The notes under the pieces: model-generated
Database searches by the model: none
Seen by the model: only the letters and a program-made list of their open reading frames with translations
Told to the model about the DNA's origin: nothing
Source of the DNA: an uncultured delta proteobacterium
Lineage (GTDB): Bacteria > Desulfobacterota > Binatia > UBA9968
Length of the DNA: 64,000 nt
Direction: 5' to 3'
NCBI GenBank assembly: GCA_963816145.1
Contig: CAWFJP010000002.1
Coordinates: 32,001 to 96,000 of the forward strand
Position numbers and translations under genes: made by a program
Shown: in pieces, positions 1 to 64,000 of the stretch
Layout of the letters: every line of letters starts with the position of its first letter
Numbering within the stretch: position 1 is the stretch's first letter

Positions 1-173
1 TGCGACGAAATAACTTGCGCGGTGTCAAAACATAGCCGGGACCGGAAGATATCGGCAATGTATTTGAATTGTTTCGCGGTTGACGGCGTCCAATTCGCAG
101 ACGGCGTGAGCTCGAATCGGTGCCAACGCGACTGATAAATTTTGTTGATGAAAAGGGAAAGGAAGGAATCGTA

Positions 174-506
174 ATGAGATCTAAAATTGGGCTAACAATC
201 ATAGGTTTAGGGATTGCGGCTGGGCTGGCTTCGGGGGCCATCGCGGGTGAAGCTGACAGCGGCAAAGCGATTTACGAAAAATCTTGCATGGGGTGCCACG
301 GTGCGGATGGTAAAGGTAATGAGAAGATGGCGAAAATTCCAGGCTTCGAAAAAGGCCTAAATATCGTCGGTGCCGACGTCAAAAAGAAGTCTGACGAGCA
401 ATTGCTCAAACTCATCGCCGAAGGCGCCGGGAAAATGCCCCCTTCCAAGCTTACCAAAGAGGAGCAAAAACAGGCCTTGGCTTATGCTCGAACTTTGGCT
501 AAATAA
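174..506 (+). CDS. Periplasmic monoheme class I cytochrome c (c6/c553-like)
   Basis: Signal peptide MRSKIGLTIIGLGIAAGLASGAIA, CMGCH heme motif and distal GKMP Met. ATG 174 follows a purine-rich RBS. Confidence 0.85.
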   Translation: MRSKIGLTIIGLGIAAGLASGAIAGEADSGKAIYEKSCMGCHGADGKGNEKMAKIPGFEKGLNIVGADVKKKSDEQLLKLIAEGAGKMPPSKLTKEEQKQALAYARTLAK

Positions 507-582
507 CTCGTTTTCACGACGAGCGATTGTCACACCCAGTGGGGACGACGCCGCGCGGACTTAGTGTCTGTCGGCGTTGACC

Positions 583-774
583 TCATGCGGTGACAAGAGC
601 GATGAGATAGATCGCTATGCCAGCCAAAACGAGAACGCCGCCGAGAATGATGAAAAGTAAAAAGCTCGTTGGATGAGACCAATTGAGAGATATCCCTTCA
701 ACCGCCAGACCGGCGATTAACAAGTAAGCTGCTGTCTTCAGTTTGCGCTGCAAGCGCGATTCGTTCTCGGTCAT
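583..774 (-). CDS. Small two-TM membrane protein coupled to the NapC/NirT gene
   Basis: Two hydrophobic helices. ATG at 774 overlaps the TGA of the upstream gene (ATGA). Confidence 0.65.
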   Translation of the reverse strand: MTENESRLQRKLKTAAYLLIAGLAVEGISLNWSHPTSFLLFIILGGVLVLAGIAIYLIALVTA

Positions 775-1379
775 GCCCCCGGCCCTTTCCATTTCTTTGT
801 TTTATCGATGTTTGCCACGTCGTGAATCTTTGTGTGGCAGGTCAAGCAAGACATATCGTTGGACGTTAGCTGTTCCTTCATTTCTTTGTGCGGCGAGCTG
901 TCTTCATAGGATCGCCCGTTGGCATGGCAATGCAAGCATTCCCGGTTCTTGAACGGTTCGTAAAGCGCCAGTTTTGCCGGCGTGGGCTTGAAGTAATACA
1001 CATAAAGATGCCTCAAACCGCGCAGCTTGGCATTGACGTCGCCGAACATCGTGTAGTCGGTATGGCAGGTGAAACACGCGTGGTCTTTGGGTATACGGTT
1101 GTTTTGGAAATGGGCAGCAGGAACATACTTCGGGTCATCAATGTAAAGGCTCTGGCCATGGGCCTGCATGACGTGGCAAGACAAGCAGAACTGCGTTGAC
1201 GTCGAGTTCTCTAAATGAATCGAAGTGCCCAAGACCGTCGCCACGATAGGCAGGATAAAGAACGCGATGAAGGCGACAATCTTGCCGCCTTGTGCCGCCG
1301 TGATGGAAGGCCGCAGCAGCAATAGGCCGATCAGAATGATACTTAAAGTGATGACGGTAGCGACTGCGTATGTTGCCAA
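771..1379 (-). CDS. NapC/NirT family membrane-anchored tetraheme cytochrome c
   Basis: N-terminal TM helices and four CxxCH motifs (CLSCH, CFTCH, CLHCH, CLTCH). The STQFCLSCHVM segment is typical of the family. Confidence 0.88.
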   Translation of the reverse strand: MATYAVATVITLSIILIGLLLLRPSITAAQGGKIVAFIAFFILPIVATVLGTSIHLENSTSTQFCLSCHVMQAHGQSLYIDDPKYVPAAHFQNNRIPKDHACFTCHTDYTMFGDVNAKLRGLRHLYVYYFKPTPAKLALYEPFKNRECLHCHANGRSYEDSSPHKEMKEQLTSNDMSCLTCHTKIHDVANIDKTKKWKGPGA

Positions 1380-1552
1380 GGATTATTTCCTTTCGGTCGA
1401 TGTCGGAGTCCCCTGCTCCCTCGATTCGTCGATCCCTTTCAGGATATAACCAATGGTCGTCAAAATATCCAGCAGAAGTTGCAATTGAGTTCTTCCACCA
1501 AGGTCATGAATGGAATTGATTTTCTCTCCCAGCAGGGTTTTTCAACCGACGA

Positions 1553-1750
1553 GTGAAAGTATCACAGCAGCCAGCGGATGTCATTTTCGAGGAACTGGCG
1601 GGAGCCGAGGCCGAGCAGATTTTGCGCCAGCTGCAGAATTATCCCGAAGTGAAAGTCGTGCCGCACGTCGATGGCTCGTTCATTATTGAAGCTACGCGCC
1701 GGGCGTTGGCGAGAGCGGGCTACGATTTGGAGTTGTTAGAAAAACTTTAG
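1553..1750 (+). CDS. Hypothetical protein (65 aa)
   Basis: Only sizeable ORF in the gap, with protein-like composition. No recognised motif. Confidence 0.4.
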   Translation: MKVSQQPADVIFEELAGAEAEQILRQLQNYPEVKVVPHVDGSFIIEATRRALARAGYDLELLEKL

Positions 1751-1773
1751 CCGTTGCGCTTTGGTTCCGTGTG

Positions 1774-4316
1774 TCACCGACGACTTCGTGCGAACTTGAC
1801 GATCTCAAACCAGAGAGCGCTAAAGATTCCTGCGCCCAGACAAATTGCCAACTCACTGGCGGGCAAGCCAGAGAAACGGAAAACCTCGCGCAGATAGGGC
1901 ACGTAAAGTACCGCCGCAAGAAAGATGAGCCCGCCGCTGACGACCCACCAAAGAGCCGGGTTGGGTGTGCGCAAAGTGGCGAATGCATGCCGCGACATAG
2001 AGCGGTTCGCGAAGATCAAGCCAAGCATGCCTAGCACTAAAGTGACGAAGCTCGCGGCGCGTGCCGCTGCTTCATTGTGGCCTCGGTAAAGCGCAAACCC
2101 CAGAACCGCCAATACGCCGAGCAAAACAATCGATCCCTGGAGCAGGCTCGAGCAGATCTTTTTAGCGCCGAAAAGCGGCTCCTGCGGATCCCGCGGCGGC
2201 CGGTTCATGACATCCGATTCTTCGGGCTCGGCTTCAAAGGCGATCGAACAGGCGGGATCGATAATCAGTTCAAGAAAGACGATGTGCACAGGTGAAAGCA
2301 CGAGCGGCCAGTCAAGAATCAATGGCACCAACGCCAGTCCCGCGATCGGCACATGGATGGAGAAAATAAACGCCAGGGCTTTCTGCAGATTATCAAAGAT
2401 GCGTCGGCCCGAGCGAATAGCATCAACGATGGTGGCGAAGTCGTCGTCGAGGATAACCAGTGAGGCTGCCTCGCGCGCCACGTCCGTGCCGCGCCCGCCC
2501 ATGGCGATGCCGATATGCGCGGCCTTCAGTGCCGGCGCGTCGTTGACGCCGTCGCCGGTCATCGCGACGATCTCGCCGTTGGCTTTGAACGCCTCGCACC
2601 AGTTTCAATTTTTGTTCGGGTAGAACCCGGGCGAAGACCTGCGTGACACCGATGCGGCGGCGCAGTTCGCCTTCAGCCATGCGTTCGATGTCGGCGCCGA
2701 TAAGAATTTCGCTCCCCGAATCCAGGCCGATCTTACGCGCGATGGCCTGCGCGGTGGACGGATAGTCGCCGGTAATCATGACGACTTTGATGCCGGCCTG
2801 GTTACACGCCTTGATTGCGGCCGGAACCGCAGGCCGCACGGGATCGGATAGGCCGACGAGTCCGAGAAACTTGAAATCAAAATCATGCTGGCTGGCTGGC
2901 CAGCTGCTGCCGGTAAAAGCTCCGCGCGCAACACCAAGAACCCGCAGGCCGTCCGCCGCTATGGTATCGACCTGTGCCGCGAGCTCGGCGCGTTGTTTGG
3001 GATCGAAGTGACAAAGATCGGCAACCGCTTCCGGCGCGCCCTTGGTGGCGATGGCGTACTCTTCGCTGCTTGATAATTGCCAAACATGGGAGAGTGCCAG
3101 CAGGTCCGGTGCGAGAGAGTACTCGTGCGCCAGGGTCCAATCTTTAAATCTCGCGCCGTGATCGAGATATCGGTCACCGACTTCCTTGAAAGCTTTTTCC
3201 ATCGGGTCGAATGGATCGGTCTCGCTGGCGAGAACCGAGAATCGCACCAGCTCGTGAAACTTCTGAGGCAATGTTTCGTCCTGGGTTGTGTCCACCTCAT
3301 AGAAATCCCCGGCCGGCGAAAAGTTTGCCCACCGACATGCGGTTAAGGGTCAGCGTGCCGGTCTTGTCGACACACAAAACGGTTGCCGAACCGAGAGTTT
3401 CAATGGCCGGCATGCGCCGGGTGAGAACCCGTTTCTGCGACATGCGCCAAGCGCCGAGCGCGAGAAAAACCGTGAGCACGACGGGAATTTCTTCAGGGAG
3501 GAGAGCCATGGCGAGCGCGATGCCGACCAGGAATCCTTGGAGCCAATTGCCGCGCGTTAAACCATAGAGAATCACCGCCAAAGCGCAGAGAGAGAGCCCC
3601 ACAGCGGCTAAGTTACGGATGAGCCCGGCGGATTTCTTTTGCAGGAAGGTCTCGTCGGTTTCCAGCGTTTGCAGCGCCTTGCCGATTTTGCCAATTTCGG
3701 TTCCCGTGCCGGTCTTGAGCACTCTGGCGACGCCACGGCCCTGGACGAGCATGGTGCCGGAATAGACGAAGGGCAAGTCATCTCCGCCCGGGCGAGCGAT
3801 TTCTTGCTTGCCGTTCCAATTCGCCTTGCGCACCGGCACAGATTCCCCGGTGAGCAAGGATTCGTCCGCTGCCAGATCGTTGCAGGACAAGATGACGGCG
3901 TCAGCGGGCACTCGGTCACCTTCGGTGAGCAGCAAAATATCGTCGGGCACCACTTCCCGCCCGGCAATGCGTATCTGTTCGCCGTCGCGGATGACGAGCG
4001 CGCGTGGACTGGAAAAATCTCGCAGTGCCTCCAGCGCTCGCTCGGTTTTTCGCTCTTGAAAAATCGTGATCACCATGATGACCAAGATCGACGCAGCGAG
4101 AATCAGGGCTTCCCGCAGGTCGCCGAGAGTCAAGTAGAGAATGCTGGCGGCGATGAGCAGCGCAAACATCGGCTCGCGGGCAACGCTAAGGGCAATGGCG
4201 AAGGTGCCGCGGCGGTTGGAGGAAGGAAGTTCGTTGTAACCGTGGGCCCGAAGTCGCTCCTCGACTTCTTGGCTCGAAAGTCCACTGGGCGGCGTATCGT
4301 TAGACTGGGTATTCAT
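1774..4316 (-). pseudogene. Cation-translocating P-type ATPase (type II) broken by two +1 frameshifts
   Basis: TGES, PEEIP and DKTGT lie in ORF 3297..4316; KGAPE and MITGD in 2423..3295; [11 protein letters not shown] and C-terminal TMs in 1774..2562. Removing one base near 3311 and one near 2597 gives one continuous frame. Confidence 0.85.
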
Positions 4317-4348
4317 CGTTGTAAGCGCCGGGTGCGCGCTAATCCGGT

Positions 4349-7045
4349 TTACGTCAATTCCCCGAACCAGCCGCGCCGTTCCATCCACTTGGCCAGTTCC
4401 AACACCGGTAGGATCGTCAATGCTCCACTCAAGACAACGGCCCAGTCTATCATCGGCAAGCTGAAGGTGCCGAAGGGTTGTTGGAGAATTGGCGTATAAA
4501 TGACGACAACCAGTAGGGCGATTTCCCAAGCGACTGCGCGGTTCAACCACTTATTGGCGAACGGCCGTATGAGCACCGAATGGCGCTCGGAGCGAAAACA
4601 ATAGGCTTTGAGAAACTGGATGAGCACCAGCGACACAAAGGTCATGGTCATCGCCTCATTGACATCGGACCGTGCAGATAATGCCCAAGTGAATAGCCCG
4701 ATGTTGATGAGGGCCGACCATAGACCGCCGACGACCATCAATGTGACGACTGGCCGGGTGAAGATACCGGTTCGTGAGTCGCGCGGGGGCCGTTGCATCA
4801 GATCGCGCTCAGGCGGATCTACGGCGAGGGCCAATGCCGGCAGTCCATCGGTGGCCAGGTTGACGTAGAGGATTTGCACGGCACTGAGCGGTAACGGCAG
4901 GCCAAAGACGGCGGCGCCAATCATGAGGCCGATCTCGCCGATGTTGGACGAAATCAGAAACATCAAATATTTCTTGATATTGTCAAAGACGCCTCGGCCT
5001 TCTTCGACGGCGGCAACGATGGAAGCAAAGTTGTCGTCGATGAGCGTCATCGCCGCGGCCTCCTTGCTCACGTCGGTGCCGGTGATTCCCATGGCGATGC
5101 CGATGTCGGCTTTCTTGAGCGCGGGCGCGTCGTTAACGCCGTCGCCGGTCATGGCGACGATGTGCCGATTGCCTTGCAGAGCGGTGACCACGCGAAGTTT
5201 GTCGGCCGGCGAGACCCGGGCGTATACCTCGATGTCTTCCACTTGGGCGGCCAAATCAACGTCGCTGATCGCCGCCAATTCAGCGCCAGTGATTGCACGG
5301 CCATTTCTGAGCACGCCAAGTTCCCGGGCGATGGACTGCGCCGTGAGCGGATGATCGCCGGTGATCATTACCGGTTTGATGCCCGCTTGGCCGCATATCC
5401 GGATCGAGGTCTGAGCCTCCGGGCGTGGTGGATCGATCATGCCGGCCAAACCGAGGAAGATCATCTCCTGTTCCGCTTCTTGTGGCGTCGCATTGGGTCT
5501 ATAGGCAATCGCCAATACCCGAAGCGCTTCACTCGCCATTTCCTGTGAAGCATCTAGGATGAGCTTCTGTGTCGTGCCATCCAAGCTAGTTTCACCAATC
5601 TCGGTCAACTGTTTCGTGCAGGAGGCGAGGAGGATCTCAGGCGCGCCTTTGGCGTAGGCGATGATGCCACCGTTGGCCTTGTGCAAGGTGGTCATGCGTT
5701 TGCTTTCGGAAGTGAACGGGATTTCATGCACGCGGGGAAAGCGTTTTTCGAGTGCTGTTTTGTCGAGGCCTGCCTTCGCCGCCGCTACCACCAGCGCGCC
5801 CTCGGTGGGATCGCCTTTGATCTGCCAACCTCGCGCTGAAGCTGCGCCCGAGTCGCCGCCGTTATCGATGGGCAGCAGATCAGCATCGGATGCGAGCGCC
5901 GCGGCGGTCAGTAAAGTCATGAGGGGGCTGGAAGGTTCGATCGTGGCACCATTCCGTGAGAAGTTGCCGTGGGGCTCATAGCCGGTGCCGGTGACCTCGA
6001 GCATTTGCCCGGCGACAAATATCTTGCGCACCGTCATCTCATCTTTCGTCAAAGTCCCGGTCTTATCCGAGCAGATGACCGACACGCTTCCCAAAGTTTC
6101 GACTGCGGGCAGCCGGCGGACTAAGGCGTTGCGTTTGACCATTCGTTGGACGCCGATGGCGAGGGAGATCGTGACCACCGCCGGAAGGGCCTCGGGGACC
6201 ACGGCAACCGCGAGGGCAATTCCGAAAATGAACATTTCGAGCAGCGGCTGACCACGCAGTACTGCGAGGATGACGATCATCGCCACCACCGCTAGCGCAG
6301 CTTGGGCGAGTATGCGCCCGACTTTGTCCAAGTTGATTTGCAGCGGTGTCCTGCCACTCTGGACGGTTTCGAGTAGCTGGGCGATTTTGCCGAACTCGGT
6401 GCGCGTGCCGGTGGCAATCACTACCGCACGGCCGCGCCCGTAAGTGATGGCGGTGCCCGCATGAACCATGTTGCGCCGGTCGCCCACCGGCAGGTCATCC
6501 TTCAAGATCGCGTCAGTTTGTTTTTCAATTGGCAGCGATTCGCCGGTGAGCGGTGCTTCATCCGCTCGTAGATTCATGGCAACGAGCACCCGTGCGTCGG
6601 CGGGAACTTTGTTACCGGTATTCAAAATAACAATGTCTCCCGGCACGAGATTGCGTGCCGGGATATCGGTTTCGTTGCCATCTCGGATTACGGTCGCATT
6701 GGGCGCGGCCATCTGGCGCAGCGCGTCGATCGCGCGTTCGGCGCGGTATTCTTGATAAAATCCTAGCAGGACAGCGAAAAGAACGATGACGGCGATGGCA
6801 ATCGCCTCAAGGGTGTGGCCGAGGAATGCCGAGAGCGTCACAGCGACGAGCAGGATAATGACCAGAACGTTTTTGAACTGCTCCAGGAAAATCGTCCACG
6901 GCGAGACTCGATGCCCGGCCTCAATTTCATTGGGGCCGTACTCCAGCAATCGGCGCTGCGATTCAGCTGCGCTGAGGCCGCGAGTCGCCTCGCTGCCTAG
7001 CTGGCGGAGCAGGTCGTCGATTGGCAATTGGTACCACTGAGTCAT
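4349..7045 (-). CDS. Ca2+-type (type IIA) cation-translocating P-type ATPase
   Basis: 898 aa with [45 protein letters not shown] and [12 protein letters not shown]. Confidence 0.93.
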
Positions 7046-7048
7046 GTC

Positions 7049-8401
7049 TCACGATGGTTTGAAAGCCGGGACGTGCGCCTGAAGAAACGTCGTGATGATT
7101 TCCGCCAAGTCGGGATGGCTGATTTCTTCAAGGTCGTAGCGCACCCGGCACGCGGGTTTGGGCAACTTGATCAGCCGGGCGAGGTCGATGGGAGTGGCGA
7201 CGATGATCGAATCGCAGTCCGCTGCTTCGATCGTTGCCCGCAAATCCGCTAACTGCGACGAAGAGTATCCCATCGCCGGCAATGCCCGCTGAATCCAAGG
7301 GCAGCGCGCATAAATCTCGATCAGACTTCCTTTGGCGCAGTCTCTGGCATCGACGATTTCCGCGGCGCCGTAACGATGGGCGGCGACGACTCCTGAGCCA
7401 TAGGCCATTTCGCCATGGGTTAACGTTGGGCCGTCCTCGATCACCAGGACTTTTTTGCCGTTGATCAACTCCGGCCGATCGACGCTGACCGTCGAGCGGG
7501 CCTGAATCACGCGTGCGCTGGGATTGACTGCCGCGATGTTCGCCAACACTTGCTGCACGCCGGCTATCGGAGCGGAATCCATTTTATTGACGATCAGCAC
7601 CTGAGCGCGGCGCAGGTTGGTTTCACCCGGATGGTAGAGCAACTCGTGGCCGGCGCGGTGCGGATCGAGGACGACGATTTCCAAGTCGGAGCGATAGAAC
7701 GGCCAGTCGTTGTTGCCGCCGTCCCACAGAATCACGTCAGCTTCTTTCTCCGCTTCGGCAAGTATTTGCGCGTAATCAACGCCGGCGTAGACGATCACGC
7801 CTTCCCTTATGTGTTGTTCATATTCTTCTCGCTCTTCGATGGTGCAATTGTGGCGGTCGCAATCTTCCACCGTGGCAAAGCGTTGCACCGCTTGCGCGGC
7901 GAGATCGCCGTAGGGCATCGGATGGCGCACGACCACGGGGCGGAGACTCCGTTGTCGCAATAACGCTGCAATACGCCGGACCACTGAGTCTTTGCCGCAA
8001 CCGGTGCGCACCGCGCAGACGGAAATCACCGGCCGCGATGACGCCAGCGAACTGCGCTCCGGACCGATCAAGCGAAAATCTGCGCCGCATGCTAAGACAC
8101 GCGAAGCCAGGTGCATTACGGCGACATGAGACAGGTCGCTATAGGCCAGGACCGCTTGGTCGACACGGAATTCACGGATCAACGCTTCAAGTTCCCGTTC
8201 CGCAAAGATCGGAATACCGTTGGGGTAGAGCGGCCCGCTGAGCGACGCAGGGTAGCGGCGCATCTCGATTCCAGGTATCTGCGCGGCGGTGAAGGCGATC
8301 ACCTGGAAGATAGCATCGCCGCGGAAGCAAGTATTGAATATGTGAAAGTCGCGGCCGGCAGCGCCAAGTATAATAACGCATTCGGGATTGGCTGGTGTCA
8401 T
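7049..8401 (-). CDS. COG2403 P-loop protein (cyclic 2,3-diphosphoglycerate synthetase-like / arginine synthetase ArcE-like)
   Basis: GAAGRDFH N-terminus, AVRTGCGK P-loop, RHPMPYGDL, TIEEREEYE, WDGGNND and EDGPTLTHG motifs. Confidence 0.8.
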   Translation of the reverse strand: MTPANPECVIILGAAGRDFHIFNTCFRGDAIFQVIAFTAAQIPGIEMRRYPASLSGPLYPNGIPIFAERELEALIREFRVDQAVLAYSDLSHVAVMHLASRVLACGADFRLIGPERSSLASSRPVISVCAVRTGCGKDSVVRRIAALLRQRSLRPVVVRHPMPYGDLAAQAVQRFATVEDCDRHNCTIEEREEYEQHIREGVIVYAGVDYAQILAEAEKEADVILWDGGNNDWPFYRSDLEIVVLDPHRAGHELLYHPGETNLRRAQVLIVNKMDSAPIAGVQQVLANIAAVNPSARVIQARSTVSVDRPELINGKKVLVIEDGPTLTHGEMAYGSGVVAAHRYGAAEIVDARDCAKGSLIEIYARCPWIQRALPAMGYSSSQLADLRATIEAADCDSIIVATPIDLARLIKLPKPACRVRYDLEEISHPDLAEIITTFLQAHVPAFKPS

Positions 8402-8464
8402 CGGAATTCTCGCTTCAATAAATTTCTAAAGCTTGTTTACTGGCGAGTGCCATGCAGAGTTTGA

Positions 8465-8479
8465 GCAAGAGATATGCCG
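8465..8479 (-). promoter_or_regulatory. sigma54 -24/-12 promoter for the COG2403 gene and ATPase operon
   Basis: Minus strand reads CGGCATATCTCTTGC (GG-N10-GC with TTGC), about 65 nt before ATG 8401. Confidence 0.55.
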
Positions 8480-8548
8480 TATTGGCATCTTCAATCTTCT
8501 TCGAAAATACATGTGCAGGGATGAACCGGGAGACGACAGCGCGGAGGT

Positions 8549-8620
8549 TCCGTCATACCGGCGAAAGCCGGTATCCATCCCCGCCCTTCCATGGATGCCG
8601 GCCTCCGCCGGTATGACGGA
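8549..8620. repeat. REP-like imperfect inverted repeat
   Basis: TCCGTCATACCGGCGAAAGCCGGTATCCAT ... ATGGATGCCGGCCTCCGCCGGTATGACGGA. Each arm is itself a hairpin. Confidence 0.8.
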
Positions 8621-8839
8621 TCAATGAAAGTACCTGTGGAGGGATGCCGGGCAATTTCATACTCTGTAGACGAGCGTACGCTCATGACCACTCTGTGGTT
8701 AGATCCCCTGTTGCCACCACGCAGGCTTTTTCTTCGCATTGTTGCCATTCTTACTATCAGTTCTTCTTAGATCTGCGAAATCTTCGGACCGAATCACCGA
8801 AGTTACTGGTGATCGCTGGTATTTGTAAACGTCCCACAT

Positions 8840-8854
8840 TGGCATAGGCTGTGC
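8840..8854 (+). promoter_or_regulatory. sigma54 -24/-12 promoter upstream of glgP
   Basis: TGGCATAGGCTGTGC (GG-N10-GC), about 45 nt before ATG 8899. Confidence 0.5.
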
Positions 8855-8898
8855 GATCTTCCTATACAGTGTAACTAAACGATTACGACGAAAGCACA

Positions 8899-10587
8899 AT
8901 GACCGATCGATCCATCGCATATTTTTCCATGGAAATTGGCTTGGCCGCCGGCATTCCGACCTACAGCGGTGGGTTGGGCGTGCTGGCCGGCGACACGATT
9001 CGCGCCGCGATGGATCTCAAAGTTAAAATGTTGGCGGTGAGTCTGATTCATCGCCGGGGTTATTTTTACCAGCGACTCGATTCGAGTGGCTGGCAACGCG
9101 AGGAGCCGGTGGAATGGTCGGTGGGAGATTTTCTCAGCGAAATGCCGCAGCGAGTTTCCGTGTCGATCGAGGGGCGCACGGTTTGGCTGCGGGCTTGGAA
9201 GTACGAGGTCCATGACTCCGGCGATTTTGTCGTGCCGGTGTTCTTACTGGATGCCGATCTGCCGGAAAACGCTGCATGGGACCGGACACTGACTCACTAC
9301 TTATATGGCGGTGATCAATATTACCGGCTGGCCCAGGAAGTGATTCTCGGCATCGGCGGTGTGCGGATGCTGCGCGCTCTCGGCTACCGCGATATCGAAC
9401 GCTTTCACATGAACGAAGGCCACGCCAGCCTGCTGACCTTGGAGCTGTTGGATGAAGAGGCGAAACGCTGCGGCCGCACCAACGTCACGCGCGACGATAT
9501 CGAGGCGGTGCGCAAGAAGTGTGTGTTTACGACCCACACCCCGGTGGCCGCGGGCCATGACAAGTTTCCCATGGAGTTGGTTAGCCGCGTGCTCGACCGC
9601 GGCGAACTCGAAGAGATGAAAGACGTCTTTTGCTGCGACGACTTGCTCAACATGACTTATCTCGCGCTCAATGTCAGCCACTACGTCAATGGGGTGGCGA
9701 AGCGGCACGGCGAAATCTCCCGGCTCATGTACGCCGGCTACAATATCGATGCGATCACCAATGGCGTGCACGGGGCAACCTGGGCCGCGGAGTCGTTGGC
9801 CGGTCTTTACGACCGGTATATTCCGGGTTGGCGCCAGGACAACTGCAGCCTGCGTTACGCTCTGAACATCCCGCCGGAGGAAGTCTGGCAAGCGCATGTC
9901 CAGGCGAAGAAGGCTCTAACCCAGTACGTCAATCAGGAAACCAACGCGGGCATCGATGTCGATGTTTTGACCATCGGTTTTGCTCGCCGCGCGGCGGCCT
10001 ATAAGCGCGCCGACCTGCTTTTCACCGACATGGAGAGACTCAAAGCGATCTCGGCGGCAAACGGCGGTCTGCAGATCGTTTATGCCGGTAAAGCCCATCC
10101 CCAGGATAATTCCGGCAAGGAAGTAATCCAACGGATTTACCGCGCCAAGGAGGTACTGCGCGCCAACATCAAGATCGCCTACCTGGAAAACTACAATATG
10201 GAAATCGGCAAGTTGATGACTGCGGGTGTCGATGTCTGGCTCAATACACCGCAACCGCCGCTCGAAGCTTCGGGAACCAGCGGCATGAAGGCGGCCATAA
10301 ACGGCGTGCCGAGTTTCAGCGTGCTTGATGGCTGGTGGGCCGAGGGTTGCATCGAAGGTGTGACCGGATGGTCGATCGGCTCGAAAGAGATAGATCCGGC
10401 CGGCCCGGCAAATCATACCCAAGATGCGGCATCGCTCTATGACAAGCTCGAAGCTGTCATCCTACCGTTATTTTATCAAAATCGCAGCGGCTTTCTTGAT
10501 GTCATGCGCCATGCGATCGCGCTCAACGGTTCGTTTTTCAACACCCACCGCATGCTGCAGCAATATGTGTTGAAGGCGTACTTTTGA
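8899..10587 (+). CDS. glgP: Alpha-glucan (glycogen/starch) phosphorylase, short form
   Basis: [37 protein letters not shown] and EASGTSGMK (PLP lysine). Confidence 0.93.
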
Positions 10588-10658
10588 ATATCATGAAGGA
10601 AGAAGGCGGAAGGATAACGGAAGACGGATGAGGCGGAAGGTTTGGACGGAACGAAAGG

Positions 10659-11945
10659 ATGACACTGAGACACACATCAATTCTCGGCAAAGCGCTGGCG
10701 GTTGCCGCACTAACCGGGTTGGTCGTAGCGGCCTTGTGGTTTTGGCTGCGGCCTGTCGAGGTGTCGACCGCCGAGGTTAGCGTTCGCGAGCTTCACCCGA
10801 TGGTTCAGGGCGTCGGCACCGTTGAAGCCAAGCTTGTGGTTGCCCTCGCCGCTAAAATCACTGGGCGGATTAGCGCAATGAATGTCGATCAAGGTGATGT
10901 TGTACGGACTAGCCAGCTGTTGGTCAAATTGGAGAACTCCGAATTGACCGCGGAGGTGGAGCGGGCGGCGGCAAACCTGGAGCGCGTCAAGTTGGGCTTG
11001 CTGACGCAAGAGGCGGCGCTGCTGCGCGCGCAAGCCGGACTCGCGGCGGCTGACGCAGCGATCGCCAAGGCGCGCTCCAACCAATTGCTCGCGCAGGCCA
11101 ACGCCGAACGCTGGCGCAAGTTGGCCGCCACCGACTTAGTGGCGCAAATGGATCTCGACGAGCGGCTCAATGCCGCCAAGTCCGCCGACGCCGAGCTACG
11201 CAGTGCCGAGGCTTTGCGTGAAGCGGCGGCCAAGGACGTGTCGGCGCAGGAAATTGCCCTGAAGGCGGTACCGCAAGACATCGCTGCTGGCGTTGCGGCG
11301 CTCGCCTCGGCGCGAGCCAGGAACGCGGAAACAAACATCGCCAGTCCTATCGATGGCTATGTCATCAGCCGGGAATTGGAAGCTGGTGCCGCGGTCAATG
11401 TCGGCACGCCGATTCTCAAGCTTGCCGATCCAGCGTCGATCTGGGTGACGGTTTTCGTCGATGAGCGAGAGGCGGGATCGCTGTCGGTGGGTGATCCGGC
11501 CGATGTGTCATTGCGCTCGATTGCAGGACGGCCGTTTGGCGGCAAGATCACGCGCATCCGGCGCGAAAGCGATCGAGTGACCGAACAGCGCACCGTCGAT
11601 ATTCGCTTCGATGAGCGGCCGCCGCGTCTGACACTCGGCGAGCAGGCCGAAGCGGCAATCCGCCCGAGCGCGAAAAAAGCCTTGGCGTTGCCGCTGGCCG
11701 CCGTCGTTCAGTCGCCCAAAGGCGCCGGCGCTTGGACCGTGGTCGATGGCCGTATGCGCTTCAAACCTGGCCGTTTCGGTGTCGCCGATCGCGCCGGCTG
11801 GATCGAGGTGATCGAAGGTTTCTCCGGCGGCGAGCGGGTGATTACCGCACCGGGCCGGCTCGCCGATCTCAAAAATGACGGCCGCCGCGTGGCGGTCGTC
11901 CACGCGGAATCCGACGCGCTGGCGGCGGAAAAATCGCCGCCATGA
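10659..11945 (+). CDS. Efflux periplasmic adaptor subunit (HlyD/MacA family)
   Basis: N-terminal TM, lipoyl half-motifs (KITGRI..VDQGD and IASPIDGYV) and a long alpha-helical hairpin. Confidence 0.88.
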   Translation: MTLRHTSILGKALAVAALTGLVVAALWFWLRPVEVSTAEVSVRELHPMVQGVGTVEAKLVVALAAKITGRISAMNVDQGDVVRTSQLLVKLENSELTAEVERAAANLERVKLGLLTQEAALLRAQAGLAAADAAIAKARSNQLLAQANAERWRKLAATDLVAQMDLDERLNAAKSADAELRSAEALREAAAKDVSAQEIALKAVPQDIAAGVAALASARARNAETNIASPIDGYVISRELEAGAAVNVGTPILKLADPASIWVTVFVDEREAGSLSVGDPADVSLRSIAGRPFGGKITRIRRESDRVTEQRTVDIRFDERPPRLTLGEQAEAAIRPSAKKALALPLAAVVQSPKGAGAWTVVDGRMRFKPGRFGVADRAGWIEVIEGFSGGERVITAPGRLADLKNDGRRVAVVHAESDALAAEKSPP

Positions 11946-13138
11946 ATCTCGCCATTCGTGACGTCAAGTACCGCTTGGGCCGTTTCGTTCTGACCGCGAT
12001 CGGTGTCGGCCTATTGCTCGCCACCGTGATGGCGATGGGCGGCATCTATCGCGGCATGGTCGAGGATGCGCTCAGCATCGTGCGCTCGCCGGGCGCCGAC
12101 CTGTGGGTGGTGCAAAAGGACACCAACGGTCCGTTTGCCGAGACCTCGCGCATTCCCGACGATCTTTACCGCGTCGTGCGGGCGGTTCCCGGCGTGCGCG
12201 AAGCCAGCCCCATCGCATTTCAATCGGTTCAGCTTGTCTACCGTTCGGTTTCCATGCGCACGCAAATCATCGGTTACCGCCCCGGCAATCTTGGCGCGCC
12301 GCCGGCGGTGGCGGCGGGGCGGCCGCTCGCCGCGGGTCGTTATGAAATGGTGCTCGACCGCAAGTCAGGGATTCCCCTCGGTGCGCGCCTGCCGCTGGGA
12401 CGGATGATCTTCACCGTGGTGGGTCTGACCGAAGGGATCGTCTCCAGTTCCGGCGATTCAACCGCTTATGTTTCGCTGCAAGATGCTCAAGAGTTGCAGT
12501 TTCTCAAGGCCAATGAGGCGGTGCGCAATGAACGGGCGCGCTTGCAGGCCGATCTGAGAGCCGATCCTGCGCTCGCTGGCGTTTCCAGCGCCGCACTCGG
12601 ATCGGTAATTCAGAACACCAACCTGGCCAACGCGATCTTGGTGCGTCTTGAGCCTTGGGCGGAGCCGGCTGGAGTCGCCAGGAGTATTGAGCGCTGGAAT
12701 CACTATCGGGCGATGACCACGGCGGAGCAGGAAGATGTGCTCGCCAAAAACGTCATCGAACGGGCGCGCCAGCAGATTCTACTCTTCAGAATCATCCTGC
12801 TGGCGGTTTCGACTGTGATCATCGCGTTGATCATCTACACGATGACCATGGAGAAAAGCCGCGACATCGCCACGCTCAAAATCATCGGCGCGGCCAATTT
12901 CAAGATCGGTGCCATGATTTTACAGGAGTCGTTGGCCTTGGGGCTGCTTGGCTATGTTTTTGGTGCGCTGCTGATCAATTTAACCTATGAAAAGTTTCCG
13001 CGCCGGGTGGCGATTCTGGGGTTCGATCAAACCATACTGTTCGCGATCGTCACGTTCATCTGCGTAGCGGCGAGCATCGTCGGCATCCGGCGCGCTTTGG
13101 CGATCGATCCGACCACGGCCATGGCGGGAGGGACCTGA
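11942..13138 (+). CDS. ABC transporter permease (MacB/FtsX-like)
   Basis: TM1, periplasmic domain, then [14 protein letters not shown] and three TMs. ATGA overlap with the adaptor gene. Confidence 0.88.
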
Positions 13139-13818
13139 TGTTGGCGGTCGCGGCGGCGAATTTGACCAAGATTTTCGGCCAGGGCGATAGCCAGATCGTT
13201 GCGCTCAAGGACGCCCAGGTTTCGGTCGAGCCGGGAGAGATCGTCGCGCTCATGGGTCCGAGCGGTTCGGGTAAGACGACGCTGCTGCGCGCGCTGTCGC
13301 TGATCGATCCGCCGACCTCGGGCCGGATAGCGATCGGTGGTGAAAACATTTTCGACGGCGAGCGGGTACTGATCGATGACCGCCAGCTGCGGCGCCAGCG
13401 CATGGGGATCATCTTTCAGGCTTACAATCTGATACCGTTTCTGACCACGGTGGAGAATGTCGCGCTGGTGTTGACCCTCAACGGGATTTCCCAACTTGAC
13501 GCGCTGGTACGAGCTCGCGCCTTGCTCCAGCGCCTCGGTCTTGGTCATCGCGCCGACATCTATCCAACCACGCTGTCGGGCGGTGAGCAGCAGCGGGTCG
13601 CGGTCGCTCGCGCGGTGATCAACGATCCCGCCGTGATTCTCGCCGATGAACCGACGGCGGCGCTCGATACCGAAAGAGGTAAGGCGGTCATGGAGCTGCT
13701 GCGCAATCTCGGGCGCACCCGGCACGCGGCGGTGATCGTGGTGACCCATGATGAAAGAATGATCGAGGGTTTCGACCGGGTGTATCACATGATCGATGGG
13801 CAAATTACCAATCATTGA
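13138..13818 (+). CDS. ABC transporter ATP-binding protein (LolD/MacB-type)
   Basis: [25 protein letters not shown] and VTHD. Confidence 0.93.
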
Positions 13819-13841
13819 TCCCGGCAGAGGAGGGTTGCTGT

Positions 13842-14000
13842 ATGTATGACTGGCTTTGGTTTGTTGGGTTTTTCGCCGTCTACGTTGTCTTGATGCGCTG
13901 GGTGCTGCCGTGGCTCGGCGTGCCGACTTGAATGTCGTCCGCTTGCGGCGTCGAGTCTCGACGCCAAGATGAAGAAAAGAAACCGGAGTCGGTGCGATGA
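13842..14000 (+). CDS. Single-TM microprotein with in-frame TGA at 13929-13931 (candidate 52-aa selenoprotein, or 29 aa if TGA terminates)
   Basis: SD AGAGGAGGG at 13826-13834. Translates as MYDWLWFVGFFAVYVVLMRWVLPWLGVPT*MSSACGVESRRQDEEKKPESVR. The second stop overlaps the ackA ATG. Confidence 0.65.
13946..13964 (+). promoter_or_regulatory. Candidate bacterial SECIS hairpin
   Basis: GGCGTCGA-GTC-TCGACGCC, a perfect 8-bp stem. Loop G and U are at positions 27-28 counting the U of UGA as 1. Confidence 0.5.
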
Positions 14001-15196
14001 GAGTGCTGGTGCTCAACTGCGGCAGTTCGACGCTCAAGTTTCAGTTGATCGAAACCTCGGACTCTGGTGCAACGGAGCGAAAACTGGCGCGCGGTATCGT
14101 CGATCGGATCGGCGGCCCGGCTTCCTACCATTTTGAGACGAACGGCACTAGCGTTGACGAGAAGGCGTTGGCGGTGGCTAACCACGAAGAGGCAGCGCGA
14201 CTGGTGATCGACTGGCTGCGATCCAAGCCCGGGCTAGAGTCCATCGACGCTGTCGGCCATCGAGTAGTTCACGGCGGCGAACGATTCACCGCTTCGGTAT
14301 TAATCGACGACAATGTTATCGCTACCCTGGAAGCGCTTTGCGAGATCGCGCCGCTGCACAATCCGGGTGCGGTCTTAGGCATTCGTGCAGCACAAAAAAT
14401 TCTCGGTGCTGCTATACCCATGGTCGCGGCGTTCGACACATCGTTTCATCACACGATTCCCCAGCAGGCCGCAACCTACGCGATCCCCTACGAACTCTCA
14501 TTGAAACATAAAATTCGCCGCTACGGCTTCCACGGCCTGGCGCATCAGTACGATATCGCGCGTTACGCGGAGCTTTGCGCTAAATTGCCCGCGCAGGTAA
14601 ACGCCATCACCTTGCATCTCGGCAATGGCTGCTCGGCGACGGCGATCCGTAACGGCGAATCGATCGATACCTCAATGGGGTTTACGCCGCTCGAAGGGTT
14701 GGTGATGGGCACGCGCTCGGGCGATCTCGATCCGGCGCTGGTGACTTTATTGGCGCGGAAGGAGCAGGTGGACGCCGCGGCAGTTGAGAGTTGGCTTAAC
14801 ACCCGTTCGGGGCTGCTGGGACTTTCCGGAATTTCCAATGATATGCGCGAATTGACCGCCGCGTATCGGACCGATCCGCGCGCGCGTTTGGCGGTCGATG
14901 TGTTTTGTTACCGGGCGCGCAAGTATCTCGGCGCCTATCTGACGGTGCTCGGCGGCGTGGCGCAGGCGGTGATCTTCAGCGGCGGCATCGGTGAGAATGC
15001 GCCGTTGGTGCGAAAGAAGATTCTCGACCGCATGGAGTGGTGCGGCTTGAGCCTGGACGATACGGCGAACGACCGCATCATCGGCTGCGACGGAAAAATC
15101 TCTACCGCTCGATCGAAGCTCGATGTCTTCGTCATTCATACGGACGAAGAGGCGGTCATCGCGCGAGAGACGGCGCGGCTCATCGAAGGTAGATGA
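13997..15196 (+). CDS. ackA: Acetate kinase
   Basis: VLNCGSSTLKF, VGHRVVHGG, APLHN, FDTSFH, RRYGFHG, HLGNGCS, TPLEGLVMGTRSGD and GGIGEN. Confidence 0.95.
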   Translation: MRVLVLNCGSSTLKFQLIETSDSGATERKLARGIVDRIGGPASYHFETNGTSVDEKALAVANHEEAARLVIDWLRSKPGLESIDAVGHRVVHGGERFTASVLIDDNVIATLEALCEIAPLHNPGAVLGIRAAQKILGAAIPMVAAFDTSFHHTIPQQAATYAIPYELSLKHKIRRYGFHGLAHQYDIARYAELCAKLPAQVNAITLHLGNGCSATAIRNGESIDTSMGFTPLEGLVMGTRSGDLDPALVTLLARKEQVDAAAVESWLNTRSGLLGLSGISNDMRELTAAYRTDPRARLAVDVFCYRARKYLGAYLTVLGGVAQAVIFSGGIGENAPLVRKKILDRMEWCGLSLDDTANDRIIGCDGKISTARSKLDVFVIHTDEEAVIARETARLIEGR

Positions 15197-15372
15197 CAGC
15201 TATGATTTACACTCTGGTTTCGTGGCTTGGCCGATGAGAAGGACTATTTGTGAAGGAACGGTCGCAACCAGGTTTGGAGCGCCGGTTTCGCAAACTTGCG
15301 AGGCGGTTCCGGTGAATTTCGCATGGGCGCAAAGGTTGGTCACCTATGTGCCATCGGGGGCTAGGTATTTCG

Positions 15373-15387
15373 TGGTATGGAGTTTGC
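15373..15387 (+). promoter_or_regulatory. sigma54 -24/-12 promoter
   Basis: TGGTATGGAGTTTGC (GG-N10-GC) upstream of ATG 15466. Confidence 0.5.
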
Positions 15388-15465
15388 TCTTTTTTGAAAT
15401 CGAGACGATGGCAATACTGGGCGACGGCTCAAAGCCGCGAATCGCATGGAAGGAAGGTACAAGCC

Positions 15466-16422
15466 ATGCCGTTAACTGAAAATAGCGCCACTGCGACGGA
15501 ATTGAGAAACGAGCAGATCGAGAAATACTGGGCTGGGGACTTGGCTCGCAGAAGCTACGTCTTTCGCCGCCAGCGCAAGGCGATACTGGAAAATTGCCGG
15601 CGTATCGCCGTGGTCGGCGCCAGCGCCGATCCCAACAGCCCGATTTTTATCGCCATCGAAAAACTTCTTGGAATGGGGCTGGAGATTATTCCCGTGTTTC
15701 CGGGCCGCGAGAGCCTGCTTGGGCTACGCTGTTACGCCAAGCTAAGCGATGTACCTGGCGTCCTCGACATCGTGCAAGTCTATCCGAGCGACAACATCGA
15801 TTTTGTCGAGCTTGCCCGCGAAGCGGTGGCGAAGAACGTCAACACGTTCTGGATGGAGCCCGGCCTGGCAGCGTCGCGCGAGGTCGAAGAGATCTTGGTG
15901 AATGGCAGAGTTCACGTGGTCGAATACGAGAATCTCGAAACCGAGTATCTCAAGCACCTGCCGTTTACGACGGTGACGGCGGCGTCACGCAAGGACAGAA
16001 AAGCCACTAAAGTTAGAGAACGGATGTCCAAAAATCCCGCCACCGTGACACCTGACGGCGGTCTCAAAGATGCGATCTGGAAGATGGAACATGGTCATTT
16101 TCGCCACCTCCCAGTGGTGGATGGCCATGACAAGCTAATCGGCATGCTCACCGACCGCGACGTGCGGCAGATCAAACCGTCGCTGGCCTTCACCTCTAAA
16201 GAGGACGCGGCGGTGCAGCTCTGGTCGATCTCGGTACAGCAGGCGGCCGTGTTCGATCCGATTAGCGTGAAGCCCGAGACTTCGCTCAAGGAAGCGGCTG
16301 AGCTTATGTTGCGCTGGCATGTTGGCGGCCTGCCGGTGGTTGACGATCACGACAGACTCATCGGTATCCTGACCTACACCGATATCTTGCGCGAGTTCGT
16401 CGGCCGTGAGGATAATCACTAG
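15466..16422 (+). CDS. CoA-binding domain (YccU-like) fused to a CBS pair
   Basis: RIAVVGASADP..IIPVFP..CYAKLSDVPGVLDIVQVY..WMEPG, followed by a CBS pair (RHLPVVD..GMLTDRD and GGLPVVD..GILTYTD). Confidence 0.8.
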   Translation: MPLTENSATATELRNEQIEKYWAGDLARRSYVFRRQRKAILENCRRIAVVGASADPNSPIFIAIEKLLGMGLEIIPVFPGRESLLGLRCYAKLSDVPGVLDIVQVYPSDNIDFVELAREAVAKNVNTFWMEPGLAASREVEEILVNGRVHVVEYENLETEYLKHLPFTTVTAASRKDRKATKVRERMSKNPATVTPDGGLKDAIWKMEHGHFRHLPVVDGHDKLIGMLTDRDVRQIKPSLAFTSKEDAAVQLWSISVQQAAVFDPISVKPETSLKEAAELMLRWHVGGLPVVDDHDRLIGILTYTDILREFVGREDNH

Positions 16423-16498
16423 AAATGAAGACAAAAGCCTGAAGCGGAGAATTAACCGCAAAGAGGGCAAAAAATAATCGGAATATCTGCCGCAAAGA

Positions 16499-16580
16499 CG
16501 CCAAGGCGCAAAGGTCAGTTAACAGGATATTTTTGGACCTAATTATTTATTTACGAACTTCGCGACTTTGCGCCTTGGCG
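16499..16580. repeat. Intergenic 15-bp perfect inverted repeat with AT-rich spacer
   Basis: CGCCAAGGCGCAAAG (16499-16513) and CTTTGCGCCTTGGCG (16566-16580). Confidence 0.8.
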
Positions 16581-16614
16581 GGAGAATATCGGAATCCAGA
16601 ATATTAGGTGACTC

Positions 16615-17097
16615 GTGGCTGAAGCACGCGATTATTTTTACGAAACCGAGATCGAATGGCAGGTGGCGAAACACGGTCAGGTGCAAAGCGCCGGCTTAGC
16701 TCCGATCACCACCGGCACGCCGCCGGAGTTTAACGGGCGCGCCGGCGATTGGTCGCCGGAGCATCTGCTGGTGGCGTCCTTGAACAGCTGTTACATGCTG
16801 ACGTTTCTCGCCATCGCCGAGTTTTCCAAAATCGCCGTCGTGAGTTTTTCCGCAAGCGCCAAGGGCAAACTGGAAAAAGCCGAGGGCGGCACCTATCAAA
16901 TCACCGAGATCATCGTCAAGCCGCATGTGGTGATCGCCTCGGCCAATGACTTGCCGCGCATGCCGCGCATCTTGGAAAAAGCCAAAGAGAATTGTTTCAT
17001 CTCCAATTCGATCAAGAGCAAGATCAAGATCGAGCCGCAAGTGTTTCATCACCAGACTCCTGCGTCGCCTTGCCCGTTGGGGGAAGGCCCGAAATAG
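16615..17097 (+). CDS. OsmC/Ohr family protein
   Basis: PPEFNG, WSPEHLLVASLNSCYMLTF and KENCFISNS supply the two conserved Cys. Confidence 0.88.
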   Translation: MAEARDYFYETEIEWQVAKHGQVQSAGLAPITTGTPPEFNGRAGDWSPEHLLVASLNSCYMLTFLAIAEFSKIAVVSFSASAKGKLEKAEGGTYQITEIIVKPHVVIASANDLPRMPRILEKAKENCFISNSIKSKIKIEPQVFHHQTPASPCPLGEGPK

Positions 17098-17317
17098 CGC
17101 CAACTTTTGCCGAACCGGTCAGCGTCGCGGCATGGTGCTTGGGCTTGGCCGAGTGATGCGATGCCTGGTTGCATCAGTTTTTGCGGAAGTGCTTTGCCAT
17201 CCGGCCTCATAGGCAAAATGTACTCATCGATAGCCGGTATCTGATTTTCATCATTCGATCGGGTACGAATTTGTGCGTCCGGTTGAAGCGCCCTGGGCTC
17301 CAGGTTAAAACGATTGC

Positions 17318-18115
17318 GTGTCTTCCATCCTGGAATTGTTCTGGCTTGTTCCCCTGGGTTTTGTCGCCGGCGGTTACGGTACTTTGATCGGAGCAGGGGG
17401 CGGATTTATCCTCGCTCCTACGCTACTCTTGATCTACCCCGGTGAAGCGGCGGAAACTCTAACTGTCACTTCACTCAGTGTCGTGTTCTTCAATTCCCTA
17501 TCGGGAACTCTCGCTTATCTAAGATCGGGACGAATCGATTTTAAGTCGGGATTGATTTTTGCTCTGGCAACGATGCCAGGAGCTGTGGCTGGCGCCTTGA
17601 CCACCGCGGCGATTAGCCGCGCTCGCTTCAATCTGCTGTTTGGTGTTTTGCTCGTCGTCGTCGCCGTGTTTTTGGCGGTTAATCCACGCAGTAAGAGTGT
17701 TGCGGCAATGGCTCAAGCGGAAGGCGATGCCAAGCGACAGCTGACTCGCGGGACGATGATTATCGGCGCCGGTGTCAGCACGATTTTCGGTTTTATTTCC
17801 AGCTTCTTGGGGATCGGCGGCGGGTTTCTTTACGTTCCCGCGCTGGTTTATCTGATGAAGTATCCCGTACATGTCGCCACCGCCACATCACTTTTCGTTT
17901 TGGCCCTCACTTCCTTGACCGGCAGCGTCACTCACTACGCTGCCGGACTCTTTGACCAAGGTTTCCGCCAAGCCGTCGGTCTCTCTATCGGTGCGATCGT
18001 CGGCGCCCAGATCGCTGCGAGATTGTCGCGGCATATTCGCGGAGACTGGATCATCAGAAGTCTCGCCGTCGCCTTGGCGGTGGTGGGATTGCGCTTGGTC
18101 GTCTTAGCTGTGTAA
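17318..18115 (+). CDS. Sulfite exporter TauE/SafE family protein
   Basis: Duplicated GxGGG motifs (LIGAGGGF and LGIGGGF) and about 8 TMs. Confidence 0.88.
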   Translation: MSSILELFWLVPLGFVAGGYGTLIGAGGGFILAPTLLLIYPGEAAETLTVTSLSVVFFNSLSGTLAYLRSGRIDFKSGLIFALATMPGAVAGALTTAAISRARFNLLFGVLLVVVAVFLAVNPRSKSVAAMAQAEGDAKRQLTRGTMIIGAGVSTIFGFISSFLGIGGGFLYVPALVYLMKYPVHVATATSLFVLALTSLTGSVTHYAAGLFDQGFRQAVGLSIGAIVGAQIAARLSRHIRGDWIIRSLAVALAVVGLRLVVLAV

Positions 18116-18280
18116 AACCGCTAGCTATTCGCCGCCGCAACCGCCGAAATTGCTTTTCCCGCTGGTATTTCTGCCGAATACCTTTCTCTGATCAATTCGC
18201 GTTGACGCGAAAAACTGCCGCGAATATTGCAGTTATGAGAGTTTTTTGCCGGATTTCCTTGCCGGTGCGTGGTTCGCTCA

Positions 18281-18295
18281 TGGCACTGCTGTTGC
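18281..18295 (+). promoter_or_regulatory. sigma54 -24/-12 promoter
   Basis: TGGCACTGCTGTTGC, near-perfect consensus. Confidence 0.7.
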
Positions 18296-18344
18296 GATAA
18301 GCATTGCAGCGTAGGCCGTTAGGCGAATTCCACGAAGAGAGGAG

Positions 18345-18818
18345 GTGAAATGGATGAAAATGAAATCGTTTTTAGTGGGACTGACGGCGTTGGCGATTGG
18401 CTTGGTGTCTTCCGATAGCTTCGCGCAGCGTGGACCGGGGATGATGTGGCGGGGCAGTGGCGGCTGGGGGCCGGGGACGCAGTACAATCGCATGTACGAT
18501 CCGAAGACGGTGGAAACGATTAGCGGAGAAATTACCGTGGTCGATCGAATAACACCGGTCAAGGGCATGTCGGGCGGTGTGCACATGAATGTGAAGACCG
18601 ATAAGGAAACCATTTCGGTGCATCTCGGTCCGGGTTTTTACATCGAGAATCAGGATGTGAAGCTGCAAGCCAAAGACAAGGTCGAAGTGAAAGGTTCGCG
18701 GATCACGTTCGATGGCAAGCCGGCGATCATCGCCGCGGAAGTGAAGAAAGGCGACGAAGTATTGAAGCTGCGTGACGACGCCGGATTCCCGGTGTGGATT
18801 GGCTGGCGGCGCCGTTAA
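18345..18818 (+). CDS. Exported OB-fold-like protein with Gly/Met-rich N-terminus
   Basis: Signal peptide, GPGMMW..GGWG segment and YDPKTVETISGEI..VHLGP..KDKVEVKGS pattern. SD GAGGAGG; the start may be 18354 or 18360. Confidence 0.7.
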   Translation: MKWMKMKSFLVGLTALAIGLVSSDSFAQRGPGMMWRGSGGWGPGTQYNRMYDPKTVETISGEITVVDRITPVKGMSGGVHMNVKTDKETISVHLGPGFYIENQDVKLQAKDKVEVKGSRITFDGKPAIIAAEVKKGDEVLKLRDDAGFPVWIGWRRR

Positions 18819-18876
18819 CCGTCAGCGCTTGATGCGGAAGATCGCGGCAGGACGACTAGGAAAAGTGGAGGCGTTT

Positions 18877-19254
18877 GTGTGGCAAACCTTCGTAGCGATC
18901 GGCACTGTGGGCGGGCTATTGGCTGGGCTTTTTGGCGTCGGTGGCGGAATAGTCATCGTACCAGCGTTAATCTATTTGGCCGGACTCTCGCAACACCAGG
19001 CGACTGGGACTAGTCTAGCGGTGCTGTTACCGCCCATCGGTTTGGCGGCTGCGATCGAGTACTACCGCCACGGCAACGTTAACGTTCCTGCTGCGATTAT
19101 CCTGGCGATAACCATGTTCATCGGGACGTGGATCGGTGCCGTGATTGCCAACAAGATTTCCGGCCCTCATCTCAGGCTGATGTTCGGCGTTTTTGTCTGG
19201 GGTCTGGGAACTTATTTGATCTATGGTGCCTGCCGTCGACTCGGCTGGCTATGA
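18877..19254 (+). CDS. Half-size TauE/SafE family membrane protein
   Basis: GLFGVGGGIVIVPAL..QHQATGTSLA. GTG start after GGAGG. Confidence 0.82.
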   Translation: MWQTFVAIGTVGGLLAGLFGVGGGIVIVPALIYLAGLSQHQATGTSLAVLLPPIGLAAAIEYYRHGNVNVPAAIILAITMFIGTWIGAVIANKISGPHLRLMFGVFVWGLGTYLIYGACRRLGWL

Positions 19255-19269
19255 TTGGCGGATCTCGTG

Positions 19270-19468
19270 GGGGAGGGTTGGCATCTTGATTGGCGCGGGG
19301 TTCTACTCTGAGGTCTATCCGTTCATTCAAGATAATCTTCTCAAGCTCGGCGATTACGGCAAGTTGACGATTCCGGCACTAGTCGGGGTGGGACCATGGT
19401 ATGTAATTATCCCATTCGTCATCGTTGTGACTGGCGTTTTGACCATGCTCCACCGTAAAGGTATGTGA
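19270..19468 (+). pseudogene. C-terminal remnant of a YeeE/YedE family transporter
   Basis: GILIGAGFYSEVYP..LGDYGKLTIPALVGVGPW resembles the YeeE/YedE C-terminus. No N-terminal half or good start is present. Confidence 0.5.
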
Positions 19469-19509
19469 AATTGATCGATGGAAGTGGCGTCTGATTCGAG
19501 GAGCTTGCC

Positions 19510-19947
19510 ATGAGTTTTCGAAAAATTCTTATTGCGGTGGACGAGAGCGGGTTTGCGGCGCGCGCTGCCGACGTCGGGTTCGAGCTGGCGCGTTCGCTGG
19601 GCGCTGAGGTGGCAATTATTCATGTGGTCGATCCCGCCGTTGATGCTTATGCTCCCGAGGGTGGGATTCCGCTGAGCGAACTTGTCACGCTTGCTCAGCA
19701 GGATGGGCGAAGACTCCTTGCCGCATTCGCTCAACGCGCTGGGTTACAGCCAGCGCCTCATGAGTTCATTCACGTCGGCAAGACTGCGACCGAGATCGTC
19801 AAGGCGGCTAAAGAGTGGCCTGCGGACCTTATCGTCATCGGCAGTCATGGCCGCGGGGGTATCGATCGCCTGCTGTTAGGGAGTGTCGCCGAGGCGGTGA
19901 TGCGCCACGCGGCATGTCCGGTGCTGGTAGTTCGAGCAGAACAGTGA
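19510..19947 (+). CDS. Universal stress protein (USP)
   Basis: KILIAVDES and DLIVIGSHGRGG..LLGSVAEAV..CPVLVV. Confidence 0.93.
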   Translation: MSFRKILIAVDESGFAARAADVGFELARSLGAEVAIIHVVDPAVDAYAPEGGIPLSELVTLAQQDGRRLLAAFAQRAGLQPAPHEFIHVGKTATEIVKAAKEWPADLIVIGSHGRGGIDRLLLGSVAEAVMRHAACPVLVVRAEQ

Positions 19948-20008
19948 GCCCACTTGATGAACTGCCGGGACAGCACGCCCCATCGGTACCGACACAGTCC
20001 GCTCTCGG

Positions 20009-20051
20009 CAGCCCCGCAGGTCTCGCGGCGAAGCGCGAGGCTGGTTTTTTT
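20009..20051 (+). terminator. Possible intrinsic terminator
   Basis: Hairpin CTCGCG-GCGAAG-CGCGAG with outer CAGCC/GGCTG pairing, followed by a run of 7 T. Confidence 0.35.
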
Positions 20052-20143
20052 CCACCGTAGAGAAACCTTGGTCGCGACGATGAAGCAACCTCGTGTCGTA
20101 ACGAAGAGTCTCAAGACTCCCAAAGTCTTTAATCGGAGGTCAT

Positions 20144-21853
20144 ATGGTTCAGCAATCTGAGTCGCAATCGACGGGTTCGAGTCAGATCGGTAAGCGCCGT
20201 CGGGTGCTGATTGTCGGCGGTGTAGCAGGTGGCGCCTCCTGTGCGGCGCGACTGCGGCGGCTTGATGAATCCTTTGAAATTGTCATGTTCGATCGCGGCC
20301 CGTACGTTTCGTTCGCAAACTGCGGACTGCCGTACTACGTCGGCAATGTCATTGCTGATGAAAGCCGGCTCCTGGTGGCCTCGCGAGAAATGTTTCACGA
20401 GCGGTTCAATATCGAGGTACACACCGAAACCGAAGTAACTGGCATCGATCGCAACGCTTGCATGATCACGGCGCGCGATCTCCGTACAGCCAACACTCGC
20501 ACGGAGCATTACGATGCGCTTGTCTTGTCGCCCGGCGCAGCGCCGATTCGACCGCTGCTGCCCGGCGTGGACTTGCCCGGCATTTTCGCCGTACGCACGA
20601 TCCCGGACTCCCGCCGCATCCGTTCATGGATCGACGACCACAATGCCAAAACGGCGGTCGTCGTCGGTGGCGGTTTTATCGGTCTGGAGATGGTCGAGAA
20701 CTTGATCCATCGCGAGTTGGCGGTCACGGTGTTGGAGAAGTTGCCTCAAGTCATGCCACCGCTTGACCCGGAGATGGCGGTGCCGTTGATGGAACATCTC
20801 GCTGCGAAAGGCATACAGCTCCATTTGGGCGACGGCCTGGCGCGCATCGAAGCGCGCGACGGCGGCGGCTTGATCGTCGTAGCGGAGAGTGGTGCGCGCT
20901 TGCCTGCCGATCTCGTCATCCTGGCGATCGGGGTGAAACCAGAAATTATGTTGGCTAAAGATGCCGGGCTGGAAATCGGTCCGCGCGGCGGCGTGAACGT
21001 CGACGCGCAGATGCGCACTTCCGATCCGAAAATCTGGGCCGTCGGCGACGTCGTTGAAGTGCAAGATCTTGTCACTGGTCAAGAAACGGTGCTACCTCTC
21101 GCCGGTCCGGCGAACCGGCAAGGACGAGTTGCCGCCGAGTCTATCGCCGGGCGGGTAACCCATTTCCGCGGCGTGCAGGCAACCGCGGTGGTTGGAGTGT
21201 TGGGCTTGACGGTCGCATCGACCGGCGCCAGCGAAAAAGGACTGCGGCGCGCCGGCGTCACGAACTTCGAGAAGGTCTATCTTCACCCGGGTCATCACGC
21301 CGGCTACTATCCCGGCGCACGCCAGATTCATCTTAAACTTCTGTTCTCGGTGCCCGACGGTCGCATTCTCGGCGCGCAAGCAGTCGGTTATGAAGGCGTC
21401 GAGAAGCGCATCGATGTAATCGCTAGTGCGATTCAATTCAAAGGGACGGTGCACGATCTTGCTGAGGCCGAGCTGTGTTACGCGCCGCAGTTTGGCGCGG
21501 CAAAGGACCCGGTTAACCTCGCCGGCATGCTTGCTGAGAACGTTCTGAATGGCGACATGCCCGTGGCGGATTGGCTCGAACTTGACCGTACCGACGCATT
21601 GCTGCTCGACGTGCGCGAACCCGAGGAGTTCGCCCATGGGCACATACCCAAGGCAATCAATCTGCCGCTCTCACAGTTGCGCTCGCGTTACGTCGAGCTG
21701 CCAAAAGATCGCGATATCTGGGTGTGCTGCGCCGTTGGACAGCGCGCCTATTTCGCTGCGCGATTCCTGACGCAGCAGGGTTATCGATCGCTGAATCTCT
21801 CGGGAGGTTATACTACCTACGGCGCGCTGACGGCCGCCGGCCTTGCGCGGTGA
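20144..21853 (+). CDS. CoA-disulfide/persulfide reductase with C-terminal rhodanese domain (CoADR-RHD)
   Basis: GGVAGG, SFANCGLPY (redox Cys), GGGFIGLE, AVGD, CYAPQFG, and rhodanese LLDVREPEE..CAVGQR. Confidence 0.92.
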   Translation: MVQQSESQSTGSSQIGKRRRVLIVGGVAGGASCAARLRRLDESFEIVMFDRGPYVSFANCGLPYYVGNVIADESRLLVASREMFHERFNIEVHTETEVTGIDRNACMITARDLRTANTRTEHYDALVLSPGAAPIRPLLPGVDLPGIFAVRTIPDSRRIRSWIDDHNAKTAVVVGGGFIGLEMVENLIHRELAVTVLEKLPQVMPPLDPEMAVPLMEHLAAKGIQLHLGDGLARIEARDGGGLIVVAESGARLPADLVILAIGVKPEIMLAKDAGLEIGPRGGVNVDAQMRTSDPKIWAVGDVVEVQDLVTGQETVLPLAGPANRQGRVAAESIAGRVTHFRGVQATAVVGVLGLTVASTGASEKGLRRAGVTNFEKVYLHPGHHAGYYPGARQIHLKLLFSVPDGRILGAQAVGYEGVEKRIDVIASAIQFKGTVHDLAEAELCYAPQFGAAKDPVNLAGMLAENVLNGDMPVADWLELDRTDALLLDVREPEEFAHGHIPKAINLPLSQLRSRYVELPKDRDIWVCCAVGQRAYFAARFLTQQGYRSLNLSGGYTTYGALTAAGLAR

Positions 21854-21919
21854 CAGCTGAGGCCAACTCCGGCGAAGGTAGAATTCCGTTCTCATCGCGG
21901 TCAATAAAATGTTTGCGCT

Positions 21920-24715
21920 ATGATACTTCGCTCGTTGACGATCAAAATTCGGGAGTTTTTCGATGTCCGCCCCGGTGAGATCCGGCGGATCGGTTTCATG
22001 GCGGCTTTTCTGTTTTTCTTGCTCGCCGCCAATAACGTCATCAAGGTTGTCAGGGATGCGCTTTTTCTCAGTCGCTTTCCGATAACTCAACTGCCTTATG
22101 TTTATCTCCTCGCGGCATTGCTCGCCGGCGTCGTCATCGGCGTCTATTCCCGTTATACGGCGAAGCTTTCACTTGCGCGGCTCATTCTCGGGTCGCTCGC
22201 CTTCGTGATATCCAACGTTATCTTGTTCTGGCTAGCGATCACCCTTTCTGACGCCGGCTGGGTGCTTTACGCTTATTATATGTGGTCGGCAATTGGTTGT
22301 CTTATTTTGGTAGCGCAATTTTGGATGTTGGCCAACGGAATGTTCAACCCGCGCGACGGTAAACGCCTTTTCGGCATGATCACGGCCGGTGGGACCCTGG
22401 GCGCGATGGCGGGCGGGTTTGCGGCGAATTGGGCGGTGAGTTTTCTTTTTGGCACGCGACAGCTCCTCTGGCTCGTGGTCGCACTGCTAGCCGGCGCTTT
22501 CGTTACGGCCGGTTTAGCTCTGAGAGAGCGAGACCGGTTGTTCGCTGTCAATCGCCGGGAAAATGACGCGGTCCACGAAACGGTGCCGCCGAACGCGCCG
22601 GGCATCTTGCAGGAAATCCTCGGCACGGGCTACCTGCGCACCATCGCCGGGGTGATTTTCGTTTCGGTGGTGGTTTCGACCTTGATCGACTATCAGTTTA
22701 AAGCCGCGGCGAAATTCGCCTATCCGTCCGCAGATGGGCTGGCGGGTTTTTTCGGCTCATACTACGCGTGGTTGAGCGCCGTTACCATGGTCGGGCAGGT
22801 CTGGCTCACCGGGAAGGTTCTGACGGGGTTGGGCTTAGGCACAAGTCTGCTCTTTCTTCCCTCCACGCTGCTGGCGGGATTGCTGAGCATGCTGGCATGG
22901 CCGGGTTTGACGGCAGCCACCGCGACCCGGCTGGCCGAGGCGTCTCTGCGCACCAGTATTAATCAGAGCGGCGTGCAGATCCTGTATCTGCCGATCCCCG
23001 ACGCGATTAAAGACAAGGTTAAAGTTTTCCTCGACGTGACCGTCGAGCGGTTGGCGGACGCAATGGCCGCGGTGATCATTCTCCTATGTTCGTTCGCCCT
23101 GGCGGGGGATCCGGTTAGGTTCGTCGGTTATTGTGCCATCGCTCTCGTGGTCATCTGGTTCGCCGTGGTTTCCCGCGCGCACGCCGGTTACGTTGACGCC
23201 CTGCGCCGCAGTTTGACGTATCACGAAGTATCCCTTGAGACCGCGAGGATCGATTTTGCGGATGAGGGGACAATCGATACCGTGCTGGCTACTTTGGACC
23301 AACAAGATGAGCCATCGATTCTTTTCACGTTGGACCTTGCGGAGAAGTTCGAGCCGCGGAGCCTGGTGGCGCATTTGCCGCGCGAGCTGCTGCGCCATCC
23401 CTCAGCCGAAGTGCGCCGGCGCGCTCTATCGCTGGTGGCCGCTTCCCTTGAGCCCAACGCCTTGGCGGCGGTATTCGAATTACTCACGTCGGAGAGCGCT
23501 CAAGTGCGTTCGGAAGCGATTTCGACGCTCGCCGCCATGCTGGAGACTGGCGCGGCTCCATTCCTTCGGCCGCTGTTGCAAAGTCCGCAAGCGCAAACGC
23601 GCCGCGCCGCGATCCAATTGCTGCTGCGCAGCGGCGATGAGGCGGCGCGCCAAGAGGCGTTAGCGGCGTTTCGCGGTATGGTCGAGGCGCGCGGCTCCGA
23701 CTGGGAAAAAACCCGCGTCGAAGCGGCTCGTCTGATGGGGGAGTCGGTGGAGCCTGAGTTCTCCAGCTATCTCAGCCAACTGATCAGGATGGATGAGTCT
23801 CCGGCGGTGGTCCGCGAGGCGCTGACATCTGCGGCTAAAGGTAAATATCCCGGATTGGTTGCCGAAACGATCGCTCAGTTGGGCAATCACGCGGTCAGGG
23901 CCGCGGCGCGCGAGGCCTTAGCCGATTATGGCGATATGGCAGTAATGGAATTGAGAAACTCGCTGTTCGACAACCGCATGGCCCGCGACCTCCGCCTCGA
24001 TATTCCTCGGACTCTCAGTAAAATCCATTCACAGTCGGCGATGAACGCCGTCTTGGCTGGACTGCGTGAGGAGGACCGTTCTCTCCGTTTCCAGTCGATT
24101 CTTGCTCTGGAAGAGATGGCCCGCCGCTTCCCCAATCTCCGGGTCGACCGCGAGATCATCGAAAGCGCTATCGTCTCGGACGCGATGCTTTATGCTCAAA
24201 GGTTCGCGATTTTCTATGTTCTTTTTACTGATCGCCAGCAAGCATCGGTCAAGAGCCCATCGCTCTTGCGCCAAGCGATTCTGGAGAGTATGGAGCGCGT
24301 GAGAGAGCGGACAATTTGGCTGCTGTCTCTTATCTATCCAGCCAAAGATATTCGGGGGATTTGGGCTGCTCTCAATTCTGGAGATTCAGCTAAGCAAGCT
24401 TACGCTGTCGAGCTTCTCGATAATTTGCTGACAGGGGAAGTAAAGCGATATATCTTCCCCTTTTATGGCGATACACTTGAACCTGAGCGCTTCAAATTGT
24501 CTCTCGGATTCCTCGGCTGGGCCAGTCTCGATGCCGCGACTGCACTCCGGATGCTTTTTGAGCAACAGGATACTTGGCTGACGGCAGCAACCCTGTGGGA
24601 AATTGGCATCCGAGGACTGCCGGGGTTTGATGACAATATCGCGAAGTATTTGAATTCCGAAAATGATGTGTTGCGTGAAACGGCGCAGCTAGTGACGCAC
24701 CGGAGCCGGAATTGA
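21920..24715 (+). CDS. NTT/TLC (ADP/ATP carrier-like) transporter fused to HEAT repeats
   Basis: About 12 TMs with VRDALFL, QFWMLAN..RDGKRLFG, TLIDYQF and LYLPIP..KVKVFLD, then about 500 aa of HEAT-like repeats. Confidence 0.85.
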   Translation: MILRSLTIKIREFFDVRPGEIRRIGFMAAFLFFLLAANNVIKVVRDALFLSRFPITQLPYVYLLAALLAGVVIGVYSRYTAKLSLARLILGSLAFVISNVILFWLAITLSDAGWVLYAYYMWSAIGCLILVAQFWMLANGMFNPRDGKRLFGMITAGGTLGAMAGGFAANWAVSFLFGTRQLLWLVVALLAGAFVTAGLALRERDRLFAVNRRENDAVHETVPPNAPGILQEILGTGYLRTIAGVIFVSVVVSTLIDYQFKAAAKFAYPSADGLAGFFGSYYAWLSAVTMVGQVWLTGKVLTGLGLGTSLLFLPSTLLAGLLSMLAWPGLTAATATRLAEASLRTSINQSGVQILYLPIPDAIKDKVKVFLDVTVERLADAMAAVIILLCSFALAGDPVRFVGYCAIALVVIWFAVVSRAHAGYVDALRRSLTYHEVSLETARIDFADEGTIDTVLATLDQQDEPSILFTLDLAEKFEPRSLVAHLPRELLRHPSAEVRRRALSLVAASLEPNALAAVFELLTSESAQVRSEAISTLAAMLETGAAPFLRPLLQSPQAQTRRAAIQLLLRSGDEAARQEALAAFRGMVEARGSDWEKTRVEAARLMGESVEPEFSSYLSQLIRMDESPAVVREALTSAAKGKYPGLVAETIAQLGNHAVRAAAREALADYGDMAVMELRNSLFDNRMARDLRLDIPRTLSKIHSQSAMNAVLAGLREEDRSLRFQSILALEEMARRFPNLRVDREIIESAIVSDAMLYAQRFAIFYVLFTDRQQASVKSPSLLRQAILESMERVRERTIWLLSLIYPAKDIRGIWAALNSGDSAKQAYAVELLDNLLTGEVKRYIFPFYGDTLEPERFKLSLGFLGWASLDAATALRMLFEQQDTWLTAATLWEIGIRGLPGFDDNIAKYLNSENDVLRETAQLVTHRSRN

Positions 24716-25140
24716 TGATGGAAGAAAAAAGGCTTGCCGCAATAGAGAAAGTCATTTTCCTCAAATCCGTGGATATTTTCAGTCACGCCACCATAGAGGA
24801 ACTCGGCCGGGTCGCTGCTCTAACCGAGGAGGTCCGTTTCGAGGCGGGGGAGACGATCTTCCGTAAGGGCGAGCCAACTGATGCGATCTATTTCATATTG
24901 GCGGGCCGCGTGGCGATCGAAGGTAGCAGGCGGGAGGTTCGAGAGGCAAGGGAAAAACAAGCTTTTGGGACCGTGGCGGCTCTTGATCGCAAGCCGGCTC
25001 TTCATACGGTAACGGCTATGGACGCCGTCCACGCCCTCAAACTCAACGCTCAGGACTTCGATGACATCCTTTCGGTTGATTTCGAGCTGGTACATGTCGT
25101 TATTCACGCGCTTTGCCAAATGATCCGCGACGCAGAGTGA
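24715..25140 (+). CDS. Cyclic nucleotide-binding domain protein
   Basis: IEKVIFLKSVDIFS..GETIFRKGE..YFILAGRV..FG. Overlaps the NTT-HEAT stop codon. Confidence 0.85.
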   Translation: MMEEKRLAAIEKVIFLKSVDIFSHATIEELGRVAALTEEVRFEAGETIFRKGEPTDAIYFILAGRVAIEGSRREVREAREKQAFGTVAALDRKPALHTVTAMDAVHALKLNAQDFDDILSVDFELVHVVIHALCQMIRDAE

Positions 25141-25311
25141 TGGTCGGTGCCCGTTCGGTGCAATGAGAGAGAGCCTATCTATAATTCGTAATAGCCGTGG
25201 AAAACAAGCTGCACTTCTTCAGTTATTCTCAATGTTGCTATTCTGAAGCGGTTTCTTCTCAACCTTGAGAAGGTCGGCTCCACGGATCGAATTAAATTCG
25301 GCAAAATCTGC

Positions 25312-25326
25312 TGGCACATGCCTTGC
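25312..25326 (+). promoter_or_regulatory. sigma54 -24/-12 promoter
   Basis: TGGCACATGCCTTGC, near-perfect consensus. Confidence 0.7.
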
Positions 25327-25419
25327 GCATATCTCGGTCAAGAGACGGGACACACAAATATGGAGCGAATGCGCCCGACGAACACTCAGAGACCATATTT
25401 TCGTAGCCGGAGGATAAAA

Positions 25420-25827
25420 ATGAAGAGGAATATTTTTCGACAAATCGCGCCGGCCCTGATTATCGGCTTTGCTCTCATGCTGTTCGTCCGGTCGGATCAC
25501 ACCTGGGCACAAGCTAAGCAGCCTCAGCTTCGTCAAAGCGTGGAACTAAAGTTTGAGGAGTACCGAACGGCTATTAGAGACGCTTATCAGGTAGACATTA
25601 AGAACTACAAAGACAAGATGCCAGGAGGTCATGCGGACGGAAAAGCGGTCATCAACTATGATTTGAAACAACTACTCCTAGGAATAAATTTCGAGCGGGA
25701 CCATACCAAGGATAACATGCTGGCGCTTGAATTGGCGATGGATCATCTTGAACGCATTGCCGATTATTATACGCGACTTGAAAGGATGTATTGGGACTGC
25801 AAGGCCGAAGAGCTTAGGAATATGTGA
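25420..25827 (+). CDS. Exported protein with DUF5661-like domain
   Basis: Signal peptide, then GGHADGK..YDLKQLLLGINFERDHT..ALELAMDHLERIADYYTRL. Confidence 0.6.
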   Translation: MKRNIFRQIAPALIIGFALMLFVRSDHTWAQAKQPQLRQSVELKFEEYRTAIRDAYQVDIKNYKDKMPGGHADGKAVINYDLKQLLLGINFERDHTKDNMLALELAMDHLERIADYYTRLERMYWDCKAEELRNM

Positions 25828-25870
25828 ACCATACGGCGCAAGTGTTGCTCCACTACGCAGTGGCAATATT

Positions 25871-26497
25871 GTGAACATAAAAAGCTTATTTTGGGGGCTA
25901 ACGTCGATCATTCTTTTGTTCTCTGCTTGCGCGGCAGGGACCAAGGTCCAGCAAGGCCGTATGGCTCTGCTGTACGGTGATCCCAATGCGGCAATCGCGT
26001 CATTTCAACGCGCGGCTGAATTAGACTCAAACCATTTGTACTTCAGCGTACTTCCTCAAGGAACCTGGACCTACCTCGGACGGGCTTACTACATCGCTGG
26101 AAAGTATCCGGAGGCTCGCCAAGCTCTGGAACGAGCGATCTCGCTTCACAACGACGACAACATGGCGAAGCTCTACTTGGGCCTCACCTTGACGCGGAGT
26201 GAAGATCGTCAGAGGGGGCTGAAGGAAATCGAGAGTGGTCTGAGAGGGCTGCACGACTGGCTCGACTATGTTAACCAATACGCCGCATACTCGTACGGAC
26301 AGTACTGGGACCCCTCAAGAGAAATCCGCACGGAAATCCAAAACACCCTTGCCATGATTTCAGGAAAAGACATCGACAGGCAGAAGCTTATTGCCAGCGC
26401 GGAGTGGGTAGGTAGGAAAATGGAAGAGGAGATCGACATCGCCCGGCGGCAGGAGGCGCGAGATCGATACAGGGGCGACGATAGGAGCGGCGATTAG
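25871..26497 (+). CDS. TPR lipoprotein
   Basis: Lipobox LFSA-C and TPR motif WTYLGRAYY..GKYPEARQALERA. Confidence 0.75.
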   Translation: MNIKSLFWGLTSIILLFSACAAGTKVQQGRMALLYGDPNAAIASFQRAAELDSNHLYFSVLPQGTWTYLGRAYYIAGKYPEARQALERAISLHNDDNMAKLYLGLTLTRSEDRQRGLKEIESGLRGLHDWLDYVNQYAAYSYGQYWDPSREIRTEIQNTLAMISGKDIDRQKLIASAEWVGRKMEEEIDIARRQEARDRYRGDDRSGD

Positions 26498-26882
26498 CAA
26501 GGGCGAGCACCTTCGACGGACATGGATTTCGGCTTGGAGACGCTGAGGAGATTGAAGCAGTATGAGCCTGATCCTCGTAAAAAGTTTGAGTAACACATAC
26601 GCAACCGACAGCGTAGAAGTCAAACTTTCACTCCCACTATTAAGTTGCAGGATGGCAGTCTTGTCATAATTCTGGAGCTGGCCGACATTGCCGTAACCAA
26701 TCTCGATCTTCGGTTTCGGATACAGTTCCTCATTGGCGGGCGAGGAACAGAGTATGGTGAAAAGCAGAACAACAATCGTGTTGAGTTTCGTCTTCGGTAT
26801 TATTTCAGCCTGGACTCTATTTTGGACTCCATTTTCTGACGGATGATAGTTTTATTCAGTCCTGTGGAGTGAGCCGGATGCA

Positions 26883-28055
26883 ATGATCGGCCACGAACGC
26901 AGTCGCCAACTTCCTTCGCTATCCAGCCTCTTCCTGTCTTTTTTAAAATTAGGCGCGACTGCCTTTGGCGGATCTGCGATGATTCCATACATGGACAAAA
27001 TGGCTGTCGAGCAACGTCAGTGGCTCGAACCGAAAACGTTTCGTGATGGCGTCGCTCTCTGCCAAACGATACCTGGAGCAACGGCGATGCAAACCGCCGC
27101 TTACGTCGGCTTCAGGGCGAGAGGCGTAGCCGGCGCTGCGGTGAGTTTTATTGGGTTTGGCCTTCCGGCTTTTTTTCTTATGGTTGGGCTTACAGCCATC
27201 TATGTCCGCTCCGCTTCGCTTCCACCGGTAGCTGCGGTGTTCCACGGTCTTCAGGCGATCGTTGTGGCGATTGTTGCGAACGCAACGGTATCCTTCGGCA
27301 AAACGTCCTTGAAGGGTCTACGGGACGTAGTTATCGCCGCGATCGCAGCCGCTTTACTTGCAACGGGAATAAGTCCAATTGTGGTGATCGTGTTGGCTGC
27401 TCTTTTAGGGCTTACACTTTACAAAACAACTTGTCTCTCGGGTCTTAGCGTTAGCTCCGTTCCGCAATCGTCCACCGCGATACCTGTTTTGACCATCGCG
27501 TCAGTCGCGGCTTTGGCGTTGGTTCTGCTATTTTTATTCGAGCGGAAGTTATTCGATCTTGCTGCCATCATGTTCAGGATCGATCTTTTTGCTTTTGGCG
27601 GTGGCTTAGGGTCTGTGCCTCTTATGTTCCACGAGATTGTCGAAGTGCGCTCGTGGATGGACGCACAAACATTCCTAAACGGAATCGCCCTGGGTCAAAT
27701 TACTCCTGGGCCGATCGTAATCACGGCAACGTTCGTGGGTTATATCGTTTACGGCCTGCTCGGTGCAATTGTCGCTACGGTAAGCGTGTTTTTGCCGTCA
27801 TTCATGATCGTCGTCGGAGTTGTTCCGTATTTCGACAGGTTCCGAAACTCGATCTACTTTACCAGAGCTATCCAAGCTATCTTGGGTTCTTTTGTCGGGC
27901 TTCTACTTACCGTGACTCTTAGGTTCGCGTCTAATATTCGGTGGGATGTTCCGGGCGTTTCACTTGCCGCTGCCGCCTTTGTCGCCTTGCTTTTTAAAGT
28001 CGAAATTATCTGGATTGTTTTGTTGGGAGCCGTGATTTCGCTCTCGTTGTTGTAG
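26883..28055 (+). CDS. chrA: Chromate efflux transporter (long-chain CHR)
   Basis: Two CHR domains: FLKLGATAFGG..CQTIPG and LFAFGGG..GQITPGP..FLPSF. Confidence 0.9.
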   Translation: MIGHERSRQLPSLSSLFLSFLKLGATAFGGSAMIPYMDKMAVEQRQWLEPKTFRDGVALCQTIPGATAMQTAAYVGFRARGVAGAAVSFIGFGLPAFFLMVGLTAIYVRSASLPPVAAVFHGLQAIVVAIVANATVSFGKTSLKGLRDVVIAAIAAALLATGISPIVVIVLAALLGLTLYKTTCLSGLSVSSVPQSSTAIPVLTIASVAALALVLLFLFERKLFDLAAIMFRIDLFAFGGGLGSVPLMFHEIVEVRSWMDAQTFLNGIALGQITPGPIVITATFVGYIVYGLLGAIVATVSVFLPSFMIVVGVVPYFDRFRNSIYFTRAIQAILGSFVGLLLTVTLRFASNIRWDVPGVSLAAAAFVALLFKVEIIWIVLLGAVISLSLL

Positions 28056-28084
28056 CTTGCCGTTTACATCGGTACGATCGCGCT

Positions 28085-29413
28085 ATGGACTATCCCGTCT
28101 GGTATGTGCCCTATTTGACAGCGCCGCTGTTGATTCCGTTGATCGCGGTGCCGCATGTCATCGTCGCTCAGTTCGCCGTCGGCGGTGGCATTTTGCTGGC
28201 GGATCTGACACGGCGGGCCTATGGCGGAAATCATGTCGCGATTCTCGATTATTTGCGGCGGCTGACGCGTGTCTTTGTTCTGATCACGGTGGTTTTCGGC
28301 GCCGTTACCGGCGCCGGCATCTGGTGGACCATAGGACTGACGAGTCCGGAAACCACCAGTGCGCTCATCCATATTTTTGTCTTCGGTTGGGCCGCCGAGT
28401 GGGCGGTTTTCGTTCTCGAGATCGCCGCGGCTTTCGTCTTTTATTATTTCTGGGGCCGGCTTGCGCCGCGCGATCACATCTTGGTTGGGTGGATCTACGG
28501 CATCGCGGCATGGGTGAGCTTGGTGTTGATTACCGGCATCACCGCTTTCATGTTAACCACGGGCGACTGGTCGCCGGACAGAAACTTTTTTACGGCGTTC
28601 TTCAATCCATCTTTCTTGCCGCAGGTGCTGTTGCGCAGCGGCGGTTCGATCGCCATCGCGGCGCTGGGCATCACGGTACATCTCTCATTTCAGACGGACG
28701 CCGCGCTATCGAAGGATATGATCGTTCGCTGGATGTCACGCTGGGCGCTCGCGGGCATCGTGTTCATCTTCGCGGGCGGTCTGTGGTACCTATTCGTCAT
28801 GCCGGACCATGCCCAATTGAATCTCATGCGCGCGCCGATCTTATTGGGCATGACGGTGGTTAACCTGCTGGTCACCCTGCTTGTCATGGTTGCGCTGGCG
28901 TGGGGACATTTTGCCGGTTCGCGTTGGATCACGCCGCCGGCGGCGATTCTGCTGCTTGTCGCGGGAGCGGCCGCGATCACGACGGGCGAGTTCGTGCGCG
29001 AAGGCACGCGCAAGCCGTACCGCATCGACAAATATATTTTTGCCCCGGGGGTGCGCTCAAGCGAGGTAAAAGATTTTCAGCGCAACGGCCTCATCCGTCA
29101 CGCCCCTTGGTTGCAGTACTATCTCGACCGGAAATTCCCGGTCGATGTTTCATTGCATGGGCAGACGCTGTCGCCGGATGACAAAGCGGAAGTCGGCAAG
29201 GCGTTGTTCCGCTATCACTGTTCGGCCTGTCACGCCGAATGGGGTTACAACGGTATGGTGCCGATCTTGCGCCCGTGGACGCCCGATCTCATCCGCGACA
29301 CCACGCGCAATCTGCACCGCGCCAACCCGGCGATGCCGCCATGGATGGGCAACGAGGTGGAACGCGACGCGCTTGCCGTCTATCTCGCGCGCTTGAGCCA
29401 GGAGAAACCCTAG
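28085..29413 (+). CDS. Cytochrome bd subunit I-like membrane protein with C-terminal heme c domain
   Basis: HVIVAQFAVGGG, FGAVTGAGIW, FGWAAEW, ITAFM, EFVREGTRKPY; C-terminal CSACH and AMPPW. Confidence 0.75.
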   Translation: MDYPVWYVPYLTAPLLIPLIAVPHVIVAQFAVGGGILLADLTRRAYGGNHVAILDYLRRLTRVFVLITVVFGAVTGAGIWWTIGLTSPETTSALIHIFVFGWAAEWAVFVLEIAAAFVFYYFWGRLAPRDHILVGWIYGIAAWVSLVLITGITAFMLTTGDWSPDRNFFTAFFNPSFLPQVLLRSGGSIAIAALGITVHLSFQTDAALSKDMIVRWMSRWALAGIVFIFAGGLWYLFVMPDHAQLNLMRAPILLGMTVVNLLVTLLVMVALAWGHFAGSRWITPPAAILLLVAGAAAITTGEFVREGTRKPYRIDKYIFAPGVRSSEVKDFQRNGLIRHAPWLQYYLDRKFPVDVSLHGQTLSPDDKAEVGKALFRYHCSACHAEWGYNGMVPILRPWTPDLIRDTTRNLHRANPAMPPWMGNEVERDALAVYLARLSQEKP

Positions 29414-29415
29414 TT

Positions 29416-30483
29416 ATGGTCGATCAACTCTTACGCGCTGATCCGCTCGGCCTACCGGTGCCGCCATCCTGGTTGTTTGGACTGAAGGTGTTCGGCTTTA
29501 TCCTGCACATGATTTTCATGAATCTCTGGCTTGCCGGCATGCCGACGGCGTTGTTGCTGCGCAACTCCCAAGCGTCAGTAGCCGATCGCTTGTTCAAAGC
29601 GATGCCATTCTTCATGGCCTTCGGTATCAACGCCGGGATCGTGCCGCTGCTCTTTCTCCAAGTGCTCTATCCGCAGTTCTTCTACCCCGCGACGATTTTG
29701 CAAGCGTGGTTCTGGTTTCTGATCATTCCATTGTTGATCGTCGCTTACTACGCCGTATATTTTGCCGCGTTCGGGCGTTATCGGGTGCTCGCCGCAACCG
29801 TTGCGTCGCTCCTGCTCGCTTGGATCGGCGTCACTTTTTCGGCGGCGATGACTCTCACGGCCGCGCCGCAAAGTTGGCCGGCAATCTTTATGGCGAACGC
29901 CGAGGCGGGCTCGGTGCATGGTTTTGCGCTGTACCTCAATGAAGAGGCGTTGCTGCGATTTTTCATCATGGCAGGAATTTCCTGTGGCACATTGGCGGCG
30001 TTTCTGGCACTCGACGCGGAATTCATGACTGCCAAGCGGGAATATCGTCGGGCGGCGCGGCGGCTGGTTGCGCCGCTCTACGTCGTTGGATTTATCGTTT
30101 TTGGACTCGCCGGCCTTCTATACGAGCCAACGGTTCGAGATCGACTGCCGGAGTTGTTGCGTCTGGTTACCGGCGCTGCCATGCCGCTTGGTGCTATCTT
30201 GTCGATCTTTTATTTAAAGCGACCGTCGCGTGCCGTGGCTGGATCGCTCGTCGCAGTCCATGCCTTCGCGCTCATTTCTAACGCTTCGGCGCGTCAGATT
30301 GTCCAGTTTCGCTCGCTTGATAAATGGGCAAAGCTCGACAAGATGCCGGTTCGCGGCGATTGGGATAGTTTCTTTCTGTTTATTATCGTGTTGCTCGTGG
30401 TCCTAGTCTGTTTGGCTTGGCTCGCTCGTGTCGCCGTCCGGGCGGCGCGTCACCGGGGTGAACCTGAAATTGCCGAGCGCTAA
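29416..30483 (+). CDS. Multi-TM partner subunit of the cytochrome bd-like complex
   Basis: FILHMIFMN, GINAGIVPLLFLQVLY and about 10 TMs. Starts 2 nt after the previous stop. Confidence 0.7.
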   Translation: MVDQLLRADPLGLPVPPSWLFGLKVFGFILHMIFMNLWLAGMPTALLLRNSQASVADRLFKAMPFFMAFGINAGIVPLLFLQVLYPQFFYPATILQAWFWFLIIPLLIVAYYAVYFAAFGRYRVLAATVASLLLAWIGVTFSAAMTLTAAPQSWPAIFMANAEAGSVHGFALYLNEEALLRFFIMAGISCGTLAAFLALDAEFMTAKREYRRAARRLVAPLYVVGFIVFGLAGLLYEPTVRDRLPELLRLVTGAAMPLGAILSIFYLKRPSRAVAGSLVAVHAFALISNASARQIVQFRSLDKWAKLDKMPVRGDWDSFFLFIIVLLVVLVCLAWLARVAVRAARHRGEPEIAER

Positions 30484-30511
30484 GTCGTTGCTGGCACTAG
30501 AGGGATTCCAA

Positions 30512-30964
30512 ATGAGAGAAAAGCTTGGGCTCATTGCGTTGGTGCTCTGGATCGTTACCATTGGCGCCTTAGGATTTTTCTTCGTCCATGGCTGGACGAG
30601 CGAAAGCAGCGACCGGCGCACCGCGATTCATCTGGCGCCGGGGGAACGGGATCTCGTGCTCGCTGAAATGCGCCAGATGCTCCACTCGGTGCATAATTTA
30701 GTGACGGGGCTGTCGGCCGGCGATCGTAAGATCATGGAGCAGGCGGCGCGGGCTTCGGGAATGGGCATGGCCGTCGATGTCAATCCGATCATCATGGCCA
30801 AGTTGCCGCTTGCATTCAAGCAGCAAGGAATGAGCGTTCACCATGACTTTGATGCGCTTGCCGATACCATCGCCCAAGGGGCCGATCAAGCGACCGTGCT
30901 ACGCGAATTTACCGGCATCACGGCACGCTGTGTCGGGTGCCATGTCAGTTACCGCTTGCCGTAG
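30512..30964 (+). CDS. Membrane-anchored class II (c'-like) monoheme cytochrome c
   Basis: N-terminal TM, VLAEMRQML helix and C-terminal CVGCH..YR. Confidence 0.78.
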   Translation: MREKLGLIALVLWIVTIGALGFFFVHGWTSESSDRRTAIHLAPGERDLVLAEMRQMLHSVHNLVTGLSAGDRKIMEQAARASGMGMAVDVNPIIMAKLPLAFKQQGMSVHHDFDALADTIAQGADQATVLREFTGITARCVGCHVSYRLP

Positions 30965-31225
30965 TAATCGAGTGTTTCGGTTGGGAGTCTCGAGCAGCTG
31001 ATTCCCATCTCCGCTAAGCCCGGGCTAGTTCAAAGTTGACTCGCCAGGAACCGAGCCGCCTCCGACAGGTTGCCGGATAGCGCTTCTGTTACCGGATTTC
31101 GCGAAACTAATCACGTCGGTCGCTAAATACAGCAAAACTTTTGCAGGTCTGAAATGACTTTTTGTAATTTTTCTCAATAATGAAAAACTTGCCCGCCTAA
31201 CCTTTTATTATGCTTGCAATGATAC

Positions 31226-31240
31226 TGGCACCGCCATTGC
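31226..31240 (+). promoter_or_regulatory. sigma54 -24/-12 promoter for the PFOR operon
   Basis: TGGCACCGCCATTGC, preceded by an AT-rich tract. Confidence 0.7.
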
Positions 31241-31283
31241 GATAGTTAAATACCATGGGTCGATGAGTTGCCGGAGGTGGAGC

Positions 31284-31556
31284 ATGACCGGGATAGAAGA
31301 TGGACGTGAGCTGGAGATTCGGAGAGAAGAGGGTTCGTTCGATGCTGGCGGCGATACCATGGAAGCAGCGACATTTGAGCAGGACAGGCCAGAGGAACGG
31401 GCGCCGCGATCGCGTCTGCCGTGGATCGGTGCTTTGGAGAATCCGCGTTTGGGGCCGATGGTCGTACTCAACGAGAGCGGGTATCTGGTACCGTTGTTGA
31501 CGGCCGGAGATCTATTGCGCGGCTGCAAGTATTTTTGGCACCGGTCGCAGTATTAG
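31284..31556 (+). CDS. Hypothetical protein leading the PFOR operon
   Basis: GGAGG SD before ATG 31284. Stop is 1 nt before the PFOR ATG. Confidence 0.5.
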   Translation: MTGIEDGRELEIRREEGSFDAGGDTMEAATFEQDRPEERAPRSRLPWIGALENPRLGPMVVLNESGYLVPLLTAGDLLRGCKYFWHRSQY

Positions 31557-31557
31557 C

Positions 31558-33513
31558 ATGACCTCATTTCCTTTTCCCGGTATCCCGACGACGGCCGATG
31601 GCTCAGAAGCGGTGGTTTGGATCGAGACTCACATTACCCAGGGAGCGTGCGCCTACCCGATCACCCCGTCGACGAACATGGGCGGCGGCTATCAAATGGC
31701 TGTCGCCAACGGTCAGAAAAACCTCTGGGACGAACCCTTGGCTTTTCTCGAATTGGAGTCGGAGCATAGTTCGGCGAGCACCTGTGAAGGATTTGCCTTG
31801 GCCGGCGGGCGGGTGGCGAACTTCACCTCGGGTCAGGGTCTGATCTTGATGAAGGAAGTTCTCTACGTGATCGCCGGTAAGCGCTTGCCGGTGGTGTTTC
31901 ATATCGGCGCGCGCGCTCTGACGTCCCAGGGATTGAATATTCACGCCGGCCACGACGACGTGATGGGTGTCGCCGATTGCGGTTGGGGCATGCTGTTCGC
32001 GCGCAACGTACAAGAGACGGCCGATCTGGCGTTGATCGCGCGGCGCATCGCCGAAGAATCGGAGACGCCGTTCTTCAACATTCAGGATGGTTTTCTCACC
32101 ACGCACACAATCGAAAGCTTGTGCTTGCCTGAACTGGAACTGATGAAACAATTCGTCGGCGATCCGAATAACGGTCATCGCCTGCGCAATCTGATGGATC
32201 CGGCCCATCCGGTGATGAGTGGGGTGGTGCAGAATCAAGACAGTTATATGAAAGGCAAGATCGCCCAGCGCTTTTTCTACGATCGAATTCCTTCGATCAT
32301 GAAACGGGTGATGGACGAGTTCTATGCATTAACCGGCCGGCGTTACGGCATGATCGATACTTACGCGTTGACTGATGCCGAGTACGCGATTGTGGGTTTG
32401 GGAAGTGTCATCGAGACGGCCAGCGCCACGGCAAAATATCTGCGCCAGAAAATTGGCGTCAAGGTTGGCACGTTGCACGTGACGAGCTTCCGGCCTTTTC
32501 CTGGAGCGGAGATCGTCGACGCACTGAAAAATGTCAAAGCGTTGGCGATCCTCGAGCGGATGGATAATCCCGCAGCGCAGTCCAACCCCTTGACCAGTGA
32601 GATCAAAGCGGCATTTGCCGACGCTTTATCCGGCGCTCCCGGCTATCCGAAAATCGATCGCGCGCCGGTGATCTACTCCGGTTCCGCCGGTTTGGGCAGC
32701 CGCGATGTTCGCCCCGGAGATTTCGTCAGCGTCATTGAACACCTGCGCAACGCCGGTAAGCGACGCTTCTTCGTCCTGGGTATTGAGCATGAGCTTGCCC
32801 TCCCTGTGGCCGATGAGCCCGATGTCCGGCCCAAGGGCGCATTTTCCATGCGCGGCCATTCGATCGGCGGTTACGGCTCGGTGACCACCAACAAAGTCAT
32901 TGCGACCATCGTCGGCGATCTTTTCGGTCTCAAAGTGCAGGCCTACCCGATGTACGGGTCGGAGAAAAAAGGTTTGCCGACGACTTATTTTCTCACCGTG
33001 GCCGAAGAGCCCATCGGCGCCCACGCCGAGTTGCGCCACGTCGACTTCGTGCCGCTCAACAATGTCAATGCGTTCAATATCGGCAATCCGCTCGCGGGTC
33101 TCATTCCCGGCGGCACGGTATTCATCCAACACCCGAGCCGCGATCCGCAGCAAATCTGGTCGACGATCCCGGCAAATGCCCGGCAGTTCATCCGGGAAAA
33201 TCGTATCCGCGTATTGGCTCTCGATGCGGTCAAAGTGGGCCAGGAAGTGAGCAGCCAGCGCGAACTGGCGCAGCGCATGCAAGGGATCGTCTTGCTCGGC
33301 GTGTTCTTGCGCGTGGCACCATTCGTTCAGGCGCGCGGTTTAAGCGATGCTGAGGTCGATGCGACAGTGGAAAAATCGCTGCGCAAGTTCTTCGGCAAGC
33401 GCGGTGAAAAGGTCGTGCAGGAGAATCTTGCAGCGGTGCGGCGTGGCCGGAGCGAGGCGATAGAAATTACCAGCGAAGTGATGGTTTCAGCGCCATCGGA
33501 AGGCAAACCATGA
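31558..33513 (+). CDS. Pyruvate/2-oxoacid:ferredoxin oxidoreductase, alpha+gamma part
   Basis: YPITPS, ESEH, FTSGQGL, GHDD, QDGFLTTH, GGYGSVTTNK and YGSEKKG. Confidence 0.9.
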   Translation: MTSFPFPGIPTTADGSEAVVWIETHITQGACAYPITPSTNMGGGYQMAVANGQKNLWDEPLAFLELESEHSSASTCEGFALAGGRVANFTSGQGLILMKEVLYVIAGKRLPVVFHIGARALTSQGLNIHAGHDDVMGVADCGWGMLFARNVQETADLALIARRIAEESETPFFNIQDGFLTTHTIESLCLPELELMKQFVGDPNNGHRLRNLMDPAHPVMSGVVQNQDSYMKGKIAQRFFYDRIPSIMKRVMDEFYALTGRRYGMIDTYALTDAEYAIVGLGSVIETASATAKYLRQKIGVKVGTLHVTSFRPFPGAEIVDALKNVKALAILERMDNPAAQSNPLTSEIKAAFADALSGAPGYPKIDRAPVIYSGSAGLGSRDVRPGDFVSVIEHLRNAGKRRFFVLGIEHELALPVADEPDVRPKGAFSMRGHSIGGYGSVTTNKVIATIVGDLFGLKVQAYPMYGSEKKGLPTTYFLTVAEEPIGAHAELRHVDFVPLNNVNAFNIGNPLAGLIPGGTVFIQHPSRDPQQIWSTIPANARQFIRENRIRVLALDAVKVGQEVSSQRELAQRMQGIVLLGVFLRVAPFVQARGLSDAEVDATVEKSLRKFFGKRGEKVVQENLAAVRRGRSEAIEITSEVMVSAPSEGKP

Positions 33514-33929
33514 GCGACGTAAGGGTACAAGACTGGATGCACCGCGGTGTGGTTACGTGTCAGCCGGACACGCCGGTGGCTGAGGTTGCGGCGACGATGG
33601 ATACCAAAGACATCAGCGCTCTGGTGGTGGTCAATGAGCATGGCGCGGCCGTCGGTGTGATCTCGCGCACCGATTTAATCAACGCCCGCTTCGTACAACC
33701 GTATATGAAACATTGGCACGGTTTGAATGCGGAGCATTTGATGACCAAACCGGTGATCAGCGTCGCACCTGATACCACAATCAATGAGGCGGTACAGATG
33801 CTCAACGAGAAACATATCCACCGATTGGTTGTGGTCGAGAAGGCGAGCGACCATCTGCGACCGATCGGGATTCTCTCGGTGACTGACCTGGCCAAGCATG
33901 TCAGCGACATGCCGATGGGCGAGGAGTGA
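33510..33929 (+). CDS. CBS-pair protein
   Basis: Two CBS motifs (SALVVV..GVISRTD and HRLVVV..GILSVTD). Overlaps both neighbours. Confidence 0.88.
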   Translation: MSDVRVQDWMHRGVVTCQPDTPVAEVAATMDTKDISALVVVNEHGAAVGVISRTDLINARFVQPYMKHWHGLNAEHLMTKPVISVAPDTTINEAVQMLNEKHIHRLVVVEKASDHLRPIGILSVTDLAKHVSDMPMGEE

Positions 33930-35623
33930 AAATGGCGGATCAAGAAACTGTCTTTAACCCCTTGGAATCGGAAGGCCGCGAGCCGATCGCGCTGCCAGGA
34001 ATCAAACAGCCCGGCGCGGCGATGGAGACCCATGAAGCGACCTTCGCCGATACTCATCTGATCGAGCTCGATCTTGATAAGTACGTCGACGACTTCAACC
34101 GGCGCGTGATCGGCGCCTATCAAGAGGGCAAGGGCTCGGCGATTTTGGCCGCCGATCTCGGCGTGGCGCGCAGTTTGATTCCCGCCGGCACCGGCGCCCT
34201 GCGCGACTTCAGCTACATTGCGCCGGAAATTCCCGAGTTCGATTTCGAAAAATGCGTCGGCTGCATGACCTGTGTGACCGAATGCCCGGACACCGCGATT
34301 CTTGGCAAAGCGATTCCAGAATCCAAAGTCGCCAAGGCGCTGAGTGAAATCAGCGATGACAAAGAACGAGTGTGGGTGAGTTCACACTGGTCGCGTACCA
34401 AAAAATATTATGACGTTCCGGCAAAGAAGGGTGACGAAGGCGCGTTGTTCGGCATCTTTATCGATCCGACCAAGTGCAAAGGCTGCGCTGAGTGCGTCCA
34501 GGTTTGCGACGAGCTCGACTATCACGCGCTCAAGATGGTCGCTAAGGATGAGACCACGCTGCCGCGCTATCGCTCCGCCTTCAATCTCTTCCGCCAGATC
34601 GGGCCCACGCCGGAAGAATATATCAATCAAAAAGCGCTCGCCGACTTCATGCTCGCCGAACAGGCGTCTTTGCTCTACGTCGGCGGCGCCGGCTCGTGCA
34701 TGGGCTGCGGCGAGGCGACGGCGATCCGGATGATGCTCGCGGCGACGGGATTCGTCCATGGACCGGAGAACCTCGGCATTGTCGCGGCCACCGGCTGCAA
34801 CACGGTTTACGGCTCGACCTATCCTTACAATCCTTACATCGTGCCGTGGACCAATTCTCTTTTCGAAAACGCACCGGCGGACGCGATGGGCGTGCGGGCG
34901 CGCTGGAATCAACGCGGTTGGGAATACAAAAAACTCTGGGTCATCGGCGGCGACGGCGCGATGTACGACATCGGCTTGCAGAGTTTGAGCCGGATGCTCG
35001 CGAGCGGTATGGATATCAAGGTGCTGGTCCTCGACACTCAAGTTTATTCAAACACCGGAGGGCAGGCTTCGACCGCGACGTTTACCGCACAGGACGCCAA
35101 GATGGCGTCATTCGGCAAAGAAGGGCGTGGCAAGCGCGAACGGCGCAAGGAATTGTCGCAGATTTGCCTGGCCCATCCCGATGTCTTTGTCGCGCAGACC
35201 ACAGCGGCGCATATCAATCATTTCTATAAAGCCATTATCGAAGCGAACGATTATCCCGGCCCAGCGGTGATCAATGTTTACACCACTTGTCAGCCGGAGC
35301 ATGGCGTGCCCGATTGCAATTCCGCGCGCCAAGCCAAGTTGGCGGTAGAAAGCCGCACGTTTCCGCTGTTCATATACGATCCGCGCAAGGGCGACAAAAT
35401 TCGCGAGCGCTTGAGTCTGGTGGGCAACCCGGCGCAGAAGGAGGATTGGTGGACGCCGCCGCAAAGCGATCAGCCCTGCACTTTTGTCGACTTCGCGCGC
35501 ACCGAAGGGCGCTTCGCCAAACAGTTCGATCGCGACGGCCAGCCATCGACAGCGCTGCTACTGACGCAACAAGATCGCTTACAGAACTGGCATGCGCTGC
35601 AAGAACTAGCGGGGCTGCGCTAG
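33926..35623 (+). CDS. Pyruvate/2-oxoacid:ferredoxin oxidoreductase, ferredoxin+beta (TPP-binding) part
   Basis: CVGCMTCVTECP, CKGCAECVQVC, SCMGCGE, ATGC, NSLFEN and GGDGAMYDIG..YSNTGGQ. Confidence 0.9.
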   Translation: MKMADQETVFNPLESEGREPIALPGIKQPGAAMETHEATFADTHLIELDLDKYVDDFNRRVIGAYQEGKGSAILAADLGVARSLIPAGTGALRDFSYIAPEIPEFDFEKCVGCMTCVTECPDTAILGKAIPESKVAKALSEISDDKERVWVSSHWSRTKKYYDVPAKKGDEGALFGIFIDPTKCKGCAECVQVCDELDYHALKMVAKDETTLPRYRSAFNLFRQIGPTPEEYINQKALADFMLAEQASLLYVGGAGSCMGCGEATAIRMMLAATGFVHGPENLGIVAATGCNTVYGSTYPYNPYIVPWTNSLFENAPADAMGVRARWNQRGWEYKKLWVIGGDGAMYDIGLQSLSRMLASGMDIKVLVLDTQVYSNTGGQASTATFTAQDAKMASFGKEGRGKRERRKELSQICLAHPDVFVAQTTAAHINHFYKAIIEANDYPGPAVINVYTTCQPEHGVPDCNSARQAKLAVESRTFPLFIYDPRKGDKIRERLSLVGNPAQKEDWWTPPQSDQPCTFVDFARTEGRFAKQFDRDGQPSTALLLTQQDRLQNWHALQELAGLR

Positions 35624-35646
35624 CACCGAGGAAATGAGGTGGCGTT

Positions 35647-36075
35647 ATGGCAAAAGCGAAAATGTTTGTCGTGGCGATCGATTTTTCTCGCGGGTCGGAA
35701 AAGGCCTTCGATTATGCACTGCGCTCGGCGCGCGAAGGTAAAGCGAAGCTTGTGGCGCTGAACGTCGTGCCGGCGGAACTGATCTATCCGCCGACCGGGG
35801 GGCAATTCGACTTCTACGGGTTGATGGAACGAGATGCCCGCGATCGCTTTGCCAAGTTGGTGAAGCGCAAAGCCATCAAGCCAGGAGAGTGCAAGCTCGT
35901 GTTGGCGCGCGGTACCGATTTCGCCGCGGTGATCGTGCGGCAGGCCAAGAAGCTGCGAGCAGAGTTGATTATCATGGGCAGTCATGGCCGAACGGGTTTG
36001 CGCCGGTTGCTGTTGGGCAGTGTGGCGGAGCGAACCTTGCGCTACGCCGGCTGTCCGGTGCTGATCGTCAAGTGA
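35647..36075 (+). CDS. Universal stress protein (USP)
   Basis: VAIDFS and IIMGSHGRTG..LLGSVAE..CPVLIVK. Confidence 0.92.
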   Translation: MAKAKMFVVAIDFSRGSEKAFDYALRSAREGKAKLVALNVVPAELIYPPTGGQFDFYGLMERDARDRFAKLVKRKAIKPGECKLVLARGTDFAAVIVRQAKKLRAELIIMGSHGRTGLRRLLLGSVAERTLRYAGCPVLIVK

Positions 36076-36106
36076 TGGTCCGGAAGCGTGCTTGCGGCGG
36101 TGGGGA

Positions 36107-36697
36107 ATGGCATGAAGTTGCACGGTTTTTTCCTTCGTTTTGGCCCGAACGCTTTACGGATCGCAGGGACATGCCCATGCGGTTGATGTGGCCGCAGAGC
36201 CGTTAGTTCGTAAGACGATCTTCGGGGTGCTGTTGCACGATCGCGGTCCGTTTAACGATCGTAATGAAAACGGCGTTGATCCCAACTGGAAATTGGAGCT
36301 TAATCCGCCGAAGTGGTCAGCTTGGCGCTGGCTTGGCTCGCCCGAACCGATTCTCGGTGTGACGCCTAATTTCAGTGGTGACACCAGCGCCTTCTATGCT
36401 GGGCTCAATTACGAATTGAGCTTGTCCAATCGCTGGACCGACGAGCTAACCTTGAGTTTGACCAAGCATATCTTCGTTGGCGCCAGCAATAAAAACGGCT
36501 GCAAGGAAGAGAGCGATTGCGGCTTCGGCTATCGTGTGTTGCCGCGTCTCGGCTTCGAAGTCGGGGGTTATCTCTCGGCGAAACAGGGAATTTCAATTTT
36601 CTACAATCATATGTCGCACAAGGACATACTGCCCGGAGAGAACGAAGGCCTCGATCACATCGGCAGCCGTTATCACTTTCTGTTCAATCGCCGATGA
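36107..36697 (+). pseudogene. PagL/acyloxyacyl-hydrolase-like outer membrane beta-barrel, probably degraded
   Basis: C-terminal YNHMSH..NEGLDHIGSRY resembles the PagL HxS(N) motif. In-frame ATG GCA TGA at 36107-36115 cuts the signal peptide. Confidence 0.45.
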
Positions 36698-36738
36698 CGA
36701 CTTCGTCGGATCGCTTGAGCCTGCGGGAACGTGATCGA

Positions 36739-39465
36739 TCAGGCGACGCGAATTCTCGCGTCGACGATCCAACAGCCTTGTCCGGGCGGGAGGGCGATTA
36801 CCGGATTCAAATCTAACTCTGAAATGTCCGGGATCTCTTCTACCAAGCGGGCGACGCGCAGCAGCAGCTCTTCGATCGCCGCAAGGTCAGCCGGTGGGTG
36901 GCCGCGATAACCTTCGAGCAGACGATAGCCGCGGATGCTGCGGATCATCTCCTTGGCATCGCGATCAGTGATCGGCGTGACGCGGAAGCAAACATCTTTG
37001 AGAATCTCGACATGAATCCCGCCGAGGCCGAATCCAATCAGAGGGCCGAAGGATGGATCTTGTGTGACGCCAACCATGAGCTCGACACCGCCGCCGATCA
37101 TTGGTTGTACCAGTACCCCGTCGAAGGCATCGATACGATGTGCCTCGGCCAGCCGTTCGTGAATTGTTGCAAAGGCATGACGGACCGCTAATTCGTCTTG
37201 CAGGTTGAGTTCCACTCCACCGAATTCAGTTTTGTGGACGATCTGGCGTGACGCTAGTTTGAGCGCCACCGGAAAGCCGATGGCGCGAGCTGCTTCTACG
37301 GTATCGTCCACCATACGGCAAATTGCGCTGCGCGGCAGCGGCAAGCTAAAATTTTTGAGAATGGTTCGCACTTCCTCGGCGCCGAGCCAACCCGCTCCGC
37401 GATCTCGTAGGATTGTATGGCAGAGCGCGCGGGCGGGTTCCACTTGAATATCGTCGAAGTCGGGAATCACTCCCGGCGGCTGTTGGCGCCATTCGGCGTA
37501 GTTCGCCATTTTCCCCAGCACTCGCGCCGCGTTTTCGGGGAAGGCGTAGTTTGGCAACCGCTCATCCGGCGATTCGCCGACGGAGCTGAGTTTGTCACCG
37601 TCCATGATGCAGGTAAGGACAGGTTTCGCCGCGCCTCCCTCGGCGCGCACGGTAGCAACACCGTTAGAGATGCCTCGGGCGATGGCTGAGATATCCGCGA
37701 GTCCGACGTGGATCGTTAGGACGATAACGGCGTCGACTTGTGGATCGCGCAATAAGATCTCGGTTGCCGCACGGAAATGCTCCGCGGTCGCTGACGCGAT
37801 CATGTCGATGGGATTCGACACGCTTGCTGTGGTTGGCAGGAATTCTTTCAGTTGAATCTTGGTCGCGTCGCTCAGTTCTTGAACCAGCAGATCGTTCGCT
37901 TCGCAAGTGTCGGCGCACAGAATGCCCAAACCGCCGGCGTTGGTGAGGATGGCAACGCGTCGGCCTTGCGGTAAAGGCTGACCGCTCAACGCTGCGGCGA
38001 GATCGAACATCTCGTCGAGAGTTTCCGCGCGGATGACGCCGGTTTGGTGAAACAGCGCATCCACCGCGACATCGCTGGCAGCCAGCGCGGCGGTATGTGA
38101 GCTGGCGGCCCGTTTGCCGGCGTTGGTTCGCCCGGCTTTTACCGCAACGATCGGTTTGTGCCGGCTGACTCGGCTGGCGATCCGCCCGAACCTTCTGGGA
38201 TTACCGAAGGATTCCAAATAAAGTAGGACGACATCAGTGCGGCTGTCGATCTCCCAATATTGCAGCAAGTCGTTGCCCGAGACATCGGCTTTGTTGCCGA
38301 CACTGACGAAGTTCGATAAACCGAGGCCGCGCCGGCGCGCTAGTGCAATGATCGCCAACCCCAGCGCGCCGCTTTGGGATGAGAAAGCGATGCGTCCGGC
38401 AGGCGGGAAATCCGGGGCGAACGAGGCGTTCAACCGCACGGCGGGGTCCGTGTTCAACAAACCCAGGCAGTTTGGACCCACCATGCGCATGCCGTGGCCA
38501 CGCACTTTTTCCAAAAGCCGCCGTTGCAGTTCGCGCCCTTCGGCGCCGATCTCGGCAAATCCTGCGGTGATAACGACCACGGCACGCAGCCCGCGTGCGG
38601 CGCAGTCATCGACCACTCCCATGACCGCATCGCGTGGCACGGCAATCACCGCTAGATCCGGCGCTTCTGGAATATCGCGCACCGAGGGGTAGGCGCGCAG
38701 AGATCCAATTGCCGTGGCTTTCGGATTGATCGGATAGAGTGGGCCGCGAAAGCCGGCATCGACGGCGGCCTGTAAAAGCCTGGTGCCGATATTGGCCGGA
38801 TTGCGCGAGGCACCGATGATCGCGACGGACCGCGGCTGAAAGAACGGCCGCAGAGAAGCGGCTGTCGATACCCGGTCGCGCAGTTCGGCATGTGTCACAC
38901 TTGCCGCGCTCGGCGTCAGATCAAGATCGATTTCAACAACGCCTTGGTCTGCTTTAGTTCGGCATGCAAAACCCGACTTGCGAAAGACGTCGATCATTGG
39001 CTGGTTTTCGAACATGGTCATCGCCCAAAAATGACGAATCCCGTTCACCGCTGCGATGAGCGCCAGCCGTTCGAGTAGTAAAGTGCCGATGCCTTTGCCT
39101 TGGTAGGTGTCAGCGACCGCCAGACCGATATCAGCGGCGTTGGCGTCTATCACGACGTAAGAGCCCACAGCGATGATGGTTTCCACATCTCCAATTAATT
39201 GGGTGACGACCAGGGTGAGTTGCTTGCGGGCGTCGCTGGCATCGCAAAAGGAGATTATGATTTTTTCATCTGGAAGCGAGTGCGAGAAAAAACGACGCAA
39301 CCGCGATTGCTTCGATAGCGAGGCAAAGAAGTTTGCCATCGTCGCCAGGTCGCTGGGCCGAGCAGCGCGAATGGTGGCCGACATGCCGTCGCGTAAAGTT
39401 AACCGGCCCGACCCTGGCGCATCCTGCGTGGGGATCGGCACAAAATGAGGACGAACAGATGCCAT
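36739..39465 (-). CDS. GNAT + NDP-forming acyl-CoA synthetase fusion (Pat-type protein acetyltransferase, GNAT at the N-terminus)
   Basis: QGKGIGTLLL (GNAT motif A), SVAIIGAS, GPNCLG, SQSGA, SVGNKAD, SHTAALA, and ATP-grasp HKTEFGGV..DLNP. Confidence 0.9.
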   Translation of the reverse strand: MASVRPHFVPIPTQDAPGSGRLTLRDGMSATIRAARPSDLATMANFFASLSKQSRLRRFFSHSLPDEKIIISFCDASDARKQLTLVVTQLIGDVETIIAVGSYVVIDANAADIGLAVADTYQGKGIGTLLLERLALIAAVNGIRHFWAMTMFENQPMIDVFRKSGFACRTKADQGVVEIDLDLTPSAASVTHAELRDRVSTAASLRPFFQPRSVAIIGASRNPANIGTRLLQAAVDAGFRGPLYPINPKATAIGSLRAYPSVRDIPEAPDLAVIAVPRDAVMGVVDDCAARGLRAVVVITAGFAEIGAEGRELQRRLLEKVRGHGMRMVGPNCLGLLNTDPAVRLNASFAPDFPPAGRIAFSSQSGALGLAIIALARRRGLGLSNFVSVGNKADVSGNDLLQYWEIDSRTDVVLLYLESFGNPRRFGRIASRVSRHKPIVAVKAGRTNAGKRAASSHTAALAASDVAVDALFHQTGVIRAETLDEMFDLAAALSGQPLPQGRRVAILTNAGGLGILCADTCEANDLLVQELSDATKIQLKEFLPTTASVSNPIDMIASATAEHFRAATEILLRDPQVDAVIVLTIHVGLADISAIARGISNGVATVRAEGGAAKPVLTCIMDGDKLSSVGESPDERLPNYAFPENAARVLGKMANYAEWRQQPPGVIPDFDDIQVEPARALCHTILRDRGAGWLGAEEVRTILKNFSLPLPRSAICRMVDDTVEAARAIGFPVALKLASRQIVHKTEFGGVELNLQDELAVRHAFATIHERLAEAHRIDAFDGVLVQPMIGGGVELMVGVTQDPSFGPLIGFGLGGIHVEILKDVCFRVTPITDRDAKEMIRSIRGYRLLEGYRGHPPADLAAIEELLLRVARLVEEIPDISELDLNPVIALPPGQGCWIVDARIRVA

Positions 39466-39507
39466 AAGTCCTTACTAGGCTTCTGCTTCGGTATTTTCAA
39501 GGAAATG

Positions 39508-39897
39508 CTAGGCCATCAAATAGCTGCGCAGAACATTTCGTACCATGGGAAATTGCAGCGGCTTGTAGAGAACCTCGGCGGCGCCGGCAGTACGGGCGCG
39601 CTCGACGCGTGCTTCGATATTGCAGGCGGTGGTCCAACCGGTATTGATGACGACCGGGATGTTTCGAGTGCTCCTATTCGACTTGAGCCGCACGGTTACT
39701 TCATCGCCGTTCAATCCCGGCAACTGGACGTCCAACATAATTAGATCCGGTCGAATACTGGAAGCCTTATCGATGGCCTCCGGACCCGTAGCGCCTTCGA
39801 AAACTTCATGGCCCAAGCCTTTGAGAAAGGTTCCGAGGGCGGCTCGAACGGTGGCATTGCTATCGACGATCAATACTTTCTTGTTGGTGTGCTGCAT
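39508..39897 (-). CDS. Single-domain response regulator
   Basis: VLIVD, LIMLDVQLPGLNG, VINTG and YKP. Confidence 0.88.
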   Translation of the reverse strand: MQHTNKKVLIVDSNATVRAALGTFLKGLGHEVFEGATGPEAIDKASSIRPDLIMLDVQLPGLNGDEVTVRLKSNRSTRNIPVVINTGWTTACNIEARVERARTAGAAEVLYKPLQFPMVRNVLRSYLMA

Positions 39898-39911
39898 GAT
39901 CAGGAACTAGA

Positions 39912-39926
39912 GCACGAAAGGTGCCA
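39912..39926 (-). promoter_or_regulatory. sigma54 -24/-12 promoter (near-leaderless transcript predicted)
   Basis: Minus strand reads TGGCACCTTTCGTGC, 14 nt before ATG 39897. Confidence 0.5.
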
Positions 39927-40126
39927 GGGCCGGCAATCCTGGTCCCTGGGGCAATTACAGTCCGGTCGCCGCATTCCAGTGCCAACTAACGATGGGTTTC
40001 GCCGATCCCCGCATTTCATCTGCTAAGTAAGAATTTCCCTTCTTCGGTTAGTTTTACTTGGCTGAGATCAGGTAGCGAGGCAGTGCGAAGGTTAAGAGAT
40101 CGCCCGTGGAGCGGTAAGATGGTGAA

Positions 40127-40154
40127 TTGACAAGTTCCGCTAGGGGTAGATAAT
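40127..40154 (+). promoter_or_regulatory. sigma70-type promoter
   Basis: TTGACA-N16-GATAAT upstream of the lipoprotein gene. Confidence 0.4.
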
Positions 40155-40194
40155 GACTCCAGGATTGCCCGATGGGTTCAGAGAGGAGAAGTTT

Positions 40195-40491
40195 ATGAGC
40201 CGTTTCGTTTCAACGTCTTTGGCTTCCATTCTGCTATCGTCTGTCGTGGGTTGCGCCGGAGTCGCGCCGAATACTGCCGTGGTTGCAACCCAGGAAGTGG
40301 CTCGCGGGGACTACTGCCATAAAATATTGCCAGCCGTGGGTCCCGCGTCGCCGACGATGGCGCAGCCCTCAGCTGGGGATATCATCGATTATTACGGTCC
40401 TTGCGACGGCCCATCGGTCAGCGAGCAGATTCAGCAGCAGCGGCGTTTCGAGTCATATCGCTTCGGCAGAGATTATATGGATGAAGGGTAA
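40195..40491 (+). CDS. Small lipoprotein, hypothetical
   Basis: SD GAGGAG, lipobox VVG-C and two further Cys (YCH, YYGPCD). Confidence 0.65.
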   Translation: MSRFVSTSLASILLSSVVGCAGVAPNTAVVATQEVARGDYCHKILPAVGPASPTMAQPSAGDIIDYYGPCDGPSVSEQIQQQRRFESYRFGRDYMDEG

Positions 40492-40964
40492 GATCGCCGT
40501 TTGAGTTCTCTAGTGATTAACCTGCCGTGGGCCTTAGGTTTGAAGTCCGCGGTGCCGTGTATCGCGCCTAGTTGAATCCTTTTAAATCCTTTAACAGGCC
40601 TTAGCTTCTTTCCCTGGCTTAGCGTTGGTTCGCGCGGTTTCTGGCCAATTTTACCTGTTGGAAAAGCGCTCTGGAGTTGGTATCGGTGAGGTGCATAACC
40701 ACCACCGCCAAACCAATGGGCGGCTGGTTACAGGTTTTGTCTGATTTTCAGCTGCAGTGATTTCAAATAATTTGCCTGGCTAGCGAAGGTTCACCGCCAG
40801 ATGTCGCAACCCGGCAAGGGTTTGGAATTTTGCCAATTTGCGTGATCGCTCATGGTAATCACGGTGCTTACTATCACACCTGGAAATGATAGTTTTTCTG
40901 GCAAACTCGTCAAAGTTACCGGCAGCGGGTAACGTGACGCAGACGGCAAGGGGTAATGCAGCCT

Positions 40965-40979
40965 TGGCACAGGAGATGC
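40965..40979 (+). promoter_or_regulatory. sigma54 -24/-12 promoter
   Basis: TGGCACAGGAGATGC (GG-N10-GC) upstream of ATG 41006. Confidence 0.55.
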
Positions 40980-41005
40980 TCTCCACAATGGCCTGGAGTT
41001 GAACG

Positions 41006-41398
41006 ATGGCATATAGAGTTCTACTTATTGAAGACAACACCGACTGCCGCGAGCTATTCGCGATGATGGTACGGCACTTGGGTTTCGACGTCCTACAGGC
41101 CGATGACGGCGAACTCGGCGTGCAAAAAGCCATAAGCGAGAAGCCCGATCTAATCATCATGGATATAGGCATGCCCAATATGAACGGCATGGAGGCGCTC
41201 GCTTGTTTGCGCGAAAGCACCGTAACCAAAACCACACCGATTGTTGTCTACACGGCGTGGGTTGGCGAGAATTATCGCGATGCGGCGCTGAAATCCGGCG
41301 CCCACGAATTCATCACCAAGCCGATTTCGTTTGAAGATCTTCAAAGAGTCCTGTTGCGCTATATTCCCGTACCTAGCAACTGCGCTGACGTTCAGTAG
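41006..41398 (+). CDS. Single-domain response regulator (DivK/CheY-like)
   Basis: LLIEDN, IIMDIGMPNMNG, VYTA and TKP. Confidence 0.9.
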   Translation: MAYRVLLIEDNTDCRELFAMMVRHLGFDVLQADDGELGVQKAISEKPDLIIMDIGMPNMNGMEALACLRESTVTKTTPIVVYTAWVGENYRDAALKSGAHEFITKPISFEDLQRVLLRYIPVPSNCADVQ

Positions 41399-41621
41399 CA
41401 CAGCGTCGCGGAGCGTCAATGTCAGCCGGTCGTTTGGTTCATTCTATGTGTAAGCGACGGTTTTCTTAGATTGATTCTGCCACGCTCGCTTGACAACCCT
41501 TTGACCGATCAGCTAGGTCTACAAAAGCAGTCAAAATTATTTTACTTAATGGCTCTGCATCGGATCTGGGCGGTTGTCACGAATGGTTCGCCTGGGTTCC
41601 GAGCGGAGCGGAGGAATATTT

Positions 41622-42326
41622 ATGAAACCACAGGAATGGCGCCAACAATTGGGTGAGTGCGTGCGCGATCTGTTTCGCTCGCCGGAGATGGAGCAATTTT
41701 ATTCGCTTCCGATGACCCTCAATCGGGCGCGGATCTACCTGCTTCAGCTCGGTTTGTACGTGCGTCAGCGGCGCAATTTTTGGCCTCAGGTTGCGGCCAA
41801 CTGTCCGGAATTCGAAGTGAAGCAGCGGATCATGGAACATGAGCACGAAGAATTGGTCGAGGATGAGTTCTCCAAGGCGGGCCATTTGGATCTGATTTTT
41901 CGCCAAGGCAAGGAATTAGGTTTGAGCGTCGACGAAGTTATGAAGGCCGAAGCGCTGCCGACCACCAAGGCGGCGATCTACGGCTGGTTTTGGATCGCAC
42001 GTCACCGACCGTGGCAGGAAGCGGTTGCCGCTTCGACCATCGCCGAGTGGACCAACGATGACCGGCTTTTGGGCGACATCGGCGGCGGCAACTGCACCCG
42101 CCTGTATAAAATTTGGAAGCGCGATATGAATTTTTCCGATGGCCAAATGCCCAACTTCACCGCTCACAGCAAGGCCGACGTGAGACATTCCGACATGTTC
42201 ATCGACGTCCTTGAGAAGTACGTTACCCCAGGACGAGAACAAGACGTGATCGATACCGCGAAAGAGTCGATGGACCTGCACCGTGCCTACTTTGGCGGCA
42301 TGGCACACGCGATGTCTAAGGTCTGA
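41622..42326 (+). CDS. Heme-oxygenase-like diiron redox enzyme (PqqC/CADD/TenA fold)
   Basis: EHEHEELVED..GH, AEW and AHSKADVRH ligand pattern. SD GGAGG. Confidence 0.72.
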   Translation: MKPQEWRQQLGECVRDLFRSPEMEQFYSLPMTLNRARIYLLQLGLYVRQRRNFWPQVAANCPEFEVKQRIMEHEHEELVEDEFSKAGHLDLIFRQGKELGLSVDEVMKAEALPTTKAAIYGWFWIARHRPWQEAVAASTIAEWTNDDRLLGDIGGGNCTRLYKIWKRDMNFSDGQMPNFTAHSKADVRHSDMFIDVLEKYVTPGREQDVIDTAKESMDLHRAYFGGMAHAMSKV

Positions 42327-42350
42327 TAACAAAGCTCAGGGACCGTCGCG

Positions 42351-43349
42351 ATGAAGCTCGAAGAACTCGACAACCAGCTCGAAAAGAATCAGCTCTCCGG
42401 ATTCTGGCGCACTCGAGTGCCTTCGCATTCGTCCGAGGCGCCCTACCTGTGGAAGTGGGAGCCGCTACTCGACGGTTTGCTCAAGGCGAGCGAGACCATC
42501 GGCATCGATCAAGCGGAGCGGCGGGCGATTCGCCTGGTGAGCCCGCATCTGCCGATCAAGTCGACATCGCATACGCTGCAGATCACCTTTTCCATCGTCA
42601 ATCCCGGCGAGGTCGCCAAGGCGCATCGCCATAACATGGCGGCGATCCGTTTCGTCGTCCAGGGCAAGGGCGCGTACACGGCGGTTGACGGCGAGAAGTT
42701 TTTCATGGAAGAGGGCGATCTGATCTTGACGCCCAATTGGACTTGGCATGACCATCATAACGAGTCGGAAGATCCGATCATCTGGCTCGATGGATTGGAT
42801 GGGCCGCTGATTCAATCGCTGAACGTGCTTTTCTTTGAAGATGCGGAAAAGCCCGAACAAGAGATTACCCGACAGACCGGTGAGTCGCTTTCTCGAATGG
42901 GTTTTGCGCGGGCGCCGAAGCAGGAAGAGGTCCATCGCCGCGGCGTGCCGTTTCGCTATGCTTTCAAGGACACTTACAAGGCGCTGAAGGCGATGGGCAC
43001 GGCGGACCGCGACCCCTACGACGGAACCTTGCTGCGTTACATCAACCCGGCCACCGGCGGTTACACCTATCCGACCATGTCGTGCGAGATTCAGCTCTTC
43101 AATGCCAAGGAATTGACCAAAGCGCACCGGCACACCAGTTCGGCGCTTTATCATGTCGTCAAAGGCCAGGGGCGCACCAAGGTCGGAGATAACTATCTGG
43201 AGTGGCACAAAGGCGACACCTTTGTCGTGCCGCTGTGGCACTGGCATGCCCATGAAAATTTCACCAACGATGAAGCGATTCTGTTTTCCTTGAGCGATCG
43301 GCCGGTAATGGAAGCACTGCAACTCTATCGCGAAGAAGTCGGCAAGTAG
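42351..43349 (+). CDS. Gentisate 1,2-dioxygenase-like bicupin
   Basis: AERRAI, AHRHNMAAIRF, TPNWTWHDH, WLDGLD and AHRHT..WHWHAH. Confidence 0.88.
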   Translation: MKLEELDNQLEKNQLSGFWRTRVPSHSSEAPYLWKWEPLLDGLLKASETIGIDQAERRAIRLVSPHLPIKSTSHTLQITFSIVNPGEVAKAHRHNMAAIRFVVQGKGAYTAVDGEKFFMEEGDLILTPNWTWHDHHNESEDPIIWLDGLDGPLIQSLNVLFFEDAEKPEQEITRQTGESLSRMGFARAPKQEEVHRRGVPFRYAFKDTYKALKAMGTADRDPYDGTLLRYINPATGGYTYPTMSCEIQLFNAKELTKAHRHTSSALYHVVKGQGRTKVGDNYLEWHKGDTFVVPLWHWHAHENFTNDEAILFSLSDRPVMEALQLYREEVGK

Positions 43350-43392
43350 TGTCTTCTGGTTGCCGTTCTCAAGCCGTCGGATTGACTTAAGT

Positions 43393-44397
43393 ATGGCTGC
43401 AAACGTAAAAGTCCGCCTCGCGAGCCGCGCCTACGACGGCACCTTGCCGATCCTGCGCGGCCAGATGACCATTCCCGGTTTCGAGCTCGATATCACCGAG
43501 ACCGAGGATGTGCCCGGCATGTTCGCTGGCATGTACAAGGGGCAGTACGATGTCTCGGAGATGTCCCTTGGCGAATTGATTTCCTACACCTCGCGCGGCA
43601 AGGCTGACTTTGTCGCGATCCCGGTGTTTCCATCGCGGATGTTTCGTCATGGATTTATTTTCTGCCGAAAAGATTCGGGAATAAGCCGGCCGTCGGACTT
43701 GAGCGGTCGCAAGATAGGTTTTCTCCGTTGGGTTCAGACCGCGGCGATCTGGATGCGCGGCATGCTGATCGACGAATATGGCGTGTCGGCCACGGATTCC
43801 GCGTGGTACGTCGCTTCGATGCACCACTGGGACGATCACGATCCTGATGCGACCGTGGTGCCGCGCGATGGTTCGGTGATCCGCATGATTGAAAACGGCG
43901 GCAAGAATACCTCTGAGCGGGCATGCCTGGCTTTGTTCGACGGTCAGGTCGATGCGCTTGGCGTTACCGAATCCCAGCTTCCGACGCTGTTGACGAACAA
44001 CAATGTGAGAAGGCTCTTCGAAAATCCCCGGGAAGTGGAAGCGAGCTATTTCCGTCGCTGCAAGATCTTGCCGATCATGCATGTGCTGGCGGTGCAGAAG
44101 CAATTGATCGATCACCATCCAGATTTGCCGGCGCAGCTGTTTCGACTTTACGTTGACGCCAAACGCTGGGCGCAGCGCTGGCGCCGGGCGATCCCAAGCT
44201 TGGTCGAAGCCTGGCCCAATCAGTACCTCAGCGACGAAAAACGGATTTTTCAAACCGATCCATGGGCCTACGGTCTGGAGGCGAATCGGCATGTGTTGAC
44301 GAAGTTTTTCGCCTACTGCCATGCCCAGGGAATATCGGGCCGTAGCATCGCTGTCGAAGATATTTTCCATCCGAGTACGCTCAAGCTGAGCGAGTAG
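43393..44397 (+). CDS. 4,5-dihydroxyphthalate decarboxylase-like protein (periplasmic-binding fold)
   Basis: YDVSEMS, IPVFPSRMFRH, QTAAIWMRGML, PIMH and DPWAYGLEAN. Confidence 0.8.
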   Translation: MAANVKVRLASRAYDGTLPILRGQMTIPGFELDITETEDVPGMFAGMYKGQYDVSEMSLGELISYTSRGKADFVAIPVFPSRMFRHGFIFCRKDSGISRPSDLSGRKIGFLRWVQTAAIWMRGMLIDEYGVSATDSAWYVASMHHWDDHDPDATVVPRDGSVIRMIENGGKNTSERACLALFDGQVDALGVTESQLPTLLTNNNVRRLFENPREVEASYFRRCKILPIMHVLAVQKQLIDHHPDLPAQLFRLYVDAKRWAQRWRRAIPSLVEAWPNQYLSDEKRIFQTDPWAYGLEANRHVLTKFFAYCHAQGISGRSIAVEDIFHPSTLKLSE

Positions 44398-44425
44398 TTT
44401 TACGAGAGAGCTAAAAGGAGTTCCT

Positions 44426-45919
44426 ATGTCCACGGCGTCCGCGATCAATACCAATGCGAACGGCAACATCGATCTGCGCGATTGGCTCAAAGAGGTCAAA
44501 AGGCTGGAGCAGTTGGAAACTATCTCTGGTGCCCATTGGGATCTAGAACTGGGCGCACTGACCGAGATCATTCTCGAGCGCATCGCCACGCCGCCGGCAG
44601 TGCTATTTGACAATGTCCCCGGTTCGGAACCGAACCGCCGGGTATTGGTCAATATGTTGGAAACTCTAGAGCGCACCGCACTGACGTTAAACTTGCCGTT
44701 AGACTTGAAGATCATTCCATTGATCGATGCCCTGCGCGCGCGCTTGCGTGCCATGCAGCCGATTCCGGCTAACGTCGTTAAGACTGGGCCGGTGTTCGAA
44801 AACATCGCCCATGGCGATCATATCGATTTAACCAAGTTTCCTGTTCCGCGCTGGCATGCCGGCGACGGCGGGCGCTATCTCGGCACGGCTCATTTGGTAG
44901 TGACCCGCGATCCGGAAACCGGCGTCGAAAATATTGGCTGCTACCGGGTCATGTTGCAGGACAAAGATAAAGTCGGCTTGTATATTTCTCCGGGCAAGCA
45001 CGGCAAGATTCACTACGAAAAGGCTATGAAGGCCGGCAAGACCTTCCCGGTCGTGATGGCCTTCGGCCAGCATCCTTTGCTCTACATCGCCGCCTCCCAG
45101 GCGGTGCCGTTCGGTGTTAATGAATACGATTGGGCCGGCGGACTCATCGGCCAGCCGGTGGACGTGATCGAAGGGCCCGTGACCGGACTACGATTCCCAG
45201 CCAATTCCGAGATCGTCATCGAAGGCGAGATTGTTCCCGGCGAGTCGATGCAGGAAGGTCCTTTCGGCGAGTGGCCGGGATATTATGCCAGCGCCCGGCG
45301 CGCCGAACCTTTCGTGCGTGTCAAGGCGCTCTACTATCGCAACGATCCGATCATCACCGGCGCGGCACCGTTCAAACCGACAATTCACGGCATGTACCGT
45401 TCATGCTTGCGTGCCGCGACCGTGTGGAACGGCATGGAACAAGCTGGCGTCCCAGACATCAAAGGCGTCTATCTGCCGCCACCGGCGCAGCGCTTTATGA
45501 TCGTCGTTGCTATCACTCAACGTTATCCAGGGCATGCGAAACAAGCCGCATTGGTCGCCAGTCAATGCCACGCCGGTGCTTACCTTGGCCGCTACGTTAT
45601 CGTTGTCGACGACGACATCGATATCACCAATACTGACGAAGTGATGTGGGCGATCTGCACCCGCACCGATCCGGCGACCTCGGTGGATCTGCTGCGCCGC
45701 TGTTGGAGCGGTCCCCTCGACCCAATCATTCAACCGGGGCAGAAGGGCTTTAACTCGCGCATGATTATTGAGGCGGTCCGGCCTTGGGAGTGGCGCGATA
45801 AATTCCCCGCCACTAGTGCCATCACTGACGAGACCCGCCACCAGTTTTCGTCAAAATGGCAGAACCAGCTAGCGCAGGTTCAGGCACGTCATACCCAGGT
45901 GCGTTTTCGCGGCGATTGA
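44426..45919 (+). CDS. UbiD family prFMN-dependent (de)carboxylase
   Basis: DLRDWL, PAVLFDNV, DGGRYLGT, NIGCYR, EGPFGEWPGYY and VVDDDID. Confidence 0.92.
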   Translation: MSTASAINTNANGNIDLRDWLKEVKRLEQLETISGAHWDLELGALTEIILERIATPPAVLFDNVPGSEPNRRVLVNMLETLERTALTLNLPLDLKIIPLIDALRARLRAMQPIPANVVKTGPVFENIAHGDHIDLTKFPVPRWHAGDGGRYLGTAHLVVTRDPETGVENIGCYRVMLQDKDKVGLYISPGKHGKIHYEKAMKAGKTFPVVMAFGQHPLLYIAASQAVPFGVNEYDWAGGLIGQPVDVIEGPVTGLRFPANSEIVIEGEIVPGESMQEGPFGEWPGYYASARRAEPFVRVKALYYRNDPIITGAAPFKPTIHGMYRSCLRAATVWNGMEQAGVPDIKGVYLPPPAQRFMIVVAITQRYPGHAKQAALVASQCHAGAYLGRYVIVVDDDIDITNTDEVMWAICTRTDPATSVDLLRRCWSGPLDPIIQPGQKGFNSRMIIEAVRPWEWRDKFPATSAITDETRHQFSSKWQNQLAQVQARHTQVRFRGD

Positions 45920-46189
45920 TCGGACAATTCAGTGCCGTAGTCGCGTTTGCTGAATGGTTCTAAGTGCCGCGTGATTGCCCCTGGGTGGTGAACTTTCGCT
46001 GATTCTCTCCGAACGCCAATTCCGGTTTCCGGTTACGGAAAACGACGCTGGGATTGGGCGAAAAGCGCATCGATTGAGCAATATTGTCCATGAATGCTGA
46101 ACCCTCCCGACCCCTCGCGGGACCCCCTTGTTGGGGAATTCTTTGGAAATATCAGGCTTTATCCGACGTTAGCAGGGTCAAATGGCAAT

Positions 46190-46204
46190 TGGCATGAGTC
46201 GTGC
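46190..46204 (+). promoter_or_regulatory. sigma54 -24/-12 promoter
   Basis: TGGCATGAGTCGTGC (GG-N10-GC) upstream of ATG 46268. Confidence 0.5.
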
Positions 46205-46267
46205 TGATGCTAGACCCCGTCAAGAAGTGCCTAAGGTATTTCGACAAAGAAAAAGGAGAAAATAGCG

Positions 46268-46486
46268 ATGGAAGAAATTATGACACCGTCGGAAGTGGCT
46301 TCGCTGCTGAAGATTCATCTCAAGACGGTCTACAAACTTGCCGAAAAGGGCGTTATCCCCGGTAACCGCATCGGCCGTAGCTGGCGCTTCAGCCGCGGTG
46401 ATGTGTTGGAATTGGTGTCGACCAAATCGATGAACCTTTCCGAGTCGGGCGATGGCGATATGAAAATCGCTGCAAACGGCAAGTAA
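46268..46486 (+). CDS. Excisionase-family (HTH_17) DNA-binding protein
   Basis: IMTPSEVASLLKIHLKTVYKLAEKGVIPGNRIGRSWRF. SD AAGGAG. Confidence 0.88.
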   Translation: MEEIMTPSEVASLLKIHLKTVYKLAEKGVIPGNRIGRSWRFSRGDVLELVSTKSMNLSESGDGDMKIAANGK

Positions 46487-46516
46487 CCAAGTCCTGATAG
46501 CCTGCTAGTTTGCTCG

Positions 46517-47041
46517 ATGGACCAGGATCCAATCAAGCAACTGCAAAGTTTCCTCGACGAGCGCGGCAAGATGCTGGAAAAGATCACCAGCATTCACTCC
46601 GTGCTTGGGCCGCTGCGAGGCGACCCGCCATCCGCGTCGGCTTTGCAGCCCGCTCCCAATCCTTCGCTTGACGTAACCGGGACAGGGTTCGACGCGCACT
46701 TGCAGCGGCTATTGCAAGCGCTGCAAGAGATGCAGGTGCAGATCGAACTACGCGTGCGTCCTGCGGTGCAGCTGGTGGTGCAAAACCAAGTTGACCAGCT
46801 GCGCGGTCAGTCCGATGAAAAAATCGTGGCGTTGCGCGACTGTCTAGGTCAGATTGATAGGAGTGTTTCGCAGTGTTTAGCAGGTCTGGACGAATATCAA
46901 AAAAGATATGCCGATCTCGATACGCTCAATAGAAACTTGGCCGGCCTCGGTGCCTCACCTGAACCGCTCCCCGAAAAGATCTCCATAGAACAGTTGAGCG
47001 AATCCATTAGCGCCCGGCTCGCCAATTTGGGTAGGGGTTAG
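46517..47041 (+). CDS. Hypothetical coiled-coil protein
   Basis: 174 aa with Gln/Leu-rich helical heptads, 30 nt downstream of the HTH gene. Confidence 0.6.
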   Translation: MDQDPIKQLQSFLDERGKMLEKITSIHSVLGPLRGDPPSASALQPAPNPSLDVTGTGFDAHLQRLLQALQEMQVQIELRVRPAVQLVVQNQVDQLRGQSDEKIVALRDCLGQIDRSVSQCLAGLDEYQKRYADLDTLNRNLAGLGASPEPLPEKISIEQLSESISARLANLGRG

Positions 47042-47156
47042 CATTCCATCCGTGATCTCGATGCGCGGCGCAGATATTCTCTGTTGGTCAGTACCGTCAA
47101 CGGTTCGCCTGATCGTTTCTTGATCGAGTTAATTCCGGCGAAGAATTATAGCGATA

Positions 47157-47231
47157 TGGTGCGCCCGACAGGAATCGAACCTGTACTTAGGGTTCCGGAG
47201 ACCCTCGTGATATCCTTTTCACTACGGGCGC
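47157..47231 (-). tRNA. tRNA-Arg (CCG)
   Basis: GCGCCCGTAGTGAAAAGGATATCACGAGGGTCT-CCG-GAACCCTAAGTACAGGTTCGATTCCTGTCGGGCGCACCA forms a cloverleaf with encoded CCA. Confidence 0.95.
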
Positions 47232-47261
47232 GTGCAAATTTTTCTATCACCGGGTCGGCGA

Positions 47262-48068
47262 TCAGTCAACGCGCACGGTCGCAACTGCGCCGGTGATGCG
47301 CGCCATTTGCGGGTGAATGAGCGCATTGGCCGCGAGCGTTTCGCTGCCGCTGATGTCAAACCGTTGGCCGCGAAAATCGCTGAGTTTGCCGCGCGCTTCG
47401 CTGACGATCAAACTTCCCGCAGCAACATCCCAAGGTTTCAGTTTCAGCTCCCAGTAGCCGTCGATGCGGCCGCAGGCGACATAGCACAAGTCCAGGGCCG
47501 CGGAGCCGTTACGCCGGATGCCTTGGCAGCGGGTTAAAAAGGCATTGAAGTAGCTCAAATAGTAATCCGCGTGCTCGCGTCTGTCGTAAGGGAATCCGGT
47601 GGCGAGCAAGGCTTTATCCAAGTCATCGATGGTGGAGCAGTGAATGCTCTGGCCGTTGAGAGTTGCGCCGTGGTCTTTAATCGCCCGAAAGCATTCGCGC
47701 CGCAGCGGATCGTAGACCAAGCCAAGAATGACTTCACCCTCCTGTTCGAGGGCGATCGAGACGCAAAAATGTGGGTACCCATGGGCGAAGTTGGTTGTAC
47801 CGTCGAGCGGGTCGACGATCCAACGGAAGGAGTTTCCGTGACGCTCCAAAAGCGCTTCTTCCTCGGCCAAGATCGAGTGCTCGGGGAATCGCCTGGTCAA
47901 AATTTCAACGATCGTGCGTTCGCACTGGCGGTCGGTGTCGGTCACCAGATCGATGACGCCTTTATAGTCAATGGTCTTGGGTTTGTGCCAGTTGGCGCGA
48001 ATGATCTCGCCCGCGGCCTCGGCCGCTTGCCATGCAGTTTCAAGAAATGCGCTACAGTTTTGCGTCAT
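47262..48068 (-). CDS. suhB: Inositol monophosphatase
   Basis: DLVT, WIVDPLDGTTNFAHG, GSAALDLCYVA and KPWDVAAG. Confidence 0.93.
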   Translation of the reverse strand: MTQNCSAFLETAWQAAEAAGEIIRANWHKPKTIDYKGVIDLVTDTDRQCERTIVEILTRRFPEHSILAEEEALLERHGNSFRWIVDPLDGTTNFAHGYPHFCVSIALEQEGEVILGLVYDPLRRECFRAIKDHGATLNGQSIHCSTIDDLDKALLATGFPYDRREHADYYLSYFNAFLTRCQGIRRNGSAALDLCYVACGRIDGYWELKLKPWDVAAGSLIVSEARGKLSDFRGQRFDISGSETLAANALIHPQMARITGAVATVRVD

Positions 48069-48118
48069 GAAATGGCGGACTTTCGCAATTGTCCGTCGGC
48101 TATGTTAACTAATGGCGC

Positions 48119-48988
48119 GTGAAGATTCGAGCGCCGGCGAAAATCAATTTAACTTTGCGAGTGGTCGGCAAACGCGCCGACGGCTATCACCTGCTCGACA
48201 CGATCATGGTGCCAGTGTCGCTCTATGATGAAATCGAAATTCATCAGATGCGCCGATCGGCGTCGCGCCGGCTTGGGGTGCCTTCGCTAATTGCAATTCG
48301 CTGCAACCACCCGCAAGTGCCGTTGGGTCAAGAAAACATAGCGTATCGCGCCGCCGAATTGTTGATGCGCAAGGCTAAAATCTGCCGGCCGATAGCGATC
48401 CGCATTCGCAAACAAATTCCCGTCGGTGCTGGGCTTGGCGGTGGTAGCAGCGATGCTGCTGCTGTGCTGAAAGGGCTCAACCGTTTGTGGCGGTTACGAT
48501 TGTCGGTGCGCCAACTGGAGCAGCTCGCGCTACAACTGGGCGCTGATGTGCCGTTCTTTATCCGAGCCAAACCCGCGCGCGCGCGAGGGATCGGTGAAAA
48601 GCTCCGGTTACTTTCGAAGCTGCGGCGCCGCTGGCTTGTCCTGGTCTATCCGGGATTTCCGGTGGCGACCGCTTGGGTATACCGAAATCTCCCGTCAAAG
48701 TTGACAAGAGTTAGCGTAAATACTAGCATTGCAACGCCGCTGGAGAGCCTGGATAAACTCGACAAACTGCTAATCAACGATTTAGAGCAGGTTACGGTGA
48801 GGAGATATCCTGAAATAAGTCGGGCGAAATCGATGCTATCTCTAGCTGGTGCTGCGGGTGTCCTGATGTCCGGCAGCGGCTCTTCGGTGTTTGGCGTTTT
48901 CGAGTCGAAGCGATTGGCGAAACAAGCCTTTCGCCGGATGCGGAAAGAGGAGGGGGTCCAAGCGTTCCTGGCGCATGTTTTGAATTAA
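48119..48988 (+). CDS. ispE: 4-diphosphocytidyl-2-C-methyl-D-erythritol kinase
   Basis: APAKINL, DGYHLL, IPVGAGLGGGSSDAA, LGADVPFF and MSGSGS. Confidence 0.95.
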   Translation: MKIRAPAKINLTLRVVGKRADGYHLLDTIMVPVSLYDEIEIHQMRRSASRRLGVPSLIAIRCNHPQVPLGQENIAYRAAELLMRKAKICRPIAIRIRKQIPVGAGLGGGSSDAAAVLKGLNRLWRLRLSVRQLEQLALQLGADVPFFIRAKPARARGIGEKLRLLSKLRRRWLVLVYPGFPVATAWVYRNLPSKLTRVSVNTSIATPLESLDKLDKLLINDLEQVTVRRYPEISRAKSMLSLAGAAGVLMSGSGSSVFGVFESKRLAKQAFRRMRKEEGVQAFLAHVLN

Positions 48989-49056
48989 GGTTAGCCAAAA
49001 GCCCATAAAAAGAACTCTACCGGCGCAACATCTGGCTCGTCCAGAAGGGGGTCCCT

Positions 49057-49344
49057 ATGCAAGTCACAGAGGTTAGGGTCTTTCCTGTCGAAGAAGATAA
49101 GCTCAGGGCTTATGTAACTATCACTCTCGATCACTGTTTTGTGATCCGGGACTTAAAAATCATACATGGTGCGACCGGGTTGTTTGTCTCAATGCCCAGC
49201 AAAAAGCGCAAGGATGGAACCTATAAAGACATTGCGCATCCAATCAATAACGAGACGCGCCGGATGCTCGAGGAGAAAATAATCGCAGAATACCAAAAAG
49301 TGCTCGCCAATGGCGGGGCACCAACGTCGATCGATGACAATTGA
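49057..49344 (+). CDS. spoVG: SpoVG family protein
   Basis: VTEVRV, FVIRDLKII, LFVSMPS and YKDIAHPIN. Confidence 0.93.
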   Translation: MQVTEVRVFPVEEDKLRAYVTITLDHCFVIRDLKIIHGATGLFVSMPSKKRKDGTYKDIAHPINNETRRMLEEKIIAEYQKVLANGGAPTSIDDN

Positions 49345-49394
49345 TCGAATGTTCTGCGCGACCGGATGAGCTTCCTGTGGGGGGGGGTCAGGGA

Positions 49395-49468
49395 TGGGCG
49401 GTCGCCAAGCGGTAAGGCCCCGGCCTTTGGAGCCGGTATCGAAGGTTCGAATCCTTCCCGCCCAGCCA
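49395..49468 (+). tRNA. tRNA-Gln (TTG)
   Basis: TGGGCGGTCGCCAAGCGGTAAGGCCCCGGCCT-TTG-GAGCCGGTATCGAAGGTTCGAATCCTTCCCGCCCAGCCA, in the canonical position before prs. Confidence 0.95.
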
Positions 49469-49625
49469 ATTTTTCATGCGAAGTTTAGCCGGCTGGCCTT
49501 TGCGATAGAGATTTAGTAGAAGTTGAGTGGCGCCGTTCACAGAGGGACGGCGCTCCTGTTTTTTGGCGGTCGAAGTCGATGGGGTTAAAATTAGATTAAC
49601 TTTCACTGTAGGGGTCGTGGGAAGC

Positions 49626-50576
49626 ATGGGCCGCACAGCCGATCTAAAAATTTTCGCGGGAAACTCCAATCCGCCGCTGGCCGCTGAGATCAGCCAATAT
49701 CTCAAAGTGCCGTTAGGTAAAGCCACAGTGGACACTTTCAGCGACGGCGAGAGCAAGGTCGAGATCAAGGAAAACGTCCGCGGTGCTGATGTATTCGTTC
49801 TGCAATCGACCTCGGCTCCGGGCAACAACAACTTGATGGAACTCCTGCTCATGCTCGATGCCTTCAAGCGCGCCTCCGCGCAACGCATCACTGCGGTCAT
49901 GCCTTACTACGGCTATGCACGCCAGGACCGCAAGGTCGTGCCACGGGTGCCGATCAGCGCCAAGCTGGTGGCCGATTTGATCACTCGTGCCGGCGCTTCG
50001 CGCATGCTGACGATGGATCTTCATTCAGGACAGATTCAAGGATTTTTCGATATTCCCGTCGATAACGTTTACGCCACGCCGGTGCTGTTGGATTATCTGC
50101 GCAAACAGCTCAATCGTAACGAGGTGACCATCGTCTCGCCGGACGCCGGGGGTGTGGAGCGAGCACGGGCGATCGCGACGCGCTTGGATGCGTCCTTGGC
50201 GATTATCGATAAACGCCGGATCGGCCCAAACGTTGTCGCCGAGATGAACATCATCGGCGAAGTCAAGGATCGCGTCGCTATCTTGGTCGACGACATGGTC
50301 GATACCGCTGGAACTTTGACCATGGCTGCCGAGGCGCTCAAAAAAGAGGGCGCGAAGAGAATCATCGGTTGCTGCTCGCATCCGGTGTTGTCCGGGCCGG
50401 CGATCAAACGCATCGAAGAATGCCCACTTGAACAACTGATTGTCACCAACACCATTCCCCTTGGGCCGCAGGCCCAGGGATGTAGTAAAATCAAAATACT
50501 GTCGGTCGCGCATTTGATCGGTGAAGCGATTCGCCGAACCCATGAAGAAGAATCGATCAGTTCGCTATTCGTTTAG
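49626..50576 (+). CDS. prs: Ribose-phosphate pyrophosphokinase
   Basis: FSDGE, PYYGYARQDRK, DLHSGQIQGFF, SPDAGG and VDDMVDTAGT. Confidence 0.96.
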   Translation: MGRTADLKIFAGNSNPPLAAEISQYLKVPLGKATVDTFSDGESKVEIKENVRGADVFVLQSTSAPGNNNLMELLLMLDAFKRASAQRITAVMPYYGYARQDRKVVPRVPISAKLVADLITRAGASRMLTMDLHSGQIQGFFDIPVDNVYATPVLLDYLRKQLNRNEVTIVSPDAGGVERARAIATRLDASLAIIDKRRIGPNVVAEMNIIGEVKDRVAILVDDMVDTAGTLTMAAEALKKEGAKRIIGCCSHPVLSGPAIKRIEECPLEQLIVTNTIPLGPQAQGCSKIKILSVAHLIGEAIRRTHEEESISSLFV

Positions 50577-50594
50577 TCGCAGGAGGTTGTTCCC

Positions 50595-51245
50595 TTGGAG
50601 ACTCTGGAAATACAGGTTGAAGCACGCGATAAGCAGCGTAAACGTGATGCCAAGCGGTTACTCCGCGCTGGCAAGATTCCGGCTATCCTTTACGGTCCGA
50701 AAACCGCAGCGGTAGGCTTGGCGCTCGACAAGAAGGAATTTTCTCGGCGCGTCGCAGGTTTGCAAGGTTCGCACCTTGTGCGTTTGAAATCTGGCGCTGC
50801 CGCTCTGGCGGAGAAAGTTGCGCTGGTAAAGGATATGCAATTCCATCCCATCAGCGGAGATGTGATTCACGCCGATTTTTACGAAGTCGATCTGACGGCG
50901 AAAATTCAGGTGCATGTGCCGCTTCACTTTGTCGGCAAAGCGGTGGGCATCGCGCGCGGCGGCATTCTGCAGCCCATTGTCCGGGAGATCGAGGTCGAAT
51001 GTTTGCCCCTCGATATTCCGGAATTCTTTAACGTTGACGTGACCGCGCTGGATATCGGCGATTCAGTCCATATTGAAGACTTGCAGATGCCCGACGGTGT
51101 CGCGTCTATGGCCGAGGACAATATGGCGCTGGTGACCGTTGTGCCGCCGACTGTCGAGGAGGCCCCGACGGCCGCTGCACCGGCAGCGGAAGTTGCGGCT
51201 GCGCCTGCAGCTCCAGCGGACGCGAAAAAGGAAAGCGCCTCTTAA
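50595..51245 (+). CDS. rplY: 50S ribosomal protein L25 / general stress protein Ctc
   Basis: IPAILYG, QFHP..HADF, GGIL and LDIGDSVH. SD AGGAGG with TTG start. Confidence 0.95.
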   Translation: METLEIQVEARDKQRKRDAKRLLRAGKIPAILYGPKTAAVGLALDKKEFSRRVAGLQGSHLVRLKSGAAALAEKVALVKDMQFHPISGDVIHADFYEVDLTAKIQVHVPLHFVGKAVGIARGGILQPIVREIEVECLPLDIPEFFNVDVTALDIGDSVHIEDLQMPDGVASMAEDNMALVTVVPPTVEEAPTAAAPAAEVAAAPAAPADAKKESAS

Positions 51246-51280
51246 GCCGACCGTTTTGCGCGGTCAACGAGATCGGATGG

Positions 51281-51847
51281 GTGAAAATCGTCGTTGGGCT
51301 GGGCAATCCGGGGAGCAAGTATGACGACACGCGGCATAATATTGGATTCCGGTTCATCGACCGGTTGGCGCGGCAGCAGGGCATTGCTCTGGACCGGCAT
51401 CAATGTGATGCACTGACCGGGCAAGGGAAGATTAACGAATCTCCGTTGCTTTTGGCCAAGCCGCAGACTTTTATGAACCGCAGCGGAGTGGCGGTTGCAG
51501 CGCTACTTCAATCGCATGGGGCTACGGCAGCAGATTTAGTCGTTGTTTACGATGACCTGGATTTGCCCTTCGGTCGAATCAGGATTCGCACCCACGGTAG
51601 CGCGGGTGGCCACCTCGGCGTGAGTTCGATCATCGAACATCTGGGCGCGGTAGAGTTTTGCCGTATCCGTCTAGGCATAGGTCGTCCGCCCGACGGGGCC
51701 GATGTCATCGATTATGTGCTGGCGCCGTTCGCTGAAGCTCAAATTGGCGAACTGTCTAAGGTCGTCGACCGCGCCACTGAGGCGCTCTGCTGTTTAGTTC
51801 ATCAGGGAGTTGCGGCGGCAATGGGTATTTACAATCGAGCGGACTGA
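51281..51847 (+). CDS. pth: Peptidyl-tRNA hydrolase
   Basis: VGLGNPG, TRHNIGF, KPQTFMN, DDLDLP, GSAGGH and RLGIGRP. Confidence 0.95.
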   Translation: MKIVVGLGNPGSKYDDTRHNIGFRFIDRLARQQGIALDRHQCDALTGQGKINESPLLLAKPQTFMNRSGVAVAALLQSHGATAADLVVVYDDLDLPFGRIRIRTHGSAGGHLGVSSIIEHLGAVEFCRIRLGIGRPPDGADVIDYVLAPFAEAQIGELSKVVDRATEALCCLVHQGVAAAMGIYNRAD

Positions 51848-51901
51848 CGAAAGCGCCACATTGTAAACGCCAAGTCCGTATGTTACAAAGACAATCTTCT
51901 T

Positions 51902-52330
51902 GTGGAGGGTAGTCACACGGTTACATTATACGAAACCCTTTTTGTGGTGCATCCGGAAAAAGGGCCGAGAAACAAAGAATTTATCGAGCGATTCAACAAG
52001 GTCGTCGAAGGCCAAGAGGGCACGATTGTACAGGTCGAAGAGTGGGGACTTCGCGATCTCGCCTATCGTATCGAGAAACAGGGCAAAGGTTTCTACACCT
52101 TGATGCGCTACAAGGCTACAGGAAAAGCGGTTGCTGAACTTGAGCGCAATCTTAAGCTCACCGACGGCATCCTGCGTTACCTGACGACGCGTGCGGATGA
52201 GGACAGTCCTATGACCAGTCCGTCGGCACCGCGGGCGTACAGCGACGAACCGCCGCGGCGAAATTACGATGATAGACGTAACTACGACGATAATAGATCG
52301 CGTGGGGGCGAACGAGAGCCCTCGGCCTAG
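51902..52330 (+). CDS. rpsF: 30S ribosomal protein S6
   Basis: YETLFVVHP, EEWGLRDLAYRI and ELERNLKL..ILRY. Confidence 0.93.
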   Translation: MEGSHTVTLYETLFVVHPEKGPRNKEFIERFNKVVEGQEGTIVQVEEWGLRDLAYRIEKQGKGFYTLMRYKATGKAVAELERNLKLTDGILRYLTTRADEDSPMTSPSAPRAYSDEPPRRNYDDRRNYDDNRSRGGEREPSA

Positions 52331-52490
52331 ACCGGTCGTGGCGTCGACTTGGGCTGCGTGCGGTCGGTCTATAGTGTACCGATGATTCGAGTTCCGGAGC
52401 AATTACACAGTAGCAAAATGGTTGGACTTCCAGTCGCTGGATCTCGGCATGGCTAGGAAGAGCAAGACGAAACAAGAGGTAGCGTAAATT

Positions 52491-52784
52491 ATGGCACAGT
52501 ACGAACGGAGCCCGAGACCTAGCCGCGAGCGTTCCGACGATGACAAAGGTGGCCAGCGTCGCCGGCCGATGTTCCGGCGCAAGGTATGTCGTTTTTGCGC
52601 CGACAAGAGCCTACGGATCGATTATAAGGACTTGCGCACGATATCTTCGTTTGTCACCGAACGCGGCAAGATGACGCCGAGCCGGATCACCGGCAATTGC
52701 GCGCGCCATCAACGGCTGCTGACGACGGCGGTTAAGCGCGCGCGCAGCATCGCTTTGTTGCCGTTCACCACCGCGAACAATTAA
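52491..52784 (+). CDS. rpsR: 30S ribosomal protein S18 (Zn-binding form)
   Basis: [17 protein letters not shown] and [15 protein letters not shown]. Confidence 0.96.
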
Positions 52785-52807
52785 ATCCGTTTCCCAGGCG
52801 ACCACCC

Positions 52808-53761
52808 ATGCAGCGGCTGGAAGTCATTACCCGGTTTTTTTTGGCTCTAGCCTTGAGCGTGTTTCTATTCATGAGCGGTATCAGCTTGCCGCCCATCGGC
52901 GCGCTGCTGCTGCCGTTTGTCACTCAGCCCGTGCTGTTGTTTGGCTTCAAATACGGTATCGGCCATGGTCTCGGCGTGGTGCTCGTCGCGCTCTTGCTGT
53001 TGGCGCTTTTTGCCGGCGAAGAGTTGAGCTTGGTGTACGGTATCTTTGCCATCTTGGCAGGTGTCCTGCTTGGGCTCATCGGACGAGTACGGGCGGTTGA
53101 GTACTTGGTGGTTGGCGCGGCTTCGGCGATGTTTGTTTGGGCGCTGGGCGTGGCTCTTTATTTTTTTGGCTCTTGGGCCGCACTCGTGGGTGATATTCGT
53201 ACCGGATTGACTCAACAGTTTGCGGCTGCGACACGGATGCAGGAGCAAATGGGTTTCTCCAAGGATAGTTTGGAGCTGGTAAAAGAAAGAATGCCGCAGT
53301 TGATCGATATGACATTGCAACTCCTGCCCGGGTTGCTATTTTTGACGTTCGCGCTCATCGCGTTGATCAATATTTTTTCGCTGCGCCGGCGCTTTCCGGA
53401 ACGCCGTTCCGCGTGGTTTGCAATCGAAAACTTTCGCGATTGGAAAGGGCCGGAATCACTGGTTTGGGGGCTGATCGCGAGCGGCTTTAGCTTGTTTTTC
53501 CCGGTTCCCGATCTTGCGCGCATGATCGCCATGAACCTGTTGTTGATCGTCGGCGCTTTTTATTTTGCCCAGGGGTTGGCGGTGATCGCGTTTTTTTTTC
53601 ACAAAAACAACGTGCCGCGGTTCCTGCGCGGCATTACTTATATCTTGATCGTTTTTCAGCAAATATTTACGCTGATGGTTGTTGGTCTGGGGCTGTTCGA
53701 CCTGTGGGGCGATTTTCGCCGCTTGGGTAAAGATAAACTCACTCCGAGCCAAGCGTCCTAG
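52808..53761 (+). CDS. YybS/DUF2232 family membrane protein
   Basis: Multi-TM protein with YFAQGLAV..GLFDLWGDFR, in the typical rpsR-rplI position. Confidence 0.85.
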   Translation: MQRLEVITRFFLALALSVFLFMSGISLPPIGALLLPFVTQPVLLFGFKYGIGHGLGVVLVALLLLALFAGEELSLVYGIFAILAGVLLGLIGRVRAVEYLVVGAASAMFVWALGVALYFFGSWAALVGDIRTGLTQQFAAATRMQEQMGFSKDSLELVKERMPQLIDMTLQLLPGLLFLTFALIALINIFSLRRRFPERRSAWFAIENFRDWKGPESLVWGLIASGFSLFFPVPDLARMIAMNLLLIVGAFYFAQGLAVIAFFFHKNNVPRFLRGITYILIVFQQIFTLMVVGLGLFDLWGDFRRLGKDKLTPSQAS

Positions 53762-53771
53762 CGGAGGAATT

Positions 53772-54224
53772 ATGGAAGTTATACTCAAAGAGGATATCGC
53801 CAACGTCGGCAAAATCGGCGAGGTTGTACGCGTGCGCGACGGATACGCGCGGAATTTCTTGCTGCCGCGCGGATTGGTGCTGGAGGCCAACAAGAAGAAT
53901 CTCAAGACCTTCGAGCATTCGAAAAAAATCATTTCCGATCAGAAGCAAAAGGTCCTGCGCCAAGCTCAGGCGGTGGGCGATCAATTGGCCGGAGTGTCGC
54001 TGGTGATTCCGATGAAGGTCGGGGAGGAAGGCAGGCTCTTCGGTTCGGTCACCAACATGCAGATCGAAAAGGCCCTCAAGGCCAAAGGCCTGATTGTCGA
54101 CCGGCGCAAGATCCACTTGAACGAAACCATCAAAGTCGCCGGAGAATACGAAGTTCCGGTGCGGTTGTCGGCCGATCTCACGGTGTCGCTCAAAGTGTCC
54201 GTCGTATCCGATAGCAAAGATTAA
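53772..54224 (+). CDS. rplI: 50S ribosomal protein L9
   Basis: MEVIL..GKIGEVVRVRDGYARNFLLP and GRLFGSVT. Confidence 0.96.
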   Translation: MEVILKEDIANVGKIGEVVRVRDGYARNFLLPRGLVLEANKKNLKTFEHSKKIISDQKQKVLRQAQAVGDQLAGVSLVIPMKVGEEGRLFGSVTNMQIEKALKAKGLIVDRRKIHLNETIKVAGEYEVPVRLSADLTVSLKVSVVSDSKD

Positions 54225-54259
54225 GCGATTCGCTAGTTCAGTCGAATTATTTGAATCCG

Positions 54260-54296
54260 ATGGGGTGGGCCTCTGCGTCCCGCCCCATTTTTATTT
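54260..54296 (+). terminator. Rho-independent terminator after rplI
   Basis: ATGGGGTGGG-loop-CCCGCCCCAT followed by TTTTATTT. Confidence 0.75.
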
Positions 54297-54381
54297 GTAA
54301 GCAGATATTGCTCGTCCTTTTCTAAACGACGCGCGGCCGGCGCGCTAGGAGCCCTGCACGGCGCACAGCCAATTCCCGCCA

Positions 54382-55275
54382 ATGCCATCCACAGGAGCTC
54401 ATCTCGCGTCTAAATTTCCGCTTGAGCGCGGTCGTTTGTTTATTCTCGCTGCCGCGATTCTCTGGAGTCTGGCCGGTGTCTTCATCAAATTTCTGGATAT
54501 TCACCCGCTGGCGATTGTGTTCTACCGCAGTCTGTTCGCGGCGTTGGTATTCACGCCGTTTCTGAAGCGATATGATTTTCGCTGTAACGGGACGATCCTG
54601 ATTTCAGTCCTGAGTTACACCGCGGCAATCAGCGCTTTCGTTTCCGCCAACAAGCTCACCAGCGCCGCCAATGCCATCGTGCTGCAGTACACCGCGCCGA
54701 TCTTTGTGTTTTTGTTCTCATGGCTGGTCCTGCGAGAAAAAATCGCCAACGCGAATATCTTTGCGCTTGCCGTGGCGATGATCGGCATCGGCATCATTTC
54801 CCTCGACAGCGCCGGTGAGGCGGAGATGGCCGGGGTCGCGCTCGCGCTCCTGAGCGGTGTGCTGTTCGCGGGTTACATGATAAACCTGCAGCGCACTCAA
54901 AAAATCGCTCCCGTCTATTTGACGTGGGTCAACAATCTTGTTTGTGCGTTTTTAGTCTTTTGGGTCGTTCAAGCGCAGCTGACGCTGACGGTGAATCAAA
55001 CCTTGACTCTCGCGGTCATGGGTGGGGTGCAGCTCGGCGCCCCTTATTATCTTTTTTCCAAGGGGTTGCAGACGGTGGCGTTGCCGGAGGCATCGCTGAT
55101 CGCGTTGATCGAGCCAGTGCTCAATCCGCTTTGGGTCGCGTTGATCGTCGGCGAGTTACCGTCAACCGCGACGGTTTGCGGTGGCGCGATGGTCCTGTTC
55201 GGCCTCGGCGTGCGCTATGTTTGGCCGTTAATCGGCTCGCACGCCGAAGCCGAAGACCTCAATTCGACGAATTGA
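54382..55275 (+). CDS. DMT/EamA family transporter
   Basis: About 10 TMs with AANAIVLQYTAP and ASLIALIEPVLNPLW. Confidence 0.88.
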   Translation: MPSTGAHLASKFPLERGRLFILAAAILWSLAGVFIKFLDIHPLAIVFYRSLFAALVFTPFLKRYDFRCNGTILISVLSYTAAISAFVSANKLTSAANAIVLQYTAPIFVFLFSWLVLREKIANANIFALAVAMIGIGIISLDSAGEAEMAGVALALLSGVLFAGYMINLQRTQKIAPVYLTWVNNLVCAFLVFWVVQAQLTLTVNQTLTLAVMGGVQLGAPYYLFSKGLQTVALPEASLIALIEPVLNPLWVALIVGELPSTATVCGGAMVLFGLGVRYVWPLIGSHAEAEDLNSTN

Positions 55276-55285
55276 AGTCGTTTGT

Positions 55286-55705
55286 TTATCCGGCGATGCG
55301 CACGTTGCCGGGATGACGGATCTTATCCATCTCTTCTTTGGGTAGCGTCTTGATGTCCTTGCGCAGCTCGTAGTTGATATGTTGAATCGCTTCCGAAGGT
55401 CCGGAACGGTTGCCCATGAGCACCATCGGCCCGGTGCCGGTATTCTCCAACTGATAAAACGAGCCGCCGGTGATGGTCGCCACCTTGCCCGGTGTCATGA
55501 CCACCTTGCCGCCGTCGGGGAAATGCATCGTGCATTCACCGTCGATGACGTAAAAGGTTTGGTCGGCGTTGTGGCAATGCATATCGTCGGCGTCGCCGGG
55601 CTTGGGGTAAACATGCACCCAGGCGTGAAAACGGTTGGTATTGAAGATGACTTGGCGTTTGCCTTCGCCCGCCTTCTTGACCATATCGACAATTTCAATC
55701 GGCAT
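55286..55705 (-). CDS. Cupin domain protein
   Basis: MHCHNADQTFYVIDG..YQLENTG. SD GGAGG. Confidence 0.8.
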   Translation of the reverse strand: MPIEIVDMVKKAGEGKRQVIFNTNRFHAWVHVYPKPGDADDMHCHNADQTFYVIDGECTMHFPDGGKVVMTPGKVATITGGSFYQLENTGTGPMVLMGNRSGPSEAIQHINYELRKDIKTLPKEEMDKIRHPGNVRIAG

Positions 55706-55843
55706 ACTTCCTCCTTCATAAATTTAGCCGTCAAAGTATAGCTCTCCGGCTACGCTGTCAAATTCCACCGCGGCTGGGATTCACATTCAGAATCGATTTG
55801 TGATAGTTTTTGGCCCATTAAGCTTATATTTGAGGAGGCTGTT

Positions 55844-56647
55844 ATGTCAATGCATTGGGGAATGGCAAATCGTTTGGCGCGAATTATCAAGCCGGACGGC
55901 CGGGCAGTGATGCTCGCCGTCGACCACGGTTACTTTCTCGGACCGACCAGCGGTCTGGAGGAGCCGCGCAAAACTATCGAACCGCTTATGCCGCACGCGG
56001 ACTCGATCATGCTGACGCGCGGCGTGTTGCGTACTTCAGTGGACGCCAAAGCCGACAAGCCGATCGTTCTGCGTGTCTCCGGCGGCACCAGCATTCTCAA
56101 AGAGTTGTCCAACGAAGAGATTACCGTATCGATCGAGGAGTGCATTCGCCTCAATGTTTCGGCGATCGCGCTGTCGATCTTCGTCGGTTCGGAGTTCGAG
56201 AAAGAGACTTTGGTGAGCTTGGCCAAGCTGGTCGACGAGGGGGAGAAGTACGGCATTCCGGTGCTTGCCGTCACCGCCGTGGGTAAAGATATGGCGCGCG
56301 ACGTACGCTATCTCGGCCTGTCCTGCCGCATCGCCGCCGAGATGGGCGCACATATCGTCAAAACCTACCACTGCGACAATTTCGAAGAGCTGATCGGCAG
56401 CTGCCCGGTTCCGGTGATCGTCGCCGGTGGTAAGAAGACGCCGGAAATGGAAGCTCTCGAATTGACGTATAACGCCGTCAAGGGCGGCGCCGTCGGTGTC
56501 GACATGGGTCGCAATATCTTCCAATCCGATTCCCCCGTGGGGATGATCAAAGCTGTGTGCGCGATTGTGCATGAGAATGTTTCAGTGAAAGAAGCGCTTA
56601 AAATCTATGAGAGCGAGAAGAATTCAAAAGCGCGCAAAGCTAGCTGA
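55844..56647 (+). CDS. lsrF: LsrF-like class I aldolase-fold thiolase
   Basis: WGMANRLARI..MLAVDHGYFLGPT, AEMGAHIVKTY, AGGKK and VDMGRNIFQS. Confidence 0.85.
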   Translation: MSMHWGMANRLARIIKPDGRAVMLAVDHGYFLGPTSGLEEPRKTIEPLMPHADSIMLTRGVLRTSVDAKADKPIVLRVSGGTSILKELSNEEITVSIEECIRLNVSAIALSIFVGSEFEKETLVSLAKLVDEGEKYGIPVLAVTAVGKDMARDVRYLGLSCRIAAEMGAHIVKTYHCDNFEELIGSCPVPVIVAGGKKTPEMEALELTYNAVKGGAVGVDMGRNIFQSDSPVGMIKAVCAIVHENVSVKEALKIYESEKNSKARKAS

Positions 56648-56681
56648 TCAAGAAATATCGCTGCATCTAATCCCGCGAACC

Positions 56682-57713
56682 ATGAACATGCGCGTTGCAA
56701 TGTACTACAACAACCGGGATGTTCGGTTGGAGGAGCTGCCAGTTCCTAACATTGGTCCGGGTGAGTTGCTGCTGCGCACGCGGGCGAGCGGGGTTTGCGG
56801 CAGCGACTTGATGGAGTGGTACCGCATCAAAAAGGCGCCGTTGGTGTTGGGGCATGAGATTACCGCGGAGGTTGTCGAGGTTGGCGCCGGAGTTTCGGAA
56901 TACAAACTCGGCGATCGCGTGTTCTCAACCCACCATGTGCCGTGCGGCACATGCCGTTATTGCAAGGGTGGGCATCAATCCGTTTGCGATCTTCTGCGCA
57001 CGACTCATTTCGAGCCCGGCGGATTTGCCGAATACATTCGCGTGCCGAGGATCAACGTCGAGCTCGGCACTCTGCGGATTCCGGATTCGATGACCTTCGA
57101 TGAAGGCTCGTTTATCGAGCCGCTGGCTTGTGTCGTGCGGGCGCAGCGATTCGCCAAGCTTGCAGCAGGGCAGACTGTGTTGGTGATCGGCAGCGGTATT
57201 TCCGGCTTGCTACACATTCAGCTTGCAAAAGCGCGCGGTGCGGCACGCGTCATTGCCACCGATATCAGCGTCTATCGATTGAATGCAGCGAGACAGTTCG
57301 GCGCCGATACGACAATTCACGGCGCGGAAGACGTTCCAATGCGGCTCAAAGATGTAAACGGCGGCCGCCTCGCCGATCTGGTTATCGTTTGCACCGGTGC
57401 CATGCCGGCGATCCAGCAGGCGATCAAATCCATTGACCGCGGCGGCACGCTGTTATTTTTCGCGCCAACCGCCGCCGGTGTCGATGTGCCGATCCCGCTT
57501 TTTGAATTTTGGCGCGATGAAATCAACGTGGTGACTTCCTATGCCGGCAGCGGCGACGATTTGAAAGAGGCGCTGGAGTTGATTCGCGACCGTAAGGTGC
57601 GAGTTGCTGACATGGTGACGCACCGATTGCCGTTGGCGGAAACGGGCGTGGGTTTTCAGTTGACGGCGAGCGGGCAGGATTCGATCAAGGTGATTATCGA
57701 TCCGCTGCTTTGA
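56682..57713 (+). CDS. Zn-dependent (polyol/L-iditol-like) dehydrogenase
   Basis: GVCGSD, GHE, CGTCRYC..C and GSGISG. Confidence 0.9.
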   Translation: MNMRVAMYYNNRDVRLEELPVPNIGPGELLLRTRASGVCGSDLMEWYRIKKAPLVLGHEITAEVVEVGAGVSEYKLGDRVFSTHHVPCGTCRYCKGGHQSVCDLLRTTHFEPGGFAEYIRVPRINVELGTLRIPDSMTFDEGSFIEPLACVVRAQRFAKLAAGQTVLVIGSGISGLLHIQLAKARGAARVIATDISVYRLNAARQFGADTTIHGAEDVPMRLKDVNGGRLADLVIVCTGAMPAIQQAIKSIDRGGTLLFFAPTAAGVDVPIPLFEFWRDEINVVTSYAGSGDDLKEALELIRDRKVRVADMVTHRLPLAETGVGFQLTASGQDSIKVIIDPLL

Positions 57714-57751
57714 TGGCCGCCAACGGGCGCAGCCTGATGCGCCCCGAAACG

Positions 57752-58744
57752 CTATTTGACAATCCCCAATTCCTTGCGCGCTTTGTCCAGAAAGCTGTAG
57801 TCGACGACATCGGCCACGGTCACGGGTTTGGTTACTTTCGCGCTCTCGCGGGCGAGGTCAATGAGGACTTGGACGGATTCGGGTTTGACGTAGGCGTCCT
57901 TGGTCAAAACGCGACCGACTTGGCGCGACATTTCGGCTGCCATTTTGCGGTCGCTCACCTTCCACTGTTTCATCAAGATATTGGTCACCGCTTCGGTGTT
58001 GTTCTTGTCCCAGACGAATTGCAGCCCGCGCAGCGTGGCGCGCACCATGCGGTAGACTTCGTCTGGGTTCTCGCGGATCTTTTTCTCTGAAGTACCAAAT
58101 CCGTTCTGGGGAAATTCGATCACGTCGCCGAGAAAAAGTAATTCGTGATAGCCTTTTTCTTCGGCGATGATGTTTTCCGGCACCGAGATTAGCGATGCTT
58201 CGACGACGCCTGATTCCAATACTGCCAGCCGGCTGGCGGCGTTGCCGGACATTTGCAGAACAGAAACGTCCTTGCCTGGCTCCAGGCCGATCTGTTTGAG
58301 CGCTTGATTGGCGAGTAGCGTCGCCGAACCGCCGGGCGAACTACCGGCGATTTTTTTGCCTTTGAGCTGCTTCAAGTCTTTGATGTTTTTCTGTGCCATC
58401 AAGAACAGCAGCGGCTTTGACACGGTGAAGAGCAGGACTTTCATCGGTCGGCCTTGGACGGCGGCGCCGATGGTGCCGGTGACCGCGCCATTGAAATCGA
58501 CGTCGCCGTTCAACACCGCCGTGCTCGCCAAGTTGGCCGGCATGAAGATGATTTCCAGATCGATGCCTTCGTCTTTGAAAAAGCCGCGGTGCAGAGCCGT
58601 GTAGAGTGCGAGGAACGAAACGTTGGTCGACGAACTCGCCATGCGGACCTTTTTGAGGGATTGGGCGTCGGTGGATGGCGCGAGCAGGAATGCCACCGCG
58701 AGCAGAAAGACGAGAATGCCAATCGATCTACGCTTTTTCTTCAT
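57752..58744 (-). CDS. ABC substrate-binding protein (SsuA/NMT1/THI5-like)
   Basis: Signal peptide, GFFKDEGIDLE, LKGKKIA and VVDYSFL. Confidence 0.85.
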   Translation of the reverse strand: MKKKRRSIGILVFLLAVAFLLAPSTDAQSLKKVRMASSSTNVSFLALYTALHRGFFKDEGIDLEIIFMPANLASTAVLNGDVDFNGAVTGTIGAAVQGRPMKVLLFTVSKPLLFLMAQKNIKDLKQLKGKKIAGSSPGGSATLLANQALKQIGLEPGKDVSVLQMSGNAASRLAVLESGVVEASLISVPENIIAEEKGYHELLFLGDVIEFPQNGFGTSEKKIRENPDEVYRMVRATLRGLQFVWDKNNTEAVTNILMKQWKVSDRKMAAEMSRQVGRVLTKDAYVKPESVQVLIDLARESAKVTKPVTVADVVDYSFLDKARKELGIVK

Positions 58745-58780
58745 GATTTCTACCTCCATCGGTCTAGGCGTCAAATAAAC

Positions 58781-58810
58781 CTGGTTTCCCGCGTTCGCGG
58801 GAATGACGGA
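58781..58810. repeat. Half copy of the REP-like palindrome family seen at 8549
   Basis: CTGGTTTCCCGCGTTCGCGGGAATGACGGA has the same architecture and ATGACGGA end as 8591-8620. Confidence 0.6.
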
Positions 58811-58844
58811 TAAACGCGCGAGTTCCTCAGTTGCGGTCTATTTC

Positions 58845-60752
58845 TCAATCGAGCTGGCTCCACGCTTTGAATTCTTCAAGACCCAGTTGTTGCAGCGTAT
58901 CCATGAACGGGCGGCCGGTGTGTTCGTGGCGGCCGGAGATTTTGTAATATTCGTAAACCAAGCCGGGCAGCCACTTGGCGATAGAGAAGCCTTGGTACTT
59001 TCCGTCGGGGATTGGTTCCAAGAATCTCGGGCCGACATCTTGCCAGTCATGCTCGGCGATCCAGCCGCGCTGAGTGCCGAAGACGCTTTGTAAAATAATC
59101 GCCCGATGGCCGGCGTCGACGAGTTCGTCTAGGCTGACGTCCCAACCTGTGGTCGCGTTGAGCGCGTCGAGCATGCTCTGCACGCCGTCACGCGGCTTGT
59201 CGTTCAAGGCAAACCAGCAGCCGCCCATGATGCCGCAGGCTTGACGAACTTTCTCGGTGATCAGGTGCGAACTCGTCCAACCGTCGGGTTGATTGGGATC
59301 GAGGGGGCCCCACTTCTCGCGATATTTTAAATCGGCGGGTGGTTCGGTGCCGCCGGCACCTTGCGGCTTCATACCGCCGCTGGCGACCAGCTCGCGGAGC
59401 ATTTGGCTCAACAGCGGGCGCCACTCATGTTGCGCCGGGGTGCCGCCTTTGGTGTGCACCACCCAATTCTTCGCTTCACCACCCAGTTCTTCTGCCAACT
59501 CTTTGGGACCGTCGGCGAGAATGTTACCGAGCCAGGTTTCACGCCGGGCGCAGCGTTCGAGCAGAGTCTCGACCGCTTCCAGGTTGCCCCATTCCAATTT
59601 CAAACCGTCGGTCTTGTCCGGGCCGAGCACGCCCTTCTCCCAGGCTTCGAAGGCAAGTCCGGCGCCGCAGGCATAGTGGCTGCACTCGATGCCGAGGTCG
59701 TTGATTCGTTCGGAGAGATAGAGCACGTCGTTGCCTTTGAAACCGAGGTTGTAAAACGTGTCCATCCACTCGCTGCCGGCGTTGAAGTGGCCGATCTTGC
59801 CTTTGAAGCGGCCCTCGCCAATCTCGACGTCCCACGGGCACATGCGCGGGCATTGGAAGCAGGGGCGTAAGGTGACGCGATTTTGATCGAGGCCTTTGGC
59901 TTCATCGGTGATGATGGTGCTGCGCCAATTCAACTTGGTTATGGCGCCCCAATCCTCGCCATGGCCGACGCTGGTGAGACGCTTTTTAACCGTGGTCTTG
60001 CGCGAGGCGATCGCTTTGGCCCAGCGCTGGCCGGCGTCGATTAGCTTGTTCTTGTCGTGCAAGCGCGGCCGCTTGGTGCCCCAGGCGACAAACGCCTTGA
60101 GTTTTTTTGAACCCATCACCGCACCCAAGCCATGCGCCGCCGTATGATTGTAGTCGTTGACCAGCATGGCGGCGCGGACGAGATTTTCGCCCGCCGGTCC
60201 GATGGCGCCGACTCGGGCGTCCTGATGGCCGGATTCTTTGCGCAGTGTGTCTTCGGTCTCGCGGATGCCTTTGCCCCAGACATGGTCGGCATCGCGCAAC
60301 TCAACTTTATCTTCACCGATGTAGAGATACTTCGGCGCCTGCGCCGCGCCGGTGACGATGATGCCGTCGTAGCCGGCGCACTTTAACGAAGTGCCGAAAT
60401 AGCCGCTGGTGGCGCCGCGGCCGAGGGTATATTTCGTCGCCGGGCTCAAATAGACGAAACACATTTTCGTTCCGCCGGGAGTAAACCCGGTGCCGGTGAT
60501 CGGGCCGGTCATGCCGACGATCACATTGCGCGCATCGTAGGGATCGATGTCGAGCGGCAGCTCGTTCAGCAGCACGTATTCGGCGAAGAGCTGCCCGCCC
60601 CAATATTTGCGTAGCAGCGGCTCATCGGGAAGGTTCACATCGGTGAGCTTTGCCGTTGTCATATCGACGCGCAGGATTTTTCCCATGTAGCCGCCCGGAA
60701 GGCGGGATTTCCGAACGGACGGAAAGAAATTGGCGTATTCAGGATTGGCCAT
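58845..60752 (-). CDS. Aldehyde:ferredoxin oxidoreductase family (W/Mo-bis-pterin) protein
   Basis: GYMGKILRVD, LSPAT, AGYDGI, IGPAGENLV, GLGAVMGSKKLKA and PCFQCPRMC. Confidence 0.92.
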   Translation of the reverse strand: MANPEYANFFPSVRKSRLPGGYMGKILRVDMTTAKLTDVNLPDEPLLRKYWGGQLFAEYVLLNELPLDIDPYDARNVIVGMTGPITGTGFTPGGTKMCFVYLSPATKYTLGRGATSGYFGTSLKCAGYDGIIVTGAAQAPKYLYIGEDKVELRDADHVWGKGIRETEDTLRKESGHQDARVGAIGPAGENLVRAAMLVNDYNHTAAHGLGAVMGSKKLKAFVAWGTKRPRLHDKNKLIDAGQRWAKAIASRKTTVKKRLTSVGHGEDWGAITKLNWRSTIITDEAKGLDQNRVTLRPCFQCPRMCPWDVEIGEGRFKGKIGHFNAGSEWMDTFYNLGFKGNDVLYLSERINDLGIECSHYACGAGLAFEAWEKGVLGPDKTDGLKLEWGNLEAVETLLERCARRETWLGNILADGPKELAEELGGEAKNWVVHTKGGTPAQHEWRPLLSQMLRELVASGGMKPQGAGGTEPPADLKYREKWGPLDPNQPDGWTSSHLITEKVRQACGIMGGCWFALNDKPRDGVQSMLDALNATTGWDVSLDELVDAGHRAIILQSVFGTQRGWIAEHDWQDVGPRFLEPIPDGKYQGFSIAKWLPGLVYEYYKISGRHEHTGRPFMDTLQQLGLEEFKAWSQLD

Positions 60753-60784
60753 GATCGTGCCTCGATAATCTAGATTTGTTACAA

Positions 60785-60881
60785 TCGTTCCAATGGTTCC
60801 AGTTGTTCCAAATGTTTCAGATGCGTGGTTCTGTTACTGCGAGTTCTAAAACAATTGGAACTTCTGGAACCTTTGGAACGC
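60785..60881. repeat. Inverted array of 9-bp GTTCCA/TGGAAC units
   Basis: TCGTTCCAA TGGTTCCAG TTGTTCCAA ATGTTTCAG ... TTGGAACTT CTGGAACCT TTGGAACGC. Confidence 0.8.
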
Positions 60882-60897
60882 GAACGCGGAGCGTTCG

Positions 60898-61953
60898 CTA
60901 TTCGGAAGCCGCCCACAGTACACGGTCGGCGGGCAACTCGATATCCAATCTCTCCCAGCTGTCCCCCCGGTCGCGGCTGATCATTAGATCGCCGGCGCCG
61001 CCCGATCCTGAGGCGTGGCCGCGGGCGACGTTGCCGAAGCCGGCGAAGACCGCTTTGTGATCGGTCGGATGATGCACCAGCGCCCAGACCATCGAGTCGA
61101 GTTCTTCGGCGAGGCCGTTGGTGACGCGGGCCCAGGACTGTGCGCCGTCGGTGCTTTTGAAGATCGCCGCGCGGGCGCCGCGATTTTCCCGGCGCCAAAA
61201 GCCGGGCGAGGCGTCGGCTGCGCCTATGAGCATGGTTGCTGGTTCGCCAGGGCTCTGCGGATTCAAGAATAGAAAATCGTGGAAATAGTCCCGGGTCATG
61301 CCGTTTTCGGCGCGAGTCCAGCCGTTTTCGGGGGTGTCGCTGGTGAAAAAGCCGCGGGCGCTGGCGACGTAGTAGCGGTCGTGGCGCTTGGGAAAGTTGG
61401 CTATCACATGAATGTCGAGATAGTCGATGCCCTTGCTGACATCTTCCCAGGCGGCGCCGCGGTCAAAGCTGCGGACGATGCCGCCATGCTCCAGGCATAA
61501 GTAAATCGTCTGCGGATTGTCGGGATGGATATGGATGTTGCGCACATGGCCATGGTGCGGCACCTGCGGGTACCACCAGTTTTTGCGCACCGATTGCGGC
61601 AGTTTTTTTAATTCGGCGATTTCTTGCCAGCTGTCGCCGCCATCTTCGCTGCGAAACAGACCCACGGGTTCGATGCCGGTATAGACGACTCTATCGTCGC
61701 CGGGGTCGACGGTGACCGAACGGATGTCGCCTTCGAACACCTTCGCCCAACTCTTGCCGCCGTCCAATGTTCTATACAGCCCGTCATGGGTGACGCCGAC
61801 GAAAACCTTTTCCGGCGACCGTTTGCAGCCGTGGATCGAATCGATGATGCCGTCTGCAAAATGACGTGCGACTTCCTGCCAGCCGGAGTCGGTCGACTTC
61901 CAAGTGATCAATCCATGTTGAGTGCCTGCGTAGAGACGGACACCTTCGCTCAT
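60898..61953 (-). CDS. BNR/Asp-box beta-propeller protein (cytoplasmic, Ycf48/sortilin-like)
   Basis: Repeated RS/TxDGGxSW boxes and no signal peptide. SD GGAGG before ATG 61953. Confidence 0.82.
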   Translation of the reverse strand: MSEGVRLYAGTQHGLITWKSTDSGWQEVARHFADGIIDSIHGCKRSPEKVFVGVTHDGLYRTLDGGKSWAKVFEGDIRSVTVDPGDDRVVYTGIEPVGLFRSEDGGDSWQEIAELKKLPQSVRKNWWYPQVPHHGHVRNIHIHPDNPQTIYLCLEHGGIVRSFDRGAAWEDVSKGIDYLDIHVIANFPKRHDRYYVASARGFFTSDTPENGWTRAENGMTRDYFHDFLFLNPQSPGEPATMLIGAADASPGFWRRENRGARAAIFKSTDGAQSWARVTNGLAEELDSMVWALVHHPTDHKAVFAGFGNVARGHASGSGGAGDLMISRDRGDSWERLDIELPADRVLWAASE

Positions 61954-61963
61954 AAAACCTCCT

Positions 61964-62056
61964 TGGTTCCAGTCGTTCCAGAAGTTCCAATTGTTCCAAA
62001 GGTTCGGACTCCGGCCACACCTGGAACCACTGGAACATTTGGAACCATTGGAACGT
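61964..62056. repeat. Inverted array of 9-bp GTTCCA/TGGAAC units
   Basis: TGGTTCCAG TCGTTCCAG AAGTTCCAA TTGTTCCAA ... CTGGAACCA CTGGAACAT TTGGAACCA TTGGAACGT. Confidence 0.8.
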
Positions 62057-62063
62057 TCCATTC

Positions 62064-62792
62064 TTACGGGAACAATTCGATTTTCCCCGTCCCGCCTTGT
62101 TTGTCCCATTGCGATTCGATGCGCGAGAAAAACTCCCAGGCCCGGTTGGCGCGGCGCTCGAAGTCGATCTCGGCATTGAAGATTTTGCATTCATCGGCGC
62201 TGAAATGCTCCACCGGGCCGAGTGGCGCGGCTTGCATGGTTTTCTTGGCGTCGTCTTCCAGGATCAGCGACGCGAACAGGACTTCCGCCAAGCTCTTGCC
62301 GGCGACGACGATGCCGTGGCCGCGCATGAGCAAGGCGCGGTGGCCGCCGATGGTTTTGAGCATGGCGTCGCCGCGTTGCGGCGTGGTGACCAGATGAGCT
62401 TCTTTGTAAAGTGGCACGCCTTCGCCGAAGATCGTGCCCTGCAGCGTTACCGGATGAAACTCGCGCTTGGCGATGGCGAACAGTGTCGCGTAGGGGGTGT
62501 GCAGGTGGGCGACGGCCAGCGCATCCGAGCGCGCCGCGTGCAGCGCTGTGTGAATCGGCCACTCTACCGGCGGCGGTATCGCGCCGGTGATGGGCTTGCC
62601 GCTCAGATCGATGGGAATCATGTCCGGCGCGGTGAAGTGAGCCTTGTCCGAACCCGAACCGGGGGTGACGAAAACCGTTTTGCTTTCGGGCTGAAATACG
62701 CTGACATGGCCGAACAGGCCGATCAGCCCCTGCATGGCGAAGATCCTTGTGCAGGTGGCCAGCTGTTCGCGCAATTCTTGTTCCGTTGCCAT
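62064..62792 (-). CDS. Class II aldolase/adducin family protein
   Basis: FGHVS, EWPIHTALH..VAHLHTPYA and LLMRGHG. Confidence 0.9.
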   Translation of the reverse strand: MATEQELREQLATCTRIFAMQGLIGLFGHVSVFQPESKTVFVTPGSGSDKAHFTAPDMIPIDLSGKPITGAIPPPVEWPIHTALHAARSDALAVAHLHTPYATLFAIAKREFHPVTLQGTIFGEGVPLYKEAHLVTTPQRGDAMLKTIGGHRALLMRGHGIVVAGKSLAEVLFASLILEDDAKKTMQAAPLGPVEHFSADECKIFNAEIDFERRANRAWEFFSRIESQWDKQGGTGKIELFP

Positions 62793-63240
62793 TTACTTGG
62801 TTCTCCTTTGTGCGGCTTCCGATTCCTCTTTGACTTCCTTAGACCAGCTGCAGTTGCAGCAGCCGCTCGGGTGGAATGTCCTCTTTGAAGCCAAGCGGGA
62901 TTTTAATGTCGTATTCGAGAAAGTTCTTGATTCCCTCAGCGGACGGTATGACCGGCGCGCCTTTGAGGGCAGCGCGCATACCGCTGCCGCCGCCGCTGAA
63001 ATCAACGTCGCCGCTGAGCAGTGCCGCCGTGGCCAGCGGCCCGGAGATGACCACGGTTTCGTTCTCCAAGCCTTCGTCTTTGAAATAGCCGCGACCGTCG
63101 GCGACGTAGATGGATAAGTAGTTTAAGTTCGCCTGAGGAATGGCGGTGCGGATTTTTTCGGCGTGGGCGTGTGTTTCAATCCCGACCGCTATAACGGAGA
63201 GGAATGCAGCGACGATTACTCTAGCAATTCGCGATGTCGG
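62793..63240 (-). pseudogene. SsuA/NMT1-like substrate-binding protein with large internal deletion and 3' frameshift
   Basis: N-terminal part (AEKIRTAIP..GYFKDEGLE..ALLSGDVDF..KGAP) joins directly to a C-terminal part (PSAEGIKNFLE..PPERLL). The last residues KEVKEE..RTK are in another frame. Confidence 0.7.
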
Positions 63241-63248
63241 AATACGAT

Positions 63249-63373
63249 CTCCTCCCCCTTGATGGGAGAGGATGAAGAGCCTGCCCCGGACTCGATCCGG
63301 GGTGGGGGTGCCCGTCAATTTCAACGGAGTGCGTAGCACCCCCATCCTGGCCTTCCCCCGTCGAGGAGGAAGG
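63249..63373. repeat. Composite palindromic intergenic element
   Basis: CCTCCCCCTTGATGGGAGAGG, CCCCGGA-CTCGA-TCCGGGG, TGGGGGTGC..GCACCCCCA and CCTTCCCCCGTCGAGGAGGAAGG. Confidence 0.7.
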
Positions 63374-63422
63374 TAGGGGTTCGGAAGGAGGAGTGATTGA
63401 GATAGTTGATGCAGTGTTACCG

Positions 63423-64000
63423 TCACGAGAAATACCGATAGACTAGTCGCTTCGGGTGCGTGATCGCCAGCCACAGCGCGCGCATTTTGCCGGCGACGCC
63501 ACAACGTGGCGTAAACAAATCCTTGAGCATCAAGCCCAAAGGAATGCGATGCTTGGGAAATCTGCCGGCGGCGATGTCGCGCACACCGTATTTGTCTTTG
63601 CCTTCTTTCAAGATGTAGACGACGCTGCCGCCACCGGCTTCTTTATCGCCATAGATGTAACCGCCCACCGATTCGGCCTGTTTTTTGGCTTTGTCGGCAA
63701 TCTCTTCGGTGAGGCCGAAGTCGAGCGCATTGACCGGGCAGGCCTGAACACAGAAGGGCTGTTTGTCTTCGCTGATGCGGTCGCTGCACATGGTGCATTT
63801 GCTGGCTTTGCCGGTAATCTCATTCTTGGTGATGACTTCCCAGGGGCAAGCATGGATACAGTACTCACAGCCGATGCAAACATCTTTGTTGATGACCACT
63901 GCGCCTTCTTCATATTTGGTGATCGCCTCGACGGGGCAAACCGCCGCGCAGGCGGCGAAGTCGCAATGCATGCAGCTATTGCGCGCCCAGATCGGCGACA
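63423..64000 (-). CDS. 4Fe-4S dicluster electron-transfer subunit (FdnH/HybA/DmsB-like), 5' end outside the window
   Basis: CMHCDFAACAAVCP, CIGCEYCIHACPW and KCTMCSDR..PFCVQACP. Confidence 0.88.
   Translation of the reverse strand, partial: SPIWARNSCMHCDFAACAAVCPVEAITKYEEGAVVINKDVCIGCEYCIHACPWEVITKNEITGKASKCTMCSDRISEDKQPFCVQACPVNALDFGLTEEIADKAKKQAESVGGYIYGDKEAGGGSVVYILKEGKDKYGVRDIAAGRFPKHRIPLGLMLKDLFTPRCGVAGKMRALWLAITHPKRLVYRYFS

Follow-up and report, generated by a model that had tools for sequence, protein, structure and literature searches.

A comparison case for bacterial SECIS elements is E. coli fdhF. Where the SECIS lies inside the selenoprotein gene, as in bacteria, an in-frame UGA goes together with homologs that carry Cys, a 3' stem-loop, and sel genes (PMC13188914), and the same combination is found for a small gene in the window, by which we mean the whole 64,000-nucleotide stretch of DNA analyzed here. 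The consensus model for such elements (that of Zhang and Gladyshev; PMC13188914, Fig. 2 legend) has an apical loop of 3 to 9 nt on an upper stem of 4 to 16 bp, a G among the first two loop positions that is usually followed by G or U, a spacing of 16 to 37 nt from the UGA to that loop, and a minimum free energy (MFE) of at most -7.5 kcal/mol. Most of the selenoprotein families listed in the same review are soluble proteins with a thioredoxin fold and a UxxC or CxxU motif (PMC13188914), whereas members of the window family are about 50 residues long, cross the membrane once, and have their Sec and Cys in a U-x4-C arrangement.

Our analysis of the sequence leads us to propose, with a probability of about 0.88, that window positions 13842 to 14000 are a genuine gene for a 52-residue membrane-anchored selenoprotein in which the UGA at 13929 would be the Sec codon. 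An initial annotation had proposed a Shine-Dalgarno sequence, an ATG, an in-frame TGA, a cysteine codon, a hairpin, and a final TGA that overlaps the ATG of ackA, and all of these lie where it had placed them (Table 1). Reading TGA as U gives the 52-residue sequence that it had quoted (29 codons, the TGA, and 22 codons), and the single transmembrane helix that it had predicted is also seen in the AlphaFold2 model, which has one helix at residues 3 to 24 (pLDDT 86 to 88) followed by low-confidence coil. Purine-rich stretches resembling a Shine-Dalgarno sequence also precede the ATG in homologs. Moreover, the segment before the UGA is without exception exactly 29 codons long in 16 close relatives, and L17, W20, P23, G26, and T29 are invariant in the family comparison.

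Table 1. Coordinates of the candidate selenoprotein gene, its elements, and surrounding genes in the window
Feature	Position	Strand	Remarks
SD-like AGAGGAGGG	13826..13834	+	7 nt upstream of ATG 13842
Codons 1-29	13842..13928	+	Short N terminus, one transmembrane helix, conserved YxVLMRWVLPxxGVPT segment
UGA codon 30, read as putative selenocysteine (U30)	13929..13931	+	Homolog codons; public-run contig
Codons 31-52	13932..13997	+	M31, C35, hairpin-encoded VESRR, then charged tail
Cys35 codon TGC	13944-13946	+	Direct reading of window
SECIS-like hairpin	13947..13965	+	8-bp stem, loop GUC, 23 nt from UGA to loop
Terminal UGA	13998..14000	+	Overlaps ackA start as ATGA
ackA (acetate kinase), next operon gene	13997..15196	+	TIGR00016, 437 bits; PF00871
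ABC exporter ATPase, upstream gene	13138..13818	+	Last in HlyD-MacB-ABC set (10659-13818)
OsmC-like	16615-17097	+	Window context gene
TauE/SafE	17318-18115	+	Window context gene
TauE fragment	18772-19254	+	Window context gene
Usp	19510-19947	+	Window context gene
CoA-disulfide-reductase-type flavoprotein fused to rhodanese	20144-21853	+	Window context gene

Since the source genome is a long-read assembly and a paralog in a relative (L052) is frameshifted, the TGA might be put down to misassembly, or the gene might be a Cys-type gene that a nonsense mutation has recently made a pseudogene. We regard this as next to impossible and as refuted, because independent assemblies show the TGA at 136 homologous loci, and it is also present in a short-read-type DNA contig of public run X1. 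That contig (1,382 nt) spans 13576 to 14600 with two substitutions (13629 C>T and 13879 T>C) and no gaps, so that both the TGA and the open reading frame (ORF) are present there as well, although run X1 may be the very sample from which the window was assembled. Two metatranscriptome contigs, X15 and X18, reach only the upstream ABC ATPase gene (13167 to 13493 and 13573 to 13794); they fall short of the small ORF and are uninformative on its expression.

Codon 30 was compared over 161 homologous loci from many phyla, where it is TGA in 136 and TGC or TGT in 25, while TAA or TAG occurs at this position in none of the 161. The loci form a close subfamily (77 TGA and 4 Cys among 81) and a sister subfamily (59 TGA and 21 Cys among 80), and many database proteins likewise have Cys aligned to the TGA, in line with the expectation of the initial annotation that such homologs would be found. 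By contrast with codon 30, all three stops terminate the 77 close TGA-form ORFs (34 TGA, 24 TAA, and 18 TAG, one end being lost at a contig end). Beyond the TGA, all 77 close TGA forms keep the frame open for 15 codons or more, compared with 61 and 26 for the other two frames. Conservation past the TGA is of the kind seen in a protein: M31 is kept in 72 of 74 close homologs, C35 is kept in 67 of 74 with synonymous variation between TGC (50) and TGT (17), and the entropy of codons 31 to 35 is codon periodic (0.86, 0.41, and 1.23 for the three codon positions). The proposed U-x4-C motif thus stands for most close homologs, but in 7 of the 74 Cys35 is replaced by Arg or Gly, and the pair is therefore not strictly required.

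The same comparison bears on the alternative raised in the initial annotation, namely that two coupled small genes encode a 29-residue membrane peptide and then a 22-residue hydrophilic peptide that reinitiates at the adjacent ATG. TGAATG is a common bacterial coupling arrangement, an ATG directly follows the TGA in 78 of the 81 close loci, and public gene calls do yield the 29-residue product. The Cys forms contradict such a split, as the gene is one ORF in those 25 of the 161 loci and in many database proteins, and its single product shows the motif G-[VI]-x-T-C-M-S-G-x-C; full-length Cys forms in two protein databases bear G[VI]xTC[ML]SGxC. Furthermore, seven TGA forms lack a usual start at codon 31, which is ATA in L081, CTN in L155, L178, L188, and L207, and GCC in L202 and L203, and TAA and TAG, which would be equally fit for reinitiation, are never used. 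Together with the association of TGA forms with selA described below, this makes two coupled peptides very unlikely.

Another possibility is that Sec decoding is real but serves mainly as a regulatory device, a selenium- or redox-dependent leader that gates the overlapping downstream gene (here ackA), with the peptide itself being secondary. Sec decoding is inefficient and selenium dependent, and an ATGA overlap precedes different genes in 13 of the 77 close TGA forms. The initial annotation had taken this overlap as a sign that the frame is translated to its end; it is indeed present here, but it is lineage specific, since 13 of 77 close and only 2 of 59 sister TGA forms overlap the next long ORF in this way and the other 64 and 57 do not. 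Across phyla, strong conservation at the protein level is seen for the helix and for the GVPT-U/C-MSGxC motif, and the Cys forms, which need no recoding, share this architecture. We therefore consider a mainly regulatory role quite unlikely, and favor a functional selenoprotein.

The hairpin expected for such a selenoprotein gene has the form GGCGTCGA-GTC-TCGACGCC, with a stem that is perfect over its 8 bp, and starts 15 nt past the UGA. Counting from the U of the UGA as position 1, its loop has G27 and U28, as the initial annotation had it. RNAfold returns the hairpin as the MFE structure (z of -2.1 over 66 nt), and the 19-nt hairpin on its own has -12.6 kcal/mol, so that with its 3-nt GUC loop on an 8-bp stem, its G-U, and its spacing of 23 nt, it lies within all four constraints of the bacterial model. 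Three other Sec genes in the source genome (selD, a Prx-like gene, and an AhpD-like gene) have the apical-loop GU at positions 22 to 24; the window loop is four nucleotides farther from its UGA than these, within the 16- to 37-nt range. FdhA was dropped as a SECIS comparator because its homologs in the source genome are without an in-frame stop.

For the family as a whole we used our own bSECIS-type test, which allows flanking pairs and was applied identically to targets and controls; a first version that admitted contiguous stems only, and which 36 of 77 close forms passed, was too strict and was replaced. The test is passed by 72 of the 77 close TGA forms (94%), 64 of these 72 with the 23-nt spacing, and by 50 of the 59 sister TGA forms, compared with 217 of 1,596 ordinary TGA stops of the source genome (13.6%). 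Given this difference and the recurrence in 161 homologous loci, the pattern exceeds chance. The hairpin is kept, a point that the initial annotation had proposed to check, and shows compensatory changes: the paired share of cells is 83.8% versus 75.4% after shuffling, a value that none of 500 shuffles reached, and 17 to 45% when the pairing is slid, and cells changed on both sides number 52 versus 18.7 expected, although codon constraints may influence these covariation counts in a hairpin that lies within coding sequence. RNAalifold recovers the inner 5 bp. In the sister subfamily, stems vary in sequence between clades, but the hairpin keeps its position (19 to 24 nt) and a G[U/G] loop.

Such selection at the RNA level might also suggest that only the 29-residue peptide is made and that the conserved 3' sequence acts as RNA in some other way, for instance in processing, in stabilization, or as an ackA attenuator. 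One locus, L036 of the unpublished genome G005, has a 1-nt shift that breaks the frame of the peptide but leaves the hairpin intact, with a compensatory closing pair, although this shift may be an assembly error. However, codons 31 to 35 precede the hairpin and are codon periodic, and their conserved Cys varies synonymously. In addition, Cys forms retain C-x4-C yet tend to lose the hairpin: among the four close Cys forms it is absent in two, mismatched in one, and retained in one, and in the sister subfamily, where GC-rich genomes make the contrast weak, 12 of 21 Cys forms also pass the loose test. The many different downstream genes argue against an ackA leader. An intrinsic terminator was likewise rejected, as the hairpin is followed by AAGATGAAGAAAAG with no T-run, and a scan called no plus-strand terminator in 13300 to 14300. 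An Rfam scan of 13000 to 15000 (E<=10) gave one chance match only, on the opposite strand (E 3.7). Taken together, these observations make an RNA element without a longer protein extremely unlikely, and we return to the selenoprotein.

In addition to the hairpin, the machinery for Sec is in place. The source genome encodes selA, selB, selD, and tRNA-Sec, all on contig C30 at about 562 to 577 kb, and its selD itself contains a TGA; nearly all TGA-form genomes also have the machinery. Of 95 TGA-form genomes, 89 gave a selA gene, versus 14 of 25 Cys-form genomes; at E<=1e-20 the counts are 27 of 29 versus 12 of 21 (Fisher p = 0.004, with genomes that are not independent). This tracking of TGA forms with selA argues further against reinitiation, but because selA is near universal in the order of the window (56 of 61) and among genomes sampled from the family of the acidobacterial L079 genome, which is labeled Pyrinomonadaceae (76 of 81), it is a poor discriminator in those two lineages. 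As for the exceptions, selA falls below the curated cutoff in the TGA-form genomes G009 and G166 and in six of the 50 TGA-form genomes of one set, with no match in G070 and G098, only a weak one in G101, and fragments in G085, G089, and G090; two more, G231 and G242, have no selA match at E<=1e-20. All TGA-form genomes without a full selA are metagenome-assembled genomes whose completeness is unstated or incomplete. The selenoprotein reading given in the initial annotation is thus supported, every one of its proposed tests that was run having come out favorably.

These results point to a small membrane selenoprotein family that is widespread, yet undescribed, in bacteria. At least 274 species-level genomes (95 plus 179 stretches confirmed by tblastn) have a member, and the carriers include Binatia, Acidobacteriota, Planctomycetota, Desulfuromonadales, Syntrophobacteraceae, Spirochaetota, Methylomirabilota, and Chloroflexota, as well as the cultured Tundrisphaera lichenicola P12 (L163). 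The family profile has 751 representatives at E<=1e-3 and matches 414 database proteins; among the 120 matches listed, most are 29-residue "hypothetical protein" fragments that end at the TGA, and a few database proteins have W at position 30, probably from gene calling that reads TGA as W. The initial annotation had recognized no named family, and we found none either. The Sec form matched no family in Pfam-A or NCBIfam 20.0, selenoprotein models included (E<=1), 26 Cys forms gave only chance-level matches in Pfam-A and NCBIfam (E<=1 to 10), and none of the 119 families and subfamilies in Table 1 of a 2026 review (PMC13188914) fits. Our literature search found no publication that names the family. 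An ESM Atlas lookup with the Cys form P0008 returned a single unnamed cluster at 0.87, which is under the 0.9 level and serves as a lead only. Standard annotation misses the family because gene callers stop at 29 residues, and with a family profile, truncated calls could be corrected by the hundreds and the selenoproteomes of soil metagenomes counted more accurately. The family would add a tiny membrane-anchored U-x4-C type to a selenoprotein catalog dominated by soluble thioredoxin-fold proteins.

By analogy with the established bacterial pathway, SelB with Sec-tRNA(Sec) would bind the hairpin through G27 and U28 and deliver Sec to a ribosome paused at the UGA at 13929, and translation would continue through to the UGA at 13998. 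Since this terminal UGA overlaps the start of ackA, translation of ackA is probably coupled. The product would be a single-pass membrane protein with, according to the positive-inside rule, its three N-terminal residues facing outward, so that the juxtamembrane U30-x4-C35 pair and the charged tail would be cytoplasmic. The Sec/Cys pair most likely alternates between a selenol/thiol and a selenenylsulfide, or it might carry sulfane sulfur.

The gene neighborhoods give a hint as to function. In the close subfamily (81 loci) neighbors include DUF302 (25), ArsR (11), OsmC (11), and CoA-disulfide reductase-rhodanese (7), and in the sister subfamily (80 loci) MBL-rhodanese (24), ECF sigma factors (22), and TauE (10). 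Natural fusions to thioredoxin occur in L171, L208, and P0180, and one thioredoxin ORF lies downstream of the small ORF in L169; a count of 17 of 80 for thioredoxin neighbors was set aside as inflated, because single linkage through the three fusions had drawn in the small ORFs themselves. The CoA-disulfide reductase-rhodanese, TauE, OsmC, DUF302, ArsR, and persulfide dioxygenase-rhodanese neighbors point to persulfide or thiol redox, and the position of the family within reactive-sulfur and thiol-stress clusters leads us to suggest that it may serve those systems as a redox or sulfur-relay partner tethered to the membrane. On the other hand, the context is heterogeneous, with efflux pumps, ackA, glycogen phosphorylase, and a P-type ATPase also among the neighbors, which weakens functional inference, and we therefore propose a sulfur/thiol-redox role tentatively, at somewhat less than even odds. 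Recurrent siting beside persulfide and thiol-stress genes nevertheless provides a concrete and testable hypothesis about function.

We can also speculate, although we think it rather unlikely in this full form, that the protein is a membrane-tethered relay for sulfane sulfur (or selenium) and that, in Binatia, translation of ackA is coupled to selenium supply. In such a relay, Sec30 and Cys35 would pick up persulfide or polysulfide sulfur formed at the membrane and hand it to rhodanese-fused persulfide dioxygenases or CoA-persulfide reductases, with thioredoxin resetting the pair, while in Binatia the need for Sec to complete the ORF would link ackA translation to selenium supply. If true, no smaller bacterial selenoprotein would be known, and the protein would fill a gap on the membrane side of how soil bacteria detoxify reactive sulfur.

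Among known small membrane proteins, AcrZ, KdpF, and MgtS resemble the window protein in size and in having a single helix, and some family loci adjoin RND pumps or P-type ATPases. AcrZ, KdpF, and MgtS are not known to have a conserved Sec/Cys pair, and, unlike for these transporter accessory proteins, the neighborhood of the window family is not bound to one transporter. Among selenoproteins, TsoA (LULAxC motif, NF045695) and TsoB (rhodanese/DsbD-like, UxxxxU, NF045694) have another Cys or Sec within a few residues of their Sec, just as the window family does, a likeness of motif spacing only that is taken from the review table (PMC13188914). TsoB contains a rhodanese domain, while the window family has rhodanese genes as neighbors; scans of NCBIfam release 20.0 with the Sec form and the Cys forms gave no matches and no similarity to TsoB (NF045694), a model that matches, weakly, only the thioredoxin part of P0180. 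A further comparison is the YgaP-like transmembrane domain/DUF2892 (PF11127), a small Cys-bearing membrane module of sulfurtransferase operons. PF11127 matched neither the Sec form nor the Cys forms (E<=10 for eight forms, E<=1 for the rest), and the window family differs from it in having one helix, but a 710-residue neighbor with PF11127 is found in 6 of the 81 close loci. The window family is likewise small, membrane bound, and Cys bearing, and, like the PF11127 modules, it occurs in rhodanese and ArsR-type clusters.

Our results support the reading of the small gene as a membrane selenoprotein whose in-frame TGA is decoded as selenocysteine (Sec). All sequence features claimed in the initial annotation were found in the window: the SD sequence, the ATG, the TGA, the hairpin, and the ATGA overlap with ackA. 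With the TGA read as U, the translation is MYDWLWFVGFFAVYVVLMRWVLPWLGVPTUMSSACGVESRRQDEEKKPESVR, for which AlphaFold2 (34-row alignment) predicts one helix at residues 3 to 24 (pLDDT 86 to 88) and a tail of low-confidence coil. A 1,382-nt DNA contig from public run X1 spans 13576 to 14600 with two substitutions and zero gaps, and therefore the TGA and the frame stand in this contig too, with the proviso that X1 may be the window's sample of origin, so its support is not fully independent. All four runs show very high summed contig depth at 13559 to 13660, flanked on either side by many loose ends; the conserved ABC signature/Walker B region of the ATPase gene lies here and draws contigs of unrelated organisms, and the depth is not a feature of the locus.

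Features of the small gene, in window coordinates
Feature	Position	Strand	Remark
Purine-rich SD-like sequence	13826-13834	+	AGAGGAGGG
ATG start	13842	+	then 29 sense codons
In-frame TGA (codon 30)	13929-13931	+	then 22 more sense codons
Hairpin	13947-13965	+	GGCGUCGA-GUC-UCGACGCC; minimum-energy structure
Terminal TGA	13998-14000	+	overlaps ackA ATG (13997-13999)

Searching 60 relatives, the unpublished genomes G005 and G035 among them, in all six frames gave about 18 strong matches, each with exactly one internal TGA and an alignment continuing beyond it. In all 16 parsed loci the first part is exactly 29 codons long with an SD-like sequence upstream, and the TGA is followed by M-[SA]-x-x-C-x-VESRR and a charged tail of about 18 to 26 residues. 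Scanning one genome per species yielded 95 confirmed relatives; 80 loci were retained and, with the window added, form a close subfamily of 81 in Binatia-type 'delta proteobacterium' MAGs, Syntrophobacteraceae, several Acidobacteriota families, Chloroflexota, Verrucomicrobiia, and Limnocylindrales. A sister subfamily (179 confirmed relatives, 80 loci kept) carries the motif W[IF]VLNRWVLP...G[VI]xT-U/C-MSGxC and is found in Planctomycetota, among them the cultured Tundrisphaera lichenicola P12, as well as in Desulfuromonadales, Spirochaetota, Leptospirales, Methylomirabilota, and further groups. At codon 30 the close loci have TGA (77), TGC (3), or TGT (1), and the sister loci TGA (59), TGC (14), or TGT (7). 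Cysteine codons thus align with the TGA in 4/81 and 21/80 loci, as the proposed readthrough had led one to expect, and TAA or TAG occurs in none (0/81 in the close subfamily). The terminal stops of the 77 close TGA-form ORFs are varied (TGA 34, TAA 24, TAG 18, one lost at a contig end), which provides an internal control against codon 30 being just a stop codon.

Protein databases returned 414 matches at E<=1e-3; among the 120 matches listed, most are 29-residue 'hypothetical protein' fragments and about 10 are full-length Cys-forms. When 1.84 billion representatives were searched with a profile, 751 matched at E<=1e-3, and the 60 of these that were fetched are in the majority Cys-forms of 44 to 108 residues. 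Database proteins P0002, P0005, P0122, P0123, P0125, P0137, and P0174 carry W at position 30, and their hairpin region is intact; where the record extends, as in P0002, the terminal TGA is also read as W. We take these as probable gene calls with TGA read as W on these contigs, not real Trp variants. Position 30 is S in P0003, G in P0149, and L in P0136 and P0176. L110 (copies about 2 kb apart), G019:C28, G022, and G166 each carry the small gene twice, and both copies have a TGA of their own. A paralogue, L052 (G004:C5:392166-392246), has a frame shift just before TGAATG, ending in LPRLGSHLNGEFL and a stop, and either is a pseudogene or reflects an indel error, its assembly being one of 10 contigs.

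Conservation does extend downstream of the TGA, as translation to the end of the frame would imply. In 77/77 close TGA forms the reading frame stays open for 15 codons or more (61/77 and 26/77 for the other two frames), codons 31 to 35, between the TGA and the hairpin, show entropies by codon position of 0.86/0.41/1.23, a pattern like that of upstream codons 20 to 29 (0.46/0.23/1.33), and Cys35 is retained in 67/74 (TGC 50, TGT 17). Within the hairpin (codons 36 to 41) the periodicity is lost (0.44/0.78/0.83), as expected from RNA constraint. Most loci have ATG as codon 31, and the initial annotation had offered as its alternative a 29-aa peptide followed by reinitiation at this ATG. Such a pair of coupled ORFs is highly improbable, as the Cys-forms are single ORFs, only TGA is used as a stop at codon 30, and codon 31 is ATA in L081, GTG in L133, CTN in L155, L178, L188, and L207, and GCC in L202 and L203; apart from GTG these are not usual starts, so reinitiation there cannot explain the family.

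The hairpin taken alone has an energy of -12.6 kcal/mol; there is no T-run 3' of it, and a terminator scan calls no + strand terminator there. In a covariation alignment of 72 TGA forms (leaving out duplicates, the four Cys-forms, and L072, L083, and L096, which have a two-codon deletion), 83.8% of cells in the 8-bp helix are paired, against 75.4% in column shuffles (0/500 reach the observed value) and 17 to 45% for slid partners, and both sides are changed in 52 cells where 18.7 are expected. Pair 26-36 is found as UA (50 sequences), CG (12), and UG (8), pair 29-33 as AU (55), CG (7), GC (3), and GU (3), and the inner five pairs are predicted independently by RNAalifold. Sister stems vary by clade (for example, UGUGCGGU-GUC-ACCGCAC, GCGCGG-UGGAU-CCGCGC, GCUUCC-CGUGC-GGAAG, and GCUCC-CGUGA-GGAGC), and all of these lie 19 to 24 nt from the UGA with G then U/G early in the loop. 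Conservation of the hairpin first noticed in the window is thus seen as covariation in the close subfamily and as a kept position and G[U/G] loop in the sister subfamily.

The consensus bacterial SECIS model, as given in the Fig. 2 legend of PMC13188914, combines a loop of 3 to 9 nt and a stem of 4 to 16 bp with G in the first two loop positions, 16- to 37-nt spacing, and an MFE of <= -7.5 kcal/mol; the window hairpin agrees with the model on all four points. Scored with our own implementation of this model, 72/77 close and 50/59 sister TGA forms pass, as do 217/1596 ordinary TGA stops after long ORFs in the window's genome, 1/4 close Cys-forms, and 12/21 sister Cys-forms, the last figure indicating low stringency of the test in GC-rich DNA. 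Hairpin positions are scattered in the passing Cys-forms except for L151 and L176, which look like recent conversions. The loop GU of the small gene is at positions 27-28, versus 22-24 in three other Sec genes of its genome: selD, a Prx-like gene (C2:332166), and an AhpD-like gene (C2:341897). Locus L036, known solely from unpublished genome G005, has a 1-nt shift that disrupts the reading frame yet preserves the hairpin, whose closing pair is compensated, and is the best support for a 29-residue peptide with an unrelated RNA element downstream. We consider this extremely unlikely, since the shift may be an assembly error, codons 31 to 35 are conserved at the codon level, and Cys-forms retain C-x4-C yet lose the hairpin.

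The Sec machinery that a selenoprotein reading calls for is present in the window's genome, with selA, selB, selD, and tRNA-Sec all on one contig. Its selD (G000:C30:565877-566803, outside the window) has one in-frame TGA (AAG-U-AAKLGPG) and thus is itself a selenoprotein; none of the genome's formate dehydrogenase alpha homologues contains an in-frame stop, which leaves formate dehydrogenase outside the organism's set of selenoproteins. At the curated cut-off, selA was found in 15/16 relatives holding the TGA ORF (exception G009), in 2/4 close Cys-form genomes, and in 44/50 further TGA-form genomes, where G085, G089, and G090 gave split or cut matches, G101 weak matches only, and G070 and G098 none. 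In the sister subfamily (E<=1e-20), 27/29 TGA-form and 12/21 Cys-form genomes have selA (Fisher p = 0.004, which overstates significance given the kinship among these genomes). selA is also above the cut-off in 56/61 genomes of the window's order (G005 and G035 being counted here and among the relatives) and present in 76/81 sampled genomes of the acidobacterial family around the genome of locus L079, 18/81 of which hold the small ORF, every one with one TGA (both tallies count unpublished G127, G131, and G146); being near-universal in these two groups, selA is there consistent, not discriminating.

R19, usually R24, and the R/K-rich tail, which follow the helix, would by the positive-inside rule place U30 and C35 at the cytoplasmic face. 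Upstream of the small gene lie GlgP, HlyD, MacB, and an ABC ATPase, in that order, and downstream AckA, a CoA-binding/CBS protein, OsmC, TauE, a TauE fragment, Usp, and a CoA-disulfide-reductase-type flavoprotein fused to rhodanese. In Binatia, the overlap of the terminal stop with the next gene's ATG would allow a regulatory leader, in which Sec decoding is real and the small ORF mainly gates the downstream gene; such overlaps are limited to 13/77 close and 2/59 sister loci, and we regard this as very improbable.

For the selenoprotein itself, a role is suggested by its neighbors. In the close subfamily, a DUF302 gene lies directly downstream in 25/81 loci, with ArsR-type regulators upstream in 11/81, OsmC in 11/81, CoADR-rhodanese in 7/81, and a large protein with a YgaP-like transmembrane domain in 6/81; the sister subfamily has a metallo-beta-lactamase-fold protein fused to rhodanese (persulfide dioxygenase architecture) in 24/80, ECF sigma factors in 22/80, and TauE in 10/80. 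L171, L208, and P0180 are natural in-frame fusions of the Cys-form membrane module to a complete thioredoxin (WCGPC). The abstracts of PMC5823870, PMC12423496, and PMC12934615 describe sensing of sulfide or sulfane sulfur by the ArsR-type repressors BigR and sHdrR/SoxR and its detoxification by the rhodanese-fused dioxygenases Blh and CstB. These neighbors, fusions, and literature lead us to propose, at slightly less than even odds, that the small protein is a membrane-tethered selenol/thiol pair handling persulfide sulfur or thiol oxidation. The family is also accompanied by efflux pumps, P-type ATPases, and carbon-metabolism genes, so this role is put forward as a hypothesis.

Elsewhere in the window, overlapping ORFs lie at 18345-18818 and 18772-19254 (+). 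The match of the latter to TauE/SafE is confined to the C-terminal half (profile positions 120-237), and the pair (18345-19254) could represent a second TauE gene broken by a frameshift, which may in turn be an error of long-read assembly. Pfam yields no match at E<=1e-5 for a 450-residue ORF at 7049-8401 (- strand), which lies beside a type II P-type ATPase.

Accepted criteria for selenoproteins, as stated in passages of the deep-Sep (PMC12013277) and Sargasso Sea (PMC1088965) studies, are Sec/Cys pairs together with a SECIS-like stem-loop; the present family does not appear in those passages, and the supplementary tables could list it as an unnamed candidate. The listings returned by literature searches do not name the family, and a scan of NCBIfam release 20.0 gave no match to the small protein. 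Table 1 of PMC13188914, a 2026 review of 119 families and subfamilies, holds no small single-pass membrane protein and no matching motif. We file it as a new family within bacterial selenoproteins, a known kind; by motif spacing, the review entries nearest to its U-x4-C are TsoA (LULAxC) and TsoB (UxxxxU).
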